Of a stretch of DNA of 64,000 bases, positions 1-64,000 are shown one piece after another. The notes under the pieces were generated by a model. It saw only the letters and a program-made list of their open reading frames with translations, was not told the DNA's origin and did no database searches. The translations under genes and the position numbers were made by a program. This DNA comes from Sideroxydans sp. (GTDB lineage: Bacteria > Pseudomonadota > Gammaproteobacteria > Burkholderiales > Gallionellaceae), in the NCBI GenBank assembly GCA_028707175.1, contig JAQTUV010000005.1, positions 207,618 to 271,617 on the forward strand, in the 5' to 3' direction. The first letter of the stretch is position 1, and every line of letters begins with the position of its first letter.

Positions 1-2
1 CG

Positions 3-1139
3 GAGGGCGTCGCCATCATCGACACCGTCAAAGCATCACACGCCGAAGAATTCTTCAGACGCTTGGAACAAGTCGCCTCTTACGATGAGATCACCACCAT
101 CGTGCTGAATCATCTGGAGCCAGACCACAGTGGTGCATTGCCCGAACTGATGCGCCGCGCACCGCAGGCCAAGCTGTATATCTCGACCAAAGGGCAGTTG
201 ATGCTCAAGGCATTGGTGAAGGATGCCGCACTCAAATACAACGTCGTTGAGACAGGTGACCATGTCGAGCTGGGTGGCCGCACATTACGTTTCTTCACCA
301 CGCCTTTTCTACATTGGCCAGATACACAATGCACGCTGATCGAAGAGCAAGGCATCTTGTTCAGTGGTGATGTGTTTGGTTGCCATTTCTGTGATGCGCG
401 TTTGTTCAACGACCAAGTCGGCGATTTCCGCTTCTCTTTCGAATACTACTACCAGCACATCATGCGGCCTTTCCGCGAGTATGTGCTGAATGCACTCGAA
501 CTGCTGGAGCCGCTGCCGCTCAAACTCATCGCTCCCGCCCACGGCCCTATCTTGCGCGAAGCCCCGCTGAGTTACATGCAGCGCTACCGCCAACTCGCTT
601 CGCCCTTGTTGCACAACGAAGTGGGCGCAAACAATAAATCATTGCTGGTGTTCTACATCTCGTCCTACGGCAACACCGCACGCATGGCACAAGCCGTGGT
701 GGATGGTGCGGAGACGGTGCCGGGTGTGCGTGTCTCGATGTATGACTTGCAAGCAGGTGGCAACTTACCTTTCGTGGATCTGATCGAAGAGGCGGATGGA
801 CTCGCCATCGGCTCACCCACCATCAACGGCGACGCGGTGAAACCGGTGTGGGACTTACTTTCTTCGCTGGCCGTCATCAAGGTGCGCGACAAACTCGGCG
901 CGGCATTCGGCTCGTATGGCTGGAGCGGTGAGGCGATCAACATGATCGAGGACCGTCTGCGCGGCCTGAAGATGCGTGTGCCGATCAAAGGCGTACGCGC
1001 ACGCCTCATCCCCACCGAAGAAGAGCTCGCACTTTGCCGCGACCTCGGTGTGCAACTCGCACAACATCTCTCCGGCACGGTTCAAAACCGTGTCATCTCA
1101 ATGTCAGAACTATTCGCACAGGAGCAATCACATGCCTAA
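3..1139 (+). CDS. Flavodiiron protein (metallo-beta-lactamase-like diiron domain + flavodoxin-like domain), 5' end truncated by the window edge
   Basis: The reading frame is open from the window edge upstream of the first ATG at 63. It has the diiron-type motif NHLEPDHSG, and a C-terminal flavodoxin-like half (LLVFYISSYGNTARMA...GSPTINGD). The TAA stop at 1137-1139 overlaps the next gene's ATG. Confidence 0.8.
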   Translation, partial: EGVAIIDTVKASHAEEFFRRLEQVASYDEITTIVLNHLEPDHSGALPELMRRAPQAKLYISTKGQLMLKALVKDAALKYNVVETGDHVELGGRTLRFFTTPFLHWPDTQCTLIEEQGILFSGDVFGCHFCDARLFNDQVGDFRFSFEYYYQHIMRPFREYVLNALELLEPLPLKLIAPAHGPILREAPLSYMQRYRQLASPLLHNEVGANNKSLLVFYISSYGNTARMAQAVVDGAETVPGVRVSMYDLQAGGNLPFVDLIEEADGLAIGSPTINGDAVKPVWDLLSSLAVIKVRDKLGAAFGSYGWSGEAINMIEDRLRGLKMRVPIKGVRARLIPTEEELALCRDLGVQLAQHLSGTVQNRVISMSELFAQEQSHA

Positions 1140-1416
1140 GGCAAACGTCACTTTTGAAAAATTGGGCATCACCGTTTCTGTGCCAGCAGGCACACGTCTG
1201 ATCGAAATATCGGAAAAGGTCGGCGCCAGCATCACCTATGGTTGCCGCGAAGGTGAATGCGGCACCTGCATCATGAAGATCAAGAGCGGCATGGAGCACA
1301 TGAGCGAACGCTCGGTGCTGGAAGACAAGGTGTTGCAAGAGAACATGGCCGGTCGGAGTGACCGTCTCGCCTGTCAGGCACAAGTGCTGGGCGGCGACAT
1401 CGTCGTGAAGGCTTAA
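1132..1416 (+). CDS. [2Fe-2S] ferredoxin
   Basis: ATG at 1132 is preceded by GGAG (1121-1124). It carries the cysteine motif GCREGECGTCIMKI plus a distal RLACQA. The ORF-track start at 976 lies inside the upstream gene, so the shorter start was chosen. Confidence 0.85.
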   Translation: MPKANVTFEKLGITVSVPAGTRLIEISEKVGASITYGCREGECGTCIMKIKSGMEHMSERSVLEDKVLQENMAGRSDRLACQAQVLGGDIVVKA

Positions 1417-1449
1417 CGATTTTTTATAACCCAAGTAGGAGTAAGCGCA

Positions 1450-1809
1450 ATGCCAAACATCACATTTTCTAGCCCCCTGCACAAAGACAAGACCATCTAC
1501 ATGCCCGCAGGCAGCCTCGTCAAGACCGTACTGGTCATGGCTAAGGAGAATCACATCCCCATCGATTTCGGTTGCGAGAACGGGGAATGTTCGACCTGCC
1601 TCGTGAAGGTCACCAACCTGTCCAACAAGGGACCGATGGCTGGCCCGCTCACCGACCGCGAGATCACCGTGTTGAAGCAGGAAGGCAAGATCACTCAGGC
1701 GCAAGTCGATGCGATGAAAGTGAATGACCTCGTCACCACCGAATGGCGTTTGGCGTGCCAGATGGTATTGCGTGATGAAGATCTGCTCATCGAGTACCCC
1801 AGCAAGTAA
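1450..1809 (+). CDS. [2Fe-2S] ferredoxin-like protein
   Basis: It carries the motif FGCENGECSTCLVKV plus a distal RLACQM. AGGAG lies upstream of the ATG. It is co-directional with, and closely spaced to, the preceding ferredoxin gene. Confidence 0.8.
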   Translation: MPNITFSSPLHKDKTIYMPAGSLVKTVLVMAKENHIPIDFGCENGECSTCLVKVTNLSNKGPMAGPLTDREITVLKQEGKITQAQVDAMKVNDLVTTEWRLACQMVLRDEDLLIEYPSK

Positions 1810-1818
1810 GGAACCATC

Positions 1819-2505
1819 ATGCGAGCCGACAGCACGCGCAGGTATCAAGCCCCCCTTTCTAACTCTCTGGTGGAACAACTAGCCAATCGACTAAGCCCGC
1901 AAGCGGACAAGTCGCTGGTTACCCCGCAAGCGGGAGAGAGAACGAACGCGAGAAGCGATCTTGAATCTTCCGGCCTGTATGCGGAACTGATGTCGCATGC
2001 TGTCGGCTTACCTAACGATGTCGTGTTCGCACAGATGATCACCAGCCAGATCGCGGGCGAAGGTGCATTGCCGCCTGGCTTGGGATTGGATGCGGATGAC
2101 TTTGCCTCTTTGTTGACATTGCACTACCCCGGCGTCGAACTCGTCGTTCGTCATTCGCTATACGCCGTTGATCCGCGCGCGCTGGAACGAGACGATGTAC
2201 TCGCATTGCTACTCGAACATCGCGCGCTCCAAAATCGTTCTGAAGAATGGATGGCGGAAGTGGTGACCAATGCATGTATGGCGAACGACCACCTGTGGCA
2301 AGACTTGGGTTTGTGGTCACGCGACAATCTGAGCCAGCTGATGAAACAGAACTTCCCCTCGCTGGCCGCCAAGAACGTTCACGACATGAAGTGGAAGAAA
2401 TTCCTCTACAAGCAACTCTGTGAAAAGGAAGGTATCAACGCCTGTCGTTCGCCCAGTTGTGAGCACTGCGTAGATTATTTGAAGTGTTTCGGGCCAGAAG
2501 ATTGA
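1819..2505 (+). CDS. nifQ: NifQ (molybdenum processing for FeMo-cofactor synthesis)
   Basis: The C-terminal signature WKKFLYKQLCEKEGINACRSPSCEHCVDYLKCFG is typical of NifQ. An RBS-like AAGGAA precedes ATG 1819. The first ~55 codons contain REP-like sequence (ccgcaagcgg / ccgcaagcgggagag), so an alternative start at ATG 1990 cannot be excluded. Confidence 0.85.
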   Translation: MRADSTRRYQAPLSNSLVEQLANRLSPQADKSLVTPQAGERTNARSDLESSGLYAELMSHAVGLPNDVVFAQMITSQIAGEGALPPGLGLDADDFASLLTLHYPGVELVVRHSLYAVDPRALERDDVLALLLEHRALQNRSEEWMAEVVTNACMANDHLWQDLGLWSRDNLSQLMKQNFPSLAAKNVHDMKWKKFLYKQLCEKEGINACRSPSCEHCVDYLKCFGPED

Positions 2506-2595
2506 TTCAATCTAGCGGCATCCAACATCGGAGATATTGTGTGTTGAGAAACACTACCCCCATCCGTGCGTGTGTTGTTGGCGCTTTAGTGCCGT

Positions 2596-2692
2596 ACAAC
2601 CACGGCCTACCTCTTGCGGGTGCAACCTCCCCCCTGCAAGGGGGAAGGAATGTATCCCCTCCCCCTTGCAGGGGGAGGGCTAGGGTGGGGGT
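2596..2692. repeat. GC-rich REP-like palindromic repeat cluster (family A: ...cccctcccccttgcagggggagggctagggtggggg)
   Basis: Two adjacent hairpin units are present: cctcccccctgcaagggggaagg at 2626-2648, and a second unit at 2655-2691. They are related to the units at 7348-7462, 9084-9203, 11722-11836 and 44900-44945. Confidence 0.75.
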
Positions 2693-2719
2693 AGAAACCA
2701 GCAAGTCCCACGTACCCCA

Positions 2720-3601
2720 ATGACCACCGACCGCGCCACTGCTGCCTACCTCGGACTCGCCATCGGCGACGCACTCGGTGCGACGGTGGAATTTATGACG
2801 CCGCGCGAGATCCAGTTGCAATACGTGGTGCATGACAAACTCAGAGGCGGTGGATGGTTACATCTCAAACCAGGACAAGTCACTGATGACACGACGATGG
2901 CGCTGGCATTGGGCGAGTCCATCATCACTGCAGGGATGGTCGATGCATTGTCGGTAGCGCAAGCGTTCGATGAATGGATGCGCGGCAAGCCGGTAGACAT
3001 CGGCAACACGGTGCGACGCAACTTGCTTCAATTCCGCAAGACGGGGAATCCAGAAGCGCCCTATTCCGACCATGACGCAGGCAACGGTGCCGCGATGCGG
3101 CTACTGCCTGTTGCACTATCCACCTTAGGCCAGCCGACCGAATGTGTGCGCGCCGCAAGCCGCGCGCAAGCACATGTCACACACAACTGCCTGCTCTCCG
3201 ATGCGGCTTGCGAGACCTTGATCCTGATGGTGCAAGATGCGTTACTCGGCGCGGATAAGAAACATCTGCTGCATCAACATGCGCGTCCCTTGATCGCTCA
3301 ATTCCCACAATTCAAATTCCGCGCGATACGCCAGATCCAGAATCCCAGTGGATACATCGTCGATACGATACAAGCCGTGTTCCAAAGCTTCTTTGATACG
3401 GATGATCTCCGCTCATGCCTGATCGATGTGGTGAATCGCGGAGGAGATGCAGATACGACTGGCGCGATTGCGGGGATGTTGGCTGGGGCAACTTATGGAC
3501 TGGATGATATTCCCAACGAATGGCTCAAGGTGTTGGATACGAAGACGCGCCAATCCTGTGAGCGTCAGGCAAAGTCACTTATCCAAATTGCACGGCATTA
3601 A
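2720..3601 (+). CDS. draG: ADP-ribosyl-[dinitrogen reductase] glycohydrolase (ADP-ribosylglycohydrolase family)
   Basis: The N-terminus AAYLGLAIGDALGATVEF and the C-terminal GGDADTTGAIAGMLAGATYG motif are typical of ADP-ribosylglycohydrolases. At 293 aa and in a nif context, it fits DraG. Confidence 0.8.
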   Translation: MTTDRATAAYLGLAIGDALGATVEFMTPREIQLQYVVHDKLRGGGWLHLKPGQVTDDTTMALALGESIITAGMVDALSVAQAFDEWMRGKPVDIGNTVRRNLLQFRKTGNPEAPYSDHDAGNGAAMRLLPVALSTLGQPTECVRAASRAQAHVTHNCLLSDAACETLILMVQDALLGADKKHLLHQHARPLIAQFPQFKFRAIRQIQNPSGYIVDTIQAVFQSFFDTDDLRSCLIDVVNRGGDADTTGAIAGMLAGATYGLDDIPNEWLKVLDTKTRQSCERQAKSLIQIARH

Positions 3602-3740
3602 GAATCTTGCTTTGTGATTCACACAGCACGGGTATCCATAAATTTCTGCCTAGAGTAACTAGGTCATCCCAAAATTATTCCGAACCCGCGCCCGAACCTG
3701 AATTTAGTTAGACTGACGGCAGCAATTTCAGGAGACCACC

Positions 3741-3965
3741 ATGATGAACAGATTCGAAGTTCCCATTGCCCAACTTACATTCACCCAAAAATTAGACCTC
3801 ATGGAAACACTTTGGGCAGACATGATCGGCAACGAAAAAAATCTGGAATCTCCTGACTGGCATGCAAACATTCTCAATGAACGCGAAGCTGCCTTGAATG
3901 CAGGCCAACTGACTGTATCTGACTGGTCAGAAGCCAAAGAAAGAATCAAGAAAAACGTCGCATGA
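3741..3965 (+). CDS. Type II antitoxin (putative addiction-module component family)
   Basis: It is a 74-aa protein with the pattern ...KLDLMETLWADM...DWHANILNEREAALNAGQLTVSDWSEAKERI, characteristic of the small addiction-module antitoxins paired with ParE/RelE toxins. Its stop overlaps the ATG of the downstream toxin remnant (ATGA at 3962-3965). Confidence 0.7.
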   Translation: MMNRFEVPIAQLTFTQKLDLMETLWADMIGNEKNLESPDWHANILNEREAALNAGQLTVSDWSEAKERIKKNVA

Positions 3966-4260
3966 AGATCAAAATCCTCAGTAGCGCAGAGGACGATCTC
4001 GAACAAGGCCACCGATTCTACAAATCACAAGCAGATGGCCTCGGCACCTACTTTCTAGTCTAGATACGCTCTACTCCGACATCGACTCACTGGCCTACTT
4101 TGCGGGAATACATCGCGTCGTACTGGGCTACCACCGGCTACTCTCCAAACGTTTCCCATTCGCTGTGTACTACCGCGTTGCCGACGACGTGGTCACCGTA
4201 TTCGCCGTTCTTGATTGCCGTCGAAACCCGAGCTGGATTAGGAAAAAACTATCTAAGTGA
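3962..4260 (+). pseudogene. ParE/RelE-family toxin gene disrupted by a frameshift
   Basis: Frame 1 reads MKIKILSSAEDDLEQGHRFYKSQADGLGTYFLV and then stops (TAG 4061-4063). The sequence continues from 4060 in another frame as LDTLYSDIDSLAYFAGIHRVVLGYHRLLSKRFPFAVYYRVADDVVTVFAVLDCRRNPSWIRKKLSK, ending at TGA 4258-4260. Joined, the two parts give a ~100-aa RelE/ParE-like toxin. Confidence 0.7.
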
Positions 4261-4338
4261 TGAGGCCGAACAAACGTTTTTAGTGGGTGAAAATTTAACT
4301 TGAACCTGAACCTTAATGTGAATATGGAGGGCGGGTCC

Positions 4339-4469
4339 TCGGCCATAAGAGTCGATGGGGATTTGCTGAGAAGGCTGCTTGAAAATTCTAAAGTGAGGTC
4401 CGCTTCACTCCTGACAGCGGACGTTCAAAACTAAGAGTTTGATGATGCTTGGCCGTCGCTTGCTAACCC
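4339..4469. repeat. Left arm of a 131-nt imperfect inverted repeat flanking a two-gene cassette
   Basis: It is the reverse complement of 5742-5872. The exactly conserved blocks are tcggccataagag, the 37-nt core gtccgcttcactcctgacagcggacgttcaaaactaa (4398-4434), and ccgtcgcttgctaaccc. Confidence 0.85.
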
Positions 4470-4642
4470 ATAAGAGCCATATCAGATATGCCCTACTGAT
4501 TCCGAGCCTAGCCCCTTTAACCCTCTGATAGATTGTATCGTTGATATCCAATTTAGTTTGATGCATGATTGCAAAATGTATTCTTGACTGAAGCATCCAT
4601 GTAATTGCTTCGAGTAGTCTATTCATTTAAAGGTATTTTCAG

Positions 4643-5035
4643 ATGAGCAACACGAACAATTATCCCAATGGGCTCATTGCAGCATTGAGCGGTACGCGAT
4701 CTGCACCACCGCCCCCTCCCCAAGGATTATTGGGTTTACTTCGTCGACCTGAGGTTCAGGGGCTTTACTACAATAGACAAAAAATCGTGCTGGATGGTTA
4801 TAGATTTATCGGGTGCCGGTTTGACAACTGCACCCTAGAAGTATCTTCGTTGAATTTTGATTTGATTAGATGCGTAATTGATCCAACTACGGTGATTTCT
4901 TATGGGCCGTCGGTTGCAAAGATTATTCAACTCTTTAATGGCCGCTACGATTGGGCATCAAAAAACTTTACAGTGCCTTTTGTTCCTGTCAAAAATGATG
5001 ATGGAACCATAACGATAACTGATAGCGCTGTATGA
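4643..5035 (+). CDS. Hypothetical protein with a proline run and a short pentapeptide-repeat-like segment
   Basis: This is a 130-aa ORF in visibly AT-richer DNA. It contains PPPPPQ followed by YRFIGCRFDNCTLEVSSLNFDLIRCVID, which has a five-residue periodicity. It is translationally coupled to the next ORF by an ATGA overlap. Confidence 0.5.
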   Translation: MSNTNNYPNGLIAALSGTRSAPPPPPQGLLGLLRRPEVQGLYYNRQKIVLDGYRFIGCRFDNCTLEVSSLNFDLIRCVIDPTTVISYGPSVAKIIQLFNGRYDWASKNFTVPFVPVKNDDGTITITDSAV

Positions 5036-5646
5036 CAAATACAGGAGCTGCTGCAGAACTTAAGGCTAATATCGAAATGCATCCAATGCATAGTCAGGTA
5101 TTGCTGGTTGCTTTGTCTGTTATTGCGGCAATTTGCATTATCTGTAGTGCAATCCTCATTGCAACAGGATTGGCGAGCGGTTGGATATTTTTGCTCTTTG
5201 CCGCTTTAACTCTTGTCGGTGTTTATCTGCTATGGGTTAAGTCGCAGTCCGATATTGATCTTCAGGGCGCACATCCGACTCAGATAGCTTTGGCGAACGG
5301 CACTACTTTTTCGACCGACAGTCGAATACTGCGATCTCCAGAAGGGGTACGAGGTGTAGCAAAACTCTGTGATGAGATATTAAGCCGCCACCCACTTCCA
5401 AACCCAGATGGGCTCGTGGATACTTATGCGCAGCCAATACCTGACAGTAAGAACGAGGCTATAGCCTATGCAAATAACATCAATAGGACTACGCAAATTG
5501 CAACCAATGAAGTGATAGATGTATTGGGTCTTGGTAACGCATCACCTAAGAATTTAAATATACAAACTGCTGGTACGACTGAAAACGAGCCCGACGAAGT
5601 TCTGCTCCAAAGTCTGAACACTTCAATTGTTGATTCGTCAGACTAG
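5032..5646 (+). CDS. Hypothetical membrane protein (two predicted TM helices, soluble C-terminal half)
   Basis: This is a 204-aa ORF with hydrophobic stretches VLLVALSVIAAICIICSAILIATGL and WIFLLFAALTLVGVYLLWV. It overlaps the upstream ORF by 4 nt. I recognise no family. Confidence 0.5.
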   Translation: MTNTGAAAELKANIEMHPMHSQVLLVALSVIAAICIICSAILIATGLASGWIFLLFAALTLVGVYLLWVKSQSDIDLQGAHPTQIALANGTTFSTDSRILRSPEGVRGVAKLCDEILSRHPLPNPDGLVDTYAQPIPDSKNEAIAYANNINRTTQIATNEVIDVLGLGNASPKNLNIQTAGTTENEPDEVLLQSLNTSIVDSSD

Positions 5647-5741
5647 ACCCGCGTTATTAAAACCACCTTCACCCGCACCAACTCCTCGAATTATTGGAAT
5701 CAGCTTCGTAATTAATTTGAGCAGACATTAACGACTGCTTA

Positions 5742-5872
5742 GGGTTAGCAAGCGACGGTCGATCACCTACAAACGTTTAGTTTTGAACGTCCGCTGTCAG
5801 GAGTGAAGCGGACGACCCTTCAGAACATTCAATCTGCCTTTTCAGCAATTCCCCAGCGTCTCTTATGGCCGA
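5742..5872. repeat. Right arm of the 131-nt imperfect inverted repeat
   Basis: It is the reverse complement of 4339-4469. The 37-nt core at 5777-5813 is identical to the reverse complement of 4398-4434. Confidence 0.85.
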
Positions 5873-5894
5873 GTCTCCGACATCCGACACTTCG

Positions 5895-6743
5895 TTACTT
5901 AGCCCCCAGCAATTCCTTCATCCAAGCTTGCTGATAAGCACGCTTGCGCTTTTGCTCTAGCAGCTTGCGAATATGCACCTTGGCTTGTTCGTAACCCAAG
6001 ATGCTGGCTTCGCTGATGGTGTCGCAACGCATTACATGGAAGCCAAGTTCAGATTCGATCGCACCGCTCACTTCGCCTGCCTTCAACTGGAACAATGCGG
6101 CTTCCAGTTCGGGGAAGAGTTTTCCCCGCGGTAGGTCGCCTAACTTGCCCCCCTCAAGCGCCGTCGGACATTCGGAATGTTTGAGTGCCTGCTCTTCGAA
6201 ACGCAGGGGCTCTTTCGCCAATCTCACCGCGATCTCTGAGATGCGCTTTTGCGCAACTTCACGCGTGTTCTCGGCGATGGTCTCATTGATGGTGATGAGG
6301 ATGTGGCGCGCCAAACGTGTCTCAGGTCTACGGAACTGTTCTGGATGGTATTGGTAATACAGTTCGACATCCATGTCGCTCACATCTTCTGCGCGGGCAC
6401 CTACCTTTTCGAGGATGGCTTCCACTTTCATCTCGCGCTCTAGAGCACTGGCAAAACCAGCCTCATCCAGACCGTTGCGCGCCATGTCTTCGATGTATTC
6501 CTCTTCGCTTTGATAACGTCCGCGTATCTCCTGCATGGCGAGATCCAAGGTGGAGGCCGGCACCATCGCACCACGCGCCTCGGGTGAAGCGAGGACGCGT
6601 GTCTCCAGTCGGTGCTGTTTCTGCGCCATGGTCTGCACACGTTCGGACTCTTCCGGCTGTAATGCGGCGGGCGCTTTGCCGTAGATCTTTTGAGCCGCTT
6701 TGAGGGCGAGGTAAGCCACGCTACTCTCAATCATTTCGTGCAT
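5895..6743 (-). CDS. nifM: NifM (parvulin-type peptidyl-prolyl isomerase for Fe-protein maturation)
   Basis: It is 282 aa with a C-terminal PpiC/parvulin-like domain (RLARHILITINE...GFHVMRC). It sits directly downstream of nifW-nifZ, as in the Azotobacter-type nifUSV-cysE-nifWZM arrangement. Confidence 0.8.
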   Translation of the reverse strand: MHEMIESSVAYLALKAAQKIYGKAPAALQPEESERVQTMAQKQHRLETRVLASPEARGAMVPASTLDLAMQEIRGRYQSEEEYIEDMARNGLDEAGFASALEREMKVEAILEKVGARAEDVSDMDVELYYQYHPEQFRRPETRLARHILITINETIAENTREVAQKRISEIAVRLAKEPLRFEEQALKHSECPTALEGGKLGDLPRGKLFPELEAALFQLKAGEVSGAIESELGFHVMRCDTISEASILGYEQAKVHIRKLLEQKRKRAYQQAWMKELLGAK

Positions 6744-6765
6744 ATTCTTTCCTTTGTAAGAAGGA

Positions 6766-6846
6766 CTCCGCTCGCCCTGAGCTTGTCGAAGGGTGGCTTC
6801 GCAAATATCCGTTCATGGTTCGACAGGCTCACCACGAACGGAGGGG
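6766..6846. repeat. REP-like repeat family B (gctcgccctgagcttgtcgaaggg ... ggttcgacaggctcaccacgaacgg)
   Basis: It occupies the nifZ-nifM junction and overlaps the last ~11 codons of nifZ. A related unit lies at 48306-48380. Confidence 0.65.
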
Positions 6847-7298
6847 GACTCATCGTCGTAGACCTTTGTCGCTTCAAGTGCGGATTCGGGCACTTGCAAA
6901 ACATGGTCGTGAAATATCACGTGATACTGCACACCGTTCTGTTCGTCGCGAAACACTTTCAATATCTCGCCGTCCATGCCGGGCGTGACGCGCACTTCTC
7001 CACGCACCGTTAACGTGATCCTGCTGCGTACTTTTTCGCGGCTCTCGAATTTGCTGGGCACCCATACTTCGTCGATGCTGATCAGCTCTTCTTCACGAAA
7101 GCCGACGATCTTGTTCTGCTCAAGAATGTTGACGGTGTAGATGAGCTGGTCTTGCAAAAAGGTGCCGACGTTCATAACGAAGCCGGTGGAGCCACGTCGT
7201 ATCAGCAGGGTACCGATTGGCACGCCCGGATAGGTGCCGTCATTGCGCACATTGCGAATGATGCGGACTTCGTCGCCGAATTCGAATTTAGGCAGCAT
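6813..7298 (-). CDS. nifZ: NifZ
   Basis: The N-terminus FEFGDEVRIIRNVRNDGTYPGVPIGTLLIRRGSTGFVMNVGTFLQDQLIYTV matches the NifZ signature. It lies between nifW and nifM. Confidence 0.85.
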   Translation of the reverse strand: MLPKFEFGDEVRIIRNVRNDGTYPGVPIGTLLIRRGSTGFVMNVGTFLQDQLIYTVNILEQNKIVGFREEELISIDEVWVPSKFESREKVRSRITLTVRGEVRVTPGMDGEILKVFRDEQNGVQYHVIFHDHVLQVPESALEATKVYDDESPSVRGEPVEP

Positions 7299-7347
7299 TT
7301 GATTTTTCAGTGTTACGCATAATCATTTGTGAAACTCCTGATTCCAG

Positions 7348-7462
7348 TCCCCTCTCCCGCAGGCGGGAGAGGGTTAGGGTGAGGGATGTCGAGTCAAAAT
7401 CACTCTATCCGGTACGCACAGCCCCTCATCCCCGACCCTTCTCCCGCCTACGGGAGAAGGGA
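7348..7462. repeat. Inverted pair of family A REP-like units
   Basis: The pair consists of tcccctctcccgcaggcgggagagggttagggtgaggg (7348-7386) and the oppositely oriented cccctcatccccgacccttctcccgcctacgggagaaggga (7422-7461). It sits in the nifW-nifZ intergenic gap. Confidence 0.8.
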
Positions 7463-7473
7463 GTTAAACGCCA

Positions 7474-7806
7474 TCACGCCCCCGCCTTGTTCACCGTGAT
7501 CGAACTAAGCGGGACGAACTTGGTTTGTGGTTCGTGCATGTGGAACACTTTGAATACTTTTTCCGTGAGTGCGTCTGACTTCACGAAGTCTTGATAGGCC
7601 TGTTGGAGTTTGGCGATGTACAAAGTGCGGCGCGCATCTTCGTCTTTAGGCAAGGTCTCTTTGCCTAGGTAGTTATGGAAACGTTGCAAGATATGCAGTC
7701 GATTCACTTGGACTACCGAGGCATCGTATGCGATGCCGAAATAATCTAGGAAGTCTTCGGCAGAGACCAATTCTTCCATCGCTTCGTCTAAGGTCAGTGT
7801 GTCCAT
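7474..7806 (-). CDS. nifW: NifW (nitrogenase-stabilising/protective protein)
   Basis: It is 110 aa, and the sequence LVSAEDFLDYFGIAYDASVVQVNRLHILQRFHNYL is typical of NifW. Confidence 0.85.
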   Translation of the reverse strand: MDTLTLDEAMEELVSAEDFLDYFGIAYDASVVQVNRLHILQRFHNYLGKETLPKDEDARRTLYIAKLQQAYQDFVKSDALTEKVFKVFHMHEPQTKFVPLSSITVNKAGA

Positions 7807-8327
7807 TTCGAATTCCTTTCCGCGTTCTTTTCATTGATCATCGATTGTTGCAGTACATCCAATAGCGCTTTCCCACCAATGCGATCATGACTGTCCAACT
7901 CAACCAGTTTTTCCAACATCGCTTTGCCCGCGTTGTAATTGCCCAAGCGTAGATTGACGTAGCCCGTCGCTTTCAACACCATGAGATAGAAGCGCACCAA
8001 CCCCATTGATCGCATCACACCGGCACCGATGTTCGCTTCGCACAAATAGCGCCATGTATCGGGGAACTCTAGGCGTCGCCCGACCACGGCCAAGGTGCTC
8101 TCGGCGACCAGCAACGCATCCTCAAGACGGTGTTGGTAGTAGTAATAGCGATACAACGCGACCAAGACCATGAGGTGTTGCGGTGCCATCAAATTGGCTC
8201 GCAGCAACAAGCTCTCCGCTTCTTCGCCGCCGTATTTGTCCGCCGCATCCACCAGCAGTCGCGCGACATCTCCCGCTAGTGGCTCATCGAAATACAACTC
8301 AGCTTGTTCAAAATCGAGCAGATCCAT
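7794..8327 (-). CDS. Hypothetical helical-repeat (TPR-like) protein embedded in the nif operon
   Basis: This is a 177-aa ORF. Its start at 8327 abuts the cysE stop at 8329, and its end overlaps the nifW start by 13 nt. Helical-repeat character (YRYYYYQHRLEDALLVAE..., GNYNAGKAMLEKLVELD) was judged by eye. Confidence 0.6.
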   Translation of the reverse strand: MDLLDFEQAELYFDEPLAGDVARLLVDAADKYGGEEAESLLLRANLMAPQHLMVLVALYRYYYYQHRLEDALLVAESTLAVVGRRLEFPDTWRYLCEANIGAGVMRSMGLVRFYLMVLKATGYVNLRLGNYNAGKAMLEKLVELDSHDRIGGKALLDVLQQSMINEKNAERNSKWTH

Positions 8328-8328
8328 A

Positions 8329-9225
8329 TCAAACTTTCCTCAAGCTACGCGCCACTTCGGTACCGCACAGATCATCTGCTTCACAGGTCTGGCATTGACC
8401 ATCGACGGGCTCGCCCTGTTTACGCAACTGGCCTTCGAGCACTTCGATACGTTCCATCAGACAGGCGATGGCTCGCCCCACGGGATCTGGGATGAGGTGA
8501 TGATCGAGGTTGATGCCGTAGATGTTGTCTGTGCCGGCTTCTTCTGTGCGCAGCACGATCTTGGCTGGGATGCCCACCACGGTACGGTCGGCAGGCACGT
8601 CTTTCACCACCACCGAGTTAGCCCCCACACGCACGTTGCAGCCTAAGGTGATCGCACCCAATATCTTTGCGCCGGCGCCAATCACTACGCCATCACCCAA
8701 AGTCGGGTGGCGTTTACCTTTGTTCCATGTCGTACCACCCAGGGTCACCCCGTGATACAGCGTGACATCGTCGCCGATCACGGCTGTCTCGCCGATCACC
8801 ACACCCGCGCCATGATCGATGAAGAAACGGCGGCCGATGGTCGCACCCGGATGGATGTCGATGTTGGTGATGAAGCGTGCGAACCACGACAGCAAGCGTG
8901 CCAAGTAACGCAAACCCATCGTCCATAAACGATGCGCGATACGTTGCATGAGGATGGCGTGTACACCGGGGTAAGTGGTGAGCACTTCAAAACGGGAGCG
9001 CGCAGCGGGGTCGCGCTGGAATACACAACTCACGTCTTCACTCAGCAGGGTGAATAGATTCAACGATTTTTTACGCTGAACACAGCCCTCACCCACCCCT
9101 TCGGGGCACCCTCTCCCGCCTGCGGGATAACCAGCGACTTGCCCGCTTGCGGGCTTAGTCGAATAGCTAGTAGTTCCAACAGAGGGGTTGGGGAGAGGGT
9201 GAGATTTGATCATCACGTCTTCCAT
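8329..9225 (-). CDS. cysE: Serine O-acetyltransferase (nif-associated CysE/NifP); start uncertain
   Basis: It has the hexapeptide-repeat core ([41 protein letters not shown]) and the SATase N-terminal region ([23 protein letters not shown]). ATG 9225 has a GAGAGG RBS, but the first ~54 codons are REP family A sequence. An alternative TTG start exists at 9063. Confidence 0.85.
9084..9203. repeat. Family A REP-like units inside the 5' region of the cysE ORF
   Basis: The units are agccctcacccaccccttcggggcaccctctcccgcctgcggg (9084-9127), the hairpin gcccgcttgcgggc (9141-9154), and gaggggttggggagagggtgag (9182-9203). Confidence 0.75.
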
Positions 9226-9234
9226 GATGGCCTC

Positions 9235-10380
9235 TCAGTGCGCCGCACCGGGCTGTGTGCGCCCGATGTAGCGTTGATATAAGAACAACAATTCTTGATC
9301 GGCAGGCGAACGTTTCGCACGTTCCGAGAAGGTACGGATGTCGGGCAGCAAGGCGCGCGCTTCCGCCTGACTCAGATTGAGTCCCATCGTGGCATAGGCA
9401 GCGATGATGCCGTGTGCACCGGAATGTTTGCCGACCACCAACTTGAGATGACGCCCGACTTCTTCGGGCTCGAAACCTTGATAGGTGGAGGGATCTTTGA
9501 GCAGTCCATCCACATGGATGCCCGCCTCGTGGGTGAACACACCCTCGCCCACCACACTCTTCTGCCACGGCACAGGACGACCCGATGCAGCGGCGACCAA
9601 TTTTGAAAGCTCGGTGAAATGCGTGAGGTCGATGCCGGTGTGCATGCTGTAAAGCTTCTTCAAGCCAAGCGCCACTTCTTCCAGTGGTGCGTTACCCGCA
9701 CGTTCGCCCAAACCATTCACTGTCGTGTTGATGTGCGTCGCACCTGCCACGGCCGCAGCAAGACTGTTGGCAGTGGCGAGGCCGAGGTCGTCGTGTGCAT
9801 GCATCTCGATCTCGATGTCGCAAGCAGCACGCAATGCAGAGATGGCTTTATGCACACCGAAAGGCTCCATCACACCGAGGGTATCGGCATAACGGATACG
9901 CTGCGCACCAGATGCCTGTATTGCTTCTACGACTTGCAACATGAACTCTGGATCGGCGCGCGAAGCATCTTCACAACCGACGATGATCTCCATACCCGTG
10001 TGATACGCACGCGGCACCACTTCGTAGATGGTGTCGAGCACCCACTGGCGGTCGCGTTTGAGTTTCTTACTAAGATGGATGTCCGACACAGGGATGGAAA
10101 GGTCGAGCATCTGTACATCGACCTGCTCGCATGCCTTCACGTCTTCCATGCACATCCGATTCCACGCGATCAGTTTCGCTTTTAATCCGAGTGACGCGAT
10201 GGCATTGATCCCATCACGTTCCTCTTCGCCCATCGCGGGGATACCAACTTCCAATTCCGGCACGCCGAGTGCATCGAGCTTGCGCGCGATGGCTAGCTTC
10301 TCATCCAAAGTGAACGCCACCCCGGCGGTCTGTTCGCCGTCGCGCAGGGTAGTGTCATCGATGATGATGGTGCGAGTCAT
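9235..10380 (-). CDS. nifV: Homocitrate synthase NifV
   Basis: It is 381 aa. The N-terminus IIDDTTLRDGEQTAGVAF and the HAHDDLGLATANSLAA motif are typical of the HMGL-like/homocitrate synthase family. It follows nifS. Confidence 0.9.
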   Translation of the reverse strand: MTRTIIIDDTTLRDGEQTAGVAFTLDEKLAIARKLDALGVPELEVGIPAMGEEERDGINAIASLGLKAKLIAWNRMCMEDVKACEQVDVQMLDLSIPVSDIHLSKKLKRDRQWVLDTIYEVVPRAYHTGMEIIVGCEDASRADPEFMLQVVEAIQASGAQRIRYADTLGVMEPFGVHKAISALRAACDIEIEMHAHDDLGLATANSLAAAVAGATHINTTVNGLGERAGNAPLEEVALGLKKLYSMHTGIDLTHFTELSKLVAAASGRPVPWQKSVVGEGVFTHEAGIHVDGLLKDPSTYQGFEPEEVGRHLKLVVGKHSGAHGIIAAYATMGLNLSQAEARALLPDIRTFSERAKRSPADQELLFLYQRYIGRTQPGAAH

Positions 10381-10494
10381 GATGGTCAGTTCATTCGAAA
10401 AGAATAAAGACGGCGCACAGCGCCCATATCGAAGCGAAAACCACGGCGACTTGTTCCATCTCCGAAGACGCAGCTATCTTTTTGGCGACGGTTT

Positions 10495-11703
10495 TCATGC
10501 GTAGGTCGGCGCGAAGGCCTTCTCCGGTTCAGCCGCAGGACCGTCACCTTCCCAATAGGGCGAGAGCTTGCGCAGTTGCGCGATGATCTCCGGCACGACT
10601 GCGATGACGCGATCCACTTCGGCCTCGGTGCTGTAACGCGACAAGGAGAAACGCACCGTGCCATGCGCGGCGGTGTAAGGGATGCCCATGGCGCGCATCA
10701 CGTGCGAAGGTTCTAGTGAGCCAGAGGTACAGGCAGAGCCCGAACTAGCAGCGATGCCAAACTTGTTGAGCAGCAGCAGGATGGCTTCACCCTCGATGAA
10801 CTCGAACGCGATGTTGCTGGTGTTGGGCAGACGATTGCTAGGATCACCGGTGACGAATGAGCGCGGTACTTTGGCGAGGATGCCCGCCTCCAGTTTGTCG
10901 CGCAGACGTGCCACTTCGGTATTCTCGTGATGCATCGCTTCCATCGCCATCTCGGCGGCTTTGCCTAGACCGACGATGGAAGTGGTGTTCTCAGTGCCCG
11001 CACGACGACCGCGTTCCTGATGGCCGCCACGTAGCAGTGGACGGAAACGTGTGCCACGTTTCAGATACAACACACCGATGCCTTTAGGCGCGTGTAATTT
11101 GTGACCGGACACGGACAACATGTCGATCTTAGTGTCTTTCAGATTCAACGGCACTTTGCCTACGGCTTGCACCGCGTCGGTGTGGAACATCGCACCCGCA
11201 GCATTCGCCAACTCGGCCATTTCCACGACAGGGAAAAACGTGCCCGTCTCGTTGTTCGCCCACATCACCGACACCACAGCCACTTGGTCGGTGAGCAGCT
11301 TTTTGTATTCAGCCATATCGAGACGGCCTTTGCCGTCCACCTTGAGCAGGTGAACTTTGTAGCCGTCTTTTTCCAGCCAAGTACACAACGTCAGGATGGC
11401 CGGGTGCTCGACCGTTGTGGTGATGATCTCTTTGCGTTCCGGTTGCGCCTTCAGTGCAGAGATGAGCGCAGTGGAATCGGACTCGGTACCACAGGAGGTG
11501 AAGATGATCTCGGAGTCATGCTCTGCGCCGAGCAACTCTTGCACTTGCATGCGCGCCTTCTTGATGGCGAGACCGACCTTGTTGCCGAAGCTGTGCATCG
11601 ACGACGGGTTGCCGAACTGCTCGGTGAAATACGGCAGCATGGCTTCCACCACAGCGGGGTCTACCCGTGTCGTCGCGTTGTTATCGAAATAGATGCCTTC
11701 CAT
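10495..11703 (-). CDS. nifS: Cysteine desulfurase NifS
   Basis: It is 402 aa and a class V aminotransferase. It has the PLP-lysine region SVSGHKLHAPKGIG and the active-site SSGSACTSG. It follows nifU. Confidence 0.92.
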   Translation of the reverse strand: MEGIYFDNNATTRVDPAVVEAMLPYFTEQFGNPSSMHSFGNKVGLAIKKARMQVQELLGAEHDSEIIFTSCGTESDSTALISALKAQPERKEIITTTVEHPAILTLCTWLEKDGYKVHLLKVDGKGRLDMAEYKKLLTDQVAVVSVMWANNETGTFFPVVEMAELANAAGAMFHTDAVQAVGKVPLNLKDTKIDMLSVSGHKLHAPKGIGVLYLKRGTRFRPLLRGGHQERGRRAGTENTTSIVGLGKAAEMAMEAMHHENTEVARLRDKLEAGILAKVPRSFVTGDPSNRLPNTSNIAFEFIEGEAILLLLNKFGIAASSGSACTSGSLEPSHVMRAMGIPYTAAHGTVRFSLSRYSTEAEVDRVIAVVPEIIAQLRKLSPYWEGDGPAAEPEKAFAPTYA

Positions 11704-11721
11704 TTTCTGCTCCTTTTATTA

Positions 11722-11836
11722 GCCCCTCGCCCGCAGGCGGGAGAGGGGTTGGGGTGAGGGTCGTTTGGTATAGCCAGTTTCGCTTTTACTCATCACCCCT
11801 CATCCCTAACCCTTCTCCCGCTTGCGGGAGAAGGGA
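11722..11836. repeat. Inverted pair of family A REP-like units
   Basis: The pair consists of agcccctcgcccgcaggcgggagaggggttggggtgaggg (11722-11760) and the oppositely oriented cccctcatccctaacccttctcccgcttgcgggagaaggg (about 11795-11836). It sits in the nifU-nifS gap. Confidence 0.8.
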
Positions 11837-11844
11837 ACAAATTG

Positions 11845-12735
11845 TTACGGCTGGCAACTCGCCCGGCTCAATGCACCCGCCTTGGTTGGTACGATCTTGA
11901 TGAACTCTTTCAGCTCTTCCATCAATTTCTGCTGGATGCCTTGCAGCGTGAGCGCTTCCATCTGGCAACCGGCACATGCGCCAGTCATGCTGACGTAGAT
12001 GGTCTTGCCATCCACATCGAGAAGTTCGATGTCGCCGCCGTCACGTTTCAGTTGTGGGCGAACCGATTCCAACACTGCTTCGATCTTCTTGATACGTTGC
12101 AGATTGGTCATGCCGCCCTTGGGAGCTTCTTCCTTGGGTTGTGCGCCCGGATTGAAACTTTCACCACGCTCGGACATCACTTTCACAAGGATCTCTTCGA
12201 TGCCTTCATGGCAAGAAGAGCAACCGCCGCCCGCCTTGGTGTAGTTGGTCACGTCTTGCACGGAAGACAGGTTGTTGGCGCGGATGGTGTCCTCGATCAT
12301 TACCGCGTCGATGGCGAAACACTTGCACACCAGTGCGCCTTCTTCATGATCGTCGCTCCATTCTTCACCGCGATAGTTGGCCACTGCTGCTTGCAAGGCT
12401 TCACGTCCCATCACCGAGCAGTGCATCTTTTCTGGTGGCAGACCATCGAGGTAGTCAGCGATATCTTGATTGCTCACCTTGAGCGCTTCGTCCAGCGTCT
12501 TGCCCTTGATCATCTCGGTGAGGGCGGAAGAAGAAGCGATAGCCGAGCCGCAACCAAAGGTCTGGAAATGCGCATCAAGGATGATGTCGGTCTCAGGTTC
12601 AACCTTGAGCATCAAGCGCAGTGCATCACCGCAAGAGATCGAGCCCACATCGCCCACGCCGTTCGCGCCTTCCAATACGCCCGCGTTACGCGGCTCGAAG
12701 AAGTGTTCTTTGACTTTGTCTGAGTAGTCCCACAT
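11845..12735 (-). CDS. nifU: Fe-S cluster scaffold NifU
   Basis: It is 296 aa. It has an N-terminal IscU-like domain ([18 protein letters not shown]), a central [2Fe-2S] cysteine region, and a C-terminal NfuA-like CxxC (GACAGCQ). Confidence 0.92.
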
Positions 12736-12753
12736 GACGTTGCTCCTAGGTCG

Positions 12754-13077
12754 TTAAGCTGAGAATGAAGAACCACATGCGCAGCTGGAGCTGGCATTCG
12801 GGTTCTCGAATTTGAAACCGCTACCCGAGAGACTGTCGACGAAATCGACGGTCACGCCTTCGAGCAGGGGGGCAGATAAAGGATCGACCAACAAGGTGAC
12901 TGCGCCGTATTCCAATACGGTGTCGTCTTCCTGCTTGGCTTCTTCCAAGGTCATGCCGTATTGGAAGCCAGAACAACCGCCGCCGGAGATGGCGATACGT
13001 AATCCTGCAACAGGGGTGGCCGCGCCTTTGATGAATCTATCTACGGCAGAGATCGCATTGGGTGTGAGGGTGATCAT
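12754..13077 (-). CDS. iscA: IscA/HesB-family Fe-S carrier (nif-associated IscA)
   Basis: It is 107 aa with GGGCSGFQY and the C-terminal CACGSSF motif. It is the first gene behind the sigma-54 promoter, and AGGAG lies 6 nt upstream of the ATG. Confidence 0.9.
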   Translation of the reverse strand: MITLTPNAISAVDRFIKGAATPVAGLRIAISGGGCSGFQYGMTLEEAKQEDDTVLEYGAVTLLVDPLSAPLLEGVTVDFVDSLSGSGFKFENPNASSSCACGSSFSA

Positions 13078-13113
13078 GGTTCGCTCCTATCAGGTGGTTT
13101 GTACCTGATTGTT

Positions 13114-13129
13114 TGCAAGCCACGTGCCA
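13114..13129 (-). promoter_or_regulatory. Sigma-54 (-24/-12) promoter of the iscA-nifUSV... operon
   Basis: The minus strand reads TGGCAC-GTGGC-TTGCA, a perfect match to TGGCAC-N5-TTGCA. It lies ~37 nt upstream of the iscA ATG at 13077. Confidence 0.85.
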
Positions 13130-13224
13130 ACCCCTAGCTGAATAGCCAACAGGCTGTTTAATTTGGAGTTTATTTATTTCAGCTGCTCTACTCGCCTGTG
13201 CGGAACAAGACGGTAGGAGTGTGT

Positions 13225-13240
13225 TGTAGGGTTTGTGACA
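13225..13240 (-). promoter_or_regulatory. NifA-type upstream activator sequence (TGT-N10-ACA)
   Basis: The sequence tgtagggtttgtgaca fits TGT-N10-ACA. It is centred ~105 bp upstream of the -24/-12 element, the classical distance for NifA enhancers. Confidence 0.6.
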
Positions 13241-13294
13241 ACCGGTCGGATGATGCCTCCAGCACATGCAGTGCCTTCTCGATCATCCTTGATT

Positions 13295-13371
13295 TGGTGC
13301 GCTCGGCGGGAGTCGAACCCACGACCCTTGGCTTCGGAAACCAATACTCTATCCAGCTGAGCTACGAGCGC
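13295..13371 (-). tRNA. tRNA-Arg (anticodon CCG), CCA encoded
   Basis: The minus strand folds into a full cloverleaf. The acceptor stem is GCGCTCG/CGAGCGC. The D arm is GCTC..GAGT. The anticodon stem TTGGT/GCCAA carries the loop TTCCGAA. The T arm is GTGGG-TTCGACT-CCCGC, followed by a 3' ACCA. Confidence 0.92.
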
Positions 13372-13425
13372 GTTTTGATGCGGCGCGCAGGATAGCGGCT
13401 TTTGCTTGCGTAGTCCAACCCGCAA

Positions 13426-13737
13426 TCAGTTAGCAAAGCACGCAAGTTGCTGGGCGTGACACACAGAGGCCTTGGCGTAGATCAGCGCGATCCATAACCA
13501 AAATAAAATGAAGAAGGTGACGAGGGGTAAGTAGTTGTCCGCAATGAGGTGCGGCGTGATGCGACGTACACCCTTGATGACGGGGCGGGTGATAGTTTGA
13601 AATAGCTTGTAAAACAAATTTTGCTGGCGGTCTGGGCCTGCGAATATGCCCACCATACCTTGCGCCAAAAGTGAGAGTGCGGCGATCTCAACGAGTGCCT
13701 TGAGGGTGCTGATAATGAATAGTTCGGGGGAGCTCAT
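13426..13737 (-). CDS. Small hypothetical membrane protein
   Basis: This is a 103-aa ORF with 2-3 hydrophobic helices. It begins 6 nt downstream of the symporter gene on the same strand. Confidence 0.5.
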   Translation of the reverse strand: MSSPELFIISTLKALVEIAALSLLAQGMVGIFAGPDRQQNLFYKLFQTITRPVIKGVRRITPHLIADNYLPLVTFFILFWLWIALIYAKASVCHAQQLACFAN

Positions 13738-13743
13738 TGGCGA

Positions 13744-15834
13744 TTAGTTTTTCTCAACAAAGCTATCCAGACGCATGTTGGGATAGCGCACATGATCGAC
13801 CATTGCTTGTATCTCTTTGCTGGGTGCGGCGGTGATGAGGCTACCAACAATCACACCAATGAAGCCAACAGGCATGCCGAAGATACCTGCCGAGATGGGG
13901 TTTATATCCCACCACAATGGCGCGTTCACGCCAAAGAACGGATAGGTAATGAACATGTACGCCATGCACGTTCCCAAGCCACTGACCATACCAATGACAG
14001 CACCGGCTTTGTTAGCACGCTTCCAGAAAATGCCTAAGGCCAAGGCAGGAAAGAAGGCAGATGCTGCTAACGAAAATGCCGCGCCCACCAAGAAGAGGAT
14101 GTCGCCCGGCTTAAGTGAGGTGATGTACGCGGCGAATACGGCAACTACTAACAGCAATGATTTAGAGATGATGAGGCGGCGTGTTGTCGGTGCACGTGGG
14201 TCGATCATTTTGTAATACACATCGTGCGATAGCGTATTGGCGATGGTGAGCATCAGCCCATCCGCAGTGGACAACGCGGCAGCCAATCCCCCCGCCGCCA
14301 CCAATGCCGTGACGACATAGGGCAAGCCTGCGATCTCAGGCGTGGCGAGCATGATGAGGTCTCCACCGATGGTGATCTCGGCCAACTGCACGATGCCGTC
14401 CTTGTTGATGTCGGTGACACTCATCAATGTCTTGTCCACTGCCGCCCATGCGGATACCCAGCTTGGTAATTCCGAAAAGCTTGAACCGACCAGCAAGGTG
14501 TACACATCGTATTTTGCCAACACCGCCAATGCAGGGGCGGTGATGTAGAGCAAGGAGATAAACAACAGTGACCAAAACACGGACATGCGTGCCTCTTTCA
14601 CTGAGGGCGTGGTGTAGAAGCGCATGAGGATGTGTGGCAACGCGGCTGTTCCCACCATGAGGCACAACACCAGTGCGAGGAAGTTCTTTCGTTTGTTATC
14701 GCGCGTTTCTTCATCAGGCCCTGCAAAGGGTTCGGCATGCGCAATGATGGGCGATGATTTGGCCTTGTCTGTTTCTACCGCGGCCCGCCACGCGTTGCGC
14801 GCAGCCGTTACGTCTTTAGGGAATTCAGCCAACTCTCTTTCTGCTTCTATGATGGCTTTAGGATCAGCGTGAGGTTGAGCCTTCAATCCCTCAAGCACGT
14901 GAATGAGTTTTGCTCGCTCGGCAACGAGATAATTCGCGCCGCCAATCTCCAAGGCCTTCAACTTAGCTTCATCACTTGCGAGCCGTTCTTTAAAAATGGC
15001 ACGCACTTCGGCTTCGCGTGCACCCTCCGGGGTGGCCGCATCATTCAATACATTTTCACGCGCAGTGACTTGTTGCAACACGTAGCCATAAGCCGCCTGA
15101 GGCACGGGGTTGCCGGTGTGTTTCACCGATAGCCAAATGACGGGGATAAGGTAAGCGACGATGAGAATGACGTACTGCGCAACTTGCGTCCATGTAACGG
15201 CACGCATCCCACCCAAGAAGGAGCACACCAAGATGCTGCCTAGTCCAACGAATACGCCCACACCAAAATCCAATCCGGTGAAGCGACTCACGATGAGTCC
15301 CACACCATATATCTGCGCGATGACATAAGTGAACGAACAAAGGATGGCGGCGAACACGCCAATAGAGCGCGGCAAACTACCGCCGTAACGGGCACCCAAA
15401 AAATCAGGGATGGTGTAGTGACCAAATTTGCGCAGATACGGTGCGAGCAACAAGGCAACCAAACAATAGCCCCCCGTCCACCCCATCACAAATGCTAAGC
15501 CATCGTAGCCTGACAGATAGAGCGTACCCGCCAGCCCGATGAAGCTGGCCGCCGACATCCAATCAGCGCCTGTGGCCATGCCGTTGAACATGGCTGGCAC
15601 ACGACGCCCTGCAACATAATATTCAGCAACGTCAGAAGTACGCGAGAGGATGCCGATGCCCGCATACAAAGAGACGGTGACACCCAAGAAGATATAACCC
15701 AATACCTTATTGGGCACCCCCATTTGCTCCAAGATGGAGAGCATCACGATAAAACCGATGACTCCCCCCGTGTAGATGGCGTAGTAGCGTTTTAGCTGAG
15801 AGAAAAACTGTGATTGAACAGGCGCGCCCATCAA
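13744..15834 (-). CDS. Solute:sodium symporter family transporter (large subunit, paired with DUF4212)
   Basis: It is 696 aa and polytopic. SSS-type N-terminal motifs are present (YYVAGRRVPAMFNGMATGADWMSAASFIGLAG). A ~130-aa hydrophilic, helix-rich central insertion is present. It overlaps the upstream DUF4212 gene by 4 nt. Confidence 0.85.
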   Translation of the reverse strand: MMGAPVQSQFFSQLKRYYAIYTGGVIGFIVMLSILEQMGVPNKVLGYIFLGVTVSLYAGIGILSRTSDVAEYYVAGRRVPAMFNGMATGADWMSAASFIGLAGTLYLSGYDGLAFVMGWTGGYCLVALLLAPYLRKFGHYTIPDFLGARYGGSLPRSIGVFAAILCSFTYVIAQIYGVGLIVSRFTGLDFGVGVFVGLGSILVCSFLGGMRAVTWTQVAQYVILIVAYLIPVIWLSVKHTGNPVPQAAYGYVLQQVTARENVLNDAATPEGAREAEVRAIFKERLASDEAKLKALEIGGANYLVAERAKLIHVLEGLKAQPHADPKAIIEAERELAEFPKDVTAARNAWRAAVETDKAKSSPIIAHAEPFAGPDEETRDNKRKNFLALVLCLMVGTAALPHILMRFYTTPSVKEARMSVFWSLLFISLLYITAPALAVLAKYDVYTLLVGSSFSELPSWVSAWAAVDKTLMSVTDINKDGIVQLAEITIGGDLIMLATPEIAGLPYVVTALVAAGGLAAALSTADGLMLTIANTLSHDVYYKMIDPRAPTTRRLIISKSLLLVVAVFAAYITSLKPGDILFLVGAAFSLAASAFFPALALGIFWKRANKAGAVIGMVSGLGTCMAYMFITYPFFGVNAPLWWDINPISAGIFGMPVGFIGVIVGSLITAAPSKEIQAMVDHVRYPNMRLDSFVEKN

Positions 15835-16109
15835 AGATCCGTTTCTTGCATGCCGTACTCTCGGTCTAGCTGATCCATGCGATACGCGTAGTATCCAACC
15901 AGAATCAGATAGATCAACAACGCGCCCTGCGCTGCCATGAAGAAGGAAAAGGGGAATCCAAGCACGGTGAAAGATTGCAGCTCACGCGCAAACCATCCAA
16001 CGACAAAAGTAGCAACGAACCAGACCGCCAAAAGCGCACCTGTCAAACGCAGATTTTGCCGCCAGTATTGTTGCTGCTTCTCCATAATTCCCTTAATTGA
16101 AGTGCTCAC
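15831..16109 (-). CDS. DUF4212-type small membrane subunit of a solute:sodium symporter
   Basis: It is 92 aa with two TM helices. The pattern YWRQNLRLTGALLAVWFVATFVVGWFA...GFPFSFFMAAQGAL is typical of DUF4212. It is translationally coupled to the SSS gene. Confidence 0.75.
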   Translation of the reverse strand: MSTSIKGIMEKQQQYWRQNLRLTGALLAVWFVATFVVGWFARELQSFTVLGFPFSFFMAAQGALLIYLILVGYYAYRMDQLDREYGMQETDL

Positions 16110-16216
16110 TCGTGATAGGCCACACCTACCGTTTGGATAATTGCCTGCTTCGACTTAAAATGTCCCTATTCTAAGCGCAACTTACCCCCTCATCCTTACA
16201 GCTTACTGACACTGCC

Positions 16217-16900
16217 ATGCGCATCCTGATTGCTGAAGACGACGAAGTGCTTGCCGATGGACTATGCCAAGCCATGACCCACGCCGGTTATGCGGTGGAC
16301 TGCGTGAAAGACGGACATTCTGCCAAGCTCATCTTGAGCGGTGAGCAGCCCTTCGATTTGGTGATACTCGACGTTGGCCTGCCCAAGCTAGATGGCTTCA
16401 GCGTGTTACGCAGCCTACGCGAAAGTAATCGCCAAGTGCCCGTCATCATCCTCACCGCTCGCGATGCGGAAGGCGACCGTATCAAAGGTCTAGACCTCGG
16501 CGCGGACGATTACATGAGCAAGCCATTTAGCCTACCCGAATTGGAAGCGCGCGTTCGCGCACTCATTCGACGCGGTCAGTGCGGCGTGAATCCGGTCTAT
16601 ACCTGTGGCATGTTGACGTTTGATAGCGTCGGGCGACGTGCCTCGATCAGCGGCGCCACCCTAGAGTTGACCACGCGCGAGATGAGCGTTTTGGAAGCGC
16701 TGATGTTGCGCACAGGTTGGGTGGTGAGCAAAGAGCAATTGTTAGAGCGCCTCTACAGCTATGCTGAAGAAGCCAGCAACAATGCTATCGAAGTTTATAT
16801 CCATCGCTTACGCAAAAAGATCGAACCTGCTGGGGTGACTATCCGCACCATTCGCGGACTCGGTTACGTTATCGACAGCATGCCGGCTATTCCCGCTTAA
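16217..16900 (+). CDS. OmpR/PhoB-family response regulator
   Basis: It has a receiver domain (MRILIAEDDE...DLVILDVGLPKLDG...MSKPF) and a winged-helix output domain (...IEVYIHRLRKKI...IRTIRGLGYV). Confidence 0.92.
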   Translation: MRILIAEDDEVLADGLCQAMTHAGYAVDCVKDGHSAKLILSGEQPFDLVILDVGLPKLDGFSVLRSLRESNRQVPVIILTARDAEGDRIKGLDLGADDYMSKPFSLPELEARVRALIRRGQCGVNPVYTCGMLTFDSVGRRASISGATLELTTREMSVLEALMLRTGWVVSKEQLLERLYSYAEEASNNAIEVYIHRLRKKIEPAGVTIRTIRGLGYVIDSMPAIPA

Positions 16901-16938
16901 ACTCGCACCGCACTTTCACCGCGAAGCGACCAACCCTT

Positions 16939-18315
16939 ATGGCATCCACGATCCGTTCACTGCGCGCCTACTTGATGCAGCGCTTGTTGGTGTCGCTTTA
17001 TCTGTTGTGGATCATCAGCACCGTCGTGGGTTATTTCGCCACCATCAACTATGCCAATCAACCCTACGATCTTGTGCTGCTGCAACGCGCCAATGAAATA
17101 GCCTCCACGCTGAAACTGGGGAGTGGGCATGAACATTTCGATGTAATACCAACGCTCCCTGACGGCTCTGATCCCGGCATGCCCGACAAGGTGATGTACA
17201 CCGTCACGGATAGCGAAGGTCGAAAGCTGGCGGGTAATGGCAATACTTTGCGCCCACTCTCCTACCGACGTGGCAGACCCGGCCCGCTATTTAGCAATGG
17301 GGAGCGCGAAGGTTTAAAGACACGCATGGTCAGCCTAACCTTCACGTCGAATGGCGAATTACTCCAACTGCATGTCTCGGAAACCACCCAGCAACGCCAA
17401 GCGTTGATTCGCGGTATTTTGGCCAACATCGTTATTCCACAATTGTTGCTTACGCTCATCGCGCTTGCCGTGGTGTGGTATGGCTTGAAACAAGGCTTAC
17501 GCCCGCTGGAACGTTTGCGTCACGAGGTGTTGAACCGCAAGCGCGACGACTTAAGTCAACTCGATGGCAGTCAAGCGCCAACTGAAGTGCGCCCACTCAT
17601 TGATGCGGTCAACGATCTGCTGGAGCGATTGAAACAAGTAATGGCCGCACAGCAACGTTTCGTTGCCGATGCCGCGCATCAATTACGCACCCCCTTCGCA
17701 GGACTCAAGACACAATCCGAATTAGCTCTACGCTCAAACGACACACAACAAAAACAGCGCGCACTCGAACACATCCTAAACAACACGCAACATGGCATTC
17801 GCTTGGTGAATCAGTTGTTGGCTTTGGCGCGCAACGAACCGGGCGGACAAAGCACACAAAACTTTGTCTTGCTGAACCTGAATCAATTAGCTCAAGAATG
17901 CACCGTCACTTGGGTGCAGATGGCGCTAGAAAAGAATATCGATATTGGATTTGAGGGAAGCGAAAATCGCATTGAAATCAGAGGTGATGCAACGAGTCTG
18001 GTAGAGATGCTCAACAATCTTATCGATAATGCCATTCGCTACACCCCCGCAAATGGCCACATCACGGTAGGCGTACGCACCACCGAGCAACATAACGAAT
18101 TGAGCGTAGAAGACAACGGCCCCGGCATCGACCCGCAACACAGAGAACGCGTATTCGAACGCTTCTACCGCGTGTTAGGGAGCGGACAAAGTGGGAGCGG
18201 AATCGGCTTGGCCATCGTGGCCGAAGTAGCGAAGCGGCATGGCGCAGAGATCAAACTAGAATCGGCCAGCGGCGGAGTCGGCACTCGCATTAGCATCCTC
18301 TTCGCACCGGCATAG
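16939..18315 (+). CDS. Sensor histidine kinase
   Basis: It has two TM segments and the H-box FVADAAHQLRTP. The N box is LIDNAIRYTP and the G boxes are DNGPGI / GSGIGLAIV. It lies immediately downstream of the response regulator. Confidence 0.9.
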   Translation: MASTIRSLRAYLMQRLLVSLYLLWIISTVVGYFATINYANQPYDLVLLQRANEIASTLKLGSGHEHFDVIPTLPDGSDPGMPDKVMYTVTDSEGRKLAGNGNTLRPLSYRRGRPGPLFSNGEREGLKTRMVSLTFTSNGELLQLHVSETTQQRQALIRGILANIVIPQLLLTLIALAVVWYGLKQGLRPLERLRHEVLNRKRDDLSQLDGSQAPTEVRPLIDAVNDLLERLKQVMAAQQRFVADAAHQLRTPFAGLKTQSELALRSNDTQQKQRALEHILNNTQHGIRLVNQLLALARNEPGGQSTQNFVLLNLNQLAQECTVTWVQMALEKNIDIGFEGSENRIEIRGDATSLVEMLNNLIDNAIRYTPANGHITVGVRTTEQHNELSVEDNGPGIDPQHRERVFERFYRVLGSGQSGSGIGLAIVAEVAKRHGAEIKLESASGGVGTRISILFAPA

Positions 18316-18350
18316 GCGCTTAACGCTTTCAGAAAAGTCGTTTAAGCGCC
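18315..18350. terminator. Hairpin between convergent genes (possible bidirectional terminator)
   Basis: The stem is ggcgcttaa (18315-18323) pairing with ttaagcgcc (18342-18350). It lies between the + strand kinase gene and the - strand antiporter gene. Confidence 0.4.
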
Positions 18351-18356
18351 CATTTA

Positions 18357-19595
18357 TTACTCTTCTTCTAATAGATCGAGCTTCTTCGCCAACCATTTCG
18401 TCGTCGTCGCTTGGATGATGATGGTCATCAAGATAGCGATGAAGGTCACCGATGCGATGATCTGCGCTCCTGGTGCGTTCATACCTACCAACATGCCTGC
18501 CAACGCGCCTGGAATCACGCCCGTCTCACGCGTCCAACACATGAACAACATCTCTTTGAAACTCCACTTTGCGCGACGATCAGGTAAGGCACACAGGAAC
18601 ACAGTGACAGGTCGTGCCACCAACATGAACACCACCACGACAGCGATGCCTGCCCACAGGTATTGATTCATCAGGGCAAAGTCTACCTGCGCACCCAACA
18701 AGATGAAGATGAACATGCGCATGATGAGCGAGGTGGTCAGCACGAAGTCTTCCAGCGTGTGGCTCTCTTCGCTACTGCGTTTGAATCCAAGCGATTCAAC
18801 GTTACCCAACATGATGCCGAACACGAACACCGCCATGAAGCCGCTGGCGTGGAATCCGTCTGCCGCCATGTACGCGCCGATGACGGCCATCAAGGTCACG
18901 ACAGGCGCGAACTCGGCCAAGAAATTGTATTTTTCATGCGCGATGAATACGGCGGCCAGATAGCCCAAGATGCCGCCGATCAAGATACCGATGACGGATT
19001 GTTTGAGCAGGTCGACCAGTGCATCGCTAGCAGAGAATTCACCCGCCCCCATCGCCACTCCTAGTACGGTGAAGGTGAGGATGGCTCCCATCGCATCGTT
19101 GAATGCGGATTCGCTCATCACGGTCTGTGCCACACGCTCTTTGATCTTCACTTGTTTGAACACTGGCACCAAGGTGGCAGGGTCGGTCGAAGCCAAAGTC
19201 GCCCCCAACAACAAGGCGACCATGACAGGCACGCCCAAGAAATAATAAGCCGCCATGCCGGTGATCGCGCCCGTGATGAGCACACCGATGGTGGCGATGA
19301 CCACAATGGTGATCCACACTTCTTTCAACACTTTGAGGCGAATCGAAGCACCTCCATCGAACAAGATGTAACTAGAACCGAAGATGAGGATGAGTTGGTT
19401 GATGGTGGAATCAGCCTTGATGTTCACCCAACCCAAGATGCCGGGGCCGATCAACATGCCCACCAACAAGAACACCACGACATCTGGCACTTTGGCCAGC
19501 CGTGCGACCAATCCAGAGAATGCTCCTAGCGCAAGGATGATGCCGAAGATGAGTAGCGTATGTTTCGCAAGTTCAAGAGAGGCAGAGGTTTCCAT
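18357..19595 (-). CDS. Cation:proton antiporter (Na+/H+ exchanger, CPA1-like)
   Basis: It is 412 aa and polytopic, with sodium/hydrogen exchanger family character (LASTDPATLVPVFKQ, ESAFNDAMGAIL). Confidence 0.85.
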   Translation of the reverse strand: METSASLELAKHTLLIFGIILALGAFSGLVARLAKVPDVVVFLLVGMLIGPGILGWVNIKADSTINQLILIFGSSYILFDGGASIRLKVLKEVWITIVVIATIGVLITGAITGMAAYYFLGVPVMVALLLGATLASTDPATLVPVFKQVKIKERVAQTVMSESAFNDAMGAILTFTVLGVAMGAGEFSASDALVDLLKQSVIGILIGGILGYLAAVFIAHEKYNFLAEFAPVVTLMAVIGAYMAADGFHASGFMAVFVFGIMLGNVESLGFKRSSEESHTLEDFVLTTSLIMRMFIFILLGAQVDFALMNQYLWAGIAVVVVFMLVARPVTVFLCALPDRRAKWSFKEMLFMCWTRETGVIPGALAGMLVGMNAPGAQIIASVTFIAILMTIIIQATTTKWLAKKLDLLEEE

Positions 19596-19697
19596 ATTTT
19601 TTCCTATTTCGTTGGCTGGTTCCTACACATTCTACACAAGCAAGTTTCATTCTTAAGCGACGTAAACGCTTATTTACGGGGCCTTCACAATAAAAAA

Positions 19698-19721
19698 CCC
19701 CGCCGTTGAAGGCGGGGTTTT
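19698..19721 (-). terminator. Rho-independent terminator downstream of actP
   Basis: The structure is ccccgcc-gttgaa-ggcgggg, flanked by A-run/T-run on both sides. On the minus strand the stem is followed by TTTTTTA. It lies 18 nt after the actP stop. Confidence 0.8.
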
Positions 19722-19738
19722 GTTTGAAACACGACAAC

Positions 19739-21823
19739 TTAGTGTGCGGAAGCGGCTTCTGCATTGATGCCGGTGTTCTGGCGTACATACAGTTCGTCCC
19801 ACATCTCTTCTGCACGTTTATCACGTGTGAACAAAGAGCCCAAGATCACCAACAAGAAGCCCAGAGGGATGGAGATCAAACCTGGATTCTTCAACAAGAA
19901 GAACGGTTTTTCCAAGCCCATGAGGCTAGTCGTTTGACCTTCAACCTTCTTCAGATCAGCTTCAGCTTTTGCTTTTGCTTTTTCAACACCAGCGATGTCT
20001 TTCTTCACTTTAGCAATATCAGCTTCAGCGGCTGTCTTAGCAGCTGCGTCTGTAATCGTTGGCAATGCAGCTTCCATCGGTTGCAGTTTCGCATTCAAAC
20101 CAGCCAACTTCTCAGCAGCGCCCAGTTTAGCTGGCTTCTCTGGAGAAGCAGCTTGTGCAGGTTTAGCCAATACGCAACCATCCAAGGCAAACAGTTCGCA
20201 CATGAAGCTAGAGCGCTCAACAGCTGGAGCAGCCTCTTTAGCAGGAACAGCTGGCTCACCATTCAAGACTTTGTTCGCGTTGGCAATCACTGCCTTTGGA
20301 TAAGTCATGTTTGGAGAGATCATCACCAAGCCGATCGCAGTCAACGAACCTACGATCATGCCCAAGATGATGCCGGTGGTATTGCACTTCTTCCAATACA
20401 GCGTGAGGAACACCGCTGGCAAGTTAGATGATGCAGCTACCGCGAACGCCAACGCCACCAAGTGCGCAACGTTCTGACCTTTGGCCAAGATACCCACGGT
20501 GATCGCGATGATACCCACGATCACAGAAGCAACACGTGCAGCAATCACTTGCTCTTTTGGTGTGGCGTGGTCGCCACGGATAACACCAACGTAGATGTCA
20601 TGCGCCATTGCAGAAGCAGCAGCCAACACCAAGCCTGCGACCACAGCAACAATGGTTGCAAACGCCACGGCAGCCACGAAGGCCAACATGAAGTTACCCA
20701 TATAAGATTGCTCGCCACCGCCCAAGTATTGCGCCAACAATGGACCCGCCATGTTACCGCCCGCATCAACTGCAGCGATCTTATCTGGGCCCACCAACAT
20801 CGCAGCGCCCGTACCCAAGAATAGCGTCAGCACATAGAAGCCACCGATAATGCCCATCGCCCAGATAACGGAAGTACGCGCAGCTTGTGCTGTCGGTACA
20901 GTGAAGAAGCGCATCAGGATGTGTGGCATACCCGCTGTACCCAACACCAAGGCCAAACCTAGCGAGATTTGGTCAATTGGGTTCTTCAGGAACAGACCTG
21001 GCTCAAGGAAGCGTTGACCCAATTCTTCTGGTGTCATCGTTGACGCCTTGTCGCCCAACAGCTTAGCAACTTGCTTTTGTACATCAGGATCAGCAACCAC
21101 ACTACCCAAATAACCTGGGAGGCTGAAGCCATATGGAGCCCACACCATCATCACAAGAATGATAGAAGCGGTGACCAGCAACACTGCCTTGGTGATCTGC
21201 ACCCAAGTGGTCGCCTTCATACCGCCGAACACCACATAAGCCAACATCAAGATGCCCACGCCAATGACGGAGATCTCATAGTCGATACCAATCAGCGTCT
21301 TGATCAGCACACCACCGCCAACCATTTGTGCAGTCAGGTAGAAAGTGGACACCGTGATGGTAGACAAAGCAGCAACGGTCTTGGTCTTCTTAGGATCGTT
21401 ACGGAAAGCCAAGATGTCACCCATGGTGTACTTACCGATGTTGCGGCAAGGCTCAGCAATCACCAGCAACACGGTAATGTAAGCGACCAACCAACCCACG
21501 GAATACATGAAGCCATCGTAACCGTACAAAGAGATCAAACCGGCGATACCGAGGAAGGATGCCGCAGACAGATAGTCACCTGCGATCGCCCAACCGTTTT
21601 GGATACCGCTGACAGAACGACCCGCCGCATAAAACTCAGAAGTCGTGTGCGTGGTACGCGCCGCCCAGAAAGTGATGGCCATGGTGATGGCGATAATCAC
21701 GCCGAACACGGTGAAGGTCATCCATTTGAACTCGTCGGCAACGGCGCCGTTGCCAGCGAAGGTCACACCGCTGACGCTCAATGCGGCAGCAGAAAGCATT
21801 AGTTTATTTAGCAATCCACTCAT
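19739..21823 (-). CDS. actP: Cation/acetate symporter ActP-like (SSS family) with a long C-proximal insertion
   Basis: The N-terminal half is typical of ActP (EFYAAGRSVSGIQNGWAIAGDYLSAASFLGIAGLISLYGYDGFMYSVGW). It is paired with a DUF485 gene. At 694 aa it exceeds the ~550 aa I recall for E. coli ActP; the extra Ala/Lys/Glu-rich segment sits before the last TM helix. Confidence 0.85.
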   Translation of the reverse strand: MSGLLNKLMLSAAALSVSGVTFAGNGAVADEFKWMTFTVFGVIIAITMAITFWAARTTHTTSEFYAAGRSVSGIQNGWAIAGDYLSAASFLGIAGLISLYGYDGFMYSVGWLVAYITVLLVIAEPCRNIGKYTMGDILAFRNDPKKTKTVAALSTITVSTFYLTAQMVGGGVLIKTLIGIDYEISVIGVGILMLAYVVFGGMKATTWVQITKAVLLVTASIILVMMVWAPYGFSLPGYLGSVVADPDVQKQVAKLLGDKASTMTPEELGQRFLEPGLFLKNPIDQISLGLALVLGTAGMPHILMRFFTVPTAQAARTSVIWAMGIIGGFYVLTLFLGTGAAMLVGPDKIAAVDAGGNMAGPLLAQYLGGGEQSYMGNFMLAFVAAVAFATIVAVVAGLVLAAASAMAHDIYVGVIRGDHATPKEQVIAARVASVIVGIIAITVGILAKGQNVAHLVALAFAVAASSNLPAVFLTLYWKKCNTTGIILGMIVGSLTAIGLVMISPNMTYPKAVIANANKVLNGEPAVPAKEAAPAVERSSFMCELFALDGCVLAKPAQAASPEKPAKLGAAEKLAGLNAKLQPMEAALPTITDAAAKTAAEADIAKVKKDIAGVEKAKAKAEADLKKVEGQTTSLMGLEKPFFLLKNPGLISIPLGFLLVILGSLFTRDKRAEEMWDELYVRQNTGINAEAASAH

Positions 21824-22143
21824 TTCATGCTCCCGTTGTTGACGTCGTTGATGATTTCTTGCGCCATCGCGTCGAACTCTTTATTCGCTTTGCGCGAATA
21901 AATCCAAGCAATGGTCCATGCCACGATAAACTCAGACAGGGCAAATAAAATACCCACGTTGACTACGCCCCACACCTTTACCTTGAATAGGTCTTGGTAG
22001 TAAGCCGCACCAATGGGAAGCAAGAAGTAATAGACAGTCGAAATCACCATCAAACCCCACAAGAAAATCGTCTTCTTGCGATGCAGTGCTTGGAACTTGG
22101 GGTTGGTGTCAATCGCCGCCCAATTTATATTTGGATTAGACAT
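21820..22143 (-). CDS. DUF485 (YjcH-like) inner membrane protein
   Basis: It is 107 aa with two TM helices. It overlaps the actP start by 4 nt, the classic yjcH-actP arrangement. Confidence 0.8.
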   Translation of the reverse strand: MSNPNINWAAIDTNPKFQALHRKKTIFLWGLMVISTVYYFLLPIGAAYYQDLFKVKVWGVVNVGILFALSEFIVAWTIAWIYSRKANKEFDAMAQEIINDVNNGSMK

Positions 22144-22232
22144 ATTCTCTCCCTCTAATAAATCAAAAATCAGGATGTGTATCCCGATTCACTTTTACTA
22201 CGAGTGGCGAGGTTACGTGATATTCCTTACAG

Positions 22233-22940
22233 TCAACTTACGCCACTGACCCAGCGCTGAGCCTTCTCCAAATCAAGCAATCCCGCATAGCTATCAATGT
22301 CTCTGCGTGATGCCTGTGCGCTTGCAACTTGCAATAACTGGGCTGTTGCAAGGGCGTCTGCAAGGGCGTTATGACGTACATCAATGCGAATATTGAAATG
22401 GCTTATCCAGTCATCCAAGGCATGGTGGCGTTTTGCCAGCGCAGGATTAAGACCGGGCATAACATAAGCCAGATCAAGCCAAGCATGCTTCAGATTCATC
22501 CCCAGGTAAGCACGCAAAGCACGGCGAATCATGGTCTGATCAAAAGTGACATGGAAAGCCACCAAGGGGGACTTCCCCAAGTACTCAAGAAAGCTCAGTA
22601 ATGCTTCCGCAGGTTGTTCACCATCAAGCTGCGCCGAAGCGCCGATCCCATGCAGCAGGATGTTACCTTTTTCGCTCACTGTTTCTTGTTGCAAAACTTT
22701 GTAAAAACTATCACCCAAGGCAATCTTGCCATTGACTACAGCGACAGCACCAATCGAAATGAGCCGGTCATTGGCGAGACTCAAGCCAGTCGTTTCTACA
22801 TCAACCACCACACAACGCGATTGTTTAAATGGAGAATCAGGCGCCGAATTTTCGAGCCGAGACCATGCTTCCAAGCGTTGCCGCTGATCGCCCGTCAGAA
22901 CCGGCGCTTCACCGAACCAGCGTTTAAGCCAACTCATCAC
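22233..22940 (-). CDS. DEDDh 3'-5' exonuclease (DNA polymerase III epsilon-like)
   Basis: The ExoI motif is VVDVETTGL. The ExoIII-like region is HNALADALATAQL. It overlaps the upstream DUF294 gene by 4 nt. Confidence 0.8.
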   Translation of the reverse strand: MMSWLKRWFGEAPVLTGDQRQRLEAWSRLENSAPDSPFKQSRCVVVDVETTGLSLANDRLISIGAVAVVNGKIALGDSFYKVLQQETVSEKGNILLHGIGASAQLDGEQPAEALLSFLEYLGKSPLVAFHVTFDQTMIRRALRAYLGMNLKHAWLDLAYVMPGLNPALAKRHHALDDWISHFNIRIDVRHNALADALATAQLLQVASAQASRRDIDSYAGLLDLEKAQRWVSGVS

Positions 22941-24865
22941 AAGTGATACTCCGATGCCAATCGTGCTTGCAACTTACGCGCTTGGCGAAACGCTTCTTTT
23001 AAGATACGTCTGTCCAGCTCGTTCAATTTTTCCGGATCAATGAGGTTGTCCAAAGCTTGATCATCGACGCCTTGGGCGCTCACCTCATCATGCCTGCGCA
23101 TACGCAGCACTTGAATAAACAGTAGCGCATCTATCCAAGCATCGATTTCAGCGCTATCTATCCTCATCTTCTCAGCGCTCAAGCGCAAACGCTGAATCGT
23201 GTTGGTATCAACCACCCCGGAGGCCAAACTAAAGATGCGCGCCGCATCGACAAAAGGCGTAATGCCGTTCAATTTAAGATCGATCTTGTTCTCTTTACCG
23301 ACTACAAAATCACGCACCACGCCGAGTGGCGGACGATTGCGTAATGCGTTCTCAGCCATCATGTGCAGAAAGCGGCTATTGTCACTGGCAACGCGCCCCA
23401 GCCAACCGCGAAGATCTTGCGCCAAATCAAACTGACCATAGAGCGGACGAAAATCGAAAAAGATAGAGGCATGCAACAACGATTCCGGCGAGCCACCACT
23501 AATCCAGGACGCGAAGGCGCGCTTCCACTCTTCCAACGATAGGCACCATTTCGGATTACTCGCCATGATCTCACCCTTGCACAGTGGGAAGCCACATTGA
23601 TCAAGCGTCTCGTTGATACGGCGCGCGACGGGCAGTAACTTCTCGCGCACTTGGTCTGCTGTCATCCCATCAGGCACTTTGAAGATGATGGCGTTGTCTT
23701 GATCGGTGTTCAACGTCTGCTCGAAGCGCCCTTCCGACCCCAGTGCCAACCAACATAGTCCATCGTGCAGGGGTGTACCGGTAATACCGCTGGCCTTGCA
23801 TTCCAGCTCCACGATGCGCTCGGCGATCAAGTCGTTAAAGGTGGAGATAAATTGCGTGAGCTGTTCTGGTGCGACCCCTTGCGCCATCATGTTGCGCGCC
23901 ATGTGGCGGATATCGGCTGCGCCTTGGCGCAAAGTATCAACATTCTCTGCATGGCGTATCGAAGAACCAATCTGGCGTAATCCGACACGCTGCAAAGCAA
24001 ATAAGTCCTTCTCGGACACCAGCCCCACCAAGCGCTCTTTCTCGACGATCAGGACATGGCGGAAACCGTGTTTCGCCATCATCAGCGCTGCTTCATGCGC
24101 CAAAGCTTGTGGCGGCAGACTGGATAACTGCGTACTCATGACATTGATAACAGGCTGATCCAGGTCGATCTGCGGGAGGGCGATGCGATCCAACACGTCA
24201 TGCAAGGTAACAATACCCAGCGGCCTCCCTTCACTATCTGCTGCCACCATAGACCCGATGCGCTGCTCTTTCATGATGGTCAACACTTGCCTAACCGTAG
24301 CATCAGGCGAGCACGTGATTGGCGCGCGCCGAATGATTGCCGACAAAGGGCTGGCTAGCGATTGTTGCTCTACGCTTGAATGACTGTATTGAGCTTGGAT
24401 AACTTGCTTGGAATGCTCTAATAGATTCGCAATGCGACGTGTACAAAAATCGCGAAAGGCAGCGCTCATCCCGATGAGTTCACTAAATGCAGCGGCTGGG
24501 AGCTCATAGCAAAAGATATCGCTCCCGGCTCGATAGACGCTGGCCACCGCTCGATGTGCCAACAACGCACCGAGCGGGAAACACTCGCCCGCCCCCAATT
24601 CCAACCACATGTCCGCATCTGATGCTTTAGCGACACTTTGTTCCCCATGCACCACGCCCTGTTTGATAACGAGGAAACGATCAACCACGCCATGTTCTGG
24701 CGAGACGATCACCTCACCTTCTGCGTAGTACCCCAACTGCATACGTTCTAACATCCACATCACATGCCCCAACTCCATGTGATCGAACGGTGCGTGTTTG
24801 GTGATGAAAGCTAATTCAGAAGGATGGATCGCGCTCACGGCAGGCCTCTTTAAGTCCAGTAGCAA
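22937..24865 (-). CDS. Cyclic-nucleotide-binding + CBS-pair + DUF294 nucleotidyltransferase protein
   Basis: It is 642 aa. It has an N-terminal cNMP-binding-like domain, a tandem CBS pair (VMSTQLSSLPP...HGFRHVLIVEKERLVGLVSEKDL), and a nucleotidyltransferase core (LALGSEGRFEQTLNTDQDNAIIF). A C-terminal DUF294_C-like helical region follows. Confidence 0.75.
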   Translation of the reverse strand: MLLDLKRPAVSAIHPSELAFITKHAPFDHMELGHVMWMLERMQLGYYAEGEVIVSPEHGVVDRFLVIKQGVVHGEQSVAKASDADMWLELGAGECFPLGALLAHRAVASVYRAGSDIFCYELPAAAFSELIGMSAAFRDFCTRRIANLLEHSKQVIQAQYSHSSVEQQSLASPLSAIIRRAPITCSPDATVRQVLTIMKEQRIGSMVAADSEGRPLGIVTLHDVLDRIALPQIDLDQPVINVMSTQLSSLPPQALAHEAALMMAKHGFRHVLIVEKERLVGLVSEKDLFALQRVGLRQIGSSIRHAENVDTLRQGAADIRHMARNMMAQGVAPEQLTQFISTFNDLIAERIVELECKASGITGTPLHDGLCWLALGSEGRFEQTLNTDQDNAIIFKVPDGMTADQVREKLLPVARRINETLDQCGFPLCKGEIMASNPKWCLSLEEWKRAFASWISGGSPESLLHASIFFDFRPLYGQFDLAQDLRGWLGRVASDNSRFLHMMAENALRNRPPLGVVRDFVVGKENKIDLKLNGITPFVDAARIFSLASGVVDTNTIQRLRLSAEKMRIDSAEIDAWIDALLFIQVLRMRRHDEVSAQGVDDQALDNLIDPEKLNELDRRILKEAFRQARKLQARLASEYHL

Positions 24866-24904
24866 TGGTTTATTATAGGCACATCACCTTTACAGCAAAC
24901 TGAC

Positions 24905-25330
24905 ATGCCATTCGCCAATCCTACTCCCGAGCAAATCTGCACGCTATTGCACCAAGTGCGTAGTGTGGCCGTGGTTGGCCTATCGCCACAACCGGCGCGC
25001 CCCAGCTTTAATGTCGCAAAAGCGTTGCAGGGGTTTGGTTATCGCATCATCCCCGTACGGCCTCTCATTGATGAAGTGCTTGGCGAAAAAGCCTACCCTG
25101 ATTTAGATAGCCTGCCCGAAGTGCCGGACATCGTAGAGGTGTTCCGCGCCGCAGAACATGTACCCGAAATTGTTGATAACTGCATCAAACTTGGCATCAA
25201 GAATCTATGGTTGCAAGATGGGGTGATTCACGAAGCTGCTGCACTACGTGCGCAACAAGCTGGCATCACTGTAATTATGGATAGATGTATGTATCGAGAC
25301 TATGTGCAACTATGCGGCAATCGCAGCTAA
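24905..25330 (+). CDS. CoA-binding domain protein (YccU-like)
   Basis: It is 141 aa. The sequences VRSVAVVGLSPQPARPSFNVAKAL..GYRIIPVRP and IVEVFRAAEHVPEIV are typical of the CoA_binding_2 family. Confidence 0.75.
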   Translation: MPFANPTPEQICTLLHQVRSVAVVGLSPQPARPSFNVAKALQGFGYRIIPVRPLIDEVLGEKAYPDLDSLPEVPDIVEVFRAAEHVPEIVDNCIKLGIKNLWLQDGVIHEAAALRAQQAGITVIMDRCMYRDYVQLCGNRS

Positions 25331-25368
25331 GCACGTATAATCGCAACAGTTAACTGAACGGCAAAATC

Positions 25369-26199
25369 ATGTCCCTCAAATTCACCAAGATGCATGGCGC
25401 TGGCAACGATTTCGTTGTGATTGATGGCGTGCGCCAAGTGGTTTCCTTATCCCCTGAAAATATCCGTTTCATAGCAGACCGTAATTTCGGCATTGGCTGC
25501 GACCAGCTTTTGTTAGTCGAGAAGTCACAACGACCTGATACCGACTTTCGCTATCGCATCTTCAATGCAGATGGTGGCGAGGTAGAACAGTGCGGCAATG
25601 GTGCGCGCTGTTTCGTACGTTTTGTGCATGACCATAAGCTCACCAGCAAGCGCGAGATCATTGTTGAAACTAAGAGCGGCATTATTTCTCCCCGTCTTGA
25701 AGAGGATGGACGTGTGACGGTGAATATGGGCGCACCCGTGCTAGATCCCATGCAGATTCCCTTTGTGAGTGACTCTGACGCGGCGATTCAGGCACTGGAT
25801 GTTGCGGATGAAACCATTCTGATCAGCGCCGTATCGATGGGCAATCCACACGCCGTACAAGTGGTCGAAAATATTGAAACAGCTGCTGTCGCCACCCAAG
25901 GGCCACTCATCGAAAATCACCCGCGCTTTCCTAATCGCGTGAATGCAGGCTTCATGCAGATTATCGATAGATCGCACATCAAGTTGCGCGTATTTGAACG
26001 GGGTGCGGGCGAAACGTTGTCCTGCGGTACTGGTGCCTGTGCGGCAGTGGTGGCGGGGATTCGGCGCGGCTTGTTGGATGCGACGGTCAGCGTAGCTACG
26101 CACGGTGGCACACTCTCCATCACATGGAATGGTTTGGGTACACCTGTACTGATGACAGGCCCCGCTATTGCGGTTTTCGATGGTGAAATAAATTTATAA
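25369..26199 (+). CDS. dapF: Diaminopimelate epimerase
   Basis: It has [16 protein letters not shown] and the catalytic Cys motifs QCGNGARC and SCGTGACA. It is 276 aa. Confidence 0.95.
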
Positions 26200-26214
26200 C
26201 GAGGTCCTACCAAG

Positions 26215-26835
26215 ATGAAATCAGAAGACGTCGCACAATACCTAAAAGACAATCCACAGTTCTTTGAAGAACACGCTCAATTGCTCTCCGAGATTACTCT
26301 GCCCCACCCACATGGCGGTCGTACCGTCTCACTGTCTGAACGACAACTGCTCACATTGCGCGAACGTGTCAAAGCGCTTGAATTAAAACTACACGAGCTC
26401 ATTGCCTACGCTAAAGAGAACGACGCCTTGCAGGCCAAGGTACATCAATTCAATTGCTCGCTTTTCGGCGCACATGATCGCACCACACTCAACAATCTAG
26501 TCGTACAAAACCTGCGCGACATCTTTGCGATACCGCATGCCTCTTTGCATATTTGGAAAGATGATGCTCCCAATGCCGAAGCGCTAGCGTTCGCCGATGC
26601 ACATCAAGAACCCGTCTGCACCCACCACGCTGCCGAAGGCACACTGGCTTGGTTCGGTGAGGCAGGGGAACATCTTCGCTCGTTCGCCTATCTACCGCTG
26701 CGCGAAAACGGTCAGACTATCGGCATGCTCATTCTCGCGAGTGAAGATAAAGAACGTTTCTATCCTGAGATGGGGACGATTTTCTTATTACGCATCGCAG
26801 ATGCATTAAGCAGTGCATTCCGCTTACAAGCCTGA
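26215..26835 (+). CDS. DUF484 family protein (YigA-like)
   Basis: It is 206 aa. The N-terminus VAQYLKDNPQFFEEHAQLLSEITLPH is typical. It lies between dapF and xerC, as in many proteobacteria. Confidence 0.8.
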   Translation: MKSEDVAQYLKDNPQFFEEHAQLLSEITLPHPHGGRTVSLSERQLLTLRERVKALELKLHELIAYAKENDALQAKVHQFNCSLFGAHDRTTLNNLVVQNLRDIFAIPHASLHIWKDDAPNAEALAFADAHQEPVCTHHAAEGTLAWFGEAGEHLRSFAYLPLRENGQTIGMLILASEDKERFYPEMGTIFLLRIADALSSAFRLQA

Positions 26836-27740
26836 TGTCTGATGTCGTTGTTGCGCCCGCACCTCTCACACTGACGGGCTACCTCGCTTATCTGAACAAT
26901 GAGAAGCAGTACTCCCCACACACATCGGAGAATTACGCGCGTGACATCCGCCGCCTGTTCACACTAGCAGACGCGACGCCGCTACCTGACCTCAAGAGCC
27001 ACCACATCCGGCGCTACATCGCGCAGTTGCACGGTGGCGGACTGAGCGGCCGTTCGCTCGCACGCGTGTTGTCTTCATGGCGCGGCTTCTACAACTACCT
27101 GATGCGCGACCACGGTTGCGTAAGCAACCCCTGCGTCGGCTTGCGTCCACCCAAAGCGCCTAAGACATTGCCTCATGCGCTATCTCCCGACGAAGCATCG
27201 AAGCTGATGGATATGCCCGTTGAGACGTCCATTGATGCGCGTGACAAAGCAATGTTCGAATTGCTCTACTCTTCGGGATTGCGCCTAGCTGAACTGGTGG
27301 GGCTGGACCCAATCGATATGGATTTCGCCGATGCATCGGTACGTGTAACAGGTAAAGGCAACAAGACTCGCATCGTCCCGCTAGGTAGTCACGCCATCAC
27401 TGCGCTACAAGCGTGGCTCACCGTACGCGAGCAAGTGGCGAAGCCTGATGAAACCGCTTTGTTCGTAGGCAATAGAGGCGCGCGCATCTCTCCACGCACG
27501 GTAGAACTTCAGTTGCAAAAATGGGCGGCCAAGCAAGGACTCAACACTGGAGTGTACCCTCACATGTTGCGCCACTCGTTCGCCACACATGTGTTGCAAT
27601 CTTCGGGCGACCTGCGCGCCGTACAAGAGATGCTCGGTCATGCCAGCATCTCGACCACACAGGTCTATACCCATCTCGATTTCCAATATCTTGCCAAAAT
27701 CTATGACGGCGCACATCCTCGCGCCAAGAAAAAATCATGA
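26835..27740 (+). CDS. xerC: Tyrosine recombinase XerC
   Basis: It is 301 aa. The catalytic residues occur in the order RLAEL...HMLRHSFATH...LGHASISTTQVYTH. The dapF-DUF484-xerC synteny supports the call. Confidence 0.9.
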   Translation: MSDVVVAPAPLTLTGYLAYLNNEKQYSPHTSENYARDIRRLFTLADATPLPDLKSHHIRRYIAQLHGGGLSGRSLARVLSSWRGFYNYLMRDHGCVSNPCVGLRPPKAPKTLPHALSPDEASKLMDMPVETSIDARDKAMFELLYSSGLRLAELVGLDPIDMDFADASVRVTGKGNKTRIVPLGSHAITALQAWLTVREQVAKPDETALFVGNRGARISPRTVELQLQKWAAKQGLNTGVYPHMLRHSFATHVLQSSGDLRAVQEMLGHASISTTQVYTHLDFQYLAKIYDGAHPRAKKKS

Positions 27741-29074
27741 GCCAAACTAAACCTAAATCACACTCCACACCGCATCGCCAATCACAAGGCGGCAAAGATT
27801 TTCGCAGGCGCGTACAGCGCGATAAATCGGCGACTGCCACTCATACACCTCAGACCGCGAGCACACCTCGAGTCGGCGACACTACAGCCAAGCCCTGCAT
27901 CTTCCTCAAAGAGGGCAGAGAAAAATCTCTGCAACGCCGTCATCCGTGGATATTCTCTGGTGCTATCGACTCTATCGACGGCGCACCCAAGAGTGGCGAT
28001 ACCTTGCCTGTACGGGACGACGCAGGGAATTTCCTCGCCTGGGCGGCTTACAACGCCGACTCCCAGATCACTGCTCGCGTATGGTCATGGCAAGAGAAGG
28101 ACGTCATCGACGCCAACTTCTTCCGCGCAAAAATTGCCGGTGCGCTTGAGGCTCGCCGCACCTTGGGCATCAGCAAACAAGGCGATGGCATGCGCATCAT
28201 CCATGGCGAATCGGATGGATTGCCGGGACTCATCGTGGACAAATATGGTGACGTGCTGGTGATGCAGCTCGGTAGCGCTGGGCCGGAACACTGGCGCGAT
28301 ACGCTCGCCGATATCCTGCAAGAACTGCTTGCTCCTGTTTGCATCTACGAACGCTCCGATTCAGATGGTCGTGAGCTGGAAGGTTTGCCGAAACGTAACG
28401 GCATCGTACGCGGCACCTTGCCGCAAGACATCGAGGTCAGCGAGAACGGCTTACGTTTTGCTGTCGATGCGGCAGAAGGTCAGAAGACCGGCTACTACCT
28501 CGACCAACGTGACAACCGTGCCTTCACAGGAGAATTGGCGCAAGACAAGGATGTGCTTAACTGCTTCTGCTACACCGGCGGCTTCTCGCTGTACGCGCTG
28601 CGCGGCGGCGCAAAATCAGTGCTCTCCATCGACTCATCACAAGAGGCATTGGAGCTGGCACAACAGAACGTGACGTTGAATGCACTCGATAGTTCGAAAG
28701 CGGAATGGCAATGCGCCGACGTGTTCGAAGCATTGCGCAAACTGCGCGACCAGAACCGCAAGTTCGATCTCATCGTACTCGACCCACCCAAGTTCGCCCC
28801 CACTGCCGCCTTCGCCGAAAAGGCATCGCGTGCGTACAAAGACATCAACCTGCTGGGATTCAAACTGCTGCGTCCGGGTGGTTTGCTGTTCACCTACTCC
28901 TGCTCTGGCGGCATCAATGACGATCTGTTCCAAAAGATCATCGCCGGTGCGGCACTCGATGCGGGAGTAGATGCACAGATCGTGAAGAAACTTCACGCAG
29001 CACCGGATCATCCGGTGCTGCTGAGTTTTCCTGAGGGAGCGTATCTGAAGGGTTTGGTACTACGTATTGCTTAG
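27737..29074 (+). CDS. rlmI: 23S rRNA m5C methyltransferase RlmI-like (PUA + class I SAM MTase) with a basic N-terminal extension
   Basis: The core starts at ...FLKEGREKSLQRRHPWIFSGAI (compare the N-terminus of E. coli RlmI). The SAM motif is VLNCFCYTGGFS and the catalytic region is DPPKF. About 50 extra N-terminal residues are present with no internal ATG. Confidence 0.8.
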   Translation: MSQTKPKSHSTPHRQSQGGKDFRRRVQRDKSATATHTPQTASTPRVGDTTAKPCIFLKEGREKSLQRRHPWIFSGAIDSIDGAPKSGDTLPVRDDAGNFLAWAAYNADSQITARVWSWQEKDVIDANFFRAKIAGALEARRTLGISKQGDGMRIIHGESDGLPGLIVDKYGDVLVMQLGSAGPEHWRDTLADILQELLAPVCIYERSDSDGRELEGLPKRNGIVRGTLPQDIEVSENGLRFAVDAAEGQKTGYYLDQRDNRAFTGELAQDKDVLNCFCYTGGFSLYALRGGAKSVLSIDSSQEALELAQQNVTLNALDSSKAEWQCADVFEALRKLRDQNRKFDLIVLDPPKFAPTAAFAEKASRAYKDINLLGFKLLRPGGLLFTYSCSGGINDDLFQKIIAGAALDAGVDAQIVKKLHAAPDHPVLLSFPEGAYLKGLVLRIA

Positions 29075-29083
29075 TCTTTGCTT

Positions 29084-29123
29084 GGTTCTTTTTAATTTGT
29101 GCTTAGCCTAATTAAAAAGAACC
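29084..29123. terminator. Bidirectional hairpin terminator between convergent rlmI and the rhodanese gene
   Basis: A 14-bp stem, ggttctttttaatt (29084-29097) pairing with aattaaaaagaacc (29110-29123). Confidence 0.6.
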
Positions 29124-29128
29124 GTAGC

Positions 29129-29518
29129 TTACTGCTTGATAGTTTCTAGCCCAGCCTTCACCCACGCACTGGTTCCACCTTGCACGTTGACCACTTGGGT
29201 GAAGCCAGCATCCTTCAATATTCCAACTGCTTGTGCTGAACGTCTACCCGAACGGCAGATCACAGCAACAGGTTTGTCTTTGTAAGCTTCGACCTCTTTC
29301 AGTCGCGCCCCCACCTCACCGAGCGGAATAAGTTTGGCATTCACAGCATGGACAGCGGCATACTCATCGGGCTCACGCACATCCAGCAGTAAAGCGCCTT
29401 GTTGACTCATCAGTTGCGCTTGTTTGACGTCTACACCTTCAGCGCCTTGAGATTTCAGAAAGAAGAAAGCTAGCGCAACCGCTGCGATCAATACGCCAAT
29501 AACTATTTTTGAGTTCAT
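29129..29518 (-). CDS. Rhodanese-domain sulfurtransferase with an N-terminal membrane anchor/signal
   Basis: It is 129 aa, with an N-terminal hydrophobic helix and the active-site loop CRSGRRS. Confidence 0.8.
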   Translation of the reverse strand: MNSKIVIGVLIAAVALAFFFLKSQGAEGVDVKQAQLMSQQGALLLDVREPDEYAAVHAVNAKLIPLGEVGARLKEVEAYKDKPVAVICRSGRRSAQAVGILKDAGFTQVVNVQGGTSAWVKAGLETIKQ

Positions 29519-29530
29519 CGGTCGCCCCTC

Positions 29531-29866
29531 TTATGCCAAGGGATGTGCAGGAAAGCCACTTTGCACCCACCCCATCATGCCGCCGCGCAAGTTATGTACA
29601 TTGGTGAAACCTTGCTGTTGCAGGAACATACATGCTTGAGAAGAACGCGCACCACTGCGACAGACAATGACATATTTCTCATGCCGAGACAGGTCTTGCA
29701 CACGCGCAGGCAGCGTGGCGAGTGGCAATGCTTCAGCTTTGGGAACGGTGCCTCCTGCGATCTCTTCCATCTGTCGCACATCAATGACGCGGAATACATG
29801 CGCTTCATCGGCTAACCATTGTGCGAATTCGGGGGCGTTAATTTCTTTGATGATGTGGGCGGACAT
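29531..29866 (-). CDS. Rhodanese-domain protein (GlpE-like)
   Basis: It is 111 aa with the active-site loop CRSGARS. Confidence 0.8.
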   Translation of the reverse strand: MSAHIIKEINAPEFAQWLADEAHVFRVIDVRQMEEIAGGTVPKAEALPLATLPARVQDLSRHEKYVIVCRSGARSSQACMFLQQQGFTNVHNLRGGMMGWVQSGFPAHPLA

Positions 29867-29884
29867 GCTGCAACTCCTGAAATA

Positions 29885-29932
29885 AATGAGGCAGCTATAT
29901 TAGCATAAGCTAATTTAGCTGCCTCATTTTTT
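29885..29932 (-). terminator. Rho-independent terminator downstream of rlpA
   Basis: A 12-bp stem, aatgaggcagct (29885-29896) pairing with agctgcctcatt (29917-29928). T-rich tracts are present on both strands. Confidence 0.65.
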
Positions 29933-29942
29933 ACATTTGGAG

Positions 29943-30899
29943 TTAACGTGTGCTTACAAAAGGTTTAAATCCGAGAGCAGTTTGCAATTTGACGGCAGCG
30001 CTCCTTGCTTCCACGGCACTCACGTAAGGCCCCAGATGGACGCGCGTAAGCCCTGCTTTTTGATGAAGGGAGAGTTGCTTACCGCTTTCACTAGTTACGT
30101 CACTCATCTTGGCTAAAAAACTCTCGGCACCTTCTTGAGACTTGAATGCCCCTAGTTGCAAAAAGATCTTGCCCGCGACTGCCGGTGCAGTAACAACTGC
30201 AGCTGAAATTGGGGGAGTGACCACTTGCACGACAGGAGACGGTTCGACTGCGGCAACGGTAACCGGTGCGATGGCATTTGCATCTACCGCGATACTTTCA
30301 ACTTCTACCTCGGCACTCCCTTGATTGATGTAACCCAATTTATAGGCAGCAACGTAGGACAAATCCATGATGCGACTATGCAAGAAGGGGCCGCGATCAT
30401 TCACTCGGACGACCACAGATTTTCCATTCGCTGGGTTCGTGATGCGCGCATAGCTAGGTATGGGGAGCGTTGGGTGAGCCGCTGTCATGGCGAACATGTC
30501 GTACACCTCACCAATCGAGGTCTTTTGTCCGTGGAATTTTTTCCCATACCAAGAGGCAACGCCGCGCTCTTTATATTCGCCGGCGACTTGAAGCGGAGTG
30601 TAATTCTTACCCAATGCGGAATAAGGACGATTAGCATAACGATGCAAAGGTTCAGCCTTAGGCACCGCATCAGGAATCGCATCTAAGTTGGCAGGTGTAT
30701 CAGCACTTGGGCCGTCCCCAGCAAGGTATCCGCCTCCAACCGCAGGCTGCTTCGCACTCGTCACATTTCCACCCGCACGCAGATCCACAATAGGAGCGGC
30801 TTCACCCGAACGCGTTACCACTTTTTGTGGTGCGCTAGTGCAAGCACTTAGCAACACGACACTACCCATCATCCAAATGATGCGTTTGCTCATGCTCAC
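29943..30899 (-). CDS. rlpA: Septal ring lytic transglycosylase RlpA (DPBB + SPOR domains), lipoprotein
   Basis: The lipobox is VLLSAC. The DPBB region is ASWYGKKFHGQKTSIGEVYDMFAMTAAHPTLPIPSYARITN..NGKSVVVRVNDRGPF. A C-terminal SPOR-like domain is present, and it lies downstream of rodA. Confidence 0.88.
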   Translation of the reverse strand: MSMSKRIIWMMGSVVLLSACTSAPQKVVTRSGEAAPIVDLRAGGNVTSAKQPAVGGGYLAGDGPSADTPANLDAIPDAVPKAEPLHRYANRPYSALGKNYTPLQVAGEYKERGVASWYGKKFHGQKTSIGEVYDMFAMTAAHPTLPIPSYARITNPANGKSVVVRVNDRGPFLHSRIMDLSYVAAYKLGYINQGSAEVEVESIAVDANAIAPVTVAAVEPSPVVQVVTPPISAAVVTAPAVAGKIFLQLGAFKSQEGAESFLAKMSDVTSESGKQLSLHQKAGLTRVHLGPYVSAVEARSAAVKLQTALGFKPFVSTR

Positions 30900-30903
30900 T
30901 CCC

Positions 30904-32016
30904 TTAGGTTTTAACCAATCGCTTATGCGTATGGATACTCATTAGCACACCAAAACCGAACATCAGTGTGACCATTGCGGTACCGCCGTAGCTCAATAAA
31001 GGCAAAGGCACGCCGACCACGGGCAAGATGCCACTCACCATCCCCATGTTGACGAAAGTATAGGTAAAGAACGTGAGGGTGATACTGCCTGCCATCAAAC
31101 GGGTAAAGTAAGTTGAAGCATTCGCAGTGATAATAAAACCGCGCCCAATGATAAAAATGTAAATTCCCAACAGAATCAGATTCCCCAAGAATCCGAACTC
31201 TTCTGAGTACACCGCAAAAATAAAGTCGGTACTGCGCTCAGGCAGAAAGTCCAGATGGGTCTGCGTACCTTCCATATATCCCTTGCCCAAGAAGCCACCC
31301 GATCCGACCGCGATCATGCCTTGGATAGTGTGATACCCCTTGCCGAGTGCGTCTTGCGATGGATCCAACAACATCATTACGCGGTGCCGTTGGTAGTCGT
31401 GCAACATGCCCCATGCAAAAGGTGCGCTGGCTAATGCCGCAACAAACAACCCGCCCATCACACGCCAACTCAGCCCGGCCAAGAACAATACATAAAAACC
31501 ACTCGCCGCAATTAGGATCGAGGTGCCTAGGTCAGGCTGTCGCACGATTAACCCAACAGGCATTGCCAACAAGATGGCTGCAAAAAAATGGTTGCGCCAA
31601 GTCAACGTTGCTTCGTTTTTCTCGAAGTACCACGCCATCATCAAAGGCACAGCAATCTTCATCATTTCAGACGGCTGGATGGTGGCCACACCGATATTGA
31701 GCCAACGCCGTGCACCGTGACTGATATCACCGAATAACGCCACACCAATAAGCAAAGCCATACCCAATAGATACATGGGAACCGCGATGCGCATCAACCA
31801 ATGCAGCGGCATATTGGCCACGATCCACATCACGGTAAATGCCACTAAAATATTGATCAGCTGACCACCGATACGCGCCCAACTTGCGTCGGTTGCACTG
31901 AACAACGTAATGAGACTGACCAGCAACAATGCCCCGAGTCCATATAAAAGCACAGGGTCAAGATGCAACATAAAACGTTGCTTGAGTTTCTGAATCGGGA
32001 TCGGTTCCAACATCAT
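30904..32016 (-). CDS. rodA: Rod shape-determining protein RodA (SEDS family)
   Basis: It is 370 aa and polytopic, of the FtsW/RodA/SpoVE family (QPSEMMKIAVPL, LPLLSYGGTAM). It follows mrdA. Confidence 0.92.
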   Translation of the reverse strand: MMLEPIPIQKLKQRFMLHLDPVLLYGLGALLLVSLITLFSATDASWARIGGQLINILVAFTVMWIVANMPLHWLMRIAVPMYLLGMALLIGVALFGDISHGARRWLNIGVATIQPSEMMKIAVPLMMAWYFEKNEATLTWRNHFFAAILLAMPVGLIVRQPDLGTSILIAASGFYVLFLAGLSWRVMGGLFVAALASAPFAWGMLHDYQRHRVMMLLDPSQDALGKGYHTIQGMIAVGSGGFLGKGYMEGTQTHLDFLPERSTDFIFAVYSEEFGFLGNLILLGIYIFIIGRGFIITANASTYFTRLMAGSITLTFFTYTFVNMGMVSGILPVVGVPLPLLSYGGTAMVTLMFGFGVLMSIHTHKRLVKT

Positions 32017-33911
32017 CAGTCGTGCTCCGCACTTACTTTTGCATCGGGAGTCTTGGTTGGTGTGGGCACCTTACCAAGCAGGTAATAGTCCATCACTTTG
32101 CGCGCGATGGGAGCCGCAGTCGATCCACCATGACCACCATTTTCGGCCAGCACAGCCAGTGCAATGCGCGGCTTATCCGCAGGCGCAAAAGCGATGAACC
32201 AAGCATGGTCACGGTTATATTCTGACAACTTGCTGGCGTCATATTTCTCACCCTGCTTCATTCCCACCACCTGCGCAGTACCTGTCTTTGCCCCAATAGA
32301 ATACGGAGCACCCAGACTCGCACCGACAGCTGTACCACCCGGTTGCGTAACTGCCACCATCGCACGTTTCACCAGATCCAAATGTTCCGCAGGAATCTTC
32401 ACGTCATACAAAGGTTGAGGAACCGCTTGCGGCTCATTCGCCGCATGCTGAATATCTTTCACTAGATGCGGCTTATATGCCACTCCATTATTCGCCAACG
32501 TCGCGGTCGCGAAGGCTAACTGCATAGGCGTCACAAGATGGTAGCCCTGCCCAATGCCTGCCGACACGGTATCGCCGGCATACCACTGCTGCTTATGACG
32601 TTTCATTTTCCATGCAGTAGAAGGCAGCAAACCAGACACCTCACCCTCAAGGTCGATCCCTGTCTTTTTGCCAAAACCAAATTTCTCTAGATAGTCGTGC
32701 ATGCGGTCGATGCCCAACTCCGTCGCCAATCCATAGTAGTAAGTGTCGCAAGACACCACGATGGATTTGAAAAGATCGACGCGACCATGACCATCGGCTT
32801 TCCAATCGCGGTAACGGTGACTACTTCCTTGCAAAGTGTAATAGCCCGGATCACTGATCTCACGAGTTGCAGGACGCGCGTTGTAATACTGCCCTGCCAA
32901 TGCCATAAATGGCTTGATGGTGGAACCCATCGGATATTGCCCACGCAATGCTCGATTATTCAGCGGGACATCCAGTGAGTTATTCAAGGCATCCCAATTT
33001 TCCGTATCGATACCATCGATGAACAGGTTAGGGTCATAGCCGGGCTGACTGACAAAGGCCAGCACCTCACCGTTATTCGGATCAATCGCGATCAACGCAC
33101 CACGATGATCACCAAACGCTTGCACCGCGATCTCTTGAAGTTTGGCATCAATGGTCAGCGTGAGATTCTTGCCTGACTGCGGTGAACTGCGCGCCAACAT
33201 ACGAACCGCACGCCCTCCCGCATCCACCTCGACCTGCTCAAAACCAGTCACACCATGCATCTCAGCTTCATAACGCTGTTCGATACCCGTCTTGCCAATG
33301 TAATCGGAGCCTAGATAGTTGGTCGCCAATTCTTCTTCTTCAAGCTTATCGATCTCTTGCTGATTGATACGACCGATATAACCCAACAAATGCGCCGTTG
33401 TTTCGACATAGGGATACTCACGGAACAAACGCGCTTTGATCTCAACGCCCGGAAAACGATAGAGCTGCGCAGAAAAACGGGCAACCTCATCATCCGTCAG
33501 CCGTGTGCGGATAGGTAAAGTTTGCAGCGAGCGTCTTTCCGACATCAGCTTCTTAAAGCGTCGCAAATCCTTGGGCTTGATCTCGACTAACTGACCGATC
33601 TGCGCGATGGTCGCATCGATATCAGCGATCTTGTCAGGCGTAATCTCAAGCGTGTAACCAGAATAATTACGTGCCAACACGACACCGTTGCGATCCGTGA
33701 TGACGCCTCGATTGGGCACGATGGGCACGACATAGATACGATTGCTCTCTGCCATCGTCTCAAAATAATCATGTCGAATGATCTGTAGATAGAAGAAACG
33801 CAACAGCAAGATGATGAACATCACCGTCACGAATCCCAGACTAAGGAAGAGGCGTAATCGGAAAAAGTAGATTTCGCGCTGATGATTCTTCAGCTCGATC
33901 TTATGCATCAT
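32016..33911 (-). CDS. mrdA: Penicillin-binding protein 2
   Basis: It is 631 aa with the transpeptidase motifs STIKP, SCD(T) and KTGTAQ. It lies in an mreBCD-mrdA-rodA cluster. Confidence 0.92.
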   Translation of the reverse strand: MMHKIELKNHQREIYFFRLRLFLSLGFVTVMFIILLLRFFYLQIIRHDYFETMAESNRIYVVPIVPNRGVITDRNGVVLARNYSGYTLEITPDKIADIDATIAQIGQLVEIKPKDLRRFKKLMSERRSLQTLPIRTRLTDDEVARFSAQLYRFPGVEIKARLFREYPYVETTAHLLGYIGRINQQEIDKLEEEELATNYLGSDYIGKTGIEQRYEAEMHGVTGFEQVEVDAGGRAVRMLARSSPQSGKNLTLTIDAKLQEIAVQAFGDHRGALIAIDPNNGEVLAFVSQPGYDPNLFIDGIDTENWDALNNSLDVPLNNRALRGQYPMGSTIKPFMALAGQYYNARPATREISDPGYYTLQGSSHRYRDWKADGHGRVDLFKSIVVSCDTYYYGLATELGIDRMHDYLEKFGFGKKTGIDLEGEVSGLLPSTAWKMKRHKQQWYAGDTVSAGIGQGYHLVTPMQLAFATATLANNGVAYKPHLVKDIQHAANEPQAVPQPLYDVKIPAEHLDLVKRAMVAVTQPGGTAVGASLGAPYSIGAKTGTAQVVGMKQGEKYDASKLSEYNRDHAWFIAFAPADKPRIALAVLAENGGHGGSTAAPIARKVMDYYLLGKVPTPTKTPDAKVSAEHD

Positions 33912-34426
33912 AGTTCGTTCGGATCACGACGCGGACGACGCAGCGCCTGCAATAAGAAAGTGAGTGGTATCCACAACAATGCGGAAGTCAGCGCACCAAA
34001 GAAAAATTCCCATGCGATATAGCCGCGCACTTGCCAATGCACGACTGCATACACAACATAACTTGCGAGCAACAAACCGAACACGTGAATCGCCTGTTCA
34101 CGCAGACTGAACATCTGCACCCGACGATGCAAAACGATACCGCCAAAAGCCAGCACGGTATAAGCCAACGCATGCTGCCCAAACAAGCTTGCATCCGCCA
34201 CGTCAACGAAGATACCCAACATCCAAGCGATGCCGATACCAACACGATGCGGCTTATGCGTACACCAATACAACAGCACGAGCGCAACGAAGTCTGGACG
34301 TAAAGCCAGCAACCAGCCATGCCATGGCAACCATTCAAGTAGCACCGCCACACATAAAGAGAGTGCAATGAACACACCACTCGCCGGCAACATAAACTCG
34401 CGATCACGCGCTAATTCGTAACTCAT
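33908..34426 (-). CDS. mreD: Rod shape-determining protein MreD
   Basis: It is a 172-aa polytopic protein between mreC and mrdA, with 4-nt overlaps on both sides. Confidence 0.85.
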   Translation of the reverse strand: MSYELARDREFMLPASGVFIALSLCVAVLLEWLPWHGWLLALRPDFVALVLLYWCTHKPHRVGIGIAWMLGIFVDVADASLFGQHALAYTVLAFGGIVLHRRVQMFSLREQAIHVFGLLLASYVVYAVVHWQVRGYIAWEFFFGALTSALLWIPLTFLLQALRRPRRDPNEL

Positions 34427-35340
34427 GGCTTACTCCGCTTCATATTTTTATTGAAACGAGCCATCTCTCCCGATTCCTCTTTGACAACGGGCCGTTCTGG
34501 TAGCGGAATGACGCTAGATACAATCAACAAGGTACGGTGCCTATCCACACCCGCGAGCGGTTCACACACCACGTGCGCGAAAGGATAAGCTGGGTCGCGC
34601 TCAACCTTCACCACCTTAGCAACTGGCAAAGCATTAGGATATGTACCATCCATGCCCGACGTCACCAATTCATCGCCTACTTCAATATCTGTGTTAACTG
34701 GCTGATAACGCAATTCCAATTCGCTCGTATTTCCCGAACCAAAAACAACTGCACGCAAACCGGTTCGCAACACTTGGACTGGCACTGCATTATTCTTATC
34801 TGTCACCAACGTGACTTCGGACAGCAAAGGATAGACACGCGTCACTTGCCCAACCACACCCGTGTTATCAATTACCGCTTGGCCTGACTGGATGTTGTTC
34901 TGCGCGCCCTTATCAAGGATCAATTTACGTTTGAAGATGTCGCGCTCGACATAAATGATCTGCGCCATCTGCACGGTGTACTCAGCGCGTTGTTTAACAT
35001 CCAGCAATGCACGCAACTGCGCATTCTCCACCTGCATCACTTGCAACTGCTGCAACTGCGATGCATCCACATCGTGCTGCGTATGTAGCGCCGCGTTATC
35101 GGCAATCAAATGTCGCTGCAAAGTGAAATAAGAGCCCAAGCCTGACAGCGCCTCTCCGGGCAATGCAGTCAAACGCTGGAATGGATAGATGATGACCGCC
35201 ACGACCTGACGGGCTGATTCAAGATAATTGAAGCGCGAATCAACGAACAGGAGGATCAGCGATAAAAGGCTGAAGAAGACCAACCGCGCGACCGAGCTCG
35301 GTCCGCGATTGAAGAAGCGTAGCGTTCTAGTGTCTTCCAA
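34423..35340 (-). CDS. mreC: Rod shape-determining protein MreC
   Basis: It is 305 aa, with an N-terminal TM helix, a coiled coil (ENAQLRALL) and a beta-rich C-terminal domain. It lies downstream of mreB. Confidence 0.9.
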   Translation of the reverse strand: MEDTRTLRFFNRGPSSVARLVFFSLLSLILLFVDSRFNYLESARQVVAVIIYPFQRLTALPGEALSGLGSYFTLQRHLIADNAALHTQHDVDASQLQQLQVMQVENAQLRALLDVKQRAEYTVQMAQIIYVERDIFKRKLILDKGAQNNIQSGQAVIDNTGVVGQVTRVYPLLSEVTLVTDKNNAVPVQVLRTGLRAVVFGSGNTSELELRYQPVNTDIEVGDELVTSGMDGTYPNALPVAKVVKVERDPAYPFAHVVCEPLAGVDRHRTLLIVSSVIPLPERPVVKEESGEMARFNKNMKRSKP

Positions 35341-35351
35341 GGTAAAACGGA

Positions 35352-36767
<1,416 letters not shown>

Positions 36768-36772
36768 TTGAA

Positions 36773-38227
36773 ATGATCGAATCCAGCCTCTCACAGATGG
36801 GCGCGGCATTACGCGCCAAAAAGATATCCAGCGTCGAACTGACCCAGCTCTACCTCGACCGCATCGCCCAGCTCAACCCTGAGCTGAACGCCTACATCAC
36901 GACTCGGCCTGAAGCCTCGCTGGCACAAGCCCGTGCCGCCGATGCGCGCATCGCAGCAGGTACCGCCGAAGCGCTGACCGGCATCCCCTTCGGACAGAAA
37001 GACATCTTCTGCGCCAAGGACTGGCTCACCACCTGCGGCTCCAAGATGTTGCATAACTTCGTGTCGCCTTACGATGCACACGTCATCTCGCAATTCAACA
37101 ACGCGGGCGCGGTGAATCTGGGCAAGACCAACATGGATGAGTTCGCCATGGGTTCAAGCAACGAGACCTCGCACTACGGCATCGTGAAGAACCCGTGGGA
37201 CAAAGCGCGCGTACCCGGTGGCTCTTCCGGCGGCACGGCTTCTGCCATCGCGGCGCGCCTGTGTGCGGCAGCAACTGGAACCGACACCGGCGGCTCTATT
37301 CGCCAACCCGCCGCGCTGTGTGGCATCTCTGGCCTGAAGCCGACCTATGGCGTGGTGTCACGTTACGGCATGATCGCCTTCGCTTCCAGCCTCGACCAAG
37401 CAGGCCCGATGGGACGTAACGCGGAAGATCTTGCGTTGATGCTGAACACCATGGCCGGTTTCGATGAGCGCGATTCCACTTCGCTACAACGCGAAAAAGA
37501 AGACTACGCACGCGATTTGAACAAGCCGCTGAACGGCCTGCGCATCGGCATCCCCAAAGAGTTCTTCGCCGAAGGCTTGGGCAGCGATGTGGCGAAAGCA
37601 GTAGAAGCCGCCATCGCGGAATACAAGAAACTGGGCGCAGTCATCGTCGATATCAGCCTGCCCAATACGCGACTCTCCATCCCCGTCTATTACGTGCTGG
37701 CACCGGCTGAAGCGTCAAGCAACCTGTCGCGCTTCGACGGCGTGCGCTACGGATATCGTGCGCCCGCATACACCGACCTTGCCGACATGTACGAGAAGAG
37801 CCGCGCGCAAGGTTTCGGTGCGGAAGTACAACGCCGCATCATGATCGGCACTTACGTGCTGAGCCACGGTTACTACGACGCGTATTACCTGCAAGCGCAA
37901 AAGATACGCCGCCTCATCGCGCAAGATTTCGTGGAAGCCTACAAACACTGCGACGTCATCATGGGGCCGACCTCGCCATCCACCGCTTTCAAGCTAGGTG
38001 AAAAAGGCGACGATCCCGTGCAGATGTATCTATCCGACATCTACACCATCGCGGTGAACTTGGCGGGCTTGCCCGGCATGTCTATCCCCTGCGGATTCGG
38101 TGACAACAATATGCCCGTGGGCTTGCAGATCATCGGCAACTATTTCGACGAAGCGCGCATGCTGAACGTGGCGCACCAATATCAACTGGCGACCGACTGG
38201 CACAGTCGCGCGCCTCAAGGGCTGTAA
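36773..38227 (+). CDS. gatA: Asp/Glu-tRNA amidotransferase subunit A
   Basis: It is 484 aa with the amidase signature [15 protein letters not shown]...[13 protein letters not shown]. Confidence 0.95.
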
Positions 38228-38236
38228 GGAAATCAC

Positions 38237-39739
38237 ATGACTTGGGAAATCGTCATCGGACTGGAAGTACACACCCAGCTCTCGACCAATACAAAGATAT
38301 TTTCGGGCGCATCGACTGCGTTCGGCGCAGAACCCAACACACAAGCCGATGCCGTGAGTCTGGCTTTGCCTGGCGTGTTGCCTGTGCTAAACAAAGGTGC
38401 GGTAGAACGCGCCATCAAGTTCGGCTTGGCGACGGGCGCGCACATCGCGCCGCGCTCGGTGTTCGCACGCAAGAATTATTTCTACCCTGACCTTCCGAAG
38501 GGCTACCAGATAAGCCAGTTCGATCTGCCCGTCGTGGGACAAGGTTCGCTCACCATCCAAGTCGAGCCCTTATCTGGCAACGCAAAACCTTACGAGAAGA
38601 CCGTGCGCATCACACGTGCACACTTGGAAGAAGACGCGGGTAAATCTGTTCACGGTGAATCACAAGGCGTGACGGGTGTGGACTTGAACCGCGCAGGTAC
38701 ACCGCTGCTGGAGATCGTCTCCGAGCCAGACATGTGTTCCGCCGCTGAAGCAGTCGCCTACGCCAAAGCCCTGCACACACTGGTACGCTGGATCGGCATC
38801 TGCGACGGCAACATGCAAGAAGGTTCGTTCCGTTGCGACGTGAACGTGTCGGTGCGCAAGCCAGGCCAACCGCTGGGCACGCGCCGCGAGATCAAGAACC
38901 TGAACTCGTTCAAGTTCATGCAACAAGCTATCGACTACGAAGTGCAATGGCAAATCGACACGATTGAAAATGGCGGCAAGGTGCAGCAAGCCACCATCCT
39001 GTTCAACCCCGATACGGGCGAGACGCGTGCGATGCGTAGCAAAGAAGATGCGCATGACTATCGCTACTTCCCCGATCCCGATCTGTTGCCGTTGGAGATC
39101 AGTGAAGAATGGAAAGAACGAGTACGCGCCACACTGCCAGAATTGCCGCAGACAAAGCAGGCTCGTTATGTGAACCAACTCGGTTTGTCCGCCTACGATG
39201 CGAGCATCCTTACCTCATCGCGCGAGATGGCGGATTTCTTTGAGATTACAGTTCACTCATTCATGTCACAAGTTCTTAGTGACATGAATACTAGTGCCGC
39301 CCGACCTGCTGATCCAATCGTAGCAAAGAGTTGCGCGAACTGGATCATCGGCGAAGTCGGCGCGCAATTGAACCGCGACGGTCTCGATATGTCGCAATGC
39401 CCAATCACTGCACTACAACTCGGCGGCATGCTGATGCGCATCGCCGACGGCACGATCTCCAACTCAGGTGCGAAAGAAGTGTTCCGCACCATGTGGGCAG
39501 AGGGTGGCGATGCGGATGCCATCATCGAGGCGAAAGGCCTCAAGCAAGTCTCCGACAGTGGTGCGATCGAAGCGATTGTGGATGGCGTGATGGCAGCCAA
39601 TGCAGACAAAGTGGCTGAATACCGCAGCGGCAAAGACAAACTGTTCGGCTTCTTCGTTGGCGCGGCAATGAAAGCAAGCCAAGGCAAAGCCAATCCAGCA
39701 CAGTTGAATGAGGTGTTGAAGAAGAAGTTAGCAGCTTAA
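38237..39739 (+). CDS. gatB: Asp/Glu-tRNA amidotransferase subunit B (with a ~20-aa in-frame insertion)
   Basis: It has [28 protein letters not shown] and a C-terminal GatB_Yqey-like domain. It carries an extra segment, [23 protein letters not shown], encoded by an AT-rich palindrome. Confidence 0.93.
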
Positions 39740-39781
39740 TTTTCGGCGTGCACAGCGCCGCTTAAAATTCGAGGGGAAATC

Positions 39782-41332
39782 ATGTTGCGTTCTATTCTGG
39801 TAGTCGTAGTCACTTCTTTGTTCTTAAGCGCCTGTGGCACGAATCCTGTCACTGGTAAGCGAGAACTTCAGTTCGTCTCCGAATCGCAAGAGATCGCGAT
39901 GGGCCAACAAAATTACGGCCCCGCCCGCCAACAACAAGGCGGTGATTACGTGATCGACCCTGAGTTAACCGCCTACGTGCAAAGCGTGGGCAACAAACTC
40001 GCTGCGGTTGCTGACCGCAAACTCCCTTATGAATTCGTAGTGCTGAATGACTCCGTGCCTAACGCATGGGCCATGCCGGGCGGCAAAATCGCGTTCAATC
40101 GCGGCCTGCTTTATGAGTTGAATAGTGAAGCAGAATTAGCCGCCGTATTGGGGCACGAAATTGTCCACGCCGCCGCGCGTCACGGCGCAAAAAGTATGGA
40201 GTCGGGCATGTTGCTACAAGGTGCGGTGCTGGCTACTGGCATCGCAACACAAGATAAGAGCTACGGCAATTTAGCTGTTGGTGCAGCGCAGTTAAGCTCG
40301 CAACTTATCTCTACCAAATATGGCCGCGACAACGAGTCCGAGTCAGATAAATACGGCATGCTGTATATGAAACGCGCTGGCTACGATCCGCGTGCTGCCG
40401 TCACTTTACAAGAAACATTTGTACGCCTGAGCAAAGGCCAGCAGAGCGATTTCATTTCAGGATTATTCGCCAGCCATCCTCCTTCAGAAGAACGCGTCGC
40501 AGCCAACAAAGTAACACTCGCTGAATTGGGTGAAGGCGGCGAAATGGGACGAGAAATCTACGCGCAAAAAGTAGGCAAATTGAAAGCGACCCATCCTGCA
40601 TACAGCGCCTACGATCAAGGTGTTCAAGCATTGAGTAAAGGCGACACGGCTACCGCCACGACACTCGCCAAAAAAGCGGTGGCAGGCGAACCGCGCGAAG
40701 CACGCTTCCAAGAACTATTAGGTGACATTTCGCTCACGCAAAAGAACAGCGCCGCTGCACTTCCGTTCTACCAACGTGCCATCCAAATGCAACCGGATTA
40801 TTTCCGTCCGCATCTACAAAGCGGCATCGCGCTAAAAAACCTAGGCCGCAACCCAGAAGCAGAAGTCGCACTCAGCAAGAGCAATTCACTCCTGCCCACC
40901 GCCCCCGCACACGCCCTACTCGGCCAACTGGCTGAAACGCGTGGCGACACCGACGCGGCAATGCAAAATTACAGCGCCGCCGCAGGCTCTGATTCCAGCG
41001 CGGGACAATTCGCTGCCGCCAACTTAACGCGCCTCGATTTACCCAGAAATCCCGGGAAATATTTGAAGAGCGGCGTGCAAGCCGATGCTAAGGGCAACCT
41101 CTACGCCGTAGTACAAAACCCCACCGCCGTCACCATCAGCAACGTGCAAGTACGCGTCGTGCAATTCGATGCAACCACACGCCAACCTGTCGCCCAAAGC
41201 CAACCGCTTTACATCCCCTCAAGCATCGCCTCAAATCAACAAGGCAATGTGCCAGTCGGCATACGCGTAGCATCACAACAAGAGTTGGCTTTGTTCCAAG
41301 TGCAGATTGTGAGTGCAGTGGTGAATAAGTAG
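39782..41332 (+). CDS. M48-family zinc metalloprotease with C-terminal TPR repeats, lipoprotein
   Basis: The lipobox is LFLSACG and the zinc motif is HEIVHAAARH. The TPR-like repeats are ALPFYQRAIQMQPDYF... It is 516 aa. Confidence 0.85.
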   Translation: MLRSILVVVVTSLFLSACGTNPVTGKRELQFVSESQEIAMGQQNYGPARQQQGGDYVIDPELTAYVQSVGNKLAAVADRKLPYEFVVLNDSVPNAWAMPGGKIAFNRGLLYELNSEAELAAVLGHEIVHAAARHGAKSMESGMLLQGAVLATGIATQDKSYGNLAVGAAQLSSQLISTKYGRDNESESDKYGMLYMKRAGYDPRAAVTLQETFVRLSKGQQSDFISGLFASHPPSEERVAANKVTLAELGEGGEMGREIYAQKVGKLKATHPAYSAYDQGVQALSKGDTATATTLAKKAVAGEPREARFQELLGDISLTQKNSAAALPFYQRAIQMQPDYFRPHLQSGIALKNLGRNPEAEVALSKSNSLLPTAPAHALLGQLAETRGDTDAAMQNYSAAAGSDSSAGQFAAANLTRLDLPRNPGKYLKSGVQADAKGNLYAVVQNPTAVTISNVQVRVVQFDATTRQPVAQSQPLYIPSSIASNQQGNVPVGIRVASQQELALFQVQIVSAVVNK

Positions 41333-41535
41333 TTGTAACCGCAAAGTAGATAGCCTCACGGCTGAAATCGGCCACTTTGAGTGGCTCAATATTTTTGATG
41401 TAACTTCCATTCAGAAATTATATAAGCCGATTTCAGATTGACGCGATACGAGGGGAAGTTTTTATGAGAGAACGTTTTGCCTTATTGAGCTTCTTTTCAC
41501 AATGAGTAGCTTGCAAATTCTGCAGGAGTTTAATT

Positions 41536-42441
41536 GTGCCATCGGATACGTATATGAACTACTACGAACTGCTTGAAGTTAGTGCTAATGCAAGTCCCGA
41601 GGTGATAAAAGCCGCGTATAAAAGTTTGATGCAGCGCAACCACCCCGACAAAAATCCTAACAACATTGAAGCTGAAGAACGCTCAATACTATTGACTAAA
41701 GCATTTGAAATACTCTCTGATAAAACTAAGCGTAGCGCATACGACTTAGAACTACAGCAATTATTGCAACCTGCATTCCAAACTCAAGCCTCTAATTCTA
41801 CTGTTGCATCTACACCGCAATATGGAAAAAGAAAATCATTTGGCTTCACTGCGTACGTTGTTATTTTTTTAGGCTTGGCTGCATGGTTTGTTTGGGTATC
41901 TAGAGAGAACAAACAACCTAATGCCCCGAATCTCCCCAATCCACAACTGAATAATTCGCTGATATCCGATTTGAAGTCAGATAGTGGGCAAATTACATTA
42001 GCTGTACATGAATCAATTCCCCTTGAAAGGTCAATACCCACTTATCTTAGTGATCTAAAGATTAATTTGGGGATAATGTATAGCAGTGCTGAGAATGGAA
42101 ATGTGGATGCACAGACTGTTTTATCCATTCGTACAGTAGGTGTTGTTGTCGGGGCATTTGAGGCAGAAAAATTTATTTCATTTCTGGCGGATAACAAGCC
42201 GCAAATTTTGATGAAATTGTCAGAAAAGTTGGAAACCGCAAACATCGATTCGTTGCAAAGCAATATGGGTGAGCAGTATTTGAAAGAGCTAATTCTGAAA
42301 TCGCTTGGCGAAATCACGCAAACTGACAGATTTGCAGAATACCCAGTTGCTGGTTCAAATATATCGGCACATTACGGAGTTGTTGAAATTATTTTGCCTG
42401 ATTATTTTTCAGTTATATCCGTGCCAGAAGCAAAACTTTAA
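41536..42441 (+). CDS. Membrane-anchored J-domain protein (J domain - TM - unknown C-terminal domain)
   Basis: It has a canonical J domain with HPD (YYELLEVSANASPEVIKAAYKSLMQRNHPDKNP...AFEILSDKTKRSAYD). The TM helix is FTAYVVIFLGLAAWFVWV. GTG 41536 lies 7 nt after AGGAG; the alternative ATG is at 41554. The gene is AT-rich. Confidence 0.75.
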   Translation: MPSDTYMNYYELLEVSANASPEVIKAAYKSLMQRNHPDKNPNNIEAEERSILLTKAFEILSDKTKRSAYDLELQQLLQPAFQTQASNSTVASTPQYGKRKSFGFTAYVVIFLGLAAWFVWVSRENKQPNAPNLPNPQLNNSLISDLKSDSGQITLAVHESIPLERSIPTYLSDLKINLGIMYSSAENGNVDAQTVLSIRTVGVVVGAFEAEKFISFLADNKPQILMKLSEKLETANIDSLQSNMGEQYLKELILKSLGEITQTDRFAEYPVAGSNISAHYGVVEIILPDYFSVISVPEAKL

Positions 42442-42509
42442 TCGGTGTAACTGGGTAAGCCATACTTGTGAAGACAACTAGGATTGTCGACTTTTTGAGG
42501 GGATTTTAA

Positions 42510-43511
42510 ATGACGGACAAGGTTTTATATCAAATAATTGCCGATGAAATAAAATCAAAAAATATTGATACTGCTTTGTGGGCTCAGGCTAAGGAAGCAG
42601 CACAGGGAGATTTGGACAGAACTGAGGCGAACTACATTCGCTTAAGAATAATCGAACTCATAAAAGCCAGTTCACAACAACAAAACAGCACCTCTCTCAC
42701 CCTTGTAAGCAATGGTGTAGTTAAAGTAGATGAGGTACTGCGTGTCCGCACAGAATTGACAAAGAAATTGCTGGGAGAAAAAAAGTATAGCCTGTACTCA
42801 ATCCTTCGCGTTAGACCGGATGCTAGCGATGCCATGATAAGTGCTGCAATTCAAGAATTACAAGCTGGCAATCTAGATGGCCCTAAGGTTAGTCCCGCTG
42901 AGTTTAAATACGTGAAAGACACATTGGGCCAATCGGATACGCGGCAACAATATGATCGCCAGCTACTTGCAAGCCTTTCAAGTAATTCTATGCAAATTTT
43001 CCAGGATGATGAAGGAGCTGGTATCGGCGATGACAATTCCTGGTGGAATTCCGGAAAGATGACTGTTGTGATAACTACACTTTCAATCGCAATCTTTGGA
43101 TATTTGGGAATTCAATATTTAAAAGTGAAAAATACTGGAGAGGTGCAAAAAATTTCAGTGGAATCACAGATGGAAGTTATGCAAACAATTTCAGATTCGG
43201 AAAAAGCACGCGTTCAAGCCGATATAGATAGAAAAAATGAAGAGGCAAGACGAATTGCTGAAAAGCAAATTCAAGAGATGGAGATGCGCAACAGAACAGC
43301 TGATCGATTGCGCGACGAACAATTGCAACAAGCTGAAGAACGCAAGCTCCAATACGAACAGCAGAAAAACATTCAAGCAGAACAAGAAGCTGCGCGTAAG
43401 GAAGAGATGCGGATTGCCAATGAGAAACGCTACTATACCTGCATGAACGTACAACTATCGCGAGGTATCACCACTTATAATGCCAATGCCGCCTGCGGCT
43501 CCTACCGATGA
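42510..43511 (+). CDS. Membrane protein with a degenerate J-like domain (no HPD) and a C-terminal coiled coil
   Basis: The J-like segment is YSLYSILRVRPDASDAMISAAIQELQAGNLDGPKVSPAEFKYVKDTLGQSDTRQQYDRQL, and it lacks HPD. The TM helix is MTVVITTLSIAIFGYLGIQYL. The tail is E/Q/R-rich. The gene is AT-rich. Confidence 0.6.
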   Translation: MTDKVLYQIIADEIKSKNIDTALWAQAKEAAQGDLDRTEANYIRLRIIELIKASSQQQNSTSLTLVSNGVVKVDEVLRVRTELTKKLLGEKKYSLYSILRVRPDASDAMISAAIQELQAGNLDGPKVSPAEFKYVKDTLGQSDTRQQYDRQLLASLSSNSMQIFQDDEGAGIGDDNSWWNSGKMTVVITTLSIAIFGYLGIQYLKVKNTGEVQKISVESQMEVMQTISDSEKARVQADIDRKNEEARRIAEKQIQEMEMRNRTADRLRDEQLQQAEERKLQYEQQKNIQAEQEAARKEEMRIANEKRYYTCMNVQLSRGITTYNANAACGSYR

Positions 43512-43781
43512 ATTCGGTTTTATGGAAATATCTGCCAACCAAGTAAATAACGGCACTTCGCATTCCTCACACAATTTTCGCCTCACCTGACAACAAAAAT
43601 AATCGCTGAAAAAGCCAAGCAGCGTAAGCTGGCTGCTCTGCTCACACAGAAAACTTAACACTTTGGGGGGCAACGTAATACTCGGCCTATATTCTGAAGT
43701 TCACCATCGCACATTGGCATTCCCAAAGCAGTCTCTCGCCAAGGGCCGCAGCAGGTTAAGAGCACCCATTAAAATCTAGTT

Positions 43782-44504
43782 TTACGCCCCTACTTCAAAT
43801 CGCATCACTCGATAAAAATTAGCAAAGCAGTGTTCGATTTTCGGTTCACCTGCCAGCGTCTTTCCTTGACGCAGCAATGCAGCATTCAATTTCTCCGTCA
43901 CATCTTCCTGCCAGAAGCTAGGTAGAAAAGGCTCTAGATGGCCAATGATGAAACGCGTTGGCCAGAAGCGATACAGCAAGTGTCCACGTGGGGTGTCGCC
44001 GTATTCGGTGATGAGCACCGAGCCGCCACGTTTCACCACGCGCGCGATCTCGTCGTACACGTGTTGTCGTGCTTCGGGTGGGAGTTCGTGAAAGAGGAAG
44101 AACAGGATAACTTGGTCGAATGAATCGTTGGCATACCCCAACGATTCGGCGTTCATGCGCGTGAGCAGGCAGCGGTCTGCAACGTCCGTCGTTTTGCCGC
44201 GCGCTAATTCCAACTGCCCTATCGCAACATCACATAGATGCACTTCGTTGTCGGTATGTCGTACCAACGAGGGGGTGAGCTTGCCGTATACGCAGGTGAG
44301 TTGCAGTAGCTTGGCACCCGGCTTGCGCTCTACATGCGCGAGCGTCTTTTGCATCAGCTTTTCGTATTGTCCGAACAGGATGGCGTTGATGATAGGCTGG
44401 TGATCGAAGAACCAGATGCTTCTAGGCCATAGGTAGGCCCACCAATAATGGTGGGCTAGATATTCGGGAACGCCGCCGTTTTGAAATCGTTTGTAGATCG
44501 CCAT
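43782..44504 (-). CDS. rquA: RquA-like class I methyltransferase-fold protein (candidate rhodoquinone biosynthesis enzyme)
   Basis: As I recall them, the RquA hallmarks are PEYLAHHYWWAYLWP, an atypical motif I LLQLTCVYGKL (in place of DxGxGxG), and ILFFLFHELP. The family call is from memory and was not searched. Confidence 0.55.
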   Translation of the reverse strand: MAIYKRFQNGGVPEYLAHHYWWAYLWPRSIWFFDHQPIINAILFGQYEKLMQKTLAHVERKPGAKLLQLTCVYGKLTPSLVRHTDNEVHLCDVAIGQLELARGKTTDVADRCLLTRMNAESLGYANDSFDQVILFFLFHELPPEARQHVYDEIARVVKRGGSVLITEYGDTPRGHLLYRFWPTRFIIGHLEPFLPSFWQEDVTEKLNAALLRQGKTLAGEPKIEHCFANFYRVMRFEVGA

Positions 44505-44506
44505 CG

Positions 44507-45316
44507 TTATCTCTTCAGTAGTCCGCGTGGTTTGTGTGGCGCATTGGCGAACAGTCGGTCATACAGCCAGTTTGGTAATCGTTTCATCACCCATCCCACA
44601 ACACCCATCTGCCACGGCACGACGGCGAACGAACAACCTCGTTCGATGACGCGCGCCATACGCCGCGCCGCTTCTTCTGGTGCCAAGATGAATGGCATGG
44701 GATAAGGATTGATGTCGGTCATGGGCGTTTTGATGTAACCCGGCGCAATGGTGACGACCTTCACGCCACTGCCGTGCATCTCGACACGTAATGATTCCAA
44801 ATAAGAGATGGCGGCGGCTTTAGACGCTGAGTAGGCACTAGCACCGGGCAGTCCACGGAAGCCGGCGACGCTGGCGATGCCGACGAGCGTTGGAGGAAAG
44901 AGTGCTCCCTCCCCCCCAGCCCCTCTCCCAACGGGGGAGGGGCGTTGTGTTCGCATCGCTTCTACGAAGGGCTGGAAGGTATTCACCATGCCGAGCACGT
45001 TGATGTCCATCACTTGCTTGAATGCGTCGAGGTCTTCGGCGTATTCGGTGAGTGTGCCGACACTCACACCCGCATTGGCGATGACGATATCGGGCACGCC
45101 GACTTTCTGAATAAAATCTTGTGCCGCTTGTTGAATAGCAGATTCGTCACGCACATCGAGCGTGTAGCAATGGACTTGATTGGGGAATTCACTTGCGAGG
45201 GCTTGTAACAACTCGCCACGACGGGCAAAGGCGGCGACAGTTGCGCCGCACTCAAGATAATGGCGCGTGAGGGCTAGACCGATGCCACTCGACGCGCCAC
45301 TGATTACAACTCTCAT
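44507..45316 (-). CDS. Short-chain dehydrogenase/reductase (SDR) with an in-frame REP-derived insertion
   Basis: The cofactor motif is ISGASSGIGLAL and the catalytic motif is YSASKAAAISY. The segment RPSPVGRGAGGEGALFPP interrupts the region before IASVAG and is encoded by a family A repeat. Confidence 0.85.
   Translation of the reverse strand: MRVVISGASSGIGLALTRHYLECGATVAAFARRGELLQALASEFPNQVHCYTLDVRDESAIQQAAQDFIQKVGVPDIVIANAGVSVGTLTEYAEDLDAFKQVMDINVLGMVNTFQPFVEAMRTQRPSPVGRGAGGEGALFPPTLVGIASVAGFRGLPGASAYSASKAAAISYLESLRVEMHGSGVKVVTIAPGYIKTPMTDINPYPMPFILAPEEAARRMARVIERGCSFAVVPWQMGVVGWVMKRLPNWLYDRLFANAPHKPRGLLKR
44900..44945. repeat. Family A REP-like unit located inside the SDR coding sequence
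   Basis: The sequence gtgctccctcccccccagcccctctcccaacgggggaggggcg contains the hairpin cccctc..gggggagggg, related to the intergenic nif repeats. Confidence 0.7.
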
Positions 45317-45945
45317 CAGCGTTTATTCGCTTGACGTTCCTTACGTGCGATCTTGATGACTTCATCCAATACGCGAATGGTGTCTGCTGGCTCAAGACCT
45401 GTGATGATGTATTTACCATCAACTGCGATAGTCGGTGTGCCACGAATGCCAAAGCTCTGCACTAGTTGGGTACTACGCGCGACCTTGCTTTGCAGAGAGA
45501 AAGAGTTGTATGCCGCACCAAACTTCGCCTTATCCACGCCACGCTTAGCCACGAATGCAGTGATCTTTGCTTCGTCACTCAGATCTGTGTTGTACACATT
45601 CCATGCTTCGAATAGATCGTTGTGCAATTTCTCACGTTGACCGATGGATTCCAATGCGTAGAAAGTACGCGCCATAGGCTCCCATGTGTCTCGGAAGATG
45701 ACCGGCACAAATTGCAGCCCCACATCCTTAGGCATTGTCTTTTCCCATTTGCTCAATGGGCCGTGCAGGTGATAACAATGCGAACAACCATAGAAGAAAA
45801 ACTCCAATATTTCCACCTTGCTGCCGCTAGCGGTTGGTTGTGCAGGATTCAATAGTTTGTAATCTCGCCCCGCTACTACTTCAGCATGAGCTTGTGTAGC
45901 GACCATCAACACCAGCACCGCGAACAATTTACGCAACAGCACCAT
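45316..45945 (-). CDS. dsbA: Thiol:disulfide interchange protein DsbA
   Basis: It has a signal peptide and the active site FFFYGCSHCYHL. It is 209 aa. Confidence 0.9.
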   Translation of the reverse strand: MVLLRKLFAVLVLMVATQAHAEVVAGRDYKLLNPAQPTASGSKVEILEFFFYGCSHCYHLHGPLSKWEKTMPKDVGLQFVPVIFRDTWEPMARTFYALESIGQREKLHNDLFEAWNVYNTDLSDEAKITAFVAKRGVDKAKFGAAYNSFSLQSKVARSTQLVQSFGIRGTPTIAVDGKYIITGLEPADTIRVLDEVIKIARKERQANKR

Positions 45946-45961
45946 ATTTATCTCCTAACGA

Positions 45962-46552
45962 TTATTGAACACGCACCGCCGTAGCGTTGCTAATACCATT
46001 TTGCTGCAAGGTAACGATTGCCGCATTGGCATCTGACAAGCCCACATAAGGCCCCAGACGTACACGGTGATAGACACCTTTACCTGCAACGTCAGCCGAC
46101 TGCACACTGGCCTCCATGCCTAGGAGCGCCAATTTTGCTTTTAGTTTCTCAGCATCTGCAACATTTTGAAACGAAGCCGCCTGCACAAAGTAGTTAGCCG
46201 TATCACTAGCCGCTTTCACCGCCGCTTTAGCGGCAGGTGATTTTGCATCCAGCTCTTGATGAGGCGCATCGACCTTGTCTGGCAAAGCTTTGTAGAACTC
46301 ATAATTTGGATTTGCATTCACCGCTGAAGTGGCTACAACTGGGGGCTTCACCACTGGTGCGACGGCAGGTGCCTCCACCTTTGGCGTCTCGCGCACTTCT
46401 TTCTTAGAAAATGCGTTGTCACTATGCTCCACCACATACCACGCGATAAAACCCGCGATAGCCAAACCCAAAACCATCCCAACGATCAACGCCGCAAATA
46501 CTTTTGCATTGGGCGATCCACCACCGCTGCTGTTACTACTGCCTTTAGCCAT
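45962..46552 (-). CDS. SPOR domain-containing cell-division protein
   Basis: It has an N-terminal TM helix, a Pro/Ala/Val-rich linker and a C-terminal SPOR-like domain (YFVQAASFQNVADAEKLKAKLALLG...YHRVRLGPY). It lies downstream of argS. Confidence 0.8.
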   Translation of the reverse strand: MAKGSSNSSGGGSPNAKVFAALIVGMVLGLAIAGFIAWYVVEHSDNAFSKKEVRETPKVEAPAVAPVVKPPVVATSAVNANPNYEFYKALPDKVDAPHQELDAKSPAAKAAVKAASDTANYFVQAASFQNVADAEKLKAKLALLGMEASVQSADVAGKGVYHRVRLGPYVGLSDANAAIVTLQQNGISNATAVRVQ

Positions 46553-46570
46553 GTTTGTTCCTTTGTGAGA

Positions 46571-48247
46571 TTACATCTTCTCGGGCGCAGACACACCCAA
46601 CAAAGCCAGGCCATTCTTTAACACCTGCGCCACAGCCGCGATCAATGCCAGACGTGCCAACTTGATTTTTTCATCGTCAACCAAAAAGCGCGAGGCATTG
46701 TAGTAGCTGTGGAAATCAGCTGCCAACTCTTTGAGGTAAAACGCGACCTGATGCGGCGCAAGGTCTTCTGCTGCTGTCTCGATCACTTGCGGGTAATCGA
46801 TCATGCGTTGCAACACAGCAGATTCATATTCACTATCCAACACACTCACATCGGCATGCAATAACGCAGCACGTTCACCGCCCCACTGCGCCAACACGGT
46901 GCTAATACGCGCATGGGCATATTGAATGTAATAAACGGGATTGTCGTTGCTCTGCGATTTCGCCAAATCGATGTCGAACACCAGTTGCGAATCAGGGTGA
47001 CGCGCGGCGAGGAAATAACGCGTCGCATCGCATCCCACTTCGTCGATGAGGTCACGCAAGGTGACGTAGCTGCCCGCACGTTTGGAGATCTTCACCTCTT
47101 CGCCGTTCTTCAACACGGTCACCATCTGGTGCAACACGTAATCTGGCCAGCCTTTAGGGATGCCTTCGTCCAACGCTTGCAGACCTGCGCGCACACGTGT
47201 GATGGTGCTGTGGTGGTCGGAACCTTGTTCGTTGATGACGCGCACAAAACCACGCTTCCATTTTTCCAAATGGTAGGCAACGTCAGGCACGAAATAGGTG
47301 TAGCCACCATCGGTCTTGCGCATCACGCGGTCTTTGTCGTCACCAAAATCAGTGGTGCGCAACCAAAGCGCGCCTTCCTGCTCGTAAGTGTGTCCACTAG
47401 CGATGAGCTTCTGCACCGTCGCTTCCACTTTGCCTTCGGTGTAGAGCGCAGACTCCAAGGAGAACACATCGAACTCGACGCCGAACGCGCGCAAGTCTAA
47501 ATCTTGTTCGCGGCGCAGATAGGCGACAGCGAAATGGCGGATAGATTCGACGTCATCCACATCACCACTACCGGTCGTGCTTTGATCGCTAGAAACAACT
47601 GTTTCTTTCGCGAGATAAGCGCGCGCCACGTCGGCGATGTAGTCACCGCGATAGCCACTTTCCGGCCATGAAGCATCGTCGGGCGTGACACCCTTACAGC
47701 GCAGTTGCACCGACAAAGTGAGATTGTCGATCTGCACGCCTGCATCGTTGTAATAGAACTCGCGCGTCACATCCCAGCCTGCGGCATCCAACACGCTGCA
47801 CAAACAATCACCCACTGCCGCACCGCGACCATGACCGACGTGCAACGGGCCTGTTGGGTTCGCAGAAACAAACTCAACGCCCACCTTCTTGCCCGCGCCC
47901 GCATTGACACGGCCGTAATTTGCAGCCGCTTGCAACACACCCCGCACCACCTCTTGCTTGGCGGCTTTGGTGATGAACACGTTGATGAAACCCGCACCCG
48001 CGATCTCCACCTTCTCCACCACATCGGATTTGGGCAAAGCCGCGATCAGCGCATTGGCGATGTCGCGTGGCGATTTACGCAATGGCTTCGCCAACTGCAT
48101 CGCCAGATTGCAGGCGTAATCGCCATGCGAGGCTTGTTTAGGACGCTCGATAAGGATCGTCGCACCGACGAAATCGGGCGCGACCTCGCGCAAAGCATGC
48201 GCGAAAGATTCAGCTAAATGAGATTTGAAATTGAGGACAGCGGACAT
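46571..48247 (-). CDS. argS: Arginine--tRNA ligase
   Basis: It is 558 aa with the class I HIGH region [15 protein letters not shown] and the C-terminal anticodon-binding (DALR) region. Confidence 0.95.
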
Positions 48248-48305
48248 GAAACAGCACCTTAAAAGAGGCGCGGATTATAGCATTGGGGAGCGCGCTAGTT
48301 GTTTA

Positions 48306-48380
48306 AGAGCTTGTCGCCTCGTGAGTATCAAAGGTCGTTCGTCCTGAGTAGGCGTAGCCGTATCGAAGGATGGGTGAAGC
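48306..48380. repeat. REP-like repeat family B-related unit
   Basis: The sequence gagcttgtcgcctcgtgag...cgttcgtcctgagtaggcgtagccgtatcgaaggatgg resembles 6766-6846 (gagcttgtcgaaggg). Confidence 0.5.
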
Positions 48381-48420
48381 ACGCTGGTTTTAATTGATGG
48401 GTATCGCTACGTTGGCTGTT

Positions 48421-49044
48421 TTAGCCAACAATCGTCTGGACGTAGCGCATTACCTTTGCTGAGAGTTGAAAGATATCTTTAGCACTGATTTCGTATTTCT
48501 CAGCTATCTCGAAAACATCTACGGCATTGTTCACACGCTTCGAACCTGGGTCAGGGTAACGGCCTGCCCAAACAATAAAATGTGATATCCCCCTTAGTAT
48601 GGCTTTATCCTTGTCGCTGAGGTCTGGGATGAAGTTTGCGAGTTCTTCCAGCTGGTGGTGAAAATGATTTTTCTCTTGCTTGGTAAATTCATCTACTCCC
48701 AGCCTGATTAAGATCATAGCCTTCAAACATACCTCTAGACTGTAGCCCACAAGCATCAGAGCTACCGCGTGGTATTGACTGTGACAGATAGACCGCAAAT
48801 CGGGCGGAAAGCCATCAAAGCTTGGTGAGTTTTTTACCAGACAGACTGCCGCCTCGGACAGTGCATTGGCGTGACTTAACCAGAGGACTGGATTTTTTAG
48901 GTCTGCGATAGTTGGTGGCTTAGTAATATCTACTGGAAATCCGTTTGCTGTCGCCAACATTCCCCACTTGTGCCACGCGAGCGCACTGTAGCCAAGGGGA
49001 TCCATGGCGAATCCGTTAGGGTTAGGTTGCAGAGATGAGTCCAT
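48421..49044 (-). CDS. Hypothetical protein with HEPN-like features
   Basis: It is 207 aa, and its GC is lower by eye than its neighbours'. The helical pattern is ...YHAVALMLVGYSLEVCLKAMILIRLG...HFHHQLEELANFI...LRGISHFIVWAGRYPDPG. The RYPD-type motif is reminiscent of HEPN domains. The call is weak and made by eye. Confidence 0.45.
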   Translation of the reverse strand: MDSSLQPNPNGFAMDPLGYSALAWHKWGMLATANGFPVDITKPPTIADLKNPVLWLSHANALSEAAVCLVKNSPSFDGFPPDLRSICHSQYHAVALMLVGYSLEVCLKAMILIRLGVDEFTKQEKNHFHHQLEELANFIPDLSDKDKAILRGISHFIVWAGRYPDPGSKRVNNAVDVFEIAEKYEISAKDIFQLSAKVMRYVQTIVG

Positions 49045-49095
49045 AAATGCCTATCAGTATTAGACGGTCGTAAGCTGAGTGGATATCCACCCTAC

Positions 49096-49920
49096 TCACT
49101 CCCCTGCCGCCAGCCGAATCGTGTACTGCCCCGACTTCTCATCCTTCACCAACACGACCAGCTTGTGCTTCTGCGCATCTTCCACCAGCTCACGGAAGGA
49201 GCGATAGCCGTAATACGACTCGTTGAAACCGGGGCGGCGCCGTTGCATGGTGGGTTTGACCATGGAGCCCCAGAGCTTTTCGTCTGAGCCGCGCTCGGAG
49301 ATAAGGCCTTCGACGGTTTCGACTAAGAAGTCCATAGCCTCCTGCTTCTTGTCGTCCTCACTCTTCGCCGCAGCGGGTTTGGCGGTTTCCGCTTTCACTT
49401 TGGCAGGGGCTTTCTTGGCAGCCTGTTTCTTCTTCGCTTCTTGCACGCGCACGAGGTCGTCGTAGAAGATGAATTCGTCGCAGTTGGCACTGAGCAGATC
49501 GGAGGTGGAATCTTTCACGCCGATGCCGATGACGTATTTGTTGTTTTCGCGCAGTTTGGAGACCAGCGGTGAAAAATCGGAGTCGCCGCTGATGATGACG
49601 AAGGTGTCGATGTGGGCTTTGGTGTAGCAGAGGTCAAGTGCATCGACGACCATGCGGATGTCGGCTGAGTTTTTGCCGCTTTGTCTTACGTGCGGGATCT
49701 CGATCAATTCAAAAGCGGCCTCATGCATGGTGGCTTTGAATTCTTTGTAACGTTCCCAATCGCAATAGGCTTTTTTGACGACGATGCCGCCTTTCAGCAG
49801 CAGGCGTTCCAACACTTTTTTGATGTCGAACTGCGCGTACTTTGCATCACGCACGCCCAGCGCCACGTTCTCGAAATCGCAGAACAGGGCCATGTTGGTG
49901 ATCTCGGGTTGGTTTGCCAT
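49096..49920 (-). CDS. NYN-domain (LabA/DUF88-like) protein with a C-terminal OST-HTH/LOTUS domain
   Basis: The NYN core is ALFCDFENVALGVRD...SGKNSADIRMVVDALDL...FVIISGDSDFSPLVSKLRENNKYVIGIG. A Lys/Ala-rich linker follows, then a C-terminal OST-HTH-like module (...WGSMVKPTMQRRRPGFNESYYGYRSFRELV). Confidence 0.75.
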   Translation of the reverse strand: MANQPEITNMALFCDFENVALGVRDAKYAQFDIKKVLERLLLKGGIVVKKAYCDWERYKEFKATMHEAAFELIEIPHVRQSGKNSADIRMVVDALDLCYTKAHIDTFVIISGDSDFSPLVSKLRENNKYVIGIGVKDSTSDLLSANCDEFIFYDDLVRVQEAKKKQAAKKAPAKVKAETAKPAAAKSEDDKKQEAMDFLVETVEGLISERGSDEKLWGSMVKPTMQRRRPGFNESYYGYRSFRELVEDAQKHKLVVLVKDEKSGQYTIRLAAGE

Positions 49921-49969
49921 ATGCGACTCCTTGAAAAAGATTGCCTAGAAAACCCCTGTGCTCCCGCTA

Positions 49970-50995
49970 TTACGGTGTGTGAACGTGTACCGAATTGCCG
50001 CCAGCTTTCTTGGCTTTGTACATGGATGCGTCGGCAAGTCGGAATATCTCATTCATTTCCATCTCCTGACCAGAAAACAAAGCCACTCCGATACTTGCCG
50101 CACTTCGATATTGGAGGTTTGTTGCCTTTGTATCGTCTTGCGCCATCTCCAACTGATAGGGTGCTGACAATGCGATACTGATCTTTTCTGCGATGGCCTG
50201 CGCATGAGCAGCGGCATCTGTACGATCTGAGGCAAGATCGTTTAGCAACACGACGAATTCGTCTCCGCCAAAGCGGGCCACGGTGTCGATCTCGCGCAGG
50301 CAATCTTTTATTCGCTTGGCCACCACTCTCAACAGCGCATCTCCTGCCTCATGTCCCCAAGAATCATTTAGCGATTTGAAGTTGTCCATATCCAAGAACA
50401 TCACTGCACCAAACTCTCCACCGCGCTTGCTGTTTGCCATCGACTGTTGCAACCGGTCTGAAAGCAAACGCCGATTAGGCAGATTCGTCAGGGAATCGAT
50501 ATACGCCATATTCCTGACCACTGCTTCAGCTTCTTTGATGACAGTGATGTCGGAGACCAACACGAAAAATCCTCGCACTTCACCATCAACGATCTCGGGG
50601 ATATATTCGGCGAGTGACTGTCGCACCTTGTCACTATTCGGCACGGGAATAGCACGTTCGAATTGTTGCGCCTCGCCGCGCAGGGCGCCTTCTATATAGG
50701 GCAGGTTGAGGCGATAGCGTTCTTCACCGATGACTTCGCGAATGTGCTTCCCTTCCATTTGCGCGTGATCGATGCCGAACCAAGATAGGTACGCCTTATT
50801 GCCAAATCGGTTGAGTAAATCTTTATCCCAGTAGCCGATCATTGATGGCATGTGGTCTAGGACGGTTTGAAACTTATGCAGGCGAGCAGATTGCCTTGCC
50901 TCAAGCTCAGACAGATGCTCTACCTGTTTACGCAAACGGAAATTTTCTTCTTCAAGCTCGCGATTGCGCGATTCAAATTCATAGGGTCTGTTCAT
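49970..50995 (-). CDS. PAS-domain diguanylate cyclase (GGDEF)
   Basis: It has an N-terminal coiled coil, a PAS-like region, and a GGDEF domain with an intact RFGGDEFVVLL active site. An RxxD-like I-site context lies upstream of the active site. Confidence 0.88.
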   Translation of the reverse strand: MNRPYEFESRNRELEEENFRLRKQVEHLSELEARQSARLHKFQTVLDHMPSMIGYWDKDLLNRFGNKAYLSWFGIDHAQMEGKHIREVIGEERYRLNLPYIEGALRGEAQQFERAIPVPNSDKVRQSLAEYIPEIVDGEVRGFFVLVSDITVIKEAEAVVRNMAYIDSLTNLPNRRLLSDRLQQSMANSKRGGEFGAVMFLDMDNFKSLNDSWGHEAGDALLRVVAKRIKDCLREIDTVARFGGDEFVVLLNDLASDRTDAAAHAQAIAEKISIALSAPYQLEMAQDDTKATNLQYRSAASIGVALFSGQEMEMNEIFRLADASMYKAKKAGGNSVHVHTP

Positions 50996-51039
50996 GATTC
51001 AGTGATCTTTATCGAGTCTAGTGACGTTACCGCGACAGG

Positions 51040-52479
51040 TCAGATGACCTTGCCCGGATTCATTAGTCCATGCGGATCGAGTGTGCGCTTGATGTCGCGC
51101 ATCAATTGCAACTCGATAGCGCTCTTGTAGTGGGTGATCTCTTCGCGCTTCAACTGCCCCAAGCCATGCTCAGCACTGATGCTGCCATCAAGCTTTGCGA
51201 CGACTTCGTACACGATGTGATTCACACCATGCTCTTGCTGTTCGATGAAGTCGGCGTTCTTTGCTGCATCTAACATTGAGATGTTGTAGTGGATGTTGCC
51301 GTCGCCGATGTGGCCAAAAGCGACGATGCGAACACCGGGATAGGCAGCGCGCAAAGCAGTGCTGGCTTGTGCGATGAATTGCGGCACGCTGCTGATCGGG
51401 ATGGAGACATCGTGTTTGATGCTGATGCCTTCGGCCTTTTGTGCTTCGGCGATGTTCTTGCGCAGACGCCACCACCGCTCTGATTTTGTCTCTTCACTGG
51501 TGATGTCGAATTCGATGATGCCGTCGCCAAAAGATTTCAGTGATTCCCCTAATGGCACGTCCAACGGTGTGGCGAGCACGTCCGCCAATTTGGTGATGAC
51601 GATCCACTCATGTTTGCTGTCGAATGGTTCGTGTGTGTCGCTGATATGTTTGAACACGAGATCGAGACAGCTTCGCGAGATGATCTCGAAGCCGCTGATC
51701 TTGTCGCCGCAGGTGGCGCGCAGGTGAGACAACAGTGCGACTGCCACTGCGGGATCACGCACAGCGATGCAAGCCGTGGCGACGGACCTTGGGCGCGGAT
51801 ACAGCTTGAGGACGGCGGCCGTGATGATGCCGAGCGTTCCTTCTGCCCCCATGAATAGATGTTTGAGGTCGTAACCCGTATTGTCCTTACGTAGGCTGCG
51901 CAGGCCGTTCCATATCTGTCCATCGGGCAGCACTACTTCCAAACCCAGCACAAGGTCACGTGCACTGCCGTAACGCAACACGCCGATGCCACCTGCGTTA
52001 GTCGAAAGATTGCCACCGATCTCGCAGTGCGGGGCAATAGCGGTGAGGCCCAGTGGAAACAATCTATCCGATTGTTCTGCCGCTTCGTACAACGAGGCCA
52101 ATTTGCATCCAGCCTCTACCGTCATGGTGTAGTTGACGGCATCCACTTTGCGAATGTGATTCATGCGCGACAAATTGATGACCAACTGTTTGCTGCCATC
52201 AGCCAAGGGGACGGAAGCACCACACAAGCTGGTGTTACCACCTTGAGGAACGATGGCGACACCGTGGGCCACACAGATTTTCACCACTGCGCTGACTTGT
52301 TGCACATCGCTTGGAAAAGCGACAGCAAGTGCGTTGCCAGAAAATCGTCCGCGCCAATCTTTGAAGTGCGATGCAGCAGATTCGCCCGTCAAAATGCCAT
52401 CGCCGCCCGTAACGGCGGCGATGGCTTCAATCAATTTATTCGCTAAAGTCACTGCACAATTACTGCATAGGCGGATCAA
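51040..52479 (-). CDS. FAD-linked oxidase (GlcD / D-2-hydroxyacid dehydrogenase family)
   Basis: It has an FAD_binding_4-type N-terminal half (VAFPSDVQQVSAVVKICVAHGVAIVPQGGNTSLCG) and a C-terminal FAD-oxidase_C region (HIGDGNIHYN). ATG 52479 overlaps the upstream gene by 20 nt. GTG 52452 is an alternative start. Confidence 0.85.
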   Translation of the reverse strand: MIRLCSNCAVTLANKLIEAIAAVTGGDGILTGESAASHFKDWRGRFSGNALAVAFPSDVQQVSAVVKICVAHGVAIVPQGGNTSLCGASVPLADGSKQLVINLSRMNHIRKVDAVNYTMTVEAGCKLASLYEAAEQSDRLFPLGLTAIAPHCEIGGNLSTNAGGIGVLRYGSARDLVLGLEVVLPDGQIWNGLRSLRKDNTGYDLKHLFMGAEGTLGIITAAVLKLYPRPRSVATACIAVRDPAVAVALLSHLRATCGDKISGFEIISRSCLDLVFKHISDTHEPFDSKHEWIVITKLADVLATPLDVPLGESLKSFGDGIIEFDITSEETKSERWWRLRKNIAEAQKAEGISIKHDVSIPISSVPQFIAQASTALRAAYPGVRIVAFGHIGDGNIHYNISMLDAAKNADFIEQQEHGVNHIVYEVVAKLDGSISAEHGLGQLKREEITHYKSAIELQLMRDIKRTLDPHGLMNPGKVI

Positions 52480-53221
52480 CTGGATGCGCCTTACGACGCG
52501 GCAATATCCACATCTGATACAGCGCAGTGAAAATCATGATGGCGGCAGACAAGCTGTATCCAAAACCACCGATGATGACCAACCAAGCAAAGTTTGGATT
52601 CCATTTCGTCAACCACCACGACAACACGTCTACGATCAAAAACAAGAATGGAACAGAGCTGATGATCGCTTTCTTCATCTGTGAGATGCCTGTTGCGTAG
52701 GTGAATATCCAACCCACGAAGAAGAAGATAAAGGAGATGCCGAACAGGTGGATGTGCGACACACGTGTCAATGTAGACGGTGACTGACCTTCATCCAACT
52801 TGATCATTTCGTCCATCACAGGTTTATCCGTAATGTTTGGAATGCCTGGCATATTTGCATGGCAAGGTGCGCAGTATTGATCCACGTCCATGGAGATCTT
52901 CTCATCCCACTCTTCTTGCGATGCGCCACTTTCGGCCCATTTGATCATCGCGAGTCGCACTTCAGGAGGCGCATTGTCTTTCATGCTGCCGTTGAGCTTG
53001 GATACTAGCTTTGAACCGCCTTCACGATTGCCGTGGTAGCTGTAAATGATGTCATCTACTGAAAGTCCGACTTTGCCGTCTGCCATGCCGTGCGTCATCA
53101 TGATTTGCGCACCCGCGAACAACAATCCTAAGCCAATCACCATCAAGTACCCTGAAAACAGAGTCTTCATTGGCAAGGTCAAATCAGCCAATGTGAAGCG
53201 TTGAATCTCTTTCATCATCAT
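52460..53221 (-). CDS. Hypothetical membrane protein with a single CxxCH haem-binding motif in a periplasmic loop
   Basis: It is 253 aa with ~4 TM helices. The motif YCAPCHAN lies in the hydrophilic loop between TM1 and TM2. Confidence 0.55.
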   Translation of the reverse strand: MMMKEIQRFTLADLTLPMKTLFSGYLMVIGLGLLFAGAQIMMTHGMADGKVGLSVDDIIYSYHGNREGGSKLVSKLNGSMKDNAPPEVRLAMIKWAESGASQEEWDEKISMDVDQYCAPCHANMPGIPNITDKPVMDEMIKLDEGQSPSTLTRVSHIHLFGISFIFFFVGWIFTYATGISQMKKAIISSVPFLFLIVDVLSWWLTKWNPNFAWLVIIGGFGYSLSAAIMIFTALYQMWILPRRKAHPVDPPMQ

Positions 53222-53300
53222 CTCCCTATCGTCGTTAAATATTGCCGAACATTATAGACCTCTCGGCTCACGATGGCGCGTAACCCCTAAGAGTAATGGC

Positions 53301-55475
53301 TTAAAACTCCAGCGGGTCAATGTCCAAAGACCAACGAATTTGCTTGGTTGGCATGGCATCTAATTGTGGCTTCCATTCACGCAAGAATATTTGTAGTGCT
53401 TTGCGGTTATCGCTTTGTATCAACAATTGCGCTCGATAGTGATTAGCCCGTTTGGGCATGGCCGCAGGAATCACACCATACACCTCTACGGGATTCCCCA
53501 ATTCGATTGCCACACCACGTGCCTTCTTTAAAAACGAGAGTGCTTCACCTTCTTGCTTGCTCTCTGCACTCAACAACGCTTGAAACATAAACGGCGGAAA
53601 TCCGGCCGACTGCCGCTCTTCGAGTAACACCTGCACCCACGCTTCAAAATCATGCTCGCGCAAAGCGTTGAACAAGGGATGTGTCGGGAACGCTGTCTGC
53701 ACGATCACCTCTCCCACCTTGTCTGCACGGCCGGCACGACCTCCGACTTGGGTGAGTTGCGCGAACAGTTTTTCTGATGCGCGAAAATCGGCACTGTACA
53801 AACCTCCATCAGGATTCAACACGCCGACCAAAGTGAGATTAGGGAAATCATGTCCCTTCGCTAGCATCTGCGTGCCGACCAAAATATCGGCTTCGCCATC
53901 GTGAATCTTTTTGCGCATCGCATCCCATGCGCCTTTGTTACGTGTACTGTCACGATCCACCCGTAAGATACGTGCGTCAGGAAAGCGCGCCTGCAATGTC
54001 TCTTCAATGCGCTGCGTGCCCATGCCTACAGGTTTGAGATCGGCATCACCACAGGTAGGGCAAACGTGCGGCACACGTTGTTGCGCACCACAATGATGGC
54101 AACGCAACGTGCGATCTTTAAGGTGCAATACCAACTTGCCTGCACAATGTTTGCACTCAGATAACCACCCACAAGCCGTGCACATCAACACGGGTGCATA
54201 GCCTCGGCGATTAATGAAGATGAGACTTTGCTCTTTACGCCGCAAGCGCGCCTCGATTGCATTCAGAAGGGGCTCACTTAACCCGTTCTGTAATGGCATT
54301 TGCCCCGCATGAAGACAATACACAACGGGCAACGTAGCTGGCTGCACAGCACGCTGTGTCAATTTAAGCAGTGTGTATCGGCCACTCTGCGCGTTGTGCC
54401 AACTTTCTAATGAAGGTGTAGCCGAACCCAGCACAATGGGCACAGCGTGCTGGTTCGCACGAAAGATCGCAACATCGCGCGCAGAGTAGCGCAGGCCATC
54501 CTGTTGTTTAAACGAAGCATCATGTTCTTCATCCACCAAGATGAGGCTTAATTTAGGCAGGGGCGTGAACACTGCAAGCCGCGTCCCCAGCACGATGCGT
54601 GCTGCGCCCGACTGCGCCTTGATCCAATTCTGTGCGCGCTCACCATCCGCCAACCCACTATGCAAACTCACCAACTCCACATCTGGGAAACGACTGTGGA
54701 AATAGTTCTCCAATTGCGGCGTGAGATTAATCTCGGGCACGAGCAACAACACCTGACCACCGCGCCGCAACATCGCATCCATCAGATGCACATACACCTC
54801 GGTCTTGCCGCTGCCTGTGATGCCGTGCAACAAGAAACATGCGAAGCCTTTCGTTTGCGTAACGGCATCCACGGCGTGTTGTTGTTCTGCGGTGAGAGCG
54901 TGCGCATCGTTGAAGACGTGTGTGCCTGATGCTATCGGCGTGCATGTTTCTATCCATCCCGCTTCAACAAGCAGCTTGAGTGCCGCAGGTGCGGTGGCAG
55001 ACAGTTCACGCAGTTGTGTGCCACTCATCGGTGTTTGCAGCAATGCGCGCAAGATACGTTGCTGCACCACACGGCGCTTGGGTAGTGCATCGATATCTAG
55101 CGCCCTACCCGCCTCGCTCAAACGGTAGACCAACGACTGCTTGAGCACGATGGGCTCAACATCGCGCAAGCGTGTGGGCAGCGCAGACAGCGCTGTCATT
55201 CCGATTGGATAGTGGTAGTAGTCGCTACAGAAACGCAGCAGCTTCAATGTGTCCGATGGCAAGGGTGGCACATCATCCAATACACGTGTGACGACCTTGA
55301 TACGCGCCACGTCGAGCTCAGACTGTTCAGCCCATTCCATCGCGATACCGACCACCTCTTTGCGCCCGAACGGAACGACCACGCGCTGCCCAATCTCGAG
55401 CGAGATTTCGTCATTCACTTTGTAATCGAAAAGTGTTGACAAGGGCACGTCTAACGCGACGCGGATGATGGGCAT
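53301..55475 (-). CDS. priA: Primosomal protein N' (replication restart helicase PriA)
   Basis: The start MPIIRVALDVPL is typical of PriA. Walker A is HGITGSGKTEVY, the DEEH box is VDEEHD, and the Cys-rich zinc region is CTACGW..CKHCAG..CHHCG..CPTCG. The ORF-track start at 55592 adds 39 implausible residues. Confidence 0.92.
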   Translation of the reverse strand: MPIIRVALDVPLSTLFDYKVNDEISLEIGQRVVVPFGRKEVVGIAMEWAEQSELDVARIKVVTRVLDDVPPLPSDTLKLLRFCSDYYHYPIGMTALSALPTRLRDVEPIVLKQSLVYRLSEAGRALDIDALPKRRVVQQRILRALLQTPMSGTQLRELSATAPAALKLLVEAGWIETCTPIASGTHVFNDAHALTAEQQHAVDAVTQTKGFACFLLHGITGSGKTEVYVHLMDAMLRRGGQVLLLVPEINLTPQLENYFHSRFPDVELVSLHSGLADGERAQNWIKAQSGAARIVLGTRLAVFTPLPKLSLILVDEEHDASFKQQDGLRYSARDVAIFRANQHAVPIVLGSATPSLESWHNAQSGRYTLLKLTQRAVQPATLPVVYCLHAGQMPLQNGLSEPLLNAIEARLRRKEQSLIFINRRGYAPVLMCTACGWLSECKHCAGKLVLHLKDRTLRCHHCGAQQRVPHVCPTCGDADLKPVGMGTQRIEETLQARFPDARILRVDRDSTRNKGAWDAMRKKIHDGEADILVGTQMLAKGHDFPNLTLVGVLNPDGGLYSADFRASEKLFAQLTQVGGRAGRADKVGEVIVQTAFPTHPLFNALREHDFEAWVQVLLEERQSAGFPPFMFQALLSAESKQEGEALSFLKKARGVAIELGNPVEVYGVIPAAMPKRANHYRAQLLIQSDNRKALQIFLREWKPQLDAMPTKQIRWSLDIDPLEF

Positions 55476-55560
55476 GTTATGCAGATTCTTTCTGGTGATT
55501 TCTTCAAAGTTTAGCCAATCGCATTGAGTCGTATAGGTATTTTCTCTTATACACATTTCC

Positions 55561-55581
55561 TGTGGATAACAATGTGGAAAA
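55561..55581. promoter_or_regulatory. Two tandem DnaA-box-like 9-mers upstream of priA
   Basis: tgtggataa (55561-55569) is the reverse complement of the consensus TTATCCACA. tgtggaaaa (55573-55581) is the reverse complement of TTTTCCACA, which fits TTWTNCACA. They lie ~90-105 bp upstream of the priA ATG. Confidence 0.45.
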
Positions 55582-55696
55582 CCACCCTGCAACTACGCTA
55601 AGTCTATTTGATATATACGCTTTTTTTCCGTAGCTCAATTTCCGCACAATCAGCAGAACCCTTTATAAACAACAAGTTGCTGCAAAAATGAAAAAG

Positions 55697-55722
55697 GTCA
55701 TGGAATTTTACTTCCATGACCT
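55697..55722 (-). terminator. Rho-independent terminator downstream of hemE
   Basis: The structure is ggtcatggaa-ttttac-ttccatgacc. On the minus strand the stem is followed by TTTTTCATTTTT. Confidence 0.75.
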
Positions 55723-55770
55723 TCGCGTCCATTAGCGCCTGTTTATAACCAAAAAGCTTAGGCGCTGATT

Positions 55771-56835
55771 CTAGTGATATTTTTTGCTCAGCTCGTGTAC
55801 CGCTTGCACCAGTGCTGCTGCATTCTCAGGATCAGTATGCTGCGATATGCCATGCCCAAGATTGAAAACATGACCACTACCGAATCCATAACTGCTCAAC
55901 ACTTTCTCAACTTCGTTGCGGATGACATCTGGTGTCGCGAACAACACCGTTGGATCTAGGTTGCCTTGTAGCGCAACCTTGTTGCCCACCTTTTGACGCG
56001 CAACACCGATGTCCATAGTCCAGTCCAGACCAACCGCATCACAACCGCTGTTGGCGATGCTCTCGATCCACAGGCCACCGCCTTTGGTGAACACGATGGA
56101 CGGGATACGTACGCCGTCTTTTTCCTTGATCAAACCTTCAACGATACGTTGGGTGTAGGCCAAAGAGAACTCGTGGAATGCGGAGTGAGACAAAGCGCCG
56201 CCCCATGAATCGAAGATCATCACGGCTTGTGCGCCCGCTTCGATCTGCGCATTCAGATACGCCGTCACGGTCTGCGCGGTCACTTCGAGGATGCTGTGCA
56301 TCATCTTAGGGTTCTTGTACATCATGGTCTTCACTTTGGCGTAGTCATCGCTACCACCACCTTCGACCATGTAACACGCCAAGGTCCAAGGGCTTCCTGA
56401 GAAGCCGATCAATGGTACGCGACCATCCAATGCCTTACGAATCTGTGAGACAGCGTCAGTCACATATTTCAGATCCGTCCCGATGTCGGGAACGTGTAAT
56501 GCCTTCACATCCGCTTCGGTGACGATAGGGCGTTCGAACTTCGGACCTTCACCTTCGGCGAAATACAGACCAAGACCCATCGCATCGGGAACCGTCAGGA
56601 TGTCGGAGAACAGGATGGCTGCGTCCAAAGGAAAGCGATCCAGGGGCTGGATTGTCACTTCGGTCGCGAAGTCTGGGTTCTTGCACAGACCTAAGAAACT
56701 ACCAGCAGTACGGCGCGTGGCGCGGTACTCGGGCAGATAACGACCCGCTTGGCGCATCATCCACATTGGGGTGTATTCGGTCGGCTGGCGCAACAAGGCG
56801 CGCAGGAAGGTGTCGTTCTTAACTTTAAAGTTCAT
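55771..56835 (-). CDS. hemE: Uroporphyrinogen decarboxylase
   Basis: It is 354 aa with the N-terminal signature [15 protein letters not shown]. Confidence 0.95.
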
Positions 56836-56847
56836 TTTTCTCTTTTC

Positions 56848-58311
56848 TTATCGAGGCAAAACAGAAGAGCCCATGAGGAACTCATCTACTGCACGTGCTG
56901 CTTGACGACCTTCGCGAATGGCCCACACCACCAAGGATTGACCGCGACGTATATCACCCGCCGCGAAAACCTTCTTCACATTGGTCTGATAACAACCCGC
57001 ACCTTCGGTCGATGCCTTCGCATTACCGCGCGCATCTTTCTCCACGCCGAACGCATCCAGTACTTGCGCCAATGGATTGGTGAAACCCATCGCCAAGAAG
57101 ACGAAATCCGCTTGCAGTGTGAATTCACTGCCTGCGACTTCAACCATCTTGCCGTCCTTGAATTCCACACGCACACATTTCAGTGACTTGAGCACACCAT
57201 TCTCTCCCACGAATTCCTTGGTCGAGATAGCCCAGTCACGCGTACAACCTTCGTCATGCGAACTGGAGGTGCGCAACTTCATTGGCCAGTACGGCCATGT
57301 CATCGCTTTGTTCTCTTGGTCTGGTGCACGTGGCATCACTTCGATCTGGGTGACCGAGGCTGCGCCATGACGGTTTGAAGTGCCTACGCAGTCAGAACCC
57401 GTGTCGCCGCCGCCGATAACGACGACATGTTTACCTGCGACGTTGATTGGGTTCTTGCCATCGCCCGCGACTTCCTTGTTTTGTGGGATCAAGAATTCCA
57501 GCGCGTAAAACACGCCATTCAACTCACGTCCCGCTACAGGCAAGTCACGCGGTTGTTCTGAACCACCAGCGAGGACGACCGCATCAAAATCCTTCTTCAA
57601 TGCAGCAGGACTGATGGTCTTCTTCGCGTCATTGGTAACGCCCTTACCCAATGCATCCTTACCGATAAAGGTGTTCACTTCGAACTTCACACCTTCAGCA
57701 GTCAGTTGGGCCATGCGCCAATCGATGAGGCGCTTGTCCAACTTGAAATCGGGGATGCCGTAACGCATCAGGCCGCCGATACGGCTGTTCTTTTCGAACA
57801 CCGTGACTGCATGACCCGCACGTGCCAACTGTTGTGCTGTCGCCAATCCTGCAGGACCTGAACCGACTACTGCGACTTTCTTGCCAGTCTTCTTCTTTGC
57901 GGGTTGTGGAACGACCCAACCGTTCTCACCGGCCTTGTCGATGATGGCGTGTTCGATGGATTTGATACCGACCGCATCGTTGTTGATGTTGAGCGTACAC
58001 GCCGCTTCGCACGGTGCTGGGCAGATACGGCCTGTCACTTCAGGGAAGTTGTTGGTGGAGTGCAACACTTCGATCGCTTGCTTCCAATTGCCGCGATACA
58101 CCAAGTCGTTCCAGTCAGGGATGATGTTGTTAACTGGGCAGCCGTTGTTGCAGAACGGAATGCCGCAATCCATACAACGCGCACCTTGCTGTTTCGCTTC
58201 GGCATCGCTCAGATGAGCGACGAACTCTTGGTAGTGTTTCAAACGTTGTTCGACGGGTGCGTAACCTTCGTTGACGCGATCGAACTCCATGAATCCAGTT
58301 GGCTTGCCCAT
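56848..58311 (-). CDS. gltD: Glutamate synthase (NADPH) small subunit
   Basis: It is 487 aa with an N-terminal Fe-S cysteine cluster (CMDCGIPFC...CPV) and the dinucleotide folds [11 protein letters not shown] and [13 protein letters not shown]. Its start overlaps the gltB stop by 1 nt. Confidence 0.95.
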
Positions 58312-61300
58312 TATGCGGCCTCCTTCTGTTGCGCCGCGATTTCAAGCAATGCACGACGATATTCGGTTGGCATGACTTTGACGAACTTGGGCAGGTAGGT
58401 GCTCCAGTTATCCAAAATCTGTTTGGCGCGCGCACTACCCGTGTAACGCAAGTGCTTCTCGATCTTGCCACGAATGACGGCTTCGTCAGCTTTGTTGAGA
58501 TGGTTGAAATGTACACGACCATGCGTATCAACTTCTCCCATCTCACTCGCGGCGACTTCTTCCGGAATCGCCTCCAGCTGCACCATGGACATGTTGCAAC
58601 GTTGCGGGAACGTGCCATCCTCATCCAGCACGTAAGCCACACCGCCGGACATACCCGCCGCGAAGTTACGGCCTGTCTGACCCAACACCACCACCATACC
58701 GCCCGTCATGTATTCGCAACCGTGATCGCCCAGACCTTCGACAACAGCGATGGCGCCCGAGTTACGCACCGCAAAACGTTCGCCTGCGACACCGTTAAAG
58801 AAGCACTCACCTGCCGTCGCTCCGTACAGAACCGTGTTACCAACGATGATGTTGTCGGCTGCGGTCAATTTGCTGTCCGCGGATGGCTTGACGATGATGC
58901 GACCACCGCACAGACCTTTACCCACGTAGTCGTTGCCTTCACCTTCCAATTGGAAGCTGATGCCATGCGCGAGGAACGCGCCGAAGCTTTGACCTGCAGT
59001 GCCGGTCAGCTTCACGCGGATGGTGTCGTCGGGTAGACCTGCATTGCCGTGGCGCTTCGCCACTTCATGCGACAACATGGCACCGACGCTACGATTGACG
59101 TTACGCACCTTGGTTTCGATGCTGACATTACGTTTCGCATCCAACGCTTCTTTGGATTGCGCGATGAGGTCGTTGTCCAATGCTTCGCCCAAACCGTGAT
59201 CCTGCTCTTCCAGATGGCGGCGTGCAACGCTGGCTGGAACGTTAGGCTGATGGAACACCTTGCTGAAATCCAAGCCCTTGGCTTTCCAATGAGTGATGCC
59301 TTTGCGCATATCCAACAGATCGCTACGGCCAACAAGGTCGTCGAACTTGCGGATACCCATTTGCGCCATCAACTCACGCACTTCCTCAGCGACGAAGAAG
59401 AAGTAGTTAACGACGTGCTCGGGCTGTCCTGTGAATTTCTTGCGCAATGCAGGGTCTTGTGTCGCCACACCGACTGGGCAAGTGTTGAGGTGACACTTAC
59501 GCATCATGATGCAACCCTCGACCACCAGCGGCGCAGTAGCAAAACCGAATTCGTCCGCACCTAGCAGCGCACCGATCAACACGTCGCGACCAGTCTTCAA
59601 CTGACCATCGACTTGCAGGCCGACGCGACCGCGCAACTTATTCAACACCAAAGTCTGCTGAGCTTCAGACAAGCCCAATTCCCACGGCGTACCTGCGTGT
59701 TTGATAGAAGACTGTGGCGATGCCCCGGTGCCGCCGTCATAACCGGAGATGACGATGTGATCGGCTTTGGCTTTAGACACACCTGCAGCAACCGTACCCA
59801 CGCCCACTTCCGACACCAACTTCACAGAGATAGAAGCGGATGGATTGGAATTCTTCAGGTCATGGATAAGCTGTGCCAAGTCCTCAATGGAGTAGATGTC
59901 GTGGTGCGGAGGTGGCGAAATCAAACCAACGCCCGGCACCGAGTGACGCAACTTGCCGATGTACTCGGACACCTTACCGCCTGGCAACTGACCGCCTTCA
60001 CCGGGCTTCGCGCCTTGCGCCATCTTGATCTGGATCTGGTCCGCGCTGCTCAGATATTCCGCAGTCACACCAAAACGACCCGAGGCGACTTGCTTGATGC
60101 GCGAACGCAAAGAGTCGCCCGGCTTCATTGTTTGATCCGCTTCGATACGGTTCTTGCCGATGATCTCGGACAACTTCTCGCCGCCTTGCAGCAACTTGAA
60201 GCGGTTGGCATCTTCGCCACCTTCACCCGTGTTCGACTTGCCGCCGATACGGTTCATCGCGATCGCCAAAGTGGCGTGCGCTTCGGTAGAGATAGAACCC
60301 AAAGACATCGCACCCGTCACGAAACGTTTGACGATCTCCTTCGCGGATTCAACTTCATCCAAGGGCACAGCCTTGCCAACAGGCTTGATCTCGAACAGTC
60401 CGCGCAAAGTCATCTGACGCTGGGTCTGGTCATTGATGAGCTTGGCGTATTCTTTGTAGGTATTGAAATTGTTAGAGCGTGTCGCGTGTTGCAGCTTTGC
60501 GATGGAGTCCGGCGTCCATGTGTGTTCTTCACCACGAATGCGGAAAGCGTAATCACCACCTGCCTCCAACATGTTCGCCAACACTGGATCTGTGCCGAAC
60601 GCCGCGCTGTGCATACGCATCGCTTCTTCGGCGACATCTTGCAGGCCGATACCTTCGATCTGCGTCGCCGTGCCGGTGAAATACTTCTTCACGAAGTCGG
60701 AATTCAAACCGATGGCTTCGAATATCTGCGATCCGCAATAGGATTGATAGGTCGAGATACCCATCTTGGACATCACCTTGAGCAAGCCCTTGTTGATGCC
60801 CTTGATGAAACGTTTCTGTCCATCCTTAGCACTCACGCCTGCAGGCAATTCGAATTGCTCGATGCTATCGAATGCCAACCATGGGCACACCGCTTCCGCG
60901 CCGTAACCCGCTAACAAAGCGAAGTGATGCACTTCACGCGCAGAACCTGTTTCCACCACCAAACCAGCGCTGGTGCGCAACCCTGCTTTGACCAAGTGGT
61001 GATGCACTGCAGCGGTTGCTAGCAAGGCAGGGATCGCTACACGTTTGTCAGAGACTGCGCGGTCAGACAGGATCAATACGTTGAAACCGCTGGTGACGGC
61101 TTTGTTTGCCGCTTTGCACAGATCAGCAATCGCCTTTTCACATCCCGCTGCGCCATTCTTGGCAGCATAGGTCAGGTCCAACACTTGTGACTTGTATTGG
61201 CCCTTGGTGAGCTTGTCGATGCCATACAACTTCGCCATATCTTCCAACGACAGGATGGGTTGGTGCACTTCCAAACGCAAAGCGGGCTTCGTCTCGTCGA

Positions 61301-62966
61301 TGCCTAGCAGATTCGGCTTAGGGCCGACAAAGGAGGTCAACGACATCACGATCTCTTCGCGGATCGGATCGATCGGCGGATTGGTCACTTGCGCGAACAA
61401 CTGTTTGAAGTAGTTGTAGAGGACTTTGTTCTTGCTCGACAACACGGGCAATGCCGCGTCGTTACCCATAGAGCCGGTCGCCTCTTCACCCGCGCTTGCC
61501 AGAGGCAGCATGATGAATTTGAGGTCTTCTTGCGTATAACCGAACGCTTGTTGCGCATCCAACAGGCTGATCTGCGCTGCGCTCTTGTCCGCCACTTTTG
61601 GCATGTCATCGAGGAAGTAACGCGACTGCTCGATCCACTTGCGATAAGGCTTGGCTGTGGCGATTTGTTGCTTGAGTTCTGCGTCGTCAACGATGCGACC
61701 CTGCTCCATATCGATGAGGAACATCTTGCCTGGTTGCAAACGCCACTTCTTCACGATCTTGCTTTGCGGGATAGGCAACACACCCATCTCGGAAGCCATC
61801 AACACAACGTCATCGTCAGTGATGAGATAACGCGCTGGACGCAGGCCGTTTCGATCCAGTGTCGCACCAATCATGCGACCATCGGTAAATGCGACCGCTG
61901 CTGGGCCGTCCCACGGCTCCATCAGCGCAGCGTGGTACTCGTAGAAGGCGCGACGCTCTTCATCCATCAATGGATTACCTGCCCATGCCTCTGGGATCAG
62001 CAACATCATGGCGTGTGGCAAGGAGTATCCACCCGCCACCAGCAATTCAAGCGCGTTGTCGAAACAAGCAGAGTCTGATTGACCTTCAACGATGAGCGGC
62101 CACAGCTTTTCCAGATCTTCGCCCAACAACTTTGACGACATCGCCGCATGGCGTGCCGCCATCCAGTTCACGTTGCCGCGCAATGTGTTGATCTCGCCGT
62201 TATGCGCGATCATGCGGAACGGGTGCGCCAGATTCCAAGTTGGGAAAGTGTTGGTAGAGAAGCGTTGGTGAACCAATGAGAAGGCGCTGACTACGCGCGC
62301 ATCTTGTAGGTCAACGAAATACTTTCCGACTTGATCAGCCAACAACATGCCTTTGTACACGACCGTGCGTGACGACATGGAAGGCACATAGAAGCCCTTA
62401 CCTTGATTCTTGGCCAGCTTGCTGATGGCATGCTCAGTCGTCTTGCGAATAACGAACAACTTGCGTTCGAATGCATCTTGGTCGGCGGTCTTCTTGCCAC
62501 GCCCGATGAACACTTGACGCACCACTGGCTCAAGCGCTTTGACACTTTCACCGAGTGTACTGTTATCGACAGGAACATCGCGCCAGCCAATGATCGTTTG
62601 GCCTTCTGCGACGACCTTATCTGCGATGATTTTTTCGCACGCGGCTCGCGCTGTAGCATCTGGCGGCAAGAACAACATGCCGACACCGTAATCTCCTGCT
62701 GGTGGCAATTGGATGCCACCCCAGTTCATCTCATCACGTAGGAATTGGTCTGGAATCTGGATCAAGATACCCGCGCCATCACCCGCCAACGGGTCTGCGC
62801 CCACCGCACCTCGGTGCGTCAGATTCTCAAGAATCTGCAGACCTTGACTGACTCGGTCGTGACTGGCTTTACCTTTGATATGTGCGACGAAACCGACACC
62901 ACATGCATCATGTTCATTGCGCGGGTCATAAAGACCTTGCTGCGCAGGCAACGAAGAATTATTCAC
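58311..62966 (-). CDS. gltB: Glutamate synthase (NADPH) large subunit
   Basis: It is 1551 aa. It has an N-terminal Ntn amidotransferase domain ([11 protein letters not shown]), an FMN/3Fe-4S central domain and a C-terminal GXGXG beta-helix domain. Confidence 0.97.
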
Positions 62967-63221
62967 TTGTTTCTCACCTCATTCAAACTAACTCAAGTAG
63001 GGCCTCAACCAGCCCTCAATATGAAACCAAAAGGGCGGGAATGCTACCTTAAACATGGGGGATAGGGCAACCCACCCATCCTCACAAGCATTATAAGCAC
63101 CCAAACTTTAGCTTGCCTGTACGAAATTCAGGTTGCCTAATTAAATCTAGGGGTTATAGAATCCGCCTAATTCCTTTTCGCAACGTCGCGATGTAAAGGC
63201 CTAATGTTATCGGAGGTTCCT

Positions 63222-64000
63222 GTGCAACTCACCCACGTTAAACGTATGCAACTTTTCTTTGCAAGTGCCCTGCTTTTAACGCTAGTAGGCTGTGGTGGGC
63301 GTGAAATTCCAGCAACGACTGCAACACCTGTTGTTGCAACCTCAACAGCGTCATCAATTTCTCTCAGGGCAACAGGCACTCAGGTTAAAAGCGATGGCTC
63401 TGATTCGGTAGTGATTACTGCCACAGCTCTGGACAGCAAAAATGCCCTCGTCACAGGGCAGGTCCTCAATATTGCCAGCTCCGGAGGACAATTAAGTGCC
63501 TCAACTGTAACGACTGATACTACAGGTAAAGCCACCTTCACCTTCTCTGGCGGCACGTCCGGCATGAACAACACCATAACCGTTACGGTCACGGCATCAG
63601 GATCCAGCGTCTCCCAATCGCTACCTATCAATATTGCAGGATCTTCTATTACGCTAACTTCTGCAGGTTCAGCCAATTCGTCCGCCGCAGGCACTCCGAT
63701 ATCTATCGGCATCAGCGCTAAAAATGCTGGCGGATTAGGTGTCGCATCCCAATCGTTGCGATACTCCATCGCTCCCTCTAGCACTGGTAGCGGCACACTC
63801 AACACAACTTTAGGCACCACTAACACCGCAGGCGCCGCATCAGTCAGCTTAACTGGAACAGCAGCAGGTAATGTTGATGTGACAGTTGAATGGCTTAACG
63901 CTGCTGGCACGGTAACTGCGACCTCAGTAAAAACCATCACGATCACTTCTACTGCGGGTGTTTTCCAAGTAACGACACCCGCGGCCTCCCCAGCCTCTGC
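63222..64000 (+). CDS. Lipoprotein with tandem bacterial Ig-like (Big_1/invasin-type) repeats, 3' end truncated by the window edge
   Basis: The frame is open from GTG 63222 (GGAGG 5 nt upstream; alternative ATG at 63246) to the window end, so it is absent from the ORF track. The lipobox is LLLTLVGCGG. Repeated units such as SDGSDSVVITATALDSKNALVTGQVLNIASSGGQLSASTVTTDTTGKATFTFSGG are present. The listed 63380-63946 minus ORF is its antisense shadow. Confidence 0.7.
   Translation, partial: MQLTHVKRMQLFFASALLLTLVGCGGREIPATTATPVVATSTASSISLRATGTQVKSDGSDSVVITATALDSKNALVTGQVLNIASSGGQLSASTVTTDTTGKATFTFSGGTSGMNNTITVTVTASGSSVSQSLPINIAGSSITLTSAGSANSSAAGTPISIGISAKNAGGLGVASQSLRYSIAPSSTGSGTLNTTLGTTNTAGAASVSLTGTAAGNVDVTVEWLNAAGTVTATSVKTITITSTAGVFQVTTPAASPAS

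What the first reader, a model, noticed from the sequence alone, without database searches (positions are those of the whole stretch)
4339..5872. AT-richer two-gene cassette bracketed by 131-nt inverted repeats between draG and nifM
Segments 4339-4469 and 5742-5872 are reverse complements of each other, roughly four-fifths identical by eye. Three blocks are conserved exactly. The first is the outer tcggccataagag. The second is a 37-nt core, gtccgcttcactcctgacagcggacgttcaaaactaa (4398-4434, reverse complement at 5777-5813), which itself forms a gtccgc/gcggac hairpin. The third is the inner ccgtcgcttgctaaccc. The repeats enclose ~1.27 kb of visibly lower-GC DNA with two translationally coupled ORFs of unknown function: a Pro-run plus pentapeptide-like 130-aa protein and a 204-aa two-TM protein. 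No transposase, recombinase or clear target-site duplication is visible. Candidate explanations are a non-autonomous foldback/MITE-bounded passenger cassette, a recombinase-invertible segment, or a long-range RNA stem that sequesters the cassette transcript. I could not match the repeat to any element class I know.
Basis: seen in the sequence. Interest (0 to 1): 0.7.

Follow-up and report, generated by a model that had tools for sequence, protein, structure and literature searches.

The report
Mobile gene cassette with 131-nt arms
The two inverted 131-nt repeats are the ends of a previously undescribed, transposase-less mobile cassette family of iron-oxidising Gallionellaceae that carries different cargo genes into different genomic sites; here it dropped a two-gene module of unknown function between draG and nifM.

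Summary
Arms 4339-4469(+) and 5742-5872(-) are inverted repeats (144 nt at 83% by tool), and the 37-nt core is identical in both. The arms are not a generic REP. They belong to a low-copy ~131-nt family that I found only in Gallionellaceae (about 24 copies in 22 other loci). Every pair is convergent, with the TCGGCCATAAGAG tips outward, and each pair encloses different cargo: this 2-ORF module, a HipA/YjjJ toxin, a GGDEF protein, toxin-antitoxin and defence-type genes, and a ptxABCDE-like phosphite operon. The 4,887-bp ptx unit is 99.9% identical in three unrelated genomic contexts, and the homology stops exactly at the arm tips, so arms plus cargo move as one unit. The closest NifM relatives (93% identity) have only 19 nt between draG and nifM, which serves as an empty site. 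No arm-bounded unit carries a shared recombinase. There is no target-site duplication. Flanks show G at -9 and C at -7, and flanks at one locus are palindromic to each other. The 2-ORF module occurs elsewhere without arms. There was no Rfam hit and no covariation. Best reading: a non-autonomous cassette mobilised in trans by an unidentified enzyme. Inversion and RNA-stem readings are unsupported.

The parts
4339..4469 (+). Left arm (terminal inverted repeat), 'type A' variant. Its outer tip is TCGGCCATAAGAG at 4339. The IR continues weakly inward to about 4480 (ATAAGAGCCAT).
   Evidence: nhmmer arm profile 137.6 bits, E 2e-41; family alignment
5742..5872 (-). Right arm (terminal inverted repeat), 'type B' variant. 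Its outer tip is at 5872.
   Evidence: nhmmer 142.6 bits
4398..4434 (+). Core of the left arm: a hairpin with a 7-bp stem, GTCCGCT/AGCGGAC (4398-4422), followed by GTTCAAAACTAA. The stem is invariant or nearly so across the family, while the loop varies.
5777..5813 (-). The same core in the right arm.
4470..4642 (+). Linker inside the element. It is not homologous to the arm-less copy of the cargo in L026. It contains a sigma70-like site, TTGATA-17-CATGAT, at 4541-4569.
4643..5035 (+). Cargo ORF1, 130 aa: variable Pro-rich N-terminus plus a conserved beta-solenoid core (LDGYxFxGCRFDNCTL...). It belongs to an uncharacterised family.
   Evidence: 432 cluster representatives at E<=1e-3; no Pfam, NCBIfam, PADLOC or PHROG hit
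5032..5646 (+). Cargo ORF2, 204 aa: two N-terminal TM helices plus a conserved C-terminal region. It always follows ORF1 in other genomes, and its start overlaps the ORF1 stop (ATGA).
5647..5741 (+). Linker between the cargo and the right arm.
   Evidence: homology to L026 ends at 5631
4326..4338 (.). Left target flank GGAGGGCGGGTCC, with G at -9 and C at -7 (4330, 4332). It is an imperfect reverse complement of the right flank.
5873..5885 (.). Right target flank GTCTCCGACATCC, with GTC at -9..-7 when read towards the arm. The nifM stop codon lies 22 nt from the arm tip.
3602..4338 (+). Neighbouring insert that is not part of the arm-bounded unit: an antitoxin gene (3741-3965, PF09720) and a frameshifted ParE-like toxin gene (3962-4261). 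It is also absent from the closest relatives.

Best explanation
Window 4339-5872 is one copy of a non-autonomous mobile cassette. The two ~131-nt arms are its terminal inverted repeats, and the whole arm-to-arm unit is cut out (or copied) and inserted elsewhere by an enzyme encoded somewhere else in the genome.

Shown: the arm family is restricted to Gallionellaceae and is low-copy. Pairs are always tip-outward and bound unrelated cargo. An identical arm-to-arm unit sits in three different contexts with homology ending at the arm tips. The closest relatives of this locus lack the insert. The cargo module exists without arms elsewhere, so it was captured.

Inferred: the conserved blocks and the invariant hairpin in each arm are the binding and synapsis platform for that enzyme. 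Because there is no target-site duplication, because G(-9)/C(-7) is kept outside both tips, and because the two flanks of one site are palindromic, I favour a conservative cut-and-rejoin (recombinase-like) insertion at the centre of palindromic or hairpin-forming intergenic sites such as the spot between the convergent draG and nifM. I rank a staggered-cut DDE transposition lower.

The cargo here is a translationally coupled pair (small beta-solenoid protein plus 2-TM protein). It is of unknown function and has its own promoter-like site. It keeps toxin-antitoxin/defence-type company wherever it is found.
For: The repeat is real and non-random.

Family and distribution:
- The genome-collection scan gave 11 loci in 9 records, most named Sideroxydans or Gallionella, with at most 2 hits per genome.
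- The metagenome scan gave 12 more loci.
- The profile search defines a 131-nt unit with a sharp outer edge.

Convergent pairs with different cargo:
- L003: HipA/YjjJ toxin.
- L005: GGDEF protein.
- L002+L008 and L011+L004: PhnCDE-type transporter, 2-hydroxyacid-dehydrogenase-family enzyme and LysR regulator, i.e. ptxABCDE-like.
- L019: a tyrosine-recombinase catalytic domain and unannotated ORFs I read by eye as toxin-antitoxin-like.

Mobility and capture:
- The ptx unit is 4,887 bp and 99.94% identical between two genomes. Homology runs exactly tip to tip, and L017 gives a third context.
- Empty site: relatives with 93%-identical NifM have draG and nifM 19 nt apart.
- The cargo module occurs without arms in L026 (89% DNA identity over the two ORFs only), L028, L029 and L037-L039.

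Insertion-site features:
- Flank logo: G at -9 in 20/24 and C at -7 in 19/24.
- Flanks at the same locus are palindromic beyond the family consensus (p about 0.005).
- Back-to-back arm remnants lie 18-22 nt outside several tips.

No transposase or recombinase lies in 4339-5872.
Against: - No enzyme has been identified, and no autonomous copy (arms around a recombinase or transposase shared by the family) was seen.
- At least four arms (L006/L015, L007, L009, L021) have 4.9-9 kb of inner-side sequence without a detectable partner. Solo arms therefore exist and need explaining, as decay, very long cargo or one-ended activity.
- The lack of a target-site duplication and the 131-nt arms fit no IS or transposon family I can name.
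- Only one instance of this particular cargo inside arms is known, so movement of this copy itself is inferred from the family.
- Most source sequences are MAGs or metagenome contigs.
Confidence: 0.7

Rival explanations
1. An ordinary DDE-type mobile insertion cassette or cargo-carrying MITE. The arms are long IS-type terminal repeats recognised by a DDE transposase of a resident IS, and the target duplication is absent, very short or eroded.
For: The architecture is right: inverted ends, passenger genes and no transposase inside. The arms contain repeated TAAGAG-type motifs in direct order at about positions 8, 93 and 132, reminiscent of multiple transposase-binding sites in Tn7- or Mu-type ends (read by eye).
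Against: No direct repeat flanks any of the six pairs, including the near-identical and therefore recent ptx copies. The tips are TC...GA, not TG...CA. No similar end was found in 72,556 plasmids, 50,697 phages or IMG/VR. The target is symmetric, with G-9/C-7 on both sides.
Confidence: 0.15
2. The arms are independent repeat units (REP-like, terminator-like or recombination hot-spot sequences). They sit singly in intergenic DNA, and pairs around genes are by-products. The cargo is moved by homologous recombination between such repeats rather than by an element-specific enzyme.
For: Several solo arms exist. The arms are mosaics of 'A' and 'B' halves joined at the invariant core, which indicates recombination among copies. 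The arms lie in variable, island-like regions.
Against: Copy number is low (at most 2 strict-core hits per genome; 2 in this 64-kb window). All six pairs have the same tip-outward geometry. The ptx unit ends exactly at both tips in three contexts, whereas homologous exchange would give variable end points. The arms carry no internal dyad beyond a 7-bp hairpin and no T-tract.
Confidence: 0.08
3. An invertible DNA switch. A recombinase flips 4470-5741 between the arms, turning the two-gene module on or off relative to an outside promoter.
For: Long inverted repeats with a 37-nt identical core could support inversion. A 194-aa catalytic-domain-only tyrosine recombinase lies inside one other pair, L019.
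Against: There is no recombinase in or next to this unit; the only tyrosine recombinase in the window is a 301-aa Xer-like ORF at 26835-27740. The cargo differs completely between pairs, unlike phase-variable loci. The left arm is a pure 'A' variant and the right a pure 'B' variant, matching full-length copies elsewhere, so no crossover in the core has happened in this copy. A promoter-like site lies inside the unit.
Confidence: 0.05
4. An RNA-level function. Either the arms pair in a transcript to form a ~130-bp stem that sequesters or marks the cassette mRNA, or each arm is a small RNA or leader.
For: If co-transcribed, the arms would pair. The hairpin plus GTTCAAAAC loosely recalls CRISPR-type repeats (read by eye).
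Against: Rfam gives nothing at gathering threshold and only E>1 noise at the relaxed threshold. RNAalifold on 18 arms finds only the invariant hairpin and a covariation term of +0.29. My hand-drawn enclosing stem is no better than the shuffles (35/500). Single-arm folds have z-scores of -0.7 to +0.3. The same cargo module works without arms in other genomes. Arms occur in either orientation relative to neighbouring genes. No array of the core exists anywhere in the scans.
Confidence: 0.04

Closest known systems
Mobile insertion cassettes (MICs) and cargo-carrying MITE derivatives (e.g. MIC231 of the Bacillus cereus group; Tn3-derived MICs in Xanthomonas, PMC4337579)
   Same: Passenger genes are bounded by inverted terminal repeats. 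There is no transposase inside, mobilisation is in trans, and the cargo varies within one end family.
   Different: MIC ends are the 20-50-bp repeats of a known IS or Tn3 relative, and insertions carry target duplications. Here the arms are ~131 nt, no parent element is known, and there is no duplication.
pdif (Xer) modules of Acinetobacter plasmids (from my own knowledge)
   Same: Both are discrete modules with diverse cargo, including toxin-antitoxin genes. They are flanked by recombination sites in inverted orientation and carry no recombinase of their own. The same module is found in different contexts, neighbouring modules abut, and there is no target duplication.
   Different: pdif sites are 28 bp (11-6-11) and are bound by XerC/XerD. 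No such 11-6-11 site can be read in the arm tips. The arms are 131 nt with an internal hairpin, and the context is chromosomal.
Integron gene cassettes and attC sites (e.g. the 123-126-nt repeats of Vibrio super-integrons; from my own knowledge)
   Same: Both have species-group-specific repeats of about 60-140 nt with sharp cassette boundaries. Cargo is promoter-poor and of unknown, toxin-antitoxin or defence type. The recombinase is encoded outside the cassette.
   Different: attC sites are internally dyad-symmetric (R''-L''...L'-R'), lie once per cassette and share one direction. The arms have no such dyad and flank the cargo as an inverted pair. There is no IntI gene in the window.
IS91-family / HUH elements
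   Same: Both lack a target duplication and have a conserved subterminal hairpin followed by a short conserved motif (GTTC). An IS91-family element lies against an arm in L013, and its terminal hairpin lies against arm tips in L003 and L021.
   Different: IS91 ends are not long inverted repeats. The IS91 element seen has its own distinct ends, which are shared with a Methylomonas plasmid copy. The hairpin in the arms is about 60 nt from the tip where homology ends.
IS1071 (Tn3 family; 110-bp terminal repeats; from my own knowledge)
   Same: It has unusually long inverted ends, occurs in Betaproteobacteria and brackets catabolic cargo.
   Different: IS1071 encodes its own transposase, starts with the Tn3-type GGGG and makes 5-bp duplications. 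None of these holds here.

Membership tests
Non-autonomous TIR element (MIC / cargo MITE) | Terminal inverted repeats bounding the unit | tested here: met
   Arms are 83% complementary over 144 nt. There are six tip-outward pairs in the family.
Non-autonomous TIR element (MIC / cargo MITE) | No transposase or recombinase gene inside | tested here: met
   The only ORFs of 50 aa or more within the unit that belong to conserved families are the two cargo ORFs, and they have no Pfam, NCBIfam, PADLOC or PHROG hit.
Non-autonomous TIR element (MIC / cargo MITE) | Evidence of mobility: the same unit in different sites, and an empty site | tested here: met
   The ptx unit is 99.9% identical in three contexts with tip-to-tip homology. 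In the closest relatives the draG-nifM gap is 19 nt.
Non-autonomous TIR element (MIC / cargo MITE) | Target-site duplication | tested here: not met
   No direct repeat was found at any pair.
Non-autonomous TIR element (MIC / cargo MITE) | A related autonomous element with the same ends | tested here: inconclusive
   None was found among 24 copies or in the plasmid, phage and IMG/VR collections. Whole genomes could not be scanned with a profile.
Invertible segment (inverton) | Invertase encoded in or beside the segment | tested here: not met
   There is none in 3602-5894. The nearest tyrosine recombinase is a 301-aa Xer-like ORF at 26835-27740.
Invertible segment (inverton) | Both orientations present in a population | not testable with these tools
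   The Logan unitigs L024 and L025 break inside the arms and do not report orientation.
Integron cassette / attC | attC with paired R''/R' and L''/L' boxes, one per cassette, all in one direction | tested here: not met
   The arm ends (TCGGCCATAAGAG... / ...GCTTGCTAACCC) are not complementary to each other, and the arms are inverted around the cargo.
Xer/pdif module | 28-bp site: 11-bp XerC arm, 6-bp spacer, 11-bp XerD arm | tested here: not met
   By inspection of the tip and flank logo, only G-9 and C-7 are conserved outside, and no TTATG-type XerD arm follows CATAA+6. This was a comparison with the dif consensus from memory, not a profile search.
REP / BIME | Tens to hundreds of copies per genome of 20-40-nt palindromes | tested here: not met
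   There are 2 copies in 64 kb even at relaxed thresholds, and at most 2 strict-core hits per genome in the collection scan.
Structured RNA family | Rfam match, or compensatory base-pair changes | tested here: not met
Pentapeptide-repeat proteins (ORF1) | Pfam pentapeptide model hit, or a significant fold match to a quadrilateral beta-helix | tested here: inconclusive
   There is no Pfam hit. The AF2 core has pLDDT >90 with short repeated strands. The top Foldseek hits are SV2 luminal domains, AlbG, Rfr23 and MfpA, but E>=0.04 and TM<=0.28.

The most novel reading that the evidence does not exclude
The arms define a new cassette-mobilisation system. Each ~140-bp recombination end has an invariant hairpin and is used by a trans-encoded, still unknown enzyme. 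That enzyme inserts arm-to-arm units, without target duplication, at the centre of palindromic intergenic sites and next to existing arm tips, so building back-to-back arrays. This would be a chromosomal analogue of integrons or pdif modules that shuttles metabolic (phosphite), signalling, toxin-antitoxin and defence genes among iron-oxidising Gallionellaceae.
Probability: 0.3. Interest if true: 0.8.

Novelty: new variant of a known kind. Interest (0 to 1): 0.6.

Why it matters
This gives a concrete, sequence-defined vehicle for gene flow in Gallionellaceae, environmentally important and hard-to-culture iron oxidisers. One end family moves a phosphite-oxidation operon, a HipA-type toxin, a diguanylate cyclase and an uncharacterised two-gene module, and solo arms lie beside anti-phage systems such as Zorya.

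The combination of long arms, an invariant hairpin, no target duplication and palindromic targets fits no catalogued IS or transposon family. Finding the enzyme could therefore add a new mobilisation mechanism.

There are also practical uses. The 131-nt arm profile is a cheap marker for locating recently acquired cargo in these genomes. It also explains assembly breaks around such cargo.

Tried and rejected
- **Rfam.** Nothing was found at gathering or relaxed thresholds.
- **CRISPR-like solitary repeat.** The core never occurs in arrays in either collection scan. The only CRISPR model hit is 19 bits at E=1.7, and it lies elsewhere in the arm.
- **Consensus RNA structure.** Only the invariant hairpin emerged. 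A hand-proposed enclosing stem (columns 43-49 / 96-102) reached 35/500 shuffles, which is not convincing.
- **Sigma54 promoter in the inner arm.** In TGGCCGTCGCTTGC the GG-GC spacing is one base short, and the GG is absent from 'B' arms. This was by inspection.
- **Promoters and terminators.** No sigma70 promoter or intrinsic terminator lies in the arms.
- **attC, dif/pdif and Tn3-type (GGGG...TAAG) readings of the tips.** None fits (inspection).
- **Target flank as a relative of the IS91 terminal hairpin ('pal80').** Only 2 of 22 flanks, L005L and the window's right flank, exceed the 99th percentile of shuffles. This is therefore a weak lead, not a rule.
- **Short contigs as a sign of arms.** I suspected that the many 1.1-1.6-kb Logan contigs carrying diverged copies of the 2-ORF module were broken at arms. 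Three were fetched (L037-L039) and have no arms.
- **Arm-like DNA elsewhere.** None was found in plasmids, phages or IMG/VR.
- **Literature.** There is nothing on such repeats in Sideroxydans. RIT elements have 34-bp ends according to PMC10214605.
- **ORF2 structure.** The model is too poor (pLDDT 57) for a fold search.
Full report
**1. Observation**

The repeat is real. The repeat finder gives arms 4326-4469 and 5742-5885, 144 nt and 83% complementary, with 1272 nt between them. The 37-nt core occurs exactly twice in the 64-kb window, once on each strand, against 0.00 expected. GC is 0.40-0.47 inside and 0.54-0.61 in the flanking nif genes, although the low-GC tract starts near 3600.

The ORFs are as described: 4643-5035 (130 aa) and 5032-5646 (204 aa), overlapping by ATGA. 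The neighbours are NifQ (1819-2505), DraG (2720-3601), an antitoxin (3741-3965, PF09720), NifM (5895-6743, minus strand) and NifZ. A ParE-like toxin gene at 3962-4261 is broken by a frameshift.

**2. The arm is a member of a family**

A scan of one genome per GTDB species for the core, with its loop left free, returned 11 stretches in 9 records. Most are named Sideroxydans or Gallionella, and no record had more than two hits. A looser pattern in the JGI metagenomes gave 12 more loci. The viral, plasmid and phage collections gave nothing.

A profile built from these copies finds a unit of 131 nt. Its outer edge is sharp (^TCGGCCATAAGAGAC). Its inner end is ...CGCTTGCTAACCC, followed by a weak echo of ATAAGAGNC. 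In the window there are only the two copies, even at E<=100. So this is not an abundant REP.

**3. Pairs, cargo and mobility**

Wherever two copies lie on one contig they are convergent, with tips outward. The cargo differs each time:

- L003 5134/6972 encloses a HipA-family YjjJ toxin.
- L005 2352/4873 encloses a Cache-PAS-GGDEF protein.
- L019 has a partial arm at 7679 and a full arm at 12694. They enclose a 194-aa tyrosine-recombinase catalytic domain, two ORFs I read by eye as HigB/HigA-like, and unknowns.
- Two different genomes, a S. lithotrophicus MAG (L002+L008) and a Gallionella MAG (L011+L004), each carry a 4.6-kb operon inside arms. It comprises a PhnC/D/E-type transporter above the NCBIfam cut-offs, a 2-hydroxyacid-dehydrogenase-family enzyme and a LysR regulator. 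I read this as ptxABCDE from the gene order and my knowledge of PtxD.

BLASTN shows that this unit is 4,887 bp long and 99.94% identical between the two genomes. The homology runs from the first base of one arm to the last base of the other and no further. A metagenome contig (L017) gives a third, again different, flank. That is direct evidence that arms plus cargo move as one unit.

**4. Empty site**

The closest NifM relatives (93% identity; L030-L032) have draG and nifM convergent with 19 nt between them. The window has 2,293 nt there. Relatives at 85-86% identity have other genes after nifM and no arms. The toxin-antitoxin pair at 3741-4261 is also missing from the relatives. It lies outside the arms, so I treat it as a separate insertion.

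**5. The cargo is independent of the arms**

ORF1 and ORF2 are conserved as an ordered pair in three other settings:

- Sulfuricella (L028);
- Sideroxyarcus (L029);
- a JGI contig with AlpA, a DnaB-like helicase and HsdM (L026).

None of these copies has arms. L026 shares 89% DNA identity with the window over 4626-5631 only, which is just the two genes. Three further diverged copies on short contigs also lack arms.

The ORF1 family has 432 50%-cluster representatives at E<=1e-3. It has no Pfam, NCBIfam, PADLOC or PHROG model. Its AlphaFold model (pLDDT 80; core >90) is a short beta-solenoid plus two helices. The best Foldseek hits are pentapeptide-repeat proteins, but they are not significant. 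ORF2 has two confident TM helices and an otherwise low-confidence model. The function of the pair stays unknown. Its neighbours elsewhere include barnase/barstar, a PIN-domain protein and a restriction-modification subunit, which is typical of toxin-antitoxin/defence islands.

**6. How it inserts**

- None of the six pairs has a direct target duplication.
- Outside the tips, G at -9 (20/24) and C at -7 (19/24) are conserved. The near-identical ptx copies otherwise differ in their flanks, so these bases belong to the target.
- The left flank resembles the reverse complement of the right flank of the same locus more than it resembles flanks of other loci: 11.0 versus 7.8 matches in 25 nt, permutation p about 0.005. 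In the window the two flanks are GGAGGGCGGGTCC | GTCTCCGACATCC.
- Five to eight flanks carry an inverted copy of the arm tip 18-22 nt outside. L005 has a 67-nt inverted arm remnant 19 nt from its left arm. Elements therefore also sit back to back, and the spacer then reads N6-GNC-N1..4-GNC-N6.

These features point to symmetric recognition of a palindromic target and joining without a staggered cut. I therefore lean towards a recombinase-like reaction, but this step is inference.

**7. What the arms are not**

- Rfam finds nothing.
- Single arms do not fold better than shuffles.
- RNAalifold keeps only the hairpin, which never varies and so says nothing. The covariation term is +0.29. A stem I proposed by hand is not supported.
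- There are no sigma70 sites or terminators in the arms.
- The tips do not read as attC, dif or Tn3-type ends.

The arms are mosaics of two variants, 'A' and 'B', joined at the invariant core. This shows recombination among copies. However, the window's left arm is pure A and its right arm pure B, so this copy shows no trace of inversion.

**8. The missing enzyme**

No arm-bounded unit carries a shared recombinase. The rest of the window is housekeeping (nifVSU, a Xer-like recombinase, mreBCD, gatABC, gltBD and so on). In L013 an IS91-family transposase with a Xer-like integrase lies inside, against the inner end of an arm. It is a widespread IS with its own ends: the same ~80-nt terminal hairpin followed by TTAA is present in a Methylomonas plasmid copy. 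Solo copies of that hairpin abut arm tips in L003 and L021. Whether this association is functional is open.

Solo arms with 4.9-9 kb of partner-less inner sequence exist: L006/L015, L007, L009, and L021 beside a type I Zorya system.

**9. Verdict**

- **Observation:** confirmed.
- **Best explanation (0.7):** a non-autonomous, arm-bounded mobile cassette of a Gallionellaceae-specific family, mobilised in trans. It inserted at a palindromic site between the convergent draG and nifM and carries a captured two-gene module of unknown function.
- **Rivals:** DDE-type MIC (0.15), independent repeats plus homologous exchange (0.08), inverton (0.05), RNA function (0.04).
- **Novelty:** a new variant of a known kind (transposase-less cargo cassettes), with an unplaced mechanism.
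- **Interest:** 0.6.

Noticed in passing
window 3741-4261: This is a toxin-antitoxin pair. The antitoxin (PF09720) is intact. The ParE-like toxin is split by a frameshift near 4055-4060, and the repaired protein matches PF05016 over the whole profile at E=0.006. The pair is absent from the closest relatives of the locus.
   Followed up: partly
L011 3366-8000 + L004 1-252; L002 3699-8000 + L008 1-585; L017 1-4273: A 4,887-bp arm-bounded ptxABCDE-like phosphite-utilisation operon is 99.8-99.9% identical in three different genomic contexts (a Gallionella MAG, a S. lithotrophicus MAG and a metagenome contig). This indicates recent horizontal spread.
   Followed up: yes
L013 43-2550; L036 about 1490-4058; L003 about 6973-7050; L021 about 9284-9365: An IS91-family transposase plus Xer-like integrase element ends in an ~80-nt hairpin followed by TTAA. 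Solo copies of that hairpin abut arm tips in L003 and L021. In L021 the copy has TTAA on both sides, which is MITE-like. The two arms concerned start with TTAACC instead of TCGGCC.
   Followed up: partly
L021 911-9032: A complete type I Zorya system (ZorA-D, PADLOC E down to 0) lies immediately inside a solo arm. KAP/PifA-like and other PADLOC candidates flank the arm in L014/L016.
   Followed up: partly
L005 2270-2352: A degenerate inverted arm remnant (arm positions 1-67) lies 19 nt outside the left arm, so two elements once sat back to back. Similar ~10-nt tip remnants lie 18-22 nt outside the arms in L014, L022, L023 and the L005 right arm.
   Followed up: partly
window 4643-5646; L026 4648-5603; L028 5001-6013; L029 5001-6028: The ORF1+ORF2 pair is a conserved, uncharacterised two-gene module found across Beta- and Gammaproteobacteria. 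The ORF1 family has 432 cluster representatives. The module sits next to toxin-antitoxin, restriction-modification and MGE genes, so it is a candidate toxin/immunity or defence module.
   Followed up: partly
window 5895-5906 versus L030 4054-4065: NifM here is 282 aa, whereas the closest relatives (93% identity) are 286 aa with a different C-terminal tail. The insertion lies 22 nt from the stop codon and may have remodelled the 3' end of the gene.
   Followed up: no
L024 (1402 nt) and L025 (1198 nt), Logan SRR22315508: In the short-read assembly of what appears to be the source sample, the cassette and nifM lie on separate unitigs that end inside the arms. This shows how the inverted arms break assemblies.
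   Followed up: yes
window 13298-13371 (-): This tRNA gene is the only Rfam gathering-level hit in the window. It lies just beyond the end of the nif/isc gene block.
   Followed up: no
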